A stretch of 26,959 nt of DNA. Source: a virus. Lineage: Duplodnaviria; Heunggongvirae; Uroviricota; Caudoviricetes. The translations under genes and the position numbers were made by a program. Within the stretch, counting starts at the first letter, position 1, and each line of letters starts with the position of its first letter. Below, in pieces: positions 1 to 26,959 of the stretch. The notes beneath the pieces were generated by a model, which saw only the letters and a list, made by a program, of their open reading frames with translations, had not been told where the DNA came from and did not search any database. The stretch covers positions 1-26,959 of the IMG/VR virus record IMGVR_UViG_3300033069_001022; one strand, written 5' to 3'.

Positions 1-50
1 ATCTCTTAATTGGTCTACCTGAGCTAAGCTCATGGTTACTGTTCCATCTG

Positions 51-284
51 TCATATTTGTTTATTTAAAATTTTTCTCAATTCTCTACCTAATTCCTGGT
101 CATTAGGATAACTTTTAATTAATTGTTTAACAAGACTTTCCCATGATATTTTACCCTCTAATAGATTATCACATATAGGAAATATTATTTCTTTATTAGA
201 TAAATCTATATCTTGATAACTGGTATCTTTTCTATATTCTAATTCACTAGCTCGTATTATAGACTCTGCCATATCTGTTGTCAT
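51..284 (-). CDS. hypothetical protein
   Basis: 77-aa ORF, co-oriented with the operon, 4-nt overlap with the upstream gene; no recognisable motif. Confidence 0.6.
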   Translation of the reverse strand: MTTDMAESIIRASELEYRKDTSYQDIDLSNKEIIFPICDNLLEGKISWESLVKQLIKSYPNDQELGRELRKILNKQI

Positions 285-1075
285 AATAGTTCTTTTAATG
301 ATTTAATTCTTTTATAACCTACGTCATATCTCTGATTATGTGGTGCATCAAATAAATAAGTACATATACCTCCATTATTTAACTCTACAAAATTCTCATA
401 CCTATCATCTACAAATATATCTATGCCACTTTTCTTCGCAACTTCTACTTTACTTTCTCCTAATCCAACACTATAAACAGGCATAGTAGGAAATCCATTT
501 TTATCCAACCACTCCTCTGTCCACTCTTTTGGAATACTTCTAGAAGTTATATAACAATGTGGCTCAAAGTGTATATCATTTGGAGATGTTTTAACAGGAA
601 TATTTAACCAAAATTCTTTATCATCTTTTAGCATTTCAAACTTACTTTTTATATCCCTATCAAAATTCCAAGTCTCAGGTACTTCCTGAGCATGATGTTT
701 AGTCCAATGTCCCACCCAATCTGCTAATACTTCATCTATATCTAATCCTATTTTAGGTCTTTTAAGATAAGTATGTCTTCTATCATCAAATTGTGGAGCA
801 ATTTTATAAAAAGCACTTAAAAAGTGAGCATTACATTGAAGATGGTCTATGTGTTTAAGCCCACTCTCTATATCATAGTCTTCCCCCTTTTCTATAGCTG
901 CCAAATGCCTCTTCATAGAGGCAATAGTTGCACTCCATGAAAGACCTTTCTCCCAATTTCTAGCCTCATATTTTGTTACTCCAAAGCTTAGTACCTCTAC
1001 TAAGCCTTGTTGAGCAACTGGATGGACTAAGTCATATCTTAATTTTCCTTGATTGAATCTTAATCCACTATCCAT
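281..1075 (-). CDS. dATP/dGTP diphosphohydrolase (DUF5664-like) fused to a HAD-family 5'(3')-deoxyribonucleotidase (NT5C-like)
   Basis: N-terminal G.RFNQGKLRYDL..KYEARNWEKG..S..RHL..GEDYD.ESGL.H..HL..NA.FL pattern; C-terminal HAD motif I (IGLDIDEVLAD) and motif IV (IDIFVDD). Confidence 0.8.
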   Translation of the reverse strand: MDSGLRFNQGKLRYDLVHPVAQQGLVEVLSFGVTKYEARNWEKGLSWSATIASMKRHLAAIEKGEDYDIESGLKHIDHLQCNAHFLSAFYKIAPQFDDRRHTYLKRPKIGLDIDEVLADWVGHWTKHHAQEVPETWNFDRDIKSKFEMLKDDKEFWLNIPVKTSPNDIHFEPHCYITSRSIPKEWTEEWLDKNGFPTMPVYSVGLGESKVEVAKKSGIDIFVDDRYENFVELNNGGICTYLFDAPHNQRYDVGYKRIKSLKELL

Positions 1076-1442
1076 ATTTTTCCATTAATTTAAAGCATTC
1101 TTTAAAACCTTCTATTTCACATTCTTCTCTCTTAAGAGTTCCTGATCCAGCACTATCAAATACGTCTATAGTTTTATATCTTACTTGCCAAGTCCAACCA
1201 TGAGATTCATCTGGCCCATCTACTAGTAAGAATATACCCTGTTCATCAAAGAAATGGTACAAAGACCTGAAATTCTGGTTAAGAATGTTATTAGCTCCTA
1301 GTTCTACTATTTTATCTGTAATCTCAGGAGCTTGTGCTTCAGGAACATCCTTAAGAAGTTCTTTCTGTAGCTGTAATAACCATTTCTTTACATGCTCATA
1401 AAATACTTCTTTACTTTTTGGATAATCTTTTAAATCTATCAT
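1068..1442 (-). CDS. hypothetical protein
   Basis: 124-aa ORF tightly packed in the operon. Confidence 0.7.
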   Translation of the reverse strand: MIDLKDYPKSKEVFYEHVKKWLLQLQKELLKDVPEAQAPEITDKIVELGANNILNQNFRSLYHFFDEQGIFLLVDGPDESHGWTWQVRYKTIDVFDSAGSGTLKREECEIEGFKECFKLMEKYG

Positions 1443-1446
1443 ATTA

Positions 1447-1836
1447 TTATTTTATTTTATATTTGTCCTCAATAAATTTTAGTTTAATATTTAAATCACT
1501 TCTTTTCATAAGACTCTTATCATTATTAGCATCTCTTGTTTTATGTTCTTTATACCACCACTCCATGTCTGGATAAGTATGTTGCATCAAATTATTTGAC
1601 CCAATAATATCCATTGCTTTACATAAAAATACAGTCATAAAAGAATTAAAAGCTATGTCTTCTGTTTCTACTAATGATCTTTTATAAGTTAATTTTTCCA
1701 GTAACTTATAGTACCTGTCACACTGTATATCATAAAGTTCTCTTAAACTATCTATGTGTTTCTTAAATATAGGATTTGACTCATACTCTTTATGATACTC
1801 TATCTCATCCTGATCTGGCCCTCCTTTACATGGCAT
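1447..1836 (-). CDS. hypothetical protein
   Basis: 129-aa ORF tightly packed in the operon. Confidence 0.7.
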   Translation of the reverse strand: MPCKGGPDQDEIEYHKEYESNPIFKKHIDSLRELYDIQCDRYYKLLEKLTYKRSLVETEDIAFNSFMTVFLCKAMDIIGSNNLMQHTYPDMEWWYKEHKTRDANNDKSLMKRSDLNIKLKFIEDKYKIK

Positions 1837-1838
1837 AA

Positions 1839-2384
1839 TTATATCAATTTATTTTTTATTTCTTCATCAAATACCTCACGGCCTCTGTAAAACTGCCAAT
1901 GCTCGTCAGAATCTGTTAAATCCAAGTCATATAATTTCTTCCAAAAAGATTTTAAATATTGACTTTTCCCAAATATATGATAAGGCAATGTAGTTACCAG
2001 AGTACCATGAGAATTATATGTTTTTCTTGGTATTTCCCTCTTATATGGTTCAGATACCTCAGAGAATCTACCCGCCATAATAATATCTATGTCGTCTTTC
2101 CATTGTTCATGAAATTTATAAACAAGCATAGTCCAACCATCTGGGTAATCATATTCATCAATTAGGTATTTTCTTTCTCTTTCTGCTTCTACAAATTCAT
2201 TAAAAGCGGTAACATCCATAGGTCTAAACAATAAATATACAGCATTCTTGTAATCCATATCCTTTATTCTATCATCTATATAAGCATTTTCAAACCCATG
2301 TTTCCATAGATCTTTAAGGCTTAATTTCAGAATAGGAACTATAAATATACTAGTAGCTGTTAATTTTAAAAACTCAGTCGCCAT
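1839..2384 (-). CDS. hypothetical phage protein
   Basis: 181-aa ORF; no catalytic motif recognised. Confidence 0.75.
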   Translation of the reverse strand: MATEFLKLTATSIFIVPILKLSLKDLWKHGFENAYIDDRIKDMDYKNAVYLLFRPMDVTAFNEFVEAERERKYLIDEYDYPDGWTMLVYKFHEQWKDDIDIIMAGRFSEVSEPYKREIPRKTYNSHGTLVTTLPYHIFGKSQYLKSFWKKLYDLDLTDSDEHWQFYRGREVFDEEIKNKLI

Positions 2385-2392
2385 AATTTAAA

Positions 2393-3457
2393 TTAAAGAT
2401 TAACAATTCCTCCTGCTTCAAATGCTGCTTTACTGATATTCCATATCTGGTTTTCTTGACACCATGAAATATCATTTATAATTTCTGTAACTCCCTTATA
2501 CTCTCTTTCATTTTCTACAAAACCTCTTTCTGCTTTATCTAAATCTTCTACAGTCATTCTATACTGTAATGGTCTATAAAAACAACCACTATGAGCAACT
2601 ATAAAGATAGGCGGTAGAATTTCATAATCACTATAGTCAAAACCCAAATCTAATATACCAGATATCATAGCTTTCCAATAAATATATCCTTGAATATATG
2701 CTTGTTTTTTTAACCAATATTCTCTTTTAAAGTTTATAACATCATATACAAATTTCAAATCATATATTTGGATAGTCTTATTATGATGGTTTACTTTAAT
2801 TTTATCCAGCATAGCCTTCATTTCTAAATTTCCTACTTTAAAACCTTCAATTTGCTGCTCATTAAAAGATTCTTCTCCCTTTCTGTCTTCAAATATAGGC
2901 CCAGTAAACTCATCCTGCATTATTAAAGAAACGGCTTTTTCTGCTATAGTTATATCATCTACACAAGCTACTTCTAAATTTTTAGTTTTAGCCTCTCTAA
3001 GTTGTTTATAATACTGTTCAGCAGTTTCTCCACTCTTCTTATTAGGCTCTGTAAACTTTTTCAATACAGCTTCTTTGGTTATTTTAAAACCACTATCTTC
3101 ATAAGCTAAATCCACAAGATTGCCGAAATCTTCAGTAACCTCTCCATCTTCACTCATACTCATAACAGTATGTTTATACAAAGCCTCAGTAAAAGCTAAT
3201 AGCATACCTGTTGGAGGAGTAGAACAAATACTAAGAAAGAATTTATCATCAAATTTTTCTGGTTCTAATATAAGACAATGTCCTAAATTTCCAATAAGAA
3301 TTGCCTTATTGTACTCCTCTTCTCTCTTTTCTCCTAAAATTTTCTCTTTATAAAACTTTAATCTGTCTATAGAGAAGCTTCTTAAATCAGAAGCACTTAA
3401 CATAGGAACTTTCCTATACTCTATTTCCGCCCTTGTTTCTCTTTTTTCTCCTGTCAT
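2393..3457 (-). CDS. PD-(D/E)XK exonuclease (DUF3799/RecE-exonuclease VIII-like)
   Basis: LSASDL near the N-terminus, GNLGHCLILEP, and catalytic core KAMLDKI...IYDLK; sits in a replication module. Confidence 0.75.
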   Translation of the reverse strand: MTGEKRETRAEIEYRKVPMLSASDLRSFSIDRLKFYKEKILGEKREEEYNKAILIGNLGHCLILEPEKFDDKFFLSICSTPPTGMLLAFTEALYKHTVMSMSEDGEVTEDFGNLVDLAYEDSGFKITKEAVLKKFTEPNKKSGETAEQYYKQLREAKTKNLEVACVDDITIAEKAVSLIMQDEFTGPIFEDRKGEESFNEQQIEGFKVGNLEMKAMLDKIKVNHHNKTIQIYDLKFVYDVINFKREYWLKKQAYIQGYIYWKAMISGILDLGFDYSDYEILPPIFIVAHSGCFYRPLQYRMTVEDLDKAERGFVENEREYKGVTEIINDISWCQENQIWNISKAAFEAGGIVNL

Positions 3458-3792
3458 ATTTTTTCTTTTTGTTTATACCAACCTAAGCTTAATGCTTTAT
3501 TAAGCATTTCTAATATCTCCAGAGCACACTCTTGAGTTAAAATTGACTCTATTTCTTTGAGTCTTTCTCTATCTTTATCTTTTGCTTTTCCTAAGCTATA
3601 TCTTTCTATAGAGTTTTTGAATTTAGAAAAAATCCAATCTTCATCATGCCAGAATAATGTTACCCAGGGATAATCAGGATTAGGAATTATCTCTGTAAAC
3701 TCTATACTAAGCATAGCTGGTCCATTATCTGTCTCTAAAACAGTTATTCTTATTTTATCATCTTCATTTGCTATTGTACTATATCTAAACAT
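3454..3792 (-). CDS. hypothetical protein
   Basis: 112-aa ORF with ATGA/TAATG-type overlaps to both neighbours. Confidence 0.7.
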   Translation of the reverse strand: MFRYSTIANEDDKIRITVLETDNGPAMLSIEFTEIIPNPDYPWVTLFWHDEDWIFSKFKNSIERYSLGKAKDKDRERLKEIESILTQECALEILEMLNKALSLGWYKQKEKI

Positions 3793-4229
3793 TATTCATG
3801 AATTTTACCTTTAAAAAATTTACCACTTATATTCCCATTATAACAATCTTGTCTAAATAAGACGTTATTGTTAATCATATAAACTATTTCCCAATAAGAT
3901 AATGATGTTTTATCCTTACACAATTTAAGAATAGTTCTTCTAAACCCATCAGTACTTCCCCTTTCTTCTATATATTTTAACAATTCTTTACAACTTCCCC
4001 AATATTCTAACCACTTAGAATCCTTTACTCCTCTTTCTATCCTTTTCCTTGTCCCAGAGACTGCTCTGGCTTTTTTAGAAAGTGTCTTCTTTGTTTGATG
4101 AATAAAGGCTTTCTTACCCCAATAAGGCTTTCCCTGGTCATCCATTATTACATATATATAACCATAATAACCTTCAGGTGGCTCATATAAGCATTTTCCA
4201 TTGTAGTACCAGCAATCATTTTCTATCAT
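3792..4229 (-). CDS. GIY-YIG-like nuclease domain protein
   Basis: GYIYVI..G..YWGKK, W..YWGS..L, F.R.IL..C, E....N..YN pattern; catalytic domain only, no DNA-binding extension. Confidence 0.6.
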   Translation of the reverse strand: MIENDCWYYNGKCLYEPPEGYYGYIYVIMDDQGKPYWGKKAFIHQTKKTLSKKARAVSGTRKRIERGVKDSKWLEYWGSCKELLKYIEERGSTDGFRRTILKLCKDKTSLSYWEIVYMINNNVLFRQDCYNGNISGKFFKGKIHE

Positions 4230-4513
4230 TTTTTAATTTTTATGTAATTTAATATTCCCTTTACATTCTTCCATCCAGTTTCCAGTAGTAATAAACAAGA
4301 TACTCCACCATGAATGTCTATCTTTAATCTTCCTTCATTATTACCATATCTTCTACCTTCATGGGTAAATTGGAATTGTACCATAGGTTTCTTATATTCT
4401 ACTAGTTTCTTTCTCTTTTTTATCACTCCTGAGAAACTATCTATCTCATTTTTATTCTTAGGTTTTTTCTTATAACCTCTTTTCCTTACTCTTGCTTTTG
4501 GATTTTTTACCAT
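4226..4513 (-). CDS. hypothetical basic protein
   Basis: 95-aa Lys/Arg-rich ORF with 4-nt overlap to the next gene. Confidence 0.55.
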   Translation of the reverse strand: MVKNPKARVRKRGYKKKPKNKNEIDSFSGVIKKRKKLVEYKKPMVQFQFTHEGRRYGNNEGRLKIDIHGGVSCLLLLETGWKNVKGILNYIKIKK

Positions 4514-4519
4514 AATTTT

Positions 4520-4690
4520 TTAATAAATTTCATAAATTGGAGGAGGTATATACTGTGTAAATACCCCATCACTATAAGTATATAGCCCTACTCCCTCATA
4601 GCCTTTCTCTATTACTATTTGCCATAATCCTATATCTCTTTTTACAAGATAAGCCCCATTACCATTTTCTATTAATATTTTTTCTTCCAT
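4520..4690 (-). CDS. small YEIY-tail protein (56 aa; absent from ORF track)
   Basis: Manual translation MEEKILIENGNGAYLVKRDIGLWQIVIEKGYEGVGLYTYSDGVFTQYIPPPIYEIY*; fills the gap between 4513 and 4693. Confidence 0.8.
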   Translation of the reverse strand: MEEKILIENGNGAYLVKRDIGLWQIVIEKGYEGVGLYTYSDGVFTQYIPPPIYEIY

Positions 4691-4692
4691 AT

Positions 4693-5238
4693 CTACATAT
4701 TATTTAGTTGTTTTCTTAAATTCTTAGCTAATAACTCTATTTCTTCTATTGTTCCATCATTCTTTATACAGTTTGCTTTAAAAGAAATAACCCATACATT
4801 ACCTTTAATGTAACCTTTTTTAGAATCAATTCTGTCTAAAGAGTAAGAATCAAAAGCCATTCTATCAGTATTAACTTTAAGCTTTATACCTAATAAAGGA
4901 CAGTATTCTGGAAGAATTAAATTATCTTTAGTTATATTAAACTCCATTCCTGTTTTTTTAGCTCTGGCTTTTGCTGCTCTAATCAAATAACTAATAGGGT
5001 TTTTTCTATAGTTCTCTTTAGTTAAAGCACAGTCTCTTAATCTATATTCCTCATCATTTTGTCTTTTAAAAGTGCGATTAGCAGATATTTTTGACAATCT
5101 ATCTGGTTTATCGTATCTTTCTTTAGTGCATACATTGCACATAGATCTTCTATCATATTTACCTGTACCTTTATGAAATTGATTAATAGACTTTTCTATG
5201 CCACATAATGTACATATTTTCTTTATATCATTTTCCAT
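4693..5238 (-). CDS. HNH-type homing endonuclease
   Basis: N-terminal CxxC...CxxC zinc finger (CTLC, CNVC); CPLLG; SLDRIDSKKGYIKGNVWVIS..AN..KND His-Me/HNH-like motif. Confidence 0.75.
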   Translation of the reverse strand: MENDIKKICTLCGIEKSINQFHKGTGKYDRRSMCNVCTKERYDKPDRLSKISANRTFKRQNDEEYRLRDCALTKENYRKNPISYLIRAAKARAKKTGMEFNITKDNLILPEYCPLLGIKLKVNTDRMAFDSYSLDRIDSKKGYIKGNVWVISFKANCIKNDGTIEEIELLAKNLRKQLNNM

Positions 5239-5248
5239 AATTCATAAA

Positions 5249-7417
5249 TTAATGCCACCAAAAATTTGTTATAACTGCTTCAGCTTTCATTTTCACTTTT
5301 TCACAAAAGAACTGAGCACCTTGTTCCATACATTCCTCTATTATTTTTCTACCTTCTTCTCTAAAATCAGGAGATGTTTCTGCCATTGATTCATCATGTA
5401 TAAGAGAAGTTAATCCTATTTTATCTTCTAAATCCTCTTCAATCTGCTTTTCCCTAAACAAAATACCAGCCATTTTAGTCTGACTAGCTGCTAAACCCTG
5501 AATTCTAAAATTAAGAGCATTTCTTTCAAGTTTACCTTTTAAAGAGAAATATTCACTCCAGATTTCTTTAATCTCTGGATGCTCTTCGTAAAGTTTCTTT
5601 TTAAATACCTTTCTATCTTCTACTTTCATCCTACGATAATTTTCTGGAAAATATGACCAAGCTTTTTTACCTAACTCATTCATTCTCTGAAAATTAGGAT
5701 CAAACCATCTTCTACCTGTTATTTTATCAATTTCAATAAAGCCTTTTTTAATAACATCTTCCTTTGCTTTATCAAAATCCTCTTTAAGAGTAGGAATAGC
5801 CTCAAAATAACCATCTATAAATTCCTGAGCCACTTCTTCATCCACTCCAAAATCATCCTTTAAAGTATATGCAGAGCCTCCATAAGCTATTTTAAAGTTA
5901 ATATTCTTGGCATCCTGTCTTTCCTTTGGATGAGTTTTCTTAGTTACTATTAGTTCAGGGTCTTTTCTGATAACCCTAAACATTTTTGTAGCTACAAAAC
6001 TATGATAATCATCTCCAAATATAGGATGTCCATCATTAAAGAAAGATAACATATCCTTATCCCCACATACTTCTGCTAATACTCTACTTTCTTGAGAAGC
6101 ATAGTCACAATTAATCAAATTACCTATAAAAGCCATTCTATATTCCTTTTCTCCAGGTATATTCTGGACATTAGGATTATTAGAAGACATTCTACCAGTA
6201 TTCATAATCTGGCTAAAACTAGTATGTATTCTTCCAGTAATGGGATGAATATGTTTTAACCAGTCTTCACCAAAAGTAGTAACAGCTTGTTCACTTTTCT
6301 TTAATAAGAGATAATTTAAAATTAAATCCGAAATATCATTTATATCTGTCTCTGTATCAGACATATATAACTCTTTATACTCTGAATTAAGCAATTTAGT
6401 AAGAGATTTAGCTCCTACAGTATACTCCATAGTTTTTGTCTGTTTACTTTTCTCTTTAGGACAAATACCAAGATGTTTAAATAACTCAATAACCTGATCA
6501 GAACTAGACCATTGTATAGAACAAGAGGCTGCTGAATTGAATAAATCAACAGGATTAACAAATTTAGGATAATTATTAATAATGTGATTATTCAGCTTAT
6601 CCAATCTATGTTGATAGATTACTTTCTTTTTCTCATATACCTCTAACCACTGTTCAGGCTTAAAAGCCATACCCTTTAATTCTATATCAGCAAGGACTAA
6701 ACAAAAAGGATTTTCTATCCTTTCATGTAAAAACATAGGATTATACCCAAATCTGCCTTTAAGTTGTTTTTGTCTTATTTTTAAGGGAAATTCTACATCA
6801 TCAGAACCATATAATACCTGTTCTAAAGTAAAAGGTTTATCTCCTATGTTTAAGAACCCAAGTCTGGTACTTTTATCTACATAAACTATTTCATCATCTC
6901 TCTGATTAAATAAATCAAGTTCTTCAGCATTTTCTACTCCTAAATATCTACCTGCTAGAGCAGCTAAAGAATACCTTAAACCATCATGGTTACTTTTGCT
7001 CCAACCTAAACCATTGGTAAGATTTATATCACAAAGCATAGTATCCCATATCTTTCTGAACCTTATTCCATAATTATACTTAAGGTGTTTAGCCTCAAAT
7101 TTGGCATTATGCATTACATATAATGTGTCTTTACAATTTTTAAATAATGAAGCTATTTGTTCATTAGAAAAAATTCTAGTATCAATTACGTAGCATTTTT
7201 CCAAATTTCCTATTTGTAACATTATCACTTTTGATAAATAAGGGTCCAAACCTGCTTTATATACTTCCTCAGAGTATGTTCCTTTCTCAAATTTTCTAGT
7301 AGTCTCAATATCTAGTCCCAATTCTTTTTCTTCTTGGCAGAAATTTATAGCCTCCTCTATGGTAGCGTATTTTTCTAAACCTTCTATTTTATAATTACTT
7401 ACGAAATAAACTTCCAT
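5249..7417 (-). CDS. polA: DNA polymerase family A with 3'-5' exonuclease domain (no 5'-3' exonuclease)
   Basis: ExoI GLDIETT, ExoII HNAKFE, ExoIII YGSDDV; motif A DYASQESRVLA, motif B RQDAKNINFKIAYG, motif C LIHDE. Confidence 0.95.
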   Translation of the reverse strand: MEVYFVSNYKIEGLEKYATIEEAINFCQEEKELGLDIETTRKFEKGTYSEEVYKAGLDPYLSKVIMLQIGNLEKCYVIDTRIFSNEQIASLFKNCKDTLYVMHNAKFEAKHLKYNYGIRFRKIWDTMLCDINLTNGLGWSKSNHDGLRYSLAALAGRYLGVENAEELDLFNQRDDEIVYVDKSTRLGFLNIGDKPFTLEQVLYGSDDVEFPLKIRQKQLKGRFGYNPMFLHERIENPFCLVLADIELKGMAFKPEQWLEVYEKKKVIYQHRLDKLNNHIINNYPKFVNPVDLFNSAASCSIQWSSSDQVIELFKHLGICPKEKSKQTKTMEYTVGAKSLTKLLNSEYKELYMSDTETDINDISDLILNYLLLKKSEQAVTTFGEDWLKHIHPITGRIHTSFSQIMNTGRMSSNNPNVQNIPGEKEYRMAFIGNLINCDYASQESRVLAEVCGDKDMLSFFNDGHPIFGDDYHSFVATKMFRVIRKDPELIVTKKTHPKERQDAKNINFKIAYGGSAYTLKDDFGVDEEVAQEFIDGYFEAIPTLKEDFDKAKEDVIKKGFIEIDKITGRRWFDPNFQRMNELGKKAWSYFPENYRRMKVEDRKVFKKKLYEEHPEIKEIWSEYFSLKGKLERNALNFRIQGLAASQTKMAGILFREKQIEEDLEDKIGLTSLIHDESMAETSPDFREEGRKIIEECMEQGAQFFCEKVKMKAEAVITNFWWH

Positions 7418-8331
7418 TTTTTACACACCTCCTTTTTTCTATCTAAAAATATATTTGAATCTTTATATAAGTATTGTACTATTTTTTTTATCATTTTTAC
7501 ACCACCATAAATTAAGCTATAAGTATTTTGTCCTTTATGTTTATATAACTTAGTTTTTGAAATATTTAATTCATTTATTAGTAATTCTTGAAATTTTTCT
7601 ATAAAAACATAATTACTAACAATGCTAAAAGTGGGTCGTTTAGAAGAAGTTAAACACCCATCCCCATCAAAATACCCCCTCATAAAATGACTTTGTAAAT
7701 ATAATGGTACTATATCAGTATCAGGAAATACAATTTTACTAGACTTATCACTCATACAGCCTAATTTTACTAAATCACTTGACATTTTCTTAGAGTATAA
7801 AGTTAAAGAACAGGCTTTAGTAGTAATTACATTTGCTATTTTACCTTTGTAATTAATTTCTTTAGCAAATTTTTCTAAATGAATTAAGTCATTTTCTTTT
7901 AAAGTTATATTAATTCTATTCCCATTTTTGTGAATACTACCATCAGCAAAGATAAAACCTAACCAATAAGCTTTTTCTTCTGTATCTATAGTTGCAAAAA
8001 AATTTTCATTAAAAAAATGAAATCTTCCAGTGACTGAAGAATCCCACTTAAAATTAGCTTTTTTAAGAACTTCTTTAATAGTGGATTCTGAAACTTTAAA
8101 AAATTTTGCAACTTCACTAATTTTATTTAGTTCTTTATATTTTTCAATAACTTCCGCAGAATCTAAAACAACTCTTTTATTATTTGTCCTTAGATGTATC
8201 CCTTTTATTATTCTTTGTATGGTTTTTACAGATACATTAAACTCTATAGCCAAATGCATAATAGAATTACCTTCTAATCTTTTTATTATAACTTCTTTTT
8301 GTTGATTTTTGTTTAATAATGGTTGTCTCAT
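7399..8331 (-). CDS. free-standing double-motif LAGLIDADG homing endonuclease with N-terminal HTH repeats
   Basis: AYWLGFIFADGSI and HFMRGYFDGDGCL motifs; start placed at ATG 8331 (MRQP) because the track's TTG start lies inside the -7 promoter box. Confidence 0.85.
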   Translation of the reverse strand: MRQPLLNKNQQKEVIIKRLEGNSIMHLAIEFNVSVKTIQRIIKGIHLRTNNKRVVLDSAEVIEKYKELNKISEVAKFFKVSESTIKEVLKKANFKWDSSVTGRFHFFNENFFATIDTEEKAYWLGFIFADGSIHKNGNRINITLKENDLIHLEKFAKEINYKGKIANVITTKACSLTLYSKKMSSDLVKLGCMSDKSSKIVFPDTDIVPLYLQSHFMRGYFDGDGCLTSSKRPTFSIVSNYVFIEKFQELLINELNISKTKLYKHKGQNTYSLIYGGVKMIKKIVQYLYKDSNIFLDRKKEVCKKWKFIS

Positions 8332-8337
8332 AATAAG

Positions 8338-8369
8338 CAAAGATATAGCGTATTTATATTATAACCAAT
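8338..8369 (-). promoter_or_regulatory. Bacteroidota primary-sigma promoter for the LAGLIDADG gene/polA
   Basis: (A)TTG (8369-8366), 20-nt spacer, TATCTTTG (8345-8338); matches the TTTG-N19-21-TAnnTTTG consensus except one base in the -33 box. Confidence 0.6.
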
Positions 8370-8391
8370 ACAAAATTGTTAAAATCATGTT

Positions 8392-8427
8392 AAAAGGAAG
8401 TATACCTGAATAAACAAGTATACTTCC
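8392..8427 (-). terminator. intrinsic terminator after rIIB
   Basis: GGAAGTATACTTG-TTTATT-CAGGTATACTTCC 13-bp stem (one G:U) followed by TTTT. Confidence 0.75.
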
Positions 8428-8435
8428 AATTTAAT

Positions 8436-8800
8436 CTAAACTTTAACAACTCTCTTACCTATAACATCAATCATATCAACAATCTGTTGCACTTCTTCAT
8501 GACTGACAGGCACTTCTTCATCCTGACACTTTATAACACTATAATCCCTTCCCTTTAGAGCTTCTTGTAATTCTTCCAAAGAATAAGCATGGTATTCCTC
8601 ATCAAAATGTACTATATCTACATCCTCATCCATATACTTACCATCTTTTTCTTCTATTACAGCAGCTATAAACATTTCACTGACTCTCATCTTATTGCCA
8701 TCATAAACAGGAACACTCCTGATTTTAGCAGGATTTACAAGGCATAATACTTTTGTATCACCAAAACTTCCTATTCCAAAACTTCTGGAACCAACATGTA
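8436..8800 (-). CDS. rIIB: rIIB-like protein, exon 2
   Basis: After the terminal G at 8801 the frame reads (L)HVGSRSFGIGSFGDTKVLCLVNPAKIRSVPVYDGNKMRVSEM..., joining exon 1 CSAG to give the rIIB-type CSAGLHVG motif; the 84-aa track ORF is only its tail. Confidence 0.85.
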
Positions 8801-8944
8801 CAATTTGTTATCGTAAAGGCTTTTTATCCTCTACTTCTATATCTTATTAGATTGATATAGTTCAGCATACGTCTTCATCCTATTTCACTATAGGATGTTG
8901 GAAACTCTTGGGGATGTTTTATTCTCATTTAAGAGGTTCAATCC

Positions 8945-9775
8945 CTATGCGTTACGGAGTTTAGCAATCTTTTTACTTACTGCAAACACCTCGGCGTTGA
9001 CTACAAGAAACTTATTATACTTTCTTGGAAGAGAATAATTAGAATTTTTATACATATTATCAAGAAATGTCTTACAATCAGATATATTCTCAATATCCAG
9101 TCTCCAACAATTTCCTTGTTTTCTTAGTTTACCTACTTTAGTAAATTTATGTATATCTTCTAATATTTGTCTATCCCCATTAGACAGACATATTCTACAA
9201 GTTTTATAACCATTCTTAGTGACTTTTATACCTAAATGACCATCTCCATCAAAATAACCTCTGATAAAATGCCATTTCAAACTGTCTTCTATTTTTGGAA
9301 GATTAATAGGTTTAAAAGTCTTTCTCTCTACTATACCATATCTAGCTAAATCTGATACTATTTTTTCAGAAGAAATTCTTAAAATCATCTGATTTTGTCT
9401 ATTCTTGGCTCCTTTAGTATTATGATTTGTTTTAATAAGAGAATCAGGTGATATTACACTCCTAAATAGATTTATTATATATAAATCTTGTTCAGCAATA
9501 CATAGTCCAAATCTTCCTTTATCATAAACACAACCATCCGCTACTAAAAACCCTAAAAGATATGCTTTAATTTCACTATCTATAACACTAAATATAGTAT
9601 GGTCTTTTTCTATTTTTCTAACTTGTACATTATATTCTATTCCTAGTTTTCTCAAAGCTCTACCAACTGATGAAGGACAGACATTATATTTGTCTGCCAA
9701 CATATTCAGTGTAAATCCTTGATTGTTAAGCTCTTGTATAGTTTCTTTATTATAAATTGGGCTTTGCTTTTTCAT
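8945..9775 (-). CDS. intron-encoded double-motif LAGLIDADG homing endonuclease
   Basis: AYLLGFLVADGCV and HFIRGYFDGDGHL; probable start ATG 9775 (MKKQ), downstream of an internal promoter; C-terminus overlaps the ribozyme core. Confidence 0.88.
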   Translation of the reverse strand: MKKQSPIYNKETIQELNNQGFTLNMLADKYNVCPSSVGRALRKLGIEYNVQVRKIEKDHTIFSVIDSEIKAYLLGFLVADGCVYDKGRFGLCIAEQDLYIINLFRSVISPDSLIKTNHNTKGAKNRQNQMILRISSEKIVSDLARYGIVERKTFKPINLPKIEDSLKWHFIRGYFDGDGHLGIKVTKNGYKTCRICLSNGDRQILEDIHKFTKVGKLRKQGNCWRLDIENISDCKTFLDNMYKNSNYSLPRKYNKFLVVNAEVFAVSKKIAKLRNA

Positions 9776-9792
9776 TTTTCCGTAATTATACC

Positions 9793-9824
9793 CAAAGCTA
9801 CAACAAATATTTGAAACTACCAAA
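9793..9824 (-). promoter_or_regulatory. Bacteroidota promoter inside the rIIB intron
   Basis: TTTG (9824-9821), N20, TAGCTTTG (9800-9793). Confidence 0.7.
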
Positions 9825-9886
9825 TATTTTCACCGATATTTTCCAATTTTCTTTAATTTATTACTAAATTAAGGGGCTACACATTA

Positions 9887-10913
9887 ACCCAGCAGAACAA
9901 TCTTCTCTACTATCAATATCTACCTCTTCTTCAGGAATAGAATATACTGCCCCAATTCTAATATCCATAGTACGAGTATGAGCATCTGTATATCTGTTTT
10001 CTTCTAAAGAACCTAGATTGTTATATAACTCCTGTAGATTACCCATATTATGACCAATCCCATCACTTTGTTGAATTGGTTCTCCTTTGTATAAAGTAAA
10101 TGAGCCATCATCTTCTCCCCATACATAATAATTAGCAGGAGATTTCTTCCACTTTTTAACTTTAAAATATTCTGTAGAAACAAATTTACTTAATTCTTTA
10201 TCACTTTCTCCTACAGATACTATACCTCTATACATGATAAGATTACCAAGAGAAGTTATTCTAATATCTTGATTTCTAATAAATTTAAGAGCATCCTCTC
10301 TGCTACTTTCAATAGGATTTAAAGCAAGTTTAAAAGTAAACAGTTCCAAGGAGTTATATTGAGTCAAAAGTTCTTCATACTCCCTTCCACTATATAATGG
10401 ATCTATCCATGCAAGATTCATTTTTTCTACAATCTCTATAAAAGCAGCTATTATAACTGCTGGTAAAGGCATAGGAAGTTTTTTAAGATAAATTTCATTG
10501 TCTTTTACTTCAAAATCAGGATGATTTTCAAGACAACCCCATTCTTCCCTAACTAATTCTTTTTCTTGCCTGGTTTCCACATTGTCTACACTAGTAATAA
10601 TAACTTCTTTTGGTAAGAATAAACTAATAATATCACTTACACTATAACAGTTCTTTACTTTCTCATATAATTCCTTACCACCTGCACTATCACTAAATAC
10701 AGTACCATCATGTAAAGTAACAAATACAGCCTGGTCTATAACCATAAGCTTCTTGTACAATTTCTGCTTAATTTCTAAGCTTTCCTTAATTTGCTCATCT
10801 ACACTAGCAAGTTGTTTCTCCAACAGAGAGGCTCTCATCTCTTCATTTTTTACCTGTTGTTCAAGTAATTTCTTTCTTTTTGGGCTTAATAGCCAGTCAA
10901 AATTAAAATTCAT
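9887..10913 (-). CDS. rIIB: rIIB-like protein, exon 1
   Basis: Follows rIIA; G..IMYRGIV, YTDAHT.TMDIRIG.VYS.P..EVD.D...DCSAG motifs; the track's terminal MCSPLI* is intron read-through. Confidence 0.85.
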
Positions 10914-10915
10914 AA

Positions 10916-11143
10916 TTAGTATATTTCTGTTTGTTTATAATTTAATAACTCTCGTAATTCCTCTATTTCACTGTTCTTTTCATCTATTTCATTCTTTAAG
11001 TCATTTATAGTGTCTTCCAAATCATCTATTTTAGAATCCTTATCAGCTATCTCATCTTTTAAATTACTACATTCATCCCTTAACTCTTCGTTTTCACTCT
11101 CAAGATTATCTACTGCATCTATAATATCATCTTTATACGACAT
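10916..11143 (-). CDS. acidic coiled-coil protein with TEIY tail
   Basis: Heptad-like D/E-rich repeats (LESENEEL..L.DEI..KD..I.DLEDTI.DL..EI); lies between rIIA and rIIB. Confidence 0.7.
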   Translation of the reverse strand: MSYKDDIIDAVDNLESENEELRDECSNLKDEIADKDSKIDDLEDTINDLKNEIDEKNSEIEELRELLNYKQTEIY

Positions 11144-13415
11144 TTACAAGTCCCTCCTCTACTTCTACTGTATATTGAACAGCTTGGTCTTCGTAAACTT
11201 CATCAGGTACTTTTAAAGTTAATTCCATATCTGTAACCATTTGATGATTAATTTTCTGCCATTTTAACATGATATATACTAGATTTTTAGCAATTCTCAG
11301 ATGTTCTTCATTATAATTTCTTTCTAAGTTAACAAGGGATAAAAAACCAAACTTACCCATAATTTCCCTAAACTCTTTAACATCTGAATAGATAGTATGA
11401 TCCCATAAATTTGCTTCCTTAGATACTTCTAGTACCATATTAACAATATCTCTTGAAGCACGTATATAATGTTCCTCTTTATATTCCTCAAGCTTTTCTT
11501 TTAATTTTTCATACTTAGGAAATGCTTTATATATTATCTCCTCATTATCTGGTACAACATCTAATACATCATTTATAAGAGCTGCTGTAGCAAATCTGGC
11601 AAAAGGCTTACTTTTTGTGAATTCTTCCATATTTTTAAAATTCTTTAATTTATCAATATATTTTATTTCTCTAGGACTAATAAATATAAATCTTACATTT
11701 GGAAACATAGAAACATAATGCTGTAAATATGCTTGGGCCTTGTCTACCAGTATATGTAATTTTCCTAATTTGTGTAAATTGGCTATATCTACAACTGTTT
11801 TGTCAAAAACTACTCCACTATCTGCTCTAGAACTATCCCTTGCTATATTTAGAGTAATTTGTCCTTTTTGTTTGTTAAGAGGAATATAATTACCTGTAAT
11901 TATACCTTTTTCTCTGTTTTCTTTTGCTTTTAATTTCTTATCTGCTAACCAATCTATGTACTCCTGTTTATTTTCCAAACCTGTTTCATCATTCCATCTA
12001 CTACATATTTGATTATTAACAAATTGAAACTCTTTTATTAAATCTCTCCACTTTTCTTTACCGACACTCCTTAAAAATAGATGTTGTATATACCAATATA
12101 GATTTTTAGGAGGATTTCTTTCTATATATACAATTCGTTTCCCATACTTTTCTCTTAGAAATTGTTTTAAATTGCCATTTAGATTAAAATCTATTAAAAC
12201 AACATTTTTAGGAAGATCTATTGACATATTAGTAAGCTCATAAACTATGTGCTTTTTCTGCCATATTCCTTTATGATTTTCATAAGCTACAACATTATAA
12301 TGTTGTAAAATTTTAGCAAAATTATCCTTATAAAATTTAGGAGACATTAAAGAAATACCTTCAATTTTTGGTTGAGAAACAGATTTTGTAGAAAGTGGTA
12401 TAATACTATCTATACAGAAATTCTTTTCATTAATCATAACATCATGACTATATTTATTAATGTGGTCAAATGCTTCTGGAAATGTCTTGAATTCTGCAAT
12501 TTCTTCATTATACTTATCTACAAACCAGTCAGCTACTTTGGTTATTTTCTCCAAAATCAGAGCTTTGGACTCTGGTGTAAACATTAAGCTTTCCCTGGAT
12601 ATAGTTGGATTAATCTTGTCACTTAACTCCAACTTAATAGCTACTGGTATATGAACATCAAGTATACCTAGTTTAGAAAAATCCATAGGATAATAAACCT
12701 CTCCTAAACATAGGTGTAGTTTTCTATCAGTAATTACTTCTGACCACTTAAACAGCTCATTTTCATATATTTTATAGTCATTATTAAATCTGGAGTAGTC
12801 ATCTGTTATAAAAGTATTAGAGAAATAAGAAAGTTGTTCTCTTATCTTTTTAGAAAAATAACCAGCATCATGTGGCTTTACCTCTAATATCATTTTTACA
12901 CCATTTGGCTCAGAGGTATCTTGTTCATGTAATAAATCTATTTTATTACCAAATTCTCCTTCATACATAATATAAGTCCTCTCCTTACCATTTTTTCTAC
13001 ATCTAAAAGTAAATGAGTTGGTATAAGCTAAACCACTTTTAAAGCCCACTCCTAAAGCCCCTAATTGTGTATTATCCTGTCTTTTTGTTGAGCAAAGATA
13101 TTTCTTAATAACATTCTCAACATCTTGGTCATCAAGTCCTAAAGCTGTGTCTTCAACAGAGAATTCCCACTTACTATAGCTTAATTTAGTCAAATTAACC
13201 AAAATAGGATTATTAACACCAGCTTTTACATTTGCATCCCATGCATTACTTACCCATTCTCTGATTGGGCTACCAATAGGATCTGAATAGATATTCTTAC
13301 TCAAGAAATTCATAAGAATACCTATACTACTCTCATCTATAACCATGTCAATACTCTGACTGGCTTCACCGTCTAATTCTACTTCTACTTGTTTTTGTTG
13401 ATTTTCTATAATCAT
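11133..13415 (-). CDS. rIIA: rIIA-like protein (N-terminal GHKL/HATPase domain)
   Basis: IYSD...IREWVSNAWDA, EDTALGL, STK..DNTQLGALGVGFKS motifs; 760 aa; upstream of an rIIB-like gene. Confidence 0.88.
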   Translation of the reverse strand: MIIENQQKQVEVELDGEASQSIDMVIDESSIGILMNFLSKNIYSDPIGSPIREWVSNAWDANVKAGVNNPILVNLTKLSYSKWEFSVEDTALGLDDQDVENVIKKYLCSTKRQDNTQLGALGVGFKSGLAYTNSFTFRCRKNGKERTYIMYEGEFGNKIDLLHEQDTSEPNGVKMILEVKPHDAGYFSKKIREQLSYFSNTFITDDYSRFNNDYKIYENELFKWSEVITDRKLHLCLGEVYYPMDFSKLGILDVHIPVAIKLELSDKINPTISRESLMFTPESKALILEKITKVADWFVDKYNEEIAEFKTFPEAFDHINKYSHDVMINEKNFCIDSIIPLSTKSVSQPKIEGISLMSPKFYKDNFAKILQHYNVVAYENHKGIWQKKHIVYELTNMSIDLPKNVVLIDFNLNGNLKQFLREKYGKRIVYIERNPPKNLYWYIQHLFLRSVGKEKWRDLIKEFQFVNNQICSRWNDETGLENKQEYIDWLADKKLKAKENREKGIITGNYIPLNKQKGQITLNIARDSSRADSGVVFDKTVVDIANLHKLGKLHILVDKAQAYLQHYVSMFPNVRFIFISPREIKYIDKLKNFKNMEEFTKSKPFARFATAALINDVLDVVPDNEEIIYKAFPKYEKLKEKLEEYKEEHYIRASRDIVNMVLEVSKEANLWDHTIYSDVKEFREIMGKFGFLSLVNLERNYNEEHLRIAKNLVYIMLKWQKINHQMVTDMELTLKVPDEVYEDQAVQYTVEVEEGLVNVV

Positions 13416-13427
13416 ATATTAACTATT

Positions 13428-13589
13428 TTAAGTATCATCCCAACATTTACAGTTAGGGTCTTCTGTTCCACAATGTTTACAATAAGGCTTCATTATCTCA
13501 CTTATAAACTCTACTCTTTTTTCTTCTGTAATCTCTTCTAGCATTAACTTAACAGCTTTTATTATATCTTCGTATGTATAGCATATCAT
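13428..13589 (-). CDS. small hypothetical protein with C-terminal CxxC...CxC
   Basis: Probable start ATG 13589 just after the upstream stop; YCKHCG..DPNCKC. Confidence 0.55.
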   Translation of the reverse strand: MICYTYEDIIKAVKLMLEEITEEKRVEFISEIMKPYCKHCGTEDPNCKCWDDT

Positions 13590-13590
13590 A

Positions 13591-14016
13591 TTAAATAGAT
13601 TGTAATGCGGCAATATTATTAAATTCAAATTCTTCCAATAATCTAACTGTTAAGTAACAAAAAGTTTTAGGACATCTGGTTTGCATAGAGGATAAACCAG
13701 TTCCAACTCCTTGAAAAGGGAAACAATATGCTTTAAAACCTTTCTCTTCAGCATATCTTTTTATCTTTAAAATTTCCTCTTCTATTATTTTACAGTTATC
13801 TTCATACTCTGTATCAGTGAAAAAATCTTCAGGTTTCATTCCAGGCTCTTTTTTAGTAGCTATGCCAATAGAATTAACCTGTCCTCTTATAACTGCCTGA
13901 CCAGCTTCTCCTACTCTAAGTAGATTATCCCCAAATATAAATAAAGTCTCAAAGTTTATTCTACATTGTTCTATAGAAAAGAACTTACTTACCATTGTCT
14001 CCATCTTCTTTGTCAT
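13591..14016 (-). CDS. Macro-domain-like phage protein (tentative)
   Basis: FIFGDN...G.AGQA.IRG..NSIGIATK and FP..GVGTGLS glycine-rich loops resemble Macro/ADP-ribose-binding folds; start may be ATG 13995. Confidence 0.45.
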   Translation of the reverse strand: MTKKMETMVSKFFSIEQCRINFETLFIFGDNLLRVGEAGQAVIRGQVNSIGIATKKEPGMKPEDFFTDTEYEDNCKIIEEEILKIKRYAEEKGFKAYCFPFQGVGTGLSSMQTRCPKTFCYLTVRLLEEFEFNNIAALQSI

Positions 14017-14203
14017 AATTAAATTTTAATTGTTTAAACATTGCAGAACTATAGGGATCTTCTTCCCTTACCTCTAAATCTCTAATATGTTTCCCAATAG
14101 CAGAAGCTAATTCATAAGTATCTTTATACTTACCAATATATCTTGTATTAGGTATTGAGTTTAAAGCTAATAAAGCTTCTTTTAACATTTCTAATGTTGT
14201 CAT
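13985..14203 (-). CDS. hypothetical protein
   Basis: 72-aa ORF in a packed small-gene cluster. Confidence 0.6.
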   Translation of the reverse strand: MTTLEMLKEALLALNSIPNTRYIGKYKDTYELASAIGKHIRDLEVREEDPYSSAMFKQLKFNYDKEDGDNGK

Positions 14204-14412
14204 AGTATTACTAAATTGTCTAAATCCTCGTCTAAAAAAATTAAATTATCTTTTTCCCCATCAAAATCTTCTTTTTTTATCATATATTCAATTACTTTTT
14301 CTAAAGTAATTTTCTTATTAGATAGAAAAGTCCATATCCCAGGGGCATTATTGTAAAACTCTACTAATACTTTTTGTTGATACTTAGCAGTATTTATAAT
14401 CTCTTTGTCCAT
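14200..14412 (-). CDS. hypothetical protein
   Basis: 70-aa ORF with ATGA overlap. Confidence 0.6.
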   Translation of the reverse strand: MDKEIINTAKYQQKVLVEFYNNAPGIWTFLSNKKITLEKVIEYMIKKEDFDGEKDNLIFLDEDLDNLVIL

Positions 14413-14638
14413 CTTTCCAAGGATTTTCTGTTATGAAATAATTCATCCTATCTATATAATGCCATCCAGGAGATATATAACATTTTCCTCCACAATCCAG
14501 CAAAGTCCAAATATGCTTTGGTTTAGTATTTTTAACTACTTCATATTGTTCACCATAAGTCTCCCAAAGAATATTATCTTTAGAACTTTCCATTGGTTTA
14601 AATTTATCAAACCATACTTCAAAATCTGATCTTCTCAT
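14384..14638 (-). CDS. hypothetical phage protein
   Basis: Probable start ATG 14638 (MRRSDF); WETYG..IWTLLD..ISPGWHYIDRMNYFITENPW aromatic-rich domain. Confidence 0.65.
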   Translation of the reverse strand: MRRSDFEVWFDKFKPMESSKDNILWETYGEQYEVVKNTKPKHIWTLLDCGGKCYISPGWHYIDRMNYFITENPWKDGQRDYKYC

Positions 14639-14879
14639 TATTTTCTTTTTTAGTACCATACATAGATTTGTAATAACCAACATTATCCCATGTTATTCCA
14701 TAATTAGCATCATGATTATTAATCATAGCTACAAGAGCTTCTTGAGCTTGTTCTTCTGTAATATCATAATCGTCTTCCAAATCTATAAAATCTATTACAC
14801 ACCATTTAATAGATTCTTTTTGATATTGCTTAAATTCCTTAAGTAAATCATGATATGCTTTTTTATAATTTGTTCTCAT
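14619..14879 (-). CDS. hypothetical protein
   Basis: 86-aa ORF in the cluster. Confidence 0.6.
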   Translation of the reverse strand: MRTNYKKAYHDLLKEFKQYQKESIKWCVIDFIDLEDDYDITEEQAQEALVAMINNHDANYGITWDNVGYYKSMYGTKKENNEKIRF

Positions 14880-14881
14880 TT

Positions 14882-15139
14882 TTATAAATTTACATTACTC
14901 CACATAATAATTACTTCAAAACCACTACCATTATCATAACTGCCATAATCCAGATACATATCTACATCTTTATCCTTAGCCCCATGACTAGTAGCTAACT
15001 CAATAAAATCTTTTTCTGCTTGAGCTACTTGCCTTTTCTCATCTATTTTATTCATTATAATATAACTATTTACATCTTCTAAAAGACCATTTCTTAATGT
15101 TATAACATTAATTACTTCTAATTCTTCTACTTTTTTCAT
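14882..15139 (-). CDS. hypothetical protein
   Basis: 85-aa ORF in the cluster. Confidence 0.6.
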   Translation of the reverse strand: MKKVEELEVINVITLRNGLLEDVNSYIIMNKIDEKRQVAQAEKDFIELATSHGAKDKDVDMYLDYGSYDNGSGFEVIIMWSNVNL

Positions 15140-15492
15140 ATTTTCTTTTTTCCTTTGTTATGTGGAATATTTCCTTTGCGGAAAGTTTGATGGTTTGCAA
15201 ATGTTAATCCATTACCACTTCTTTTGTTAAACAAATTACAACCTATAACTTTAAAGTAACTAATCCAGAATTCTTCGGCTTTTTGCCATTCTTCTAAACT
15301 TACTTGTTCCAATACTTCCAATATAGGCTTTCGTTTAGCCAATTTAAGTTTTTTGATCCACATGGCTTTCTCATAAACTACTCCTCTCATATCTTGCATA
15401 TGGTCTATTAATCTTCTCTCTGGATTATTGGCTTTTCCTATATACTTTAACATATTATCCAAAGGACATATTAATCCGTAAATATAAGTCAT
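15136..15492 (-). CDS. GIY-YIG endonuclease with short NUMOD-like tail
   Basis: YIYGL..LKYIGKA...RR..H...E..WI; C-terminal FRKGNIPHNKG. Confidence 0.7.
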   Translation of the reverse strand: MTYIYGLICPLDNMLKYIGKANNPERRLIDHMQDMRGVVYEKAMWIKKLKLAKRKPILEVLEQVSLEEWQKAEEFWISYFKVIGCNLFNKRSGNGLTFANHQTFRKGNIPHNKGKKKI

Positions 15493-15917
15493 AATTCTTT
15501 CTTTAATAGTTCTAAAACTCTTTCCTTAGATATATTTTTTTCCAATATTTCAACACCTGCATATCCAGAACATTCTTCTATAACATAATTAAACACTCCT
15601 TCTCTAAATCTTATGACCCAATAATCTTCTGTATCACTATCCCATTTTACTTCCCACCTAAAATTATGTGGATACATTCCCAACCATAGAGTATGTTTAG
15701 GATTTGATATACTAATTATAAAATCAAATAAATCTTGTCCATACAGGAGTATAAAGTCCTTCTGATTTCTTAATATAGTTTCATTAGATTGTTTTGTTAT
15801 CTTATCTGATATAGCTCTTAACCTCTCTTCTGATTTTTTAGTAGGTTTGTATTCATTTTCTATAACAGCTTCTAATAACTCTTTACCATCTGCCCCAACA
15901 TACATTTTATAATTCAT
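15489..15917 (-). CDS. hypothetical protein
   Basis: 142-aa ORF with ATGA overlap. Confidence 0.65.
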   Translation of the reverse strand: MNYKMYVGADGKELLEAVIENEYKPTKKSEERLRAISDKITKQSNETILRNQKDFILLYGQDLFDFIISISNPKHTLWLGMYPHNFRWEVKWDSDTEDYWVIRFREGVFNYVIEECSGYAGVEILEKNISKERVLELLKKEL

Positions 15918-15927
15918 AATTATTTAT

Positions 15928-16656
15928 TTAAAAAGGTACTTCACTGTCTAACCACTCTAAATCTATATTATTCATAGCTTTTAAGTCTTTAGCAGCCTTT
16001 GAAAAAACATGATTATGTTCCATTTTTCTACTTGCATAAGAAGCAGCAACTGGGTGTTCACATTTATATATCTTATGTATAAAAGGATCAGTATATTGCT
16101 CAAGTTCCTGAGCAGCTTTCCCCATTAGTATAAAGATACTGGGTTTAACAAACAGAATCTTCTCAAACACTTGTTTCCAAAAAGGTTTCCACAATTCTAT
16201 ATGTGAATCAGGTCTGTCTTTTATACAAGTAAGCCCTGCATTACAAAGCATAACTCCTTGGTTAACAAGATATTTTAAGGATTTCTCCTTTTTATCTCTT
16301 TCTAAAGCTAAACCATTGTAACAATCATCTTCCATAGCATCATATAACTTCTCTAAGGAAGGACTTATTTTTCCATATTGGGAACAGTCAAATGCCAAAC
16401 CAGATGCTTTCTTCATACCCAGAATTACCTGTGGATAAGGAGACATACCCATTAAAACCACATTAATCTTATTCAAATCTATCTCAAAAGCCTTAAACAC
16501 ATTCTGACTATCTGGGGTTATCTTATATTTTTGACCATCTTCTTTTAATTTCTGATAAATCTCATACACTTCTGAACTCTCTATGATTTCTTTCATTTGA
16601 GAATGCCATGAAGAATGAAATTTATCAGAAAATTTTGACCAATCAAGTTTACTCAT
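15928..16656 (-). CDS. ung: uracil-DNA glycosylase family 1-like (divergent motif A)
   Basis: VFKAF, VVLMGMSPYP (canonical GQDPYH), ASGLAF, QGVMLCNAGLT, SH..LW..F, ILMG..AQ, EHP..ASY, FSKA. Confidence 0.8.
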   Translation of the reverse strand: MSKLDWSKFSDKFHSSWHSQMKEIIESSEVYEIYQKLKEDGQKYKITPDSQNVFKAFEIDLNKINVVLMGMSPYPQVILGMKKASGLAFDCSQYGKISPSLEKLYDAMEDDCYNGLALERDKKEKSLKYLVNQGVMLCNAGLTCIKDRPDSHIELWKPFWKQVFEKILFVKPSIFILMGKAAQELEQYTDPFIHKIYKCEHPVAASYASRKMEHNHVFSKAAKDLKAMNNIDLEWLDSEVPF

Positions 16657-16897
16657 CTCCTAATACTATTTCTAAACTATCACAATCATAATTTATTCTT
16701 ATTTCCCAAGGTATTTCTTGTTTTTCAGTAACTTTTACAATAGTATTTATTATACTTGAATTATAATTATCTTCTAAATCACTGATACACAATTTATCAT
16801 CTCTGAATTTTACATTAAAATCACAGCTACCTTTTTCATCTCTTATTTTACCTAGTATTTCAGGTAATTTACTTAACAAAGTTTTTTGATTAAACAT
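16649..16897 (-). CDS. hypothetical protein
   Basis: 82-aa ORF between primase and ung. Confidence 0.6.
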   Translation of the reverse strand: MFNQKTLLSKLPEILGKIRDEKGSCDFNVKFRDDKLCISDLEDNYNSSIINTIVKVTEKQEIPWEIRINYDCDSLEIVLGDE

Positions 16898-16898
16898 A

Positions 16899-17870
16899 TT
16901 ATATTATTTTTTTATATTTTAACAATTTTTCCAATTCTTTTAATCCATATTTACTGGCTAAACTAAAAAAATCATTTACTTCAGGAAGATACTCATTAGG
17001 TGGATTTATCCAACCCCAACCAAATTCTTTTGTAATAGTTATGGATTTCTTCTTACCATCATCATCACTACCATAAGCAATGTATATATCTGTAGATTTA
17101 TCCATTATCCTTTTAACAGTATTCTCGTCAAATATCTTAACATGCTCCGCTTGTGTAGCTATTACATGTGGATATAGTAATGTAGTTACTATCATATCCT
17201 TTGGACTTTTTTGAATAATAAGTTTATCACAACAATCCAGATTACTGTAATTCCACAAATATCTATAACTTACATTATTTATAAACCTACTTTGCCCTTT
17301 TCTATCAGGAAAATACAGTTTTACTTTATCTTCTTCTGGACAGTAATATGCAAAGACTCTTTCTTTTGGGTCTATATATAGTTTCTTATAGTTTAAAGAA
17401 GCTGATTTAACTGCAAAACAATTAAACTTTTTACACCAATCTTCAGTTACCTCGGCAGAATTCCAGAATTCATGGTGTCTTTTCTGAAAAGGCATGGTTA
17501 TAAAGGATATATGAGCTGGTTTTTTATTTAATTCTGTAGCAGGTGTTGTGTACAAAGCTTTACTAACACTCTGTTTACCTCCAAGTCCAAAATCCCATTT
17601 AATCTTGTCCATAGCTTCCTGAAAAGACAATCCAAAGAGTTTTTTAACAAAATCTATTGCATTACCACTATCTTCAGTTCCTAAGTCTTTAAAGAGCCAA
17701 TTTTTACCATATAAAAAAATCCCAAAAGAGGGACTTTTATCTTTTCTCCAAGGACATCTCATTATTTTTTCTACCTTTCCTATATACTTCATGTATATAT
17801 CGTAACCATTATTGGTGTAGAATAACACATCATCAACTGATAGGAGTTTCTGTCTCTTTTCCCCCTTCAT
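16899..17870 (-). CDS. DNA primase (crAss-like; zinc-binding domain plus TOPRIM-like domain)
   Basis: CPWRKDKSPSF...FKDLGTEDSGNAIDFVKKLFGLSFQEAMDKI (CHC2-type ZBD); KSPKD, YGSDDDG and KEVND-like TOPRIM acidic motifs. Confidence 0.8.
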   Translation of the reverse strand: MKGEKRQKLLSVDDVLFYTNNGYDIYMKYIGKVEKIMRCPWRKDKSPSFGIFLYGKNWLFKDLGTEDSGNAIDFVKKLFGLSFQEAMDKIKWDFGLGGKQSVSKALYTTPATELNKKPAHISFITMPFQKRHHEFWNSAEVTEDWCKKFNCFAVKSASLNYKKLYIDPKERVFAYYCPEEDKVKLYFPDRKGQSRFINNVSYRYLWNYSNLDCCDKLIIQKSPKDMIVTTLLYPHVIATQAEHVKIFDENTVKRIMDKSTDIYIAYGSDDDGKKKSITITKEFGWGWINPPNEYLPEVNDFFSLASKYGLKELEKLLKYKKII

Positions 17871-18501
17871 AGTATTTTGATTTTAAAATTATATAATGTC
17901 CTTTTGCAGTTTTTTGCCCTTTCGTATTATTTAAGGCACAACTTATATTTTTTGGTGCTGTTTCTAAAAATATACTACATTCCTTTAAAGAATTAAATTC
18001 TTTAACATATTTCTTATTTTTATCTAATATAATTATAGCTTTTGAAAAAAGATTTTTATTTATAATATCCATATCTTTTATCCATTTCTTACCCCATTCA
18101 CTATTTAATTTTCTTTTAATGCCTAGTTGAGCTAACTTCATTTTCTTTATAGTATAAGAACTATGCTTTTTACCTTTAAACCCATTGACTTTATTATCTG
18201 GATGTGTTGGTTTTAAATTATATCCAAATTTTCTATTATGAACATTTAAAATTGTAGCCCAATAGTGTTCCTGAGAACATAGAAATTCTTTTTCACACTC
18301 TTCTAATATTTCTATTTTAAATATATTACCTTTTTTATTAAATTCATTTTGTATATATTTATTATCGTGATTATTATTAATTAAAGATCTGTTATGAGAA
18401 ACTTTTCTTCTATTAAAATCATTAGTATACCCTACATATATTTTACCATTAACAAGATTTGTTATAGTATAAATACATGATATTTTATTTTTATAGGGCA
18501 T
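17833..18501 (-). CDS. GIY-YIG homing endonuclease with NUMOD3/NUMOD1-like DNA-binding repeats
   Basis: SCIYTITNL.NGKIYVGYT..F.RR..H; E.YW; GYN; GKKHS..T..KM; EFNSLKECS.FL. Confidence 0.85.
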   Translation of the reverse strand: MPYKNKISCIYTITNLVNGKIYVGYTNDFNRRKVSHNRSLINNNHDNKYIQNEFNKKGNIFKIEILEECEKEFLCSQEHYWATILNVHNRKFGYNLKPTHPDNKVNGFKGKKHSSYTIKKMKLAQLGIKRKLNSEWGKKWIKDMDIINKNLFSKAIIILDKNKKYVKEFNSLKECSIFLETAPKNISCALNNTKGQKTAKGHYIILKSKYYEGGKETETPIS

Positions 18502-18507
18502 TTTCTT

Positions 18508-18538
18508 AATAAAGCCCTGCCCAATTAAGGACAGGGCT
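18508..18538 (-). terminator. GC-rich hairpin after the SSB gene (terminator or RNA stabiliser)
   Basis: AGCCCTGTCC-TTAATT-GGGCAGGGCT stem followed by TTATT (weak U-tract). Confidence 0.6.
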
Positions 18539-18559
18539 ATAATTTAAAGTGTTAATTAA

Positions 18560-19507
18560 TTAAAAATCTGAACTATCTGAAGCTCCTACTTTTGTTTCAG
18601 TACTGGCTATAGGATCTGCTGAATCATCATACTTTTTAAAAGGTACAAGTTCAAAGTAGTCTTTACTACCATATTCACCAGTTACATTAATAGCAAATTC
18701 TTCATGCTTTTTAAGATACCTTCCTTTTGGATTATCTGTTTTATGGAACTTCTCATTTTTCCATTTCTGAATATTTTCCTCAGAGAACTTAGTAATTCTG
18801 ATAACCTTCATAATATAACCAGGTAAAGAGTCTTTCCAAACACTTTGATACTGGTTAATTTCCCCTTCTTTATCTACTGTTCTAACTTGTAAAAGCTGTA
18901 CTGTATTTAAAGCATATTCTCCCCCAACTTGTTCTTGTAATTCTTTAAAATTACCATTAAACATTTTCTTAGTGTCCAGAAGAATATTAGTGTTTGCACT
19001 AAAGAAATTAAAATCTAACCAATCTCTAAGAAAAGACATTAAATCAACTTCCCCTCTTTTAGCAATTCTATATTCCTTATCTCCATAAACTTCTACTTCT
19101 TCTGTACTCTTATTCTTCTTAGTAAAGTTAGTAAAACGCTTAGGTAAATCTTTTTCATCCAAAACCCATTGACTATCACCTACTTGGTTAACCCATTGAG
19201 TTTTTGGATTAAAATTTTCTATTTGCTCATCAGACCAATCATCTTTAGCCTTTTGGATAACATCCTCATCCTCTAAAAAGAAAGCCTTTTTAAACTTATA
19301 ACCAGTCTTTACTTCTTCAAAGTAAACATCAATCCTGGCTGTTTTAATACCATCTTTCTCTTTACAATACTCAATTTCTTCCTTATCTTCTGTATTATAA
19401 CCCAATTCTTCCAGTTTAGCTAAATCTGGATTAATAGCTATAACCTTACTTTCTGCGAATCCTACGTAGAGGTCTCCAATAATACTTTCTCTTTTTTCTC
19501 CAACCAT
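18560..19507 (-). CDS. putative single-stranded DNA-binding protein (crAss-like)
   Basis: KVIAINPD..ARIDVYF..QWVNQVG pattern, acidic tail ending SDF, position directly downstream of the AAA ATPase; assignment is largely contextual. Confidence 0.5.
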   Translation of the reverse strand: MVGEKRESIIGDLYVGFAESKVIAINPDLAKLEELGYNTEDKEEIEYCKEKDGIKTARIDVYFEEVKTGYKFKKAFFLEDEDVIQKAKDDWSDEQIENFNPKTQWVNQVGDSQWVLDEKDLPKRFTNFTKKNKSTEEVEVYGDKEYRIAKRGEVDLMSFLRDWLDFNFFSANTNILLDTKKMFNGNFKELQEQVGGEYALNTVQLLQVRTVDKEGEINQYQSVWKDSLPGYIMKVIRITKFSEENIQKWKNEKFHKTDNPKGRYLKKHEEFAINVTGEYGSKDYFELVPFKKYDDSADPIASTETKVGASDSSDF

Positions 19508-19533
19508 AATAATTTGTTTTTTTTTTTTAGTTT

Positions 19534-20205
19534 TTATTGATAATATTCTCTTACTTTCTTCACTACAACAGATAAATCATTAGGAATCTTAATATCTTCA
19601 AACATTCCAACTGGAGATTTGGCAGGATACTTTTTATACCTGTTAGTTACAAAACTAAACTCTGTTTTACTGCCTTTAGTATCTACATCAGTATATAATA
19701 CAACAGTAAATAAACCATCCATGTTTATCTGGTTATCAATCATTTTACCTGCTGTTTTCATTTTGTAAGTAACAATCTCACCTGCATCCTCTACTGCTTC
19801 AGAATGAGTTAAATAAATAATAGTCAAATCATCTCTCAATTTTTTAGATGTCTGTATTAATTTAACTATATCTTTAGCCATTACACTAAATTTTGTATAG
19901 CCTACTTCTGTAGCTTTATTTACTAAATTAAAACCCATAATATAGTTACCATCATCTATCACTACATTTTTGATATGTTTTGCATTATCAGATGTAGAGA
20001 GTGTTTCTAATAAGGTTAAAATTTCTTTAGCATCCTCAACTTCTCGATAATTCTTATTATCAGTATTATAAAGTTTTTCACTACCTTTAAAAGGTAATTC
20101 TTTACCTGCTACATTAATAATATAAGTATTTTTTGGGTCTAAATTCTTAATACCTGTAGATTTTCCTGACCCTGGATCACCTACTACTGCGATTAATTTA
20201 CTCAT
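19534..20205 (-). CDS. AAA-family ATPase (AAA_24/Sak4-like recombinase)
   Basis: Walker A GDPGSGKST, Walker B VVIDD, and LTHSE / F.VVLYT / AKSP.GMF motifs. Confidence 0.8.
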   Translation of the reverse strand: MSKLIAVVGDPGSGKSTGIKNLDPKNTYIINVAGKELPFKGSEKLYNTDNKNYREVEDAKEILTLLETLSTSDNAKHIKNVVIDDGNYIMGFNLVNKATEVGYTKFSVMAKDIVKLIQTSKKLRDDLTIIYLTHSEAVEDAGEIVTYKMKTAGKMIDNQINMDGLFTVVLYTDVDTKGSKTEFSFVTNRYKKYPAKSPVGMFEDIKIPNDLSVVVKKVREYYQ

Positions 20206-20221
20206 GTTTATTATTTTTTTA

Positions 20222-20252
20222 CAAATATACTATTTTATTTTAGATTTACAAA
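20222..20252 (-). promoter_or_regulatory. consensus Bacteroidota promoter upstream of the ATPase-SSB pair
   Basis: TTTG (20252-20249), N19, TATATTTG (20229-20222). Confidence 0.75.
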
Positions 20253-20330
20253 ATATCTTTTAAAGTTTTCCAGTCCCACATCTCGTTAAAAAAGGCATTC
20301 TTTGCAATAGGAAATCCTGCAATAATTGGT

Positions 20331-20492
20331 CTAATTTTTTCTTTCTTCTTTTTCTTCATATATTGTTTTTATTAATAAATCAATTTTGTTTTTAAAATTT
20401 TGTTTCATTAACTCTATTATTCCTGTATTGTCTCCTAAATAATTAGCCCAAGCATTGTAATCATCTAATATGTCTTGTTTTATTTTAAGCAT
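20331..20492 (-). CDS. small hypothetical protein (53 aa; below track threshold)
   Basis: Manual translation MLKIKQDILDDYNAWANYLGDNTGIIELMKQNFKNKIDLLIKTIYEEKEERKN*; start overlaps the upstream stop. Confidence 0.4.
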   Translation of the reverse strand: MLKIKQDILDDYNAWANYLGDNTGIIELMKQNFKNKIDLLIKTIYEEKEERKN

Positions 20493-20890
20493 TTTATTAC
20501 CTTTATAGCTTTGGAAACTATTTCTTTGTCATTTTTAAGATATTCAGTTCCTTTTGGTATAATACATTTAACTAATTTAAGATCTGTATATCTATCTAAA
20601 CCAGTAATGTATTCTGGCGTATTTTCAGCTATTTCCTTTGTTAAATAAGCATGAAAACCTTTATTAATTTCATAATAATTAGTAAAACAACCTGTATCAT
20701 AAGTAAATTCAATTACTCTATATACTTTATTAGATTTATATACAAATTCCTGATAATAAGCATAGAACCTTTTCCACATTCCAAAGAATCTTGATTTATA
20801 TCCCATTACTTTGTAAACAACCATATCTTCCCGAGCTATTTCGATATGCTCTTCAAATGTTTCTTTTGTTTTTTTTAAATTTAAACACAT
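20480..20890 (-). CDS. hypothetical phage protein
   Basis: IA.ED..VYK...GFHAY...CIIPKG..Y pattern of a recurrent small phage domain of unknown function. Confidence 0.7.
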   Translation of the reverse strand: MCLNLKKTKETFEEHIEIAREDMVVYKVMGYKSRFFGMWKRFYAYYQEFVYKSNKVYRVIEFTYDTGCFTNYYEINKGFHAYLTKEIAENTPEYITGLDRYTDLKLVKCIIPKGTEYLKNDKEIVSKAIKVIKCLK

Positions 20891-22221
20891 AATTTATTTT
20901 TTATTGCGTTGTAAATATTATTATTGTACTTTGTCCAGGTTATATTCTTGAGCATCCATTGAAGATAGTCATTGGGTATTTGAGATACTCTTTTACCACC
21001 ATGTTTGCCAAAAGTTACTTCAGGATCTGTAACATCTTTTTGTTCACTTTCTTCTGTTTTTGTACCTATTTGGTCTATTGGTATACCAGTTAAAAGTTTA
21101 CCTCCTTCACCATATAATTTCCAAATCTTTTCTTTTTTGTAATATAGAGATTCTAGTCTACCAAATCTATCTATATTACCTACAAAATCTACTATAAGAC
21201 AATCCTGTTTTAAAGGGTGAATTCTGGTTCCCCTAGCCATAGCCTGATAAAACCATGATAATGAAGCTGTTGATCTTCCAACTATAATACAGTCTAATTG
21301 TGGATGGTCAAAACCTACAGATAAAACATTAACATTAATAACTACTCTTATAGATAAAGCTTTAAAACCATCTATTATTCTTTTTCTTTCTTTTTTATCC
21401 ATATCTCCCCATACAGCTTCTGCACCAGGGATTTTCTTAGCTAAAGCCTTAGCCTCTGATACAGAAGGGACAAAAATTAAAATACTTTTTCTATCTACGG
21501 CTCTATCTACTCTATCTAAAATAGCTTCTTCTACATTATTGAAAATATAAGCTCTCTGTATAGATTCTTCAGTATATTCGGCTTTTGTGCTGTTAAAAAC
21601 AAGCAAATCCTTATTAAATAAGTGACTTTCATATATTAAAGGACTCCAGTATTTTTTTTCAACCATTTCCTGTATCTGACAAACATGAATGATTTCTTTG
21701 AAAAGATTACCTTTTTTACTCCTTGAGGTAAGAATTTTCAGAATAGAATAACTCTGCATATTAAAAGAGTTAGTTTGTAACTTCAGAGGAGTAGCTGTAA
21801 AACCTAATATATGACTTATCTGGCTATCTTTAAGGAATTTACCCAACATACTATCCATATCTCGTGGGTAGCGGTCAGCCTCATCTATGGCTAATTTGTA
21901 ACCCCTAAAAGAGGCTCCTAGTAACTTTATACTACCTATGGTTGCATAGACCAGGTTTCCCATCTCTTTTCTTCCTAATGAGGCTGAGAATACTGCTGCA
22001 TCACCTCCTAATAATCTAAGTTTTTCTAAATTCTGCTCCAAAAGTTCTGCTGAAGGTTGTAATACCAGCATTTTCTCCCCCACTTCATGAGCTATCTTAC
22101 TGATAAGGATACTTTTTCCAAACGCACAAGGGGCAAGAATAATAGAAGGTACTGATTTCTTCTGTTTGAAAAAATCAATACCTTTTTGTACTGGTTCTAT
22201 TTGGTTATCTCTTAACTCCAT
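20881..22221 (-). CDS. SF2 DEAD/DEAH-like helicase (YejH/UvsW-like) with C-terminal DUF3820-like domain
   Basis: LRDNQ, APCAFGKS, IDEAD, GFTATP, LSVGFDHP, QAMARGTR; C-terminal FGKHGG..V..IP.DYL.W. Confidence 0.88.
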   Translation of the reverse strand: MELRDNQIEPVQKGIDFFKQKKSVPSIILAPCAFGKSILISKIAHEVGEKMLVLQPSAELLEQNLEKLRLLGGDAAVFSASLGRKEMGNLVYATIGSIKLLGASFRGYKLAIDEADRYPRDMDSMLGKFLKDSQISHILGFTATPLKLQTNSFNMQSYSILKILTSRSKKGNLFKEIIHVCQIQEMVEKKYWSPLIYESHLFNKDLLVFNSTKAEYTEESIQRAYIFNNVEEAILDRVDRAVDRKSILIFVPSVSEAKALAKKIPGAEAVWGDMDKKERKRIIDGFKALSIRVVINVNVLSVGFDHPQLDCIIVGRSTASLSWFYQAMARGTRIHPLKQDCLIVDFVGNIDRFGRLESLYYKKEKIWKLYGEGGKLLTGIPIDQIGTKTEESEQKDVTDPEVTFGKHGGKRVSQIPNDYLQWMLKNITWTKYNNNIYNAIKNKLCV

Positions 22222-22223
22222 AA

Positions 22224-22459
22224 TTAATATATTTCATATGCTAATGAGTTTATATTCAGAAGAAATTGTTCTAATGTTATTACTGTATAACCATTTTTTC
22301 ATACCATTCCTTACTACAATGACAATTATTTATCAAATTTATACAATGTTTTTCTTTATACACAGGGTGATCAGTATAATCATATCCATTGATATCACTT
22401 ACTTTTTTAATAGTATCTGCATTATTACCAACAAATAAAGCCGTTTTAATGTATTTCAT
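22224..22459 (-). pseudogene. frameshifted YEIY-tail gene (one A short in an A6 run)
   Basis: Frame 1 MKYIKTALF...SKEWYEKMVIQ* (22459-22280); a -1 shift at A6 (22294-22299) gives WYEKNGYTVITLEQFLLNINSLAYEIY*, which aligns with WYKDKNFEIITFQQF...TYELY of 22615-22944. Confidence 0.7.
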
Positions 22460-22628
22460 TCAATTCCAATTTAAATTTAATTTTACAAGATTCTGTAAAT
22501 TCAGGAATAGTTTTACCTGTATCCATAGCTTTTTCTAAATCCCTTTCCCATTCCTCCCAAGGATCTATTATCTCGTTATAAATAATCTCTTTTTTTGTCT
22601 TTATATCTATTACTTTAGTATAACTCAT
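22446..22628 (-). CDS. small protein of the YEIY array (degenerate tail NEIH)
   Basis: 60 aa; start MSYTK lies within the upstream YELY* motif. Confidence 0.65.
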   Translation of the reverse strand: MSYTKVIDIKTKKEIIYNEIIDPWEEWERDLEKAMDTGKTIPEFTESCKIKFKLELNEIH

Positions 22629-22944
22629 ATGTAGGAATATTACAATCTATAAATTGTTGGAAAGTAATTATTTCAAAATTTTTATCTTTATACCAACCAT
22701 TAGTTAATTTTTCATGACAGACACTAGTATCTTTTCCTAGATCATATCTACCTACTCTGCTAATTTCATAACTACTTTCCATTTCTAATAAATTTTGCAA
22801 AGTTATATCTTTACATTTTATACCTCCAAATGTCAAAACAGGGAGTGCCTCCCCAATCATGTTTAAAAACTTTAATTTTTCTTCTAAACCATTACATTCT
22901 ACGGCTACTCTATGTGTAGCTACATATTCTTTAGTATATTTCAT
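22615..22944 (-). CDS. small protein with YELY tail
   Basis: Probable start ATG 22944 (MKYTK) inside the upstream motif, matching the pattern of its neighbours. Confidence 0.75.
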   Translation of the reverse strand: MKYTKEYVATHRVAVECNGLEEKLKFLNMIGEALPVLTFGGIKCKDITLQNLLEMESSYEISRVGRYDLGKDTSVCHEKLTNGWYKDKNFEIITFQQFIDCNIPTYELY

Positions 22945-23149
22945 ATTGATCAATAGTAATTTTTTTTACATTTTTTGAACAAACACACAGTTCTTCATAA
23001 GTAGTAAATACCCCTTCTCCATTATGATTTGTTATCCATATATCATCTCCACTATCTATATAAGAAAACTCTCCTTTTAAATTAACACCCTCACTTGTAT
23101 AACTATAATTTCCAATAAACTCTAATAATTCTCCTTTAATATATTTCAT
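22931..23149 (-). CDS. small YEIY-tail protein (paralog of 23136-23366)
   Basis: 72 aa; shares G.LL.F..Y.YT..GV.L.G..WI..HNG.G..EELC with its neighbour. Confidence 0.8.
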   Translation of the reverse strand: MKYIKGELLEFIGNYSYTSEGVNLKGEFSYIDSGDDIWITNHNGEGVFTTYEELCVCSKNVKKITIDQYEIY

Positions 23150-23366
23150 AGTTTAGTGATTTATTTAAAATTACAGGAGTTATACTTTTACTTAAACATA
23201 GTTCTTCAGTATTTCTCCAATGTCCATTTCCATTATGTTTAATAATCCAAAAATCTCCAGTACCGTTCTTCTCTTTATATTTAAGTACTCCTATTAATGA
23301 GACTCCTTTATCAGTATATTCAGTGTCGTCACCAAAATCTAATAAATCTCCTATATTATATTCCAT
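23136..23366 (-). CDS. small YEIY-tail protein (paralog of 22931-23149)
   Basis: 76 aa; ends SLNYEIY. Confidence 0.8.
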   Translation of the reverse strand: MEYNIGDLLDFGDDTEYTDKGVSLIGVLKYKEKNGTGDFWIIKHNGNGHWRNTEELCLSKSITPVILNKSLNYEIY

Positions 23367-23368
23367 AA

Positions 23369-23614
23369 TTAGTATATTTCATAATTTAATGATTCTTGAT
23401 TTGCATAACACATAAATTGTAAATATCCACTATTTAAATGCTTTAATAACTTATCCGTTGTATATGAGTTTCTTTGGGCAGTAGGATATTCTTTTTGATT
23501 TATATAATCTCTAATATAAGTAATTTCTCCTTCTACTTTACATACCCACCATTTAGTGTATTCTGGTCCAGGGACATAAACTACATTTAATATATTATCT
23601 TTAGTAAATTTCAT
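23369..23614 (-). CDS. small YEIY-tail protein (similar to 23601-23831)
   Basis: 81 aa; MKFTKDNI start, LN.G near the C-terminus, ends SLNYEIY. Confidence 0.8.
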   Translation of the reverse strand: MKFTKDNILNVVYVPGPEYTKWWVCKVEGEITYIRDYINQKEYPTAQRNSYTTDKLLKHLNSGYLQFMCYANQESLNYEIY

Positions 23615-23831
23615 AATTATCTGTTTTTACAATATAACCTTCTGGTTTCCAAGTTCCTTTATTTAAAAAGTTTAGACACTCCTTTAAATCCCAACTTCTA
23701 TCATCTAATGCTGATAAATGATATCCATATGCTAAACCTGCTTGTGTATTAACACCTGTTATAGTATACCAAGGCAACCTGTTTTCATAACTAAATTGTA
23801 ATCCTATTATATTATCCTTAGTATATTTCAT
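23601..23831 (-). CDS. small YEIY-tail protein
   Basis: 76 aa; MKYTKDNI start, ends DNYEIY. Confidence 0.8.
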   Translation of the reverse strand: MKYTKDNIIGLQFSYENRLPWYTITGVNTQAGLAYGYHLSALDDRSWDLKECLNFLNKGTWKPEGYIVKTDNYEIY

Positions 23832-24087
23832 AGTTTTCTAGTTTTATATTTTTTAATTTATAAATTTCTTCTAAAGTAGCCAATCTAAATAGATGAAATC
23901 CATTACCAGGAACAAAATTATCAGTTCCTTTAGTTATCTGCCCAGCATTCCACCAAGTACTGCTTTCTCCTTCTTTAAATATATACCAACCCTGTTCGGG
24001 ATATATTGTAGCATATATTGTTCCCTTACTTAAATCTTTATATGCTATATCACACCCTTGTTCTTGTTGAAATATTTTTTCTTTCAT
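23818..24087 (-). CDS. small YEIY-tail protein
   Basis: 89 aa; FRLATLEEI..ENYEIY. Confidence 0.8.
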   Translation of the reverse strand: MKEKIFQQEQGCDIAYKDLSKGTIYATIYPEQGWYIFKEGESSTWWNAGQITKGTDNFVPGNGFHLFRLATLEEIYKLKNIKLENYEIY

Positions 24088-24090
24088 AAT

Positions 24091-24300
24091 TTAATATATT
24101 TCATAATTATAATTTTTTTTCCAGATTTTTACAAGTATTCTGGCTTTATCAAAAGAGAATTCACCTTCTAATTTATCATATGTATTCTGTGTATTAGATA
24201 GTTTACCATCATTAAGAATATCTTTCAATTGTTTCTCACTCATATCACTATTTTCATATGCATATTTAAGTTCTTCTATTGTATTATAGTATTTTTTCAT
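24091..24300 (-). CDS. small YEIY-tail protein
   Basis: 69 aa; ATGA overlap with the helicase stop; ends NYNYEIY. Confidence 0.75.
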   Translation of the reverse strand: MKKYYNTIEELKYAYENSDMSEKQLKDILNDGKLSNTQNTYDKLEGEFSFDKARILVKIWKKNYNYEIY

Positions 24301-24593
24301 TTTTTAAAATATGTATTGTTTAAAACTGCTTCATAATCAGATTCCCTAATATCTTGTTTTTTAATTAGTTCTTTAAAAGTACCCACTTCAGGTTGAAAGG
24401 CAAGTCCTATTCTTATATCATCTGAGCCATAACTATTTTTTAGTATTTTAAGGCTCCTATATTTCTTTTTACCCTCATAATCTCTTAATTTAGCTAGATC
24501 ATAACCAGAAGGACATTCTACTTTATATCTCATAGGGTCAAAAAGACTTAGAACTACATCTGCATTTTCCTGTGTAGAGCCTGTCTCTTTAAA
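24297..24593 (-). CDS. DnaB-like replicative helicase, exon 2
   Basis: FKETGSTQENADVVLSL..ILKNSYG (SF4 motif H4/arginine-finger region); the track's Met is the intron's terminal AUG. Confidence 0.88.
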   Translation of the reverse strand, partial: FKETGSTQENADVVLSLFDPMRYKVECPSGYDLAKLRDYEGKKKYRSLKILKNSYGSDDIRIGLAFQPEVGTFKELIKKQDIRESDYEAVLNNTYFKK

Positions 24594-24812
24594 CATTTTG
24601 TTATCATAGAAGCTCTTTATCTTCTATATCTGTAATTTTTTATATATTTACAGTTCAGACTATCTCTTCATCTTTTTAAGATGTTCCGCTTTCTTGGAAG
24701 AATTATAGCATCAGCATTATCTGTTAAGCATCACTTCTAGTCGTTAGGCATTTATAAGTATTTCTACTTAATTTAGCACGGGATTGTCCATTTCACTATG
24801 GAGTTTCCCCGT

Positions 24813-25568
24813 TTAACGGAATTTATCGAGAACTTTATATAACATACAATCTATTCCTCTAACATAAGGACTTATAATCTGAAAAAATAAACTTATAGAT
24901 TTTTGTTTAACTCTTATACTATTATTTCCTTGAACAGTAGCTATAATATTAAACTTATTCTTTAAAAGAATACAAAAATCTTCTAACTCTTCTTTTTTAA
25001 AAGAGCAAGTTGATATAGTTGTAGTGTATTTAGAATAGTTTCCATCATCCATATACATATAAGCTAAAGATATAGCAGTAAAATTCTGCTGTAAATAATC
25101 TATTGGTAGAATTTTAATTCCTTCTATATAGAAAATATCTCTTAAATCCTTTAGCTCTTTATATGATAATGATGTATAAGTTATCTTTTTATAAATTTTT
25201 CCAGATCTTTTATCAGTATTTTGTACCTCTTTTAGGTAAGAAGACTTAATAGGTTCTAACTTTTTTACTTTGTGCAACAAATAATCTCTCTGTTCTAAAC
25301 AATGAGCAAAATTAATATAGGAAGAATTACCTTTATTAGAAAGGTAAGCATCTCCTAATATCATTCCAATTAACATTTGTTTTTGAAATGCTTTTAACTT
25401 TACTCTGTTAGATTTTATTTTATGAGGCTTGAGAGCATATTTATCACATAAGTACTTTAAAGTGGTTCTAGGAATATTAAGTAATTTAGAGACTTTTCTA
25501 TTTCCATTACCTTCTTTCCATAACTTTTTAATTTCTTCTATCTTATGTTCGTGATTACATTTTATCAT
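24813..25568 (-). CDS. intron-encoded LAGLIDADG endonuclease (LAGLIDADG_2-like) with N-terminal HTH
   Basis: QMLIGMILGDAYL, HC..Q.DYL..K, ISLAYMYMDDG; the ORF lies in loop L1 and its 3' end encodes the IGS. Confidence 0.88.
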   Translation of the reverse strand: MIKCNHEHKIEEIKKLWKEGNGNRKVSKLLNIPRTTLKYLCDKYALKPHKIKSNRVKLKAFQKQMLIGMILGDAYLSNKGNSSYINFAHCLEQRDYLLHKVKKLEPIKSSYLKEVQNTDKRSGKIYKKITYTSLSYKELKDLRDIFYIEGIKILPIDYLQQNFTAISLAYMYMDDGNYSKYTTTISTCSFKKEELEDFCILLKNKFNIIATVQGNNSIRVKQKSISLFFQIISPYVRGIDCMLYKVLDKFR

Positions 25569-25572
25569 ACCA

Positions 25573-25604
25573 CAAACATAGGTACTAAATACTGAATTTC
25601 CAAA
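25573..25604 (-). promoter_or_regulatory. Bacteroidota promoter inside the helicase intron
   Basis: TTTG (25604-25601), N20, TATGTTTG (25580-25573); ATG 4 nt after the -7 box. Confidence 0.7.
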
Positions 25605-25638
25605 TAATAATTGTTAAATTGTTGTTAATACTTTGTCA

Positions 25639-26412
25639 ATCCTCTAATCTAGGTTCAACATCTCCTTCTTTTATTCTTATTGGATTAGCTATATCTCTAT
25701 TAAATTGAGATACATCTACAATAGAATAACCATATAAATCTCTAATCCTTTGCTTATCTTCACTGCTTTTGTCAATAGTGGCTTTTTTAGAAGGAAGTTC
25801 TTTCTCTAACTTAGTAAGTCCTATATGATCACTAATAATAAGTTTTATTTTATTAGGCTCATTATCAGCGTATACAGGATGATATTTATCAGTTGTATCT
25901 AAAATCCCATGTTCAGAAGCATATTTATCCATGTATTTCCTAATACCTGTAGGATTCTGTGGACCAGGTATAATGGTTACTTTTTCGAGCAAATTAGCTA
26001 TATATTCCTTATACATGAGGAATAAATCATGTTCATCTTTGGTAAGTCTTAAATGTTTGTTAACCCAACCAAATAACCTAGCTACAGGAATTATCATCCC
26101 TGTATCCAGGAATATTTTTCTGCTAATCCATTTAGCAAGTTTAAAATTAGTTCTTCTTTCCATAGAAAAATAGATAATTTCCATATCTATATCTTTTGGT
26201 TTGGTTTCTAATAACCAATCCATAGGATTTAACACAAAAGCATCATCTATAAGACTTGTTTTACCAGAACCTGTATATCCTCCAATAAGATAATACATAC
26301 CCCCTCTAATAGATATATGACTATTTAATCTGGTAAAACCCATAGGTATACCACTATTTCTACCATCAATCCCAGCTTGCACTTCATTTGCAAGTAATTC
26401 AAAATCATTCAT
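25639..26412 (-). CDS. DnaB-like (SF4) replicative helicase, exon 1
   Basis: GIPMGF..L, Walker A GGYTGSGKTS, YFSMER, Walker B IISDHIGL, VSQFNR. Confidence 0.88.
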
Positions 26413-26415
26413 AAA

Positions 26416-26626
26416 TTAATATATTTCATATGATTCAATACATAAGTCTGTTTCATTAAATAAATCTATTTCACCATCTCCCACCCACCAAGTATTTCCA
26501 TTTATCCCTTTACACAGAATAGAAGACTGATCTATATCGTTTATAACGGTTACAACTTCTCCTATTTCCACCTTCTCTAGACAAAATTATAACTTTCATC
26601 CCATTTTTAAAAATTTGTTTTTCCAT
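26416..26626 (-). pseudogene. frameshifted YEIY-tail gene (or 51-aa gene from GTG 26571)
   Basis: Frame 1 MEKQIFKNGMKVIILSREGG...* (26626-26510); the +1 frame continues IGEVVTVINDIDQSSILCKGINGNTWWVGDGEIDLFNETDLCIESYEIY*; span of 211 nt is not a multiple of 3. Confidence 0.55.
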
Positions 26627-26826
26627 TATTTTTTAATTGAACTTTTTAGTACTAAATCCCAGTCTTCTCCCATTTGAACTAATGGTTGAGTTTGAGAAAG
26701 TATGGATAAGAAACCTTGAAGCATCCCACTTTGAGATTCTGTTAAACCAATCTGTAATATCCTGCCGTCATCGGTTTGTTGTATTAAAGCTATTTTTCCA
26801 GGTTCTAGTGTTTTAAAATTTTTCAT
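26626..26826 (-). CDS. hypothetical protein
   Basis: 66-aa ORF; TAATG overlap with the next start. Confidence 0.65.
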   Translation of the reverse strand: MKNFKTLEPGKIALIQQTDDGRILQIGLTESQSGMLQGFLSILSQTQPLVQMGEDWDLVLKSSIKK

Positions 26827-26836
26827 ATTCTATTTT

Positions 26837-26959
26837 TTACTTATTTACTTCTCTGGACTGTAAATTTTCCCCACATATAGGGCAGTATTTGTCATTGTTT
26901 ACCTTTACACGTTTATCATGAATCCGTTCAGGACATCCATCAGGCTTTACAGATGGGGT
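26837..26959 (-). CDS. 3' end of a gene running off the window, zinc-ribbon-like
   Basis: Open frame TPSVKPDGCPERIHDKRVKVNNDKYCPICGENLQSREVNK*. Confidence 0.5.
   Translation of the reverse strand, partial: TPSVKPDGCPERIHDKRVKVNNDKYCPICGENLQSREVNK

Follow-up and report, generated by a model that had tools for sequence, protein, structure and literature searches.

A putative mobile group I intron of subgroup IA type interrupting the rIIB-like gene of an uncultured phage

We analysed a window of 26,959 nt (the whole stretch of DNA studied, IMG/VR record IMGVR_UViG_3300033069_001022) from an uncultured phage of the Caudoviricetes. Positions 9886..8801 on the minus strand very probably form a group I intron of the IA type, mobile and self-splicing, which splits an rIIB-like gene. 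The original prediction of a group I intron in rIIB is thus upheld by a covariance model match, by covariation of the RNA helices and by matches of the exons and their homologues to PHROG RIIB families.

Splice junction and identity of the interrupted gene

The locus comprises the following features.

11133..13415, minus strand: rIIA-like gene, upstream of the rIIB-like gene (phrog_612 RIIA, 3.3e-50; HATPase_c_3, 5e-7)
9887..10913, minus strand: rIIB-like exon 1, 342 codons plus T9887, the first base of a split Leu codon (from the ORF list)
8801..9886, minus strand: group I intron, subgroup-IA-like, 1,086 nt (covariance model, blastn and fold)
8945..9775, minus strand: LAGLIDADG homing endonuclease ORF of 276 aa with ATG 9775 as start; a start at TTG 9823 would make it 292 aa
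8436..8800, minus strand: rIIB-like exon 2, with the two remaining bases of the Leu codon, then 120 codons and the stop; ungapped against intact homologues

When exon 1 (10913..9887) and exon 2 (8800..8436) are joined on the minus strand, they give 1,392 nt, that is 463 codons and a single terminal stop, in a frame that reads VDIDSREDCSAGLHVGSRSFG, with the junction peptide ...DCSAG-L-HVGS.... The last bases of exon 1, ending at 9887, are TGT TCT GCT GGG T, and the first bases of exon 2, from 8800, are TA CAT GTT GGT; the exact splice sites and the 463-aa protein proposed originally were in this way confirmed base by base and in a single frame. The predicted spliced DNA junction is GCTGGGT/TACATGTT, and the predicted junction peptide is CSAGLHVGSR. 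Past 9887 the frame of exon 1 is open for just seven codons (LMCSPLI) before a TAG at 9866-9864, and upstream of 8800 the frame of exon 2 is open for three codons only, with a TAA at 8810-8808. As TA stands after both junctions, three placements of the splice point are possible. One alone gives U before the 5′ cut and G as the last intron base, and this is also the placement in which the final base, G8801, falls in the same alignment column as the terminal G of 17 relatives, in agreement with the predicted intron ending in G.

Alignment to homologues gave the same junction. Positions in the PHROG RIIB profiles continue across the exons (956-992 to 994-1052, and 243-283 to 285-381), exactly one profile residue being missing at the exon junction, namely that of the split Leu codon. 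The rIIB homologues do align across the proposed junction: the DCSxGLHVGS block is unbroken in uninterrupted homologues of 447-473 aa (460-aa ones included) and in the intron-less allele on the related phage contig L033. The initial 36 codons of exon 2 have no start codon of their own and differ from the intron-less allele by 7 synonymous and 1 non-synonymous changes. As judged from the aligned alleles, this comparison shows purifying selection on codons that would be translatable solely after splicing. For annotation, the 349-aa and 84-aa ORFs are to be read as one 463-aa rIIB-like gene, which gene callers will truncate.

Identification of the gene as rIIB-like is supported, at the level of sequence similarity and gene order, by PHROG RIIB families, tblastn matches and the adjacent rIIA-like gene, from which it is separated by a single small ORF. 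PHROG RIIB families 609 and 2886 match the final ~38 residues of exon 1, and exon 1 shares 76% identity with P0002 and P0003, two intact homologues of 460 aa. P0002 itself matches five PHROG RIIB families (5.5e-20 to 2.4e-5). These matches span residues 301-395 only, the similarity to rIIB being limited to a core of ~100 residues. A tblastn search of the phage collection with exon 1 alone returned no match at 1e-5, and annotated rIIB genes were reachable by tblastn only when P0002 was the query. This query had matches in 2,093 phage records; among the 40 listed, most fell on genes annotated as rIIB or rIIB-like, and crAss-like IAS virus was among the rIIB matches listed. Residues C336, G339, L340, H341 and G343 are invariant. 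The intron thus lies, as had been proposed, in the most conserved block of the gene, and its position marks CSxG-L-HVG as the part around which conservation in the rIIB family is centred.

Intron RNA structure and covariation

Helices of the intron were assigned as follows.

9874..9890, minus strand: P1 stem-loop, GGGU/UA (9890-9885) with UAGCCC (9879-9874); sequence and minimum-energy fold
9853..9872, minus strand: P2, 8-bp stem with GUAA tetraloop; sequence and fold
9840..9846, minus strand: P3 5′ strand, UUGGAAA with UUUCCAA at 8904-8898, across the ORF; perfect 7-bp complement
9831..9836, minus strand: P4 5′ strand, UCGGUG with CGCCGA at 8996-8991; position conserved in the intron family
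9805..9829, minus strand: P5 hairpin, 9-10 bp, minimum-energy fold, register approximate; endonuclease insert after P5 and before P4′
8956..8990, minus strand: P6 stem-loop, loop motif AAAAG common to relatives
8865..8950, minus strand: P7 domain, GCAUA (8950-8946) with UAUGC (8869-8865), from the model alignment; inside it P7.1 (8945-8941 with 8915-8911), a small hairpin (8935-8924), P3′ (8904-8898) and P8 (8897-8876)
8801..8860, minus strand: P9 (8860-8854 with 8843-8837), P9.1 (8834-8828 with 8819-8813) and the conserved tail GAUAACAAAUUG

The covariance model (R1) was trained only on 17 related introns from other phages, with the rIIB intron excluded, and matched the 3′ core at 8800-8955 with 138.8 bits and an E value of 4.4e-33. 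Across the family, compensatory changes were found in 31/39 pairs of the 3′ core helices, and 96.1% of helix cells were paired, vs. 70.3% in shuffled alignments and 30-47% with the partners slid. Pairing reached 100% in P7, 98.9% in P7.1 and 93.5% in P8, with compensatory changes in each; changes were compensatory at 9/10 pairs of P6 and at 4/5 pairs of P7.1, which encloses a small variable hairpin. Among 12 relatives having an unbroken core P3 covaries, and the P3/P7 pseudoknot topology together with P2-P6 is compensated at 47/59 pairs. P2 has a homologous hairpin in relatives, with GAAA-type loops and compensatory changes. The helix order P3, P4-P6, P7, P3′, P8, P7′ is present in the rIIB intron, its own strands pair in all of these, and when its two RNA halves were folded without constraints, P1, P2, P3, P4, P5, P6, P7.1, P8, P9 and P9.1 were recovered. 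P7.1, located between P7 and P3′, is the extra helix expected of subgroup IA.

Individual pairings named in the original prediction also held. P1 was found in sequence and fold, and includes the wobble pair U9887·G9877 at the 5′ splice site. P10 is formed by the guide AUGUG in the P1 loop (9884-9880) and UACAU (8800-8796). P7 does covary, occurring in the family as GCAUA/UAUGC, GCGUA/UACGC and GACUA/UAGUC, while its first pair, G8950-C8865 here, is G-C in 18/18 members and may be the one that binds guanosine. The region around P5 is less regular. The GGC/GCU proximal P5 pairing of relatives has no clear counterpart, the 950-nt insert follows the P5 hairpin on its 3′ side, in an unusual P4-P5 junction, and folding of the rIIB intron yielded no convincing stem closing the ORF insert.

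Results of blastn showed 72-80% identity to intervening sequences in split tape-measure, terminase, helicase and capsid genes of other phages. The range of host genes is very wide, and the GenBank phage records with family matches number at least 59, from Staphylococcus, Clostridioides, Bacillus, Streptococcus, Lak and crAss-like phages. Another intron of this family interrupts a helicase gene in the window (24594..25637).

The Rfam search suggested as a check of the original prediction did not go as anticipated: Rfam, including RF00028, gave no match over the intron region, either at gathering threshold or at E<=10. RF00028 at E<=1 also missed 8/8 relatives tested, and at gathering threshold, on nine loci, it missed the family copies and detected one unrelated intron. 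Since RF00028 fails equally on the relatives tested, the missing match points to a blind spot of the model and not to a fault of the rIIB intron copy. A widespread phage intron family is thus invisible to the Rfam group I model, and its introns would therefore be under-annotated; covariance model R1 finds members.

Proposed mobility and mechanism, and rival explanations

The intron ORF matches LAGLIDADG_3 (PF14528; 4.6e-12, two stretches) and LAGLIDADG_1 (PF00961; 1.1e-5) in Pfam, and phrog_4645 (1.9e-47) in PHROG. Both LAGLIDADG motifs, LLGFLVADG and IRGYFDGDG, retain their acidic residue, and the ORF is 30-32% identical to ORFs of related introns in phages cr6_1 and phi116. At its 3′ end, ~25 codons coincide with P4′, P6 and the P7 5′ strand, so that translation and folding would be in competition for this RNA. 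Another LAGLIDADG gene, free-standing and of the same PHROG family, is found 100 nt downstream (7399..8340); such cassettes therefore do insert in the phage genome studied.

Scanning IMG/VR with a pattern for the spliced junction identified two contigs, L033 and L034, while scans for the intron 5′ end or for its boundary with exon 2 gave chance matches only. L033 carries an uninterrupted 460-aa rIIB-like gene (79% protein and 81% DNA identity) in the same gene order of rIIA, small ORF, rIIB and DNA polymerase. A search for related loci found four distant loci, and all four lacked an intron of the rIIB intron family. The closest relatives are without the intron, P0002-P0004 being the closest intron-less ones. 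Two further homologues, P0005 and P0009, with about 75% and 48% identity, terminate at this same site (CSSGL). In sequence comparison, the intron-less closest relatives set against these two homologues support mobility of the intron. The intron-less site in L033, ...GATTGTAGTAGTGGAT/TACATGTGGGTTCC (around position 1830, minus strand), is the candidate target of the endonuclease.

Splicing, as inferred from the sequence, would start with folding of the pre-mRNA into P1-P10. A free guanosine docked at P7 would then attack the bond after U9887, held in the P1 U·G wobble, and exon 1, its 3′ end now free and positioned by P10, would attack the bond after the terminal G8801. In this way GGG-U would be joined to UA-CAU and a single 463-aa rIIB-like protein restored. 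By analogy with other LAGLIDADG enzymes, the endonuclease would cleave the CSxG-L-HVG site in rIIB alleles without the intron when relatives co-infect, repair of the cut allele copying the intron in (homing). Catalysis, the activity of the endonuclease and its target are predicted features of the element.

Three other explanations were weighed against a mobile, self-splicing intron. One is that the element is a relic which no longer splices, the RNA similarity reflecting recent ancestry and rIIB being a pseudogene or giving a 349-aa N-terminal product. The P5 region, with its proximal pairing not evident and a large insert unusually placed beside it, the missing Rfam match, and the fact that rIIB is dispensable to phage T4 in common laboratory hosts would fit a relic. 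Yet all core helices are intact and the 138.8 bits fall within the range of full members, P1 and P10 suit their own exon context, the endonuclease ORF is uninterrupted with both acidic residues kept, and the start-less codons of exon 2 differ mainly at synonymous sites (7 to 1) from the intron-less allele. We consider a relic improbable.

Still less credible is a gene split by a free-standing endonuclease cassette, with the two halves translated apart and assembling without RNA splicing. The free-standing gene downstream is a precedent of the same PHROG family, and exon 2 does contain an in-frame ATG at 8690. However, this ATG comes only after the most conserved block, HVGSRSFGIGSFGDTKVLCLVNPAKIRSVP, which is under purifying selection although it lacks a start codon, and what flanks the ORF is a conserved, covarying ribozyme and not an intergenic spacer. 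Finally, LAGLIDADG domains are known in inteins and in a few group II introns, and the chance that either accounts for the insert appears to us negligible. An intein was rejected on the reading frame: the insert is out of frame, meets a stop seven codons past the junction and has its ORF in another register with its own start. Neither a Hint domain nor a reverse transcriptase was found in the Pfam domain search, which speaks against an intein and a group II intron, respectively; Rfam gave no group II RNA match, and the RNA topology is that of group I. A mobile self-splicing group I intron hence remains the preferred reading.

A further extension of this reading is speculative, and we regard it as rather unlikely: the intron and its endonuclease might serve as a weapon between co-infecting crAss-like phages, with the ORF overlap setting rIIB expression and repeated invasion marking selection. 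If so, an enzyme cutting intron-less rIIB would bias inheritance of the entire rIIA-rIIB-polymerase region, and rIIB expression could depend on whether the ribosome or the ribozyme fold wins on each transcript (the overlap extending from P4′ to P7). Repeated invasion of rIIB at one codon, in lineages 48-75% identical, would then mark strong selection on rIIB.

Comparison with known systems

Group I introns were already reported to be dense in crAss-like phages (Yutin et al., 2021, PMC7886860), where the intron hosts listed are MCP, PolB, primase, ATP_43b and RNA polymerase genes; the paper gives LAGLIDADG the label of an intron-encoded endonuclease, and introns were recognised via protein domains, not RNA structure. 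Those introns resemble the rIIB intron in being of group I and splitting conserved phage genes, while rIIB and rIIA are absent from the text of that paper. Two GenBank crAss-like phages, cr6_1 and cr118_1, carry introns of the same RNA family as the rIIB intron. Our literature search retrieved no publication on an rIIB intron, but the density of introns in crAss-like phages, the wide host range of the family and the homologues P0005 and P0009 indicate that the novelty of rIIB as an unusual, undescribed host was overstated. The rIIB intron is an ordinary kind of mobile element for such phages, its novelty is modest, and the understanding of how such elements work is unchanged by it. The hosts usually listed for phage group I introns are replication and structural genes, to which the rIIB intron adds an accessory gene (lysis timing or anti-exclusion).

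For their IA1/IA2 introns in phages of Gram-positive bacteria, Tourasse and Kolsto (2008, PMC2504315) note that the insertion point falls where the host gene is most conserved, as it does for the rIIB intron. The introns of Staphylococcus phage 6ec, Clostridioides phage phiCD211 and Clostridium phage phiCP13O have 3′ cores 72-80% identical in DNA to ours. Gram-positive phage introns and the rIIB intron have in common P6, P7, P7.1, P8, P9, P9.1 and the tail GAUAACAAA(U)UG, and differ in host gene, the former lying in tape-measure and other genes. The ORFs also vary in type and position: an HNH ORF adjoins P5 in 6ec, PT1-1 and phiCD211 have none, and a LAGLIDADG ORF lies upstream of P2 in cr6_1 and phi116, whereas in the rIIB intron it is 3′ of the P5 hairpin.

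The T4 introns td, nrdB and sunY are classical IA2 self-splicing phage introns and resemble the rIIB intron in that a homing-endonuclease ORF loops out from the core; T4 also carries rIIA and rIIB. They differ in residing in genes of nucleotide metabolism and in encoding GIY-YIG or HNH-type enzymes. The Rfam model RF00028 (Intron_gpI) has the same helix order as the rIIB intron, and the J8/7-P7′ signatures are related, the RF00028 consensus being AAGAUAUAGUC, vs. AAGACGUAUGC in the rIIB intron and GAUAGUC in the second (helicase) intron.

Identity and continuity of the interrupted gene

Searches of Pfam and NCBIfam gave no name for the interrupted gene. Its intact homologue P0002, from a large protein collection, matches five PHROG families, each annotated as RIIB lysis inhibitor (E 5.5e-20 to 2.4e-5), with the matches confined to residues ~301-395. 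By tblastn the same protein matched 2,093 phage records, and most of the 40 matches listed carry an rIIB or rIIB-like annotation, among others in N4-like phages, actinophages and the crAss-like IAS virus. Together with the adjacent rIIA gene, these results agree with the original prediction that the host gene of the intron is an rIIB homologue. The genes discussed here are as follows:

11133..13415, minus strand: rIIA, just upstream of rIIB (phrog_612, 3.3e-50, and a GHKL ATPase domain)
10913..9864, minus strand: upstream ORF, 349 aa, C-terminus ...REDCSAGLMCSPLI*
8690..8436, minus strand: downstream ORF, its frame open 5'-ward only as far as 8807
9775..8945, minus strand: LAGLIDADG endonuclease ORF, 276 aa from ATG
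7399-8340, minus strand: free-standing LAGLIDADG gene encoding N-terminal HTH domains, flanked by the terminator hairpin of rIIB and the DNA polymerase I gene

A small acidic coiled-coil ORF ending ...QTEIY lies between rIIA and rIIB (10916-11143, minus strand); its counterpart in the related IMG/VR contig L033 (2854-3096) likewise ends ...QTEIY.

The junction bases that had been read by eye are present (GCT GGG T up to 9887; TA CAT GTT GGT from 8800). A scripted join of 10913..9887 and 8800..8436 gave 1,392 nt, that is, the expected 463 codons with a single terminal stop, and its translation reads ...VDIDSREDCSAGLHVGSRSFGIGSFGDTKV... across the join. Exon 1 ends in a match to positions 956-992 of the profile of PHROG RIIB family 609, and exon 2 opens with one to 994-1052; in family 2886 the corresponding stretches are 243-283 and 285-381. 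The one position absent in each case is the split Leu codon. Among the 45 relatives in the protein collection, the majority of 430-473 aa, the nearest intact ones (P0002 and P0003; 460 aa, 76% identity) align without gaps through DCSxGLHVGSRSFGIGSFGDTK where the window pieces abut. Judged from these alignments, exons 1 and 2 are one gene, predicted to be joined exactly at 9887/8800. The insertion, at residue ~342, indeed falls mid-way in the sole block conserved family-wide, as had been proposed; C336, G339, L340, H341 and G343 are invariant across eight relatives.

We searched IMG/VR with a degenerate pattern of the spliced junction and obtained two contigs, L033 and L034. L033 carries an unbroken 460-aa rIIB gene (81% DNA and 79% protein identity to the spliced window gene) in the same gene order as the window: rIIA, the small ORF, rIIB and DNA polymerase I. 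Its uninterrupted site reads GATTGTAGTAGTGGAT followed directly by TACATGTGGGTTCC. Codons 1-36 of exon 2, among which there is no start codon, are translatable only after joining to exon 1. Since they differ from L033 by 7 synonymous and 1 non-synonymous changes, these codons appear to be translated, which argues for rIIB splicing in vivo.

Structure of the intron RNA

Rfam, whose group I models had been suggested originally as a check, gave no match to the rIIB intron with either gathering thresholds or a limit of E<=10, and RF00028 finds 0 of the 18 members of the intron family (loci L001, L009-L024). The sole RF00028 match in these loci is an intron unrelated to the family, the second one in the PT1-1 tape-measure gene. 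By blastn against GenBank phages, the segment 8797-8973, which lies between the intron ORF's end and exon 2, was 72-80% identical to sequence in 33 phage records, and a second query brought the total to 59. The family has matches in at least 59 GenBank records of Staphylococcus, Clostridioides, Bacillus, Streptococcus, Lak, cyanophage and crAss-like phages. In every record examined the match is positioned between the halves of a split gene, often with an annotated endonuclease, and the range of host genes is very broad:

Tape-measure protein: Staphylococcus phages 6ec and PT1-1, Clostridioides phage phiCD211, Clostridium phage phiCP13O, Streptococcus phage phiJH1301-1
Terminase: Staphylococcus phage IMEP5
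RecD-like helicase: Bacillus phage PJN02
Helicase: crAss-like cr118_1
ATPase: cr6_1
Major capsid protein: cr128_1

Two closely spaced introns apparently occur in the tape-measure genes of both Clostridioides phages pCD1602_4, where the 16-nt start of the family appears twice ~530 nt apart (L011 1864, 2393), and phiCD211, where the family member is followed, 24 nt on, by an annotated Intron_gpI feature (L014 2344-2628, 2652-2917).

RNAalifold on the 12 members with the whole ribozyme unbroken recovered P2, P3, P4, P5, P6, P7.1, P8, P9 and P9.1, with both-sided changes preserving 47 of 59 pairs. P7 appears once the 3' half is folded alone, since P3 and P7 form the usual pseudoknot with each other. 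In an 18-sequence alignment including the window, 96.1% of cells were paired vs. 70.3% in shuffles and 30-47% with slid partners; 0 of 500 shuffles attained the observed value, and compensatory changes were seen in 31 of 39 pairs. The predicted covariation of P7 was borne out (GCAUA/UAUGC in 12, GCGUA/UACGC in 5 and GACUA/UAGUC in 1), its first G-C pair being invariant. R1, a covariance model of the 3' core (164 positions, 28 pairs) made from 17 foreign introns with the window excluded, matched the window over its full length (8800-8955, 138.8 bits, E 4.4e-33). An unconstrained joint fold of the 5' piece 9895-9777 and the 3' piece 9030-8792 formed the following helices from the window's own strands:

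P1: GGGUUA/UAGCCC
P2: 8 bp, GUAA loop
P3: UUGGAAA/UUUCCAA
P4: UCGGUG/CGCCGA
P5 hairpin, P6, P7.1, P8, P9 and P9.1

P1 places U9887·G9877 at the cut and the AUGUG of its loop forms P10 with the five bases that open exon 2, both as predicted; the last intron base, G8801, aligns with the final G of all relatives. Three cut positions would give identical mRNA because TA follows both junctions, and only the one chosen originally has U before the cut and G last. The sole soft spot of the structure is proximal P5, where the window shows no clear equivalent of the pairing in the relatives. We assign the family to subgroup IA because an extra helix lies between P7 and P3', in agreement with the assignment of prophage tape-measure introns by Tourasse and Kolsto (PMC2504315). 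RNA homology, the R1 match, covariation and the window's own fold support the reading of the 1,086 nt between the exons as a group I intron.

Endonuclease, distribution and alternative readings

The intron ORF encodes a two-motif LAGLIDADG protein (LLGFLVADG, IRGYFDGDG; PF14528 4.6e-12 over two stretches, phrog_4645 1.9e-47) that shares 30-32% identity with the ORFs in the related introns of cr6_1 and phi116. It begins 3' of the P5 hairpin, and its final ~25 codons span P4', P6 and the 5' strand of P7; starting at the TTG 9823 instead would lengthen the protein by 16 residues, but this codon is located within the P5 hairpin. In the window (9785-9794, minus strand), as in the IMEP5 and phiCP13O introns (L015 ~1590; L016 ~1040), a TGGGTATAAT or TGGTATAAT box resembling an extended -10 promoter element is found just 5' of the ORF, which suggests that the endonuclease cassettes carry a promoter of their own. 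The free-standing LAGLIDADG gene, 100 nt downstream of rIIB and overlapping the start of the DNA polymerase I gene, encodes a paralogue 26% identical to the intron enzyme; L033 lacks it, and there the polymerase gene directly follows rIIB.

The intron is absent from the closest relatives (P0002-P0004, L033, L034). A survey of rIIB homologues, as originally proposed, revealed candidate interruptions at this site: P0005 (~75% identical, on four contigs) reads CSSGL then KCVASL, similar to read-through in the window; in P0009 (48% identical) the protein terminates exactly at CSSGL. Such a scattered occurrence at a single codon, across lineages that have diverged, would be what homing to a conserved target usually leaves behind. 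Two further homologues on short contigs, P0013 and P0040, stop soon after KKWKKS..NY (~residue 245-258), which may mark a second interruption site or merely diverged ends.

A dead relic of an intron is unlikely, as the helices and the endonuclease ORF are intact, P1 and P10 fit these exons specifically and the start-less codons diverged almost only synonymously. The reading of a free-standing cassette that splits rIIB into two separate proteins fails, since it would leave the most conserved rIIB block without a start codon and the ORF is flanked by a covarying ribozyme. Intein and group II intron were excluded by reading frames and domain content.

A second copy and comparison with known introns

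R1 detected one more intron of this family in the window (24594-25637, minus strand; match 24593-24747, 84.2 bits, E 1.9e-19) and no further copy in the remaining 93 kb of the genome. Its P7 is canonical (GACUA/UAGUC). It splits a DnaB-like helicase into exon 1 (26412..~25638, ending ...EPRLED) and exon 2 (from 24593, FKETGSTQENADVV...), with the 5' splice site positioned from the reading frame alone, and has a different LAGLIDADG ORF (24813..25568; phrog_11023, 9e-19).

Whereas the ORF of the rIIB intron follows the P5 hairpin, Staphylococcus phage 6ec has an HNH ORF in an extended P5, and cr6_1, phi116, PJN02 and Lak-A1 have theirs upstream of P2. The family therefore acquired endonuclease genes more than once. 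Our literature search turned up no account of an rIIB intron. The original view of rIIB as an unusual host is overstated, however: dense introns in crAss-like phages are known and the family's choice of host genes is very wide. The intron is a further member of a well-known kind of element, in a host gene undescribed in the literature searched. Yutin et al. (2021; PMC7886860) report crAss-like phages to be rich in group I introns with LAGLIDADG ORFs, there in genes other than rIIB.
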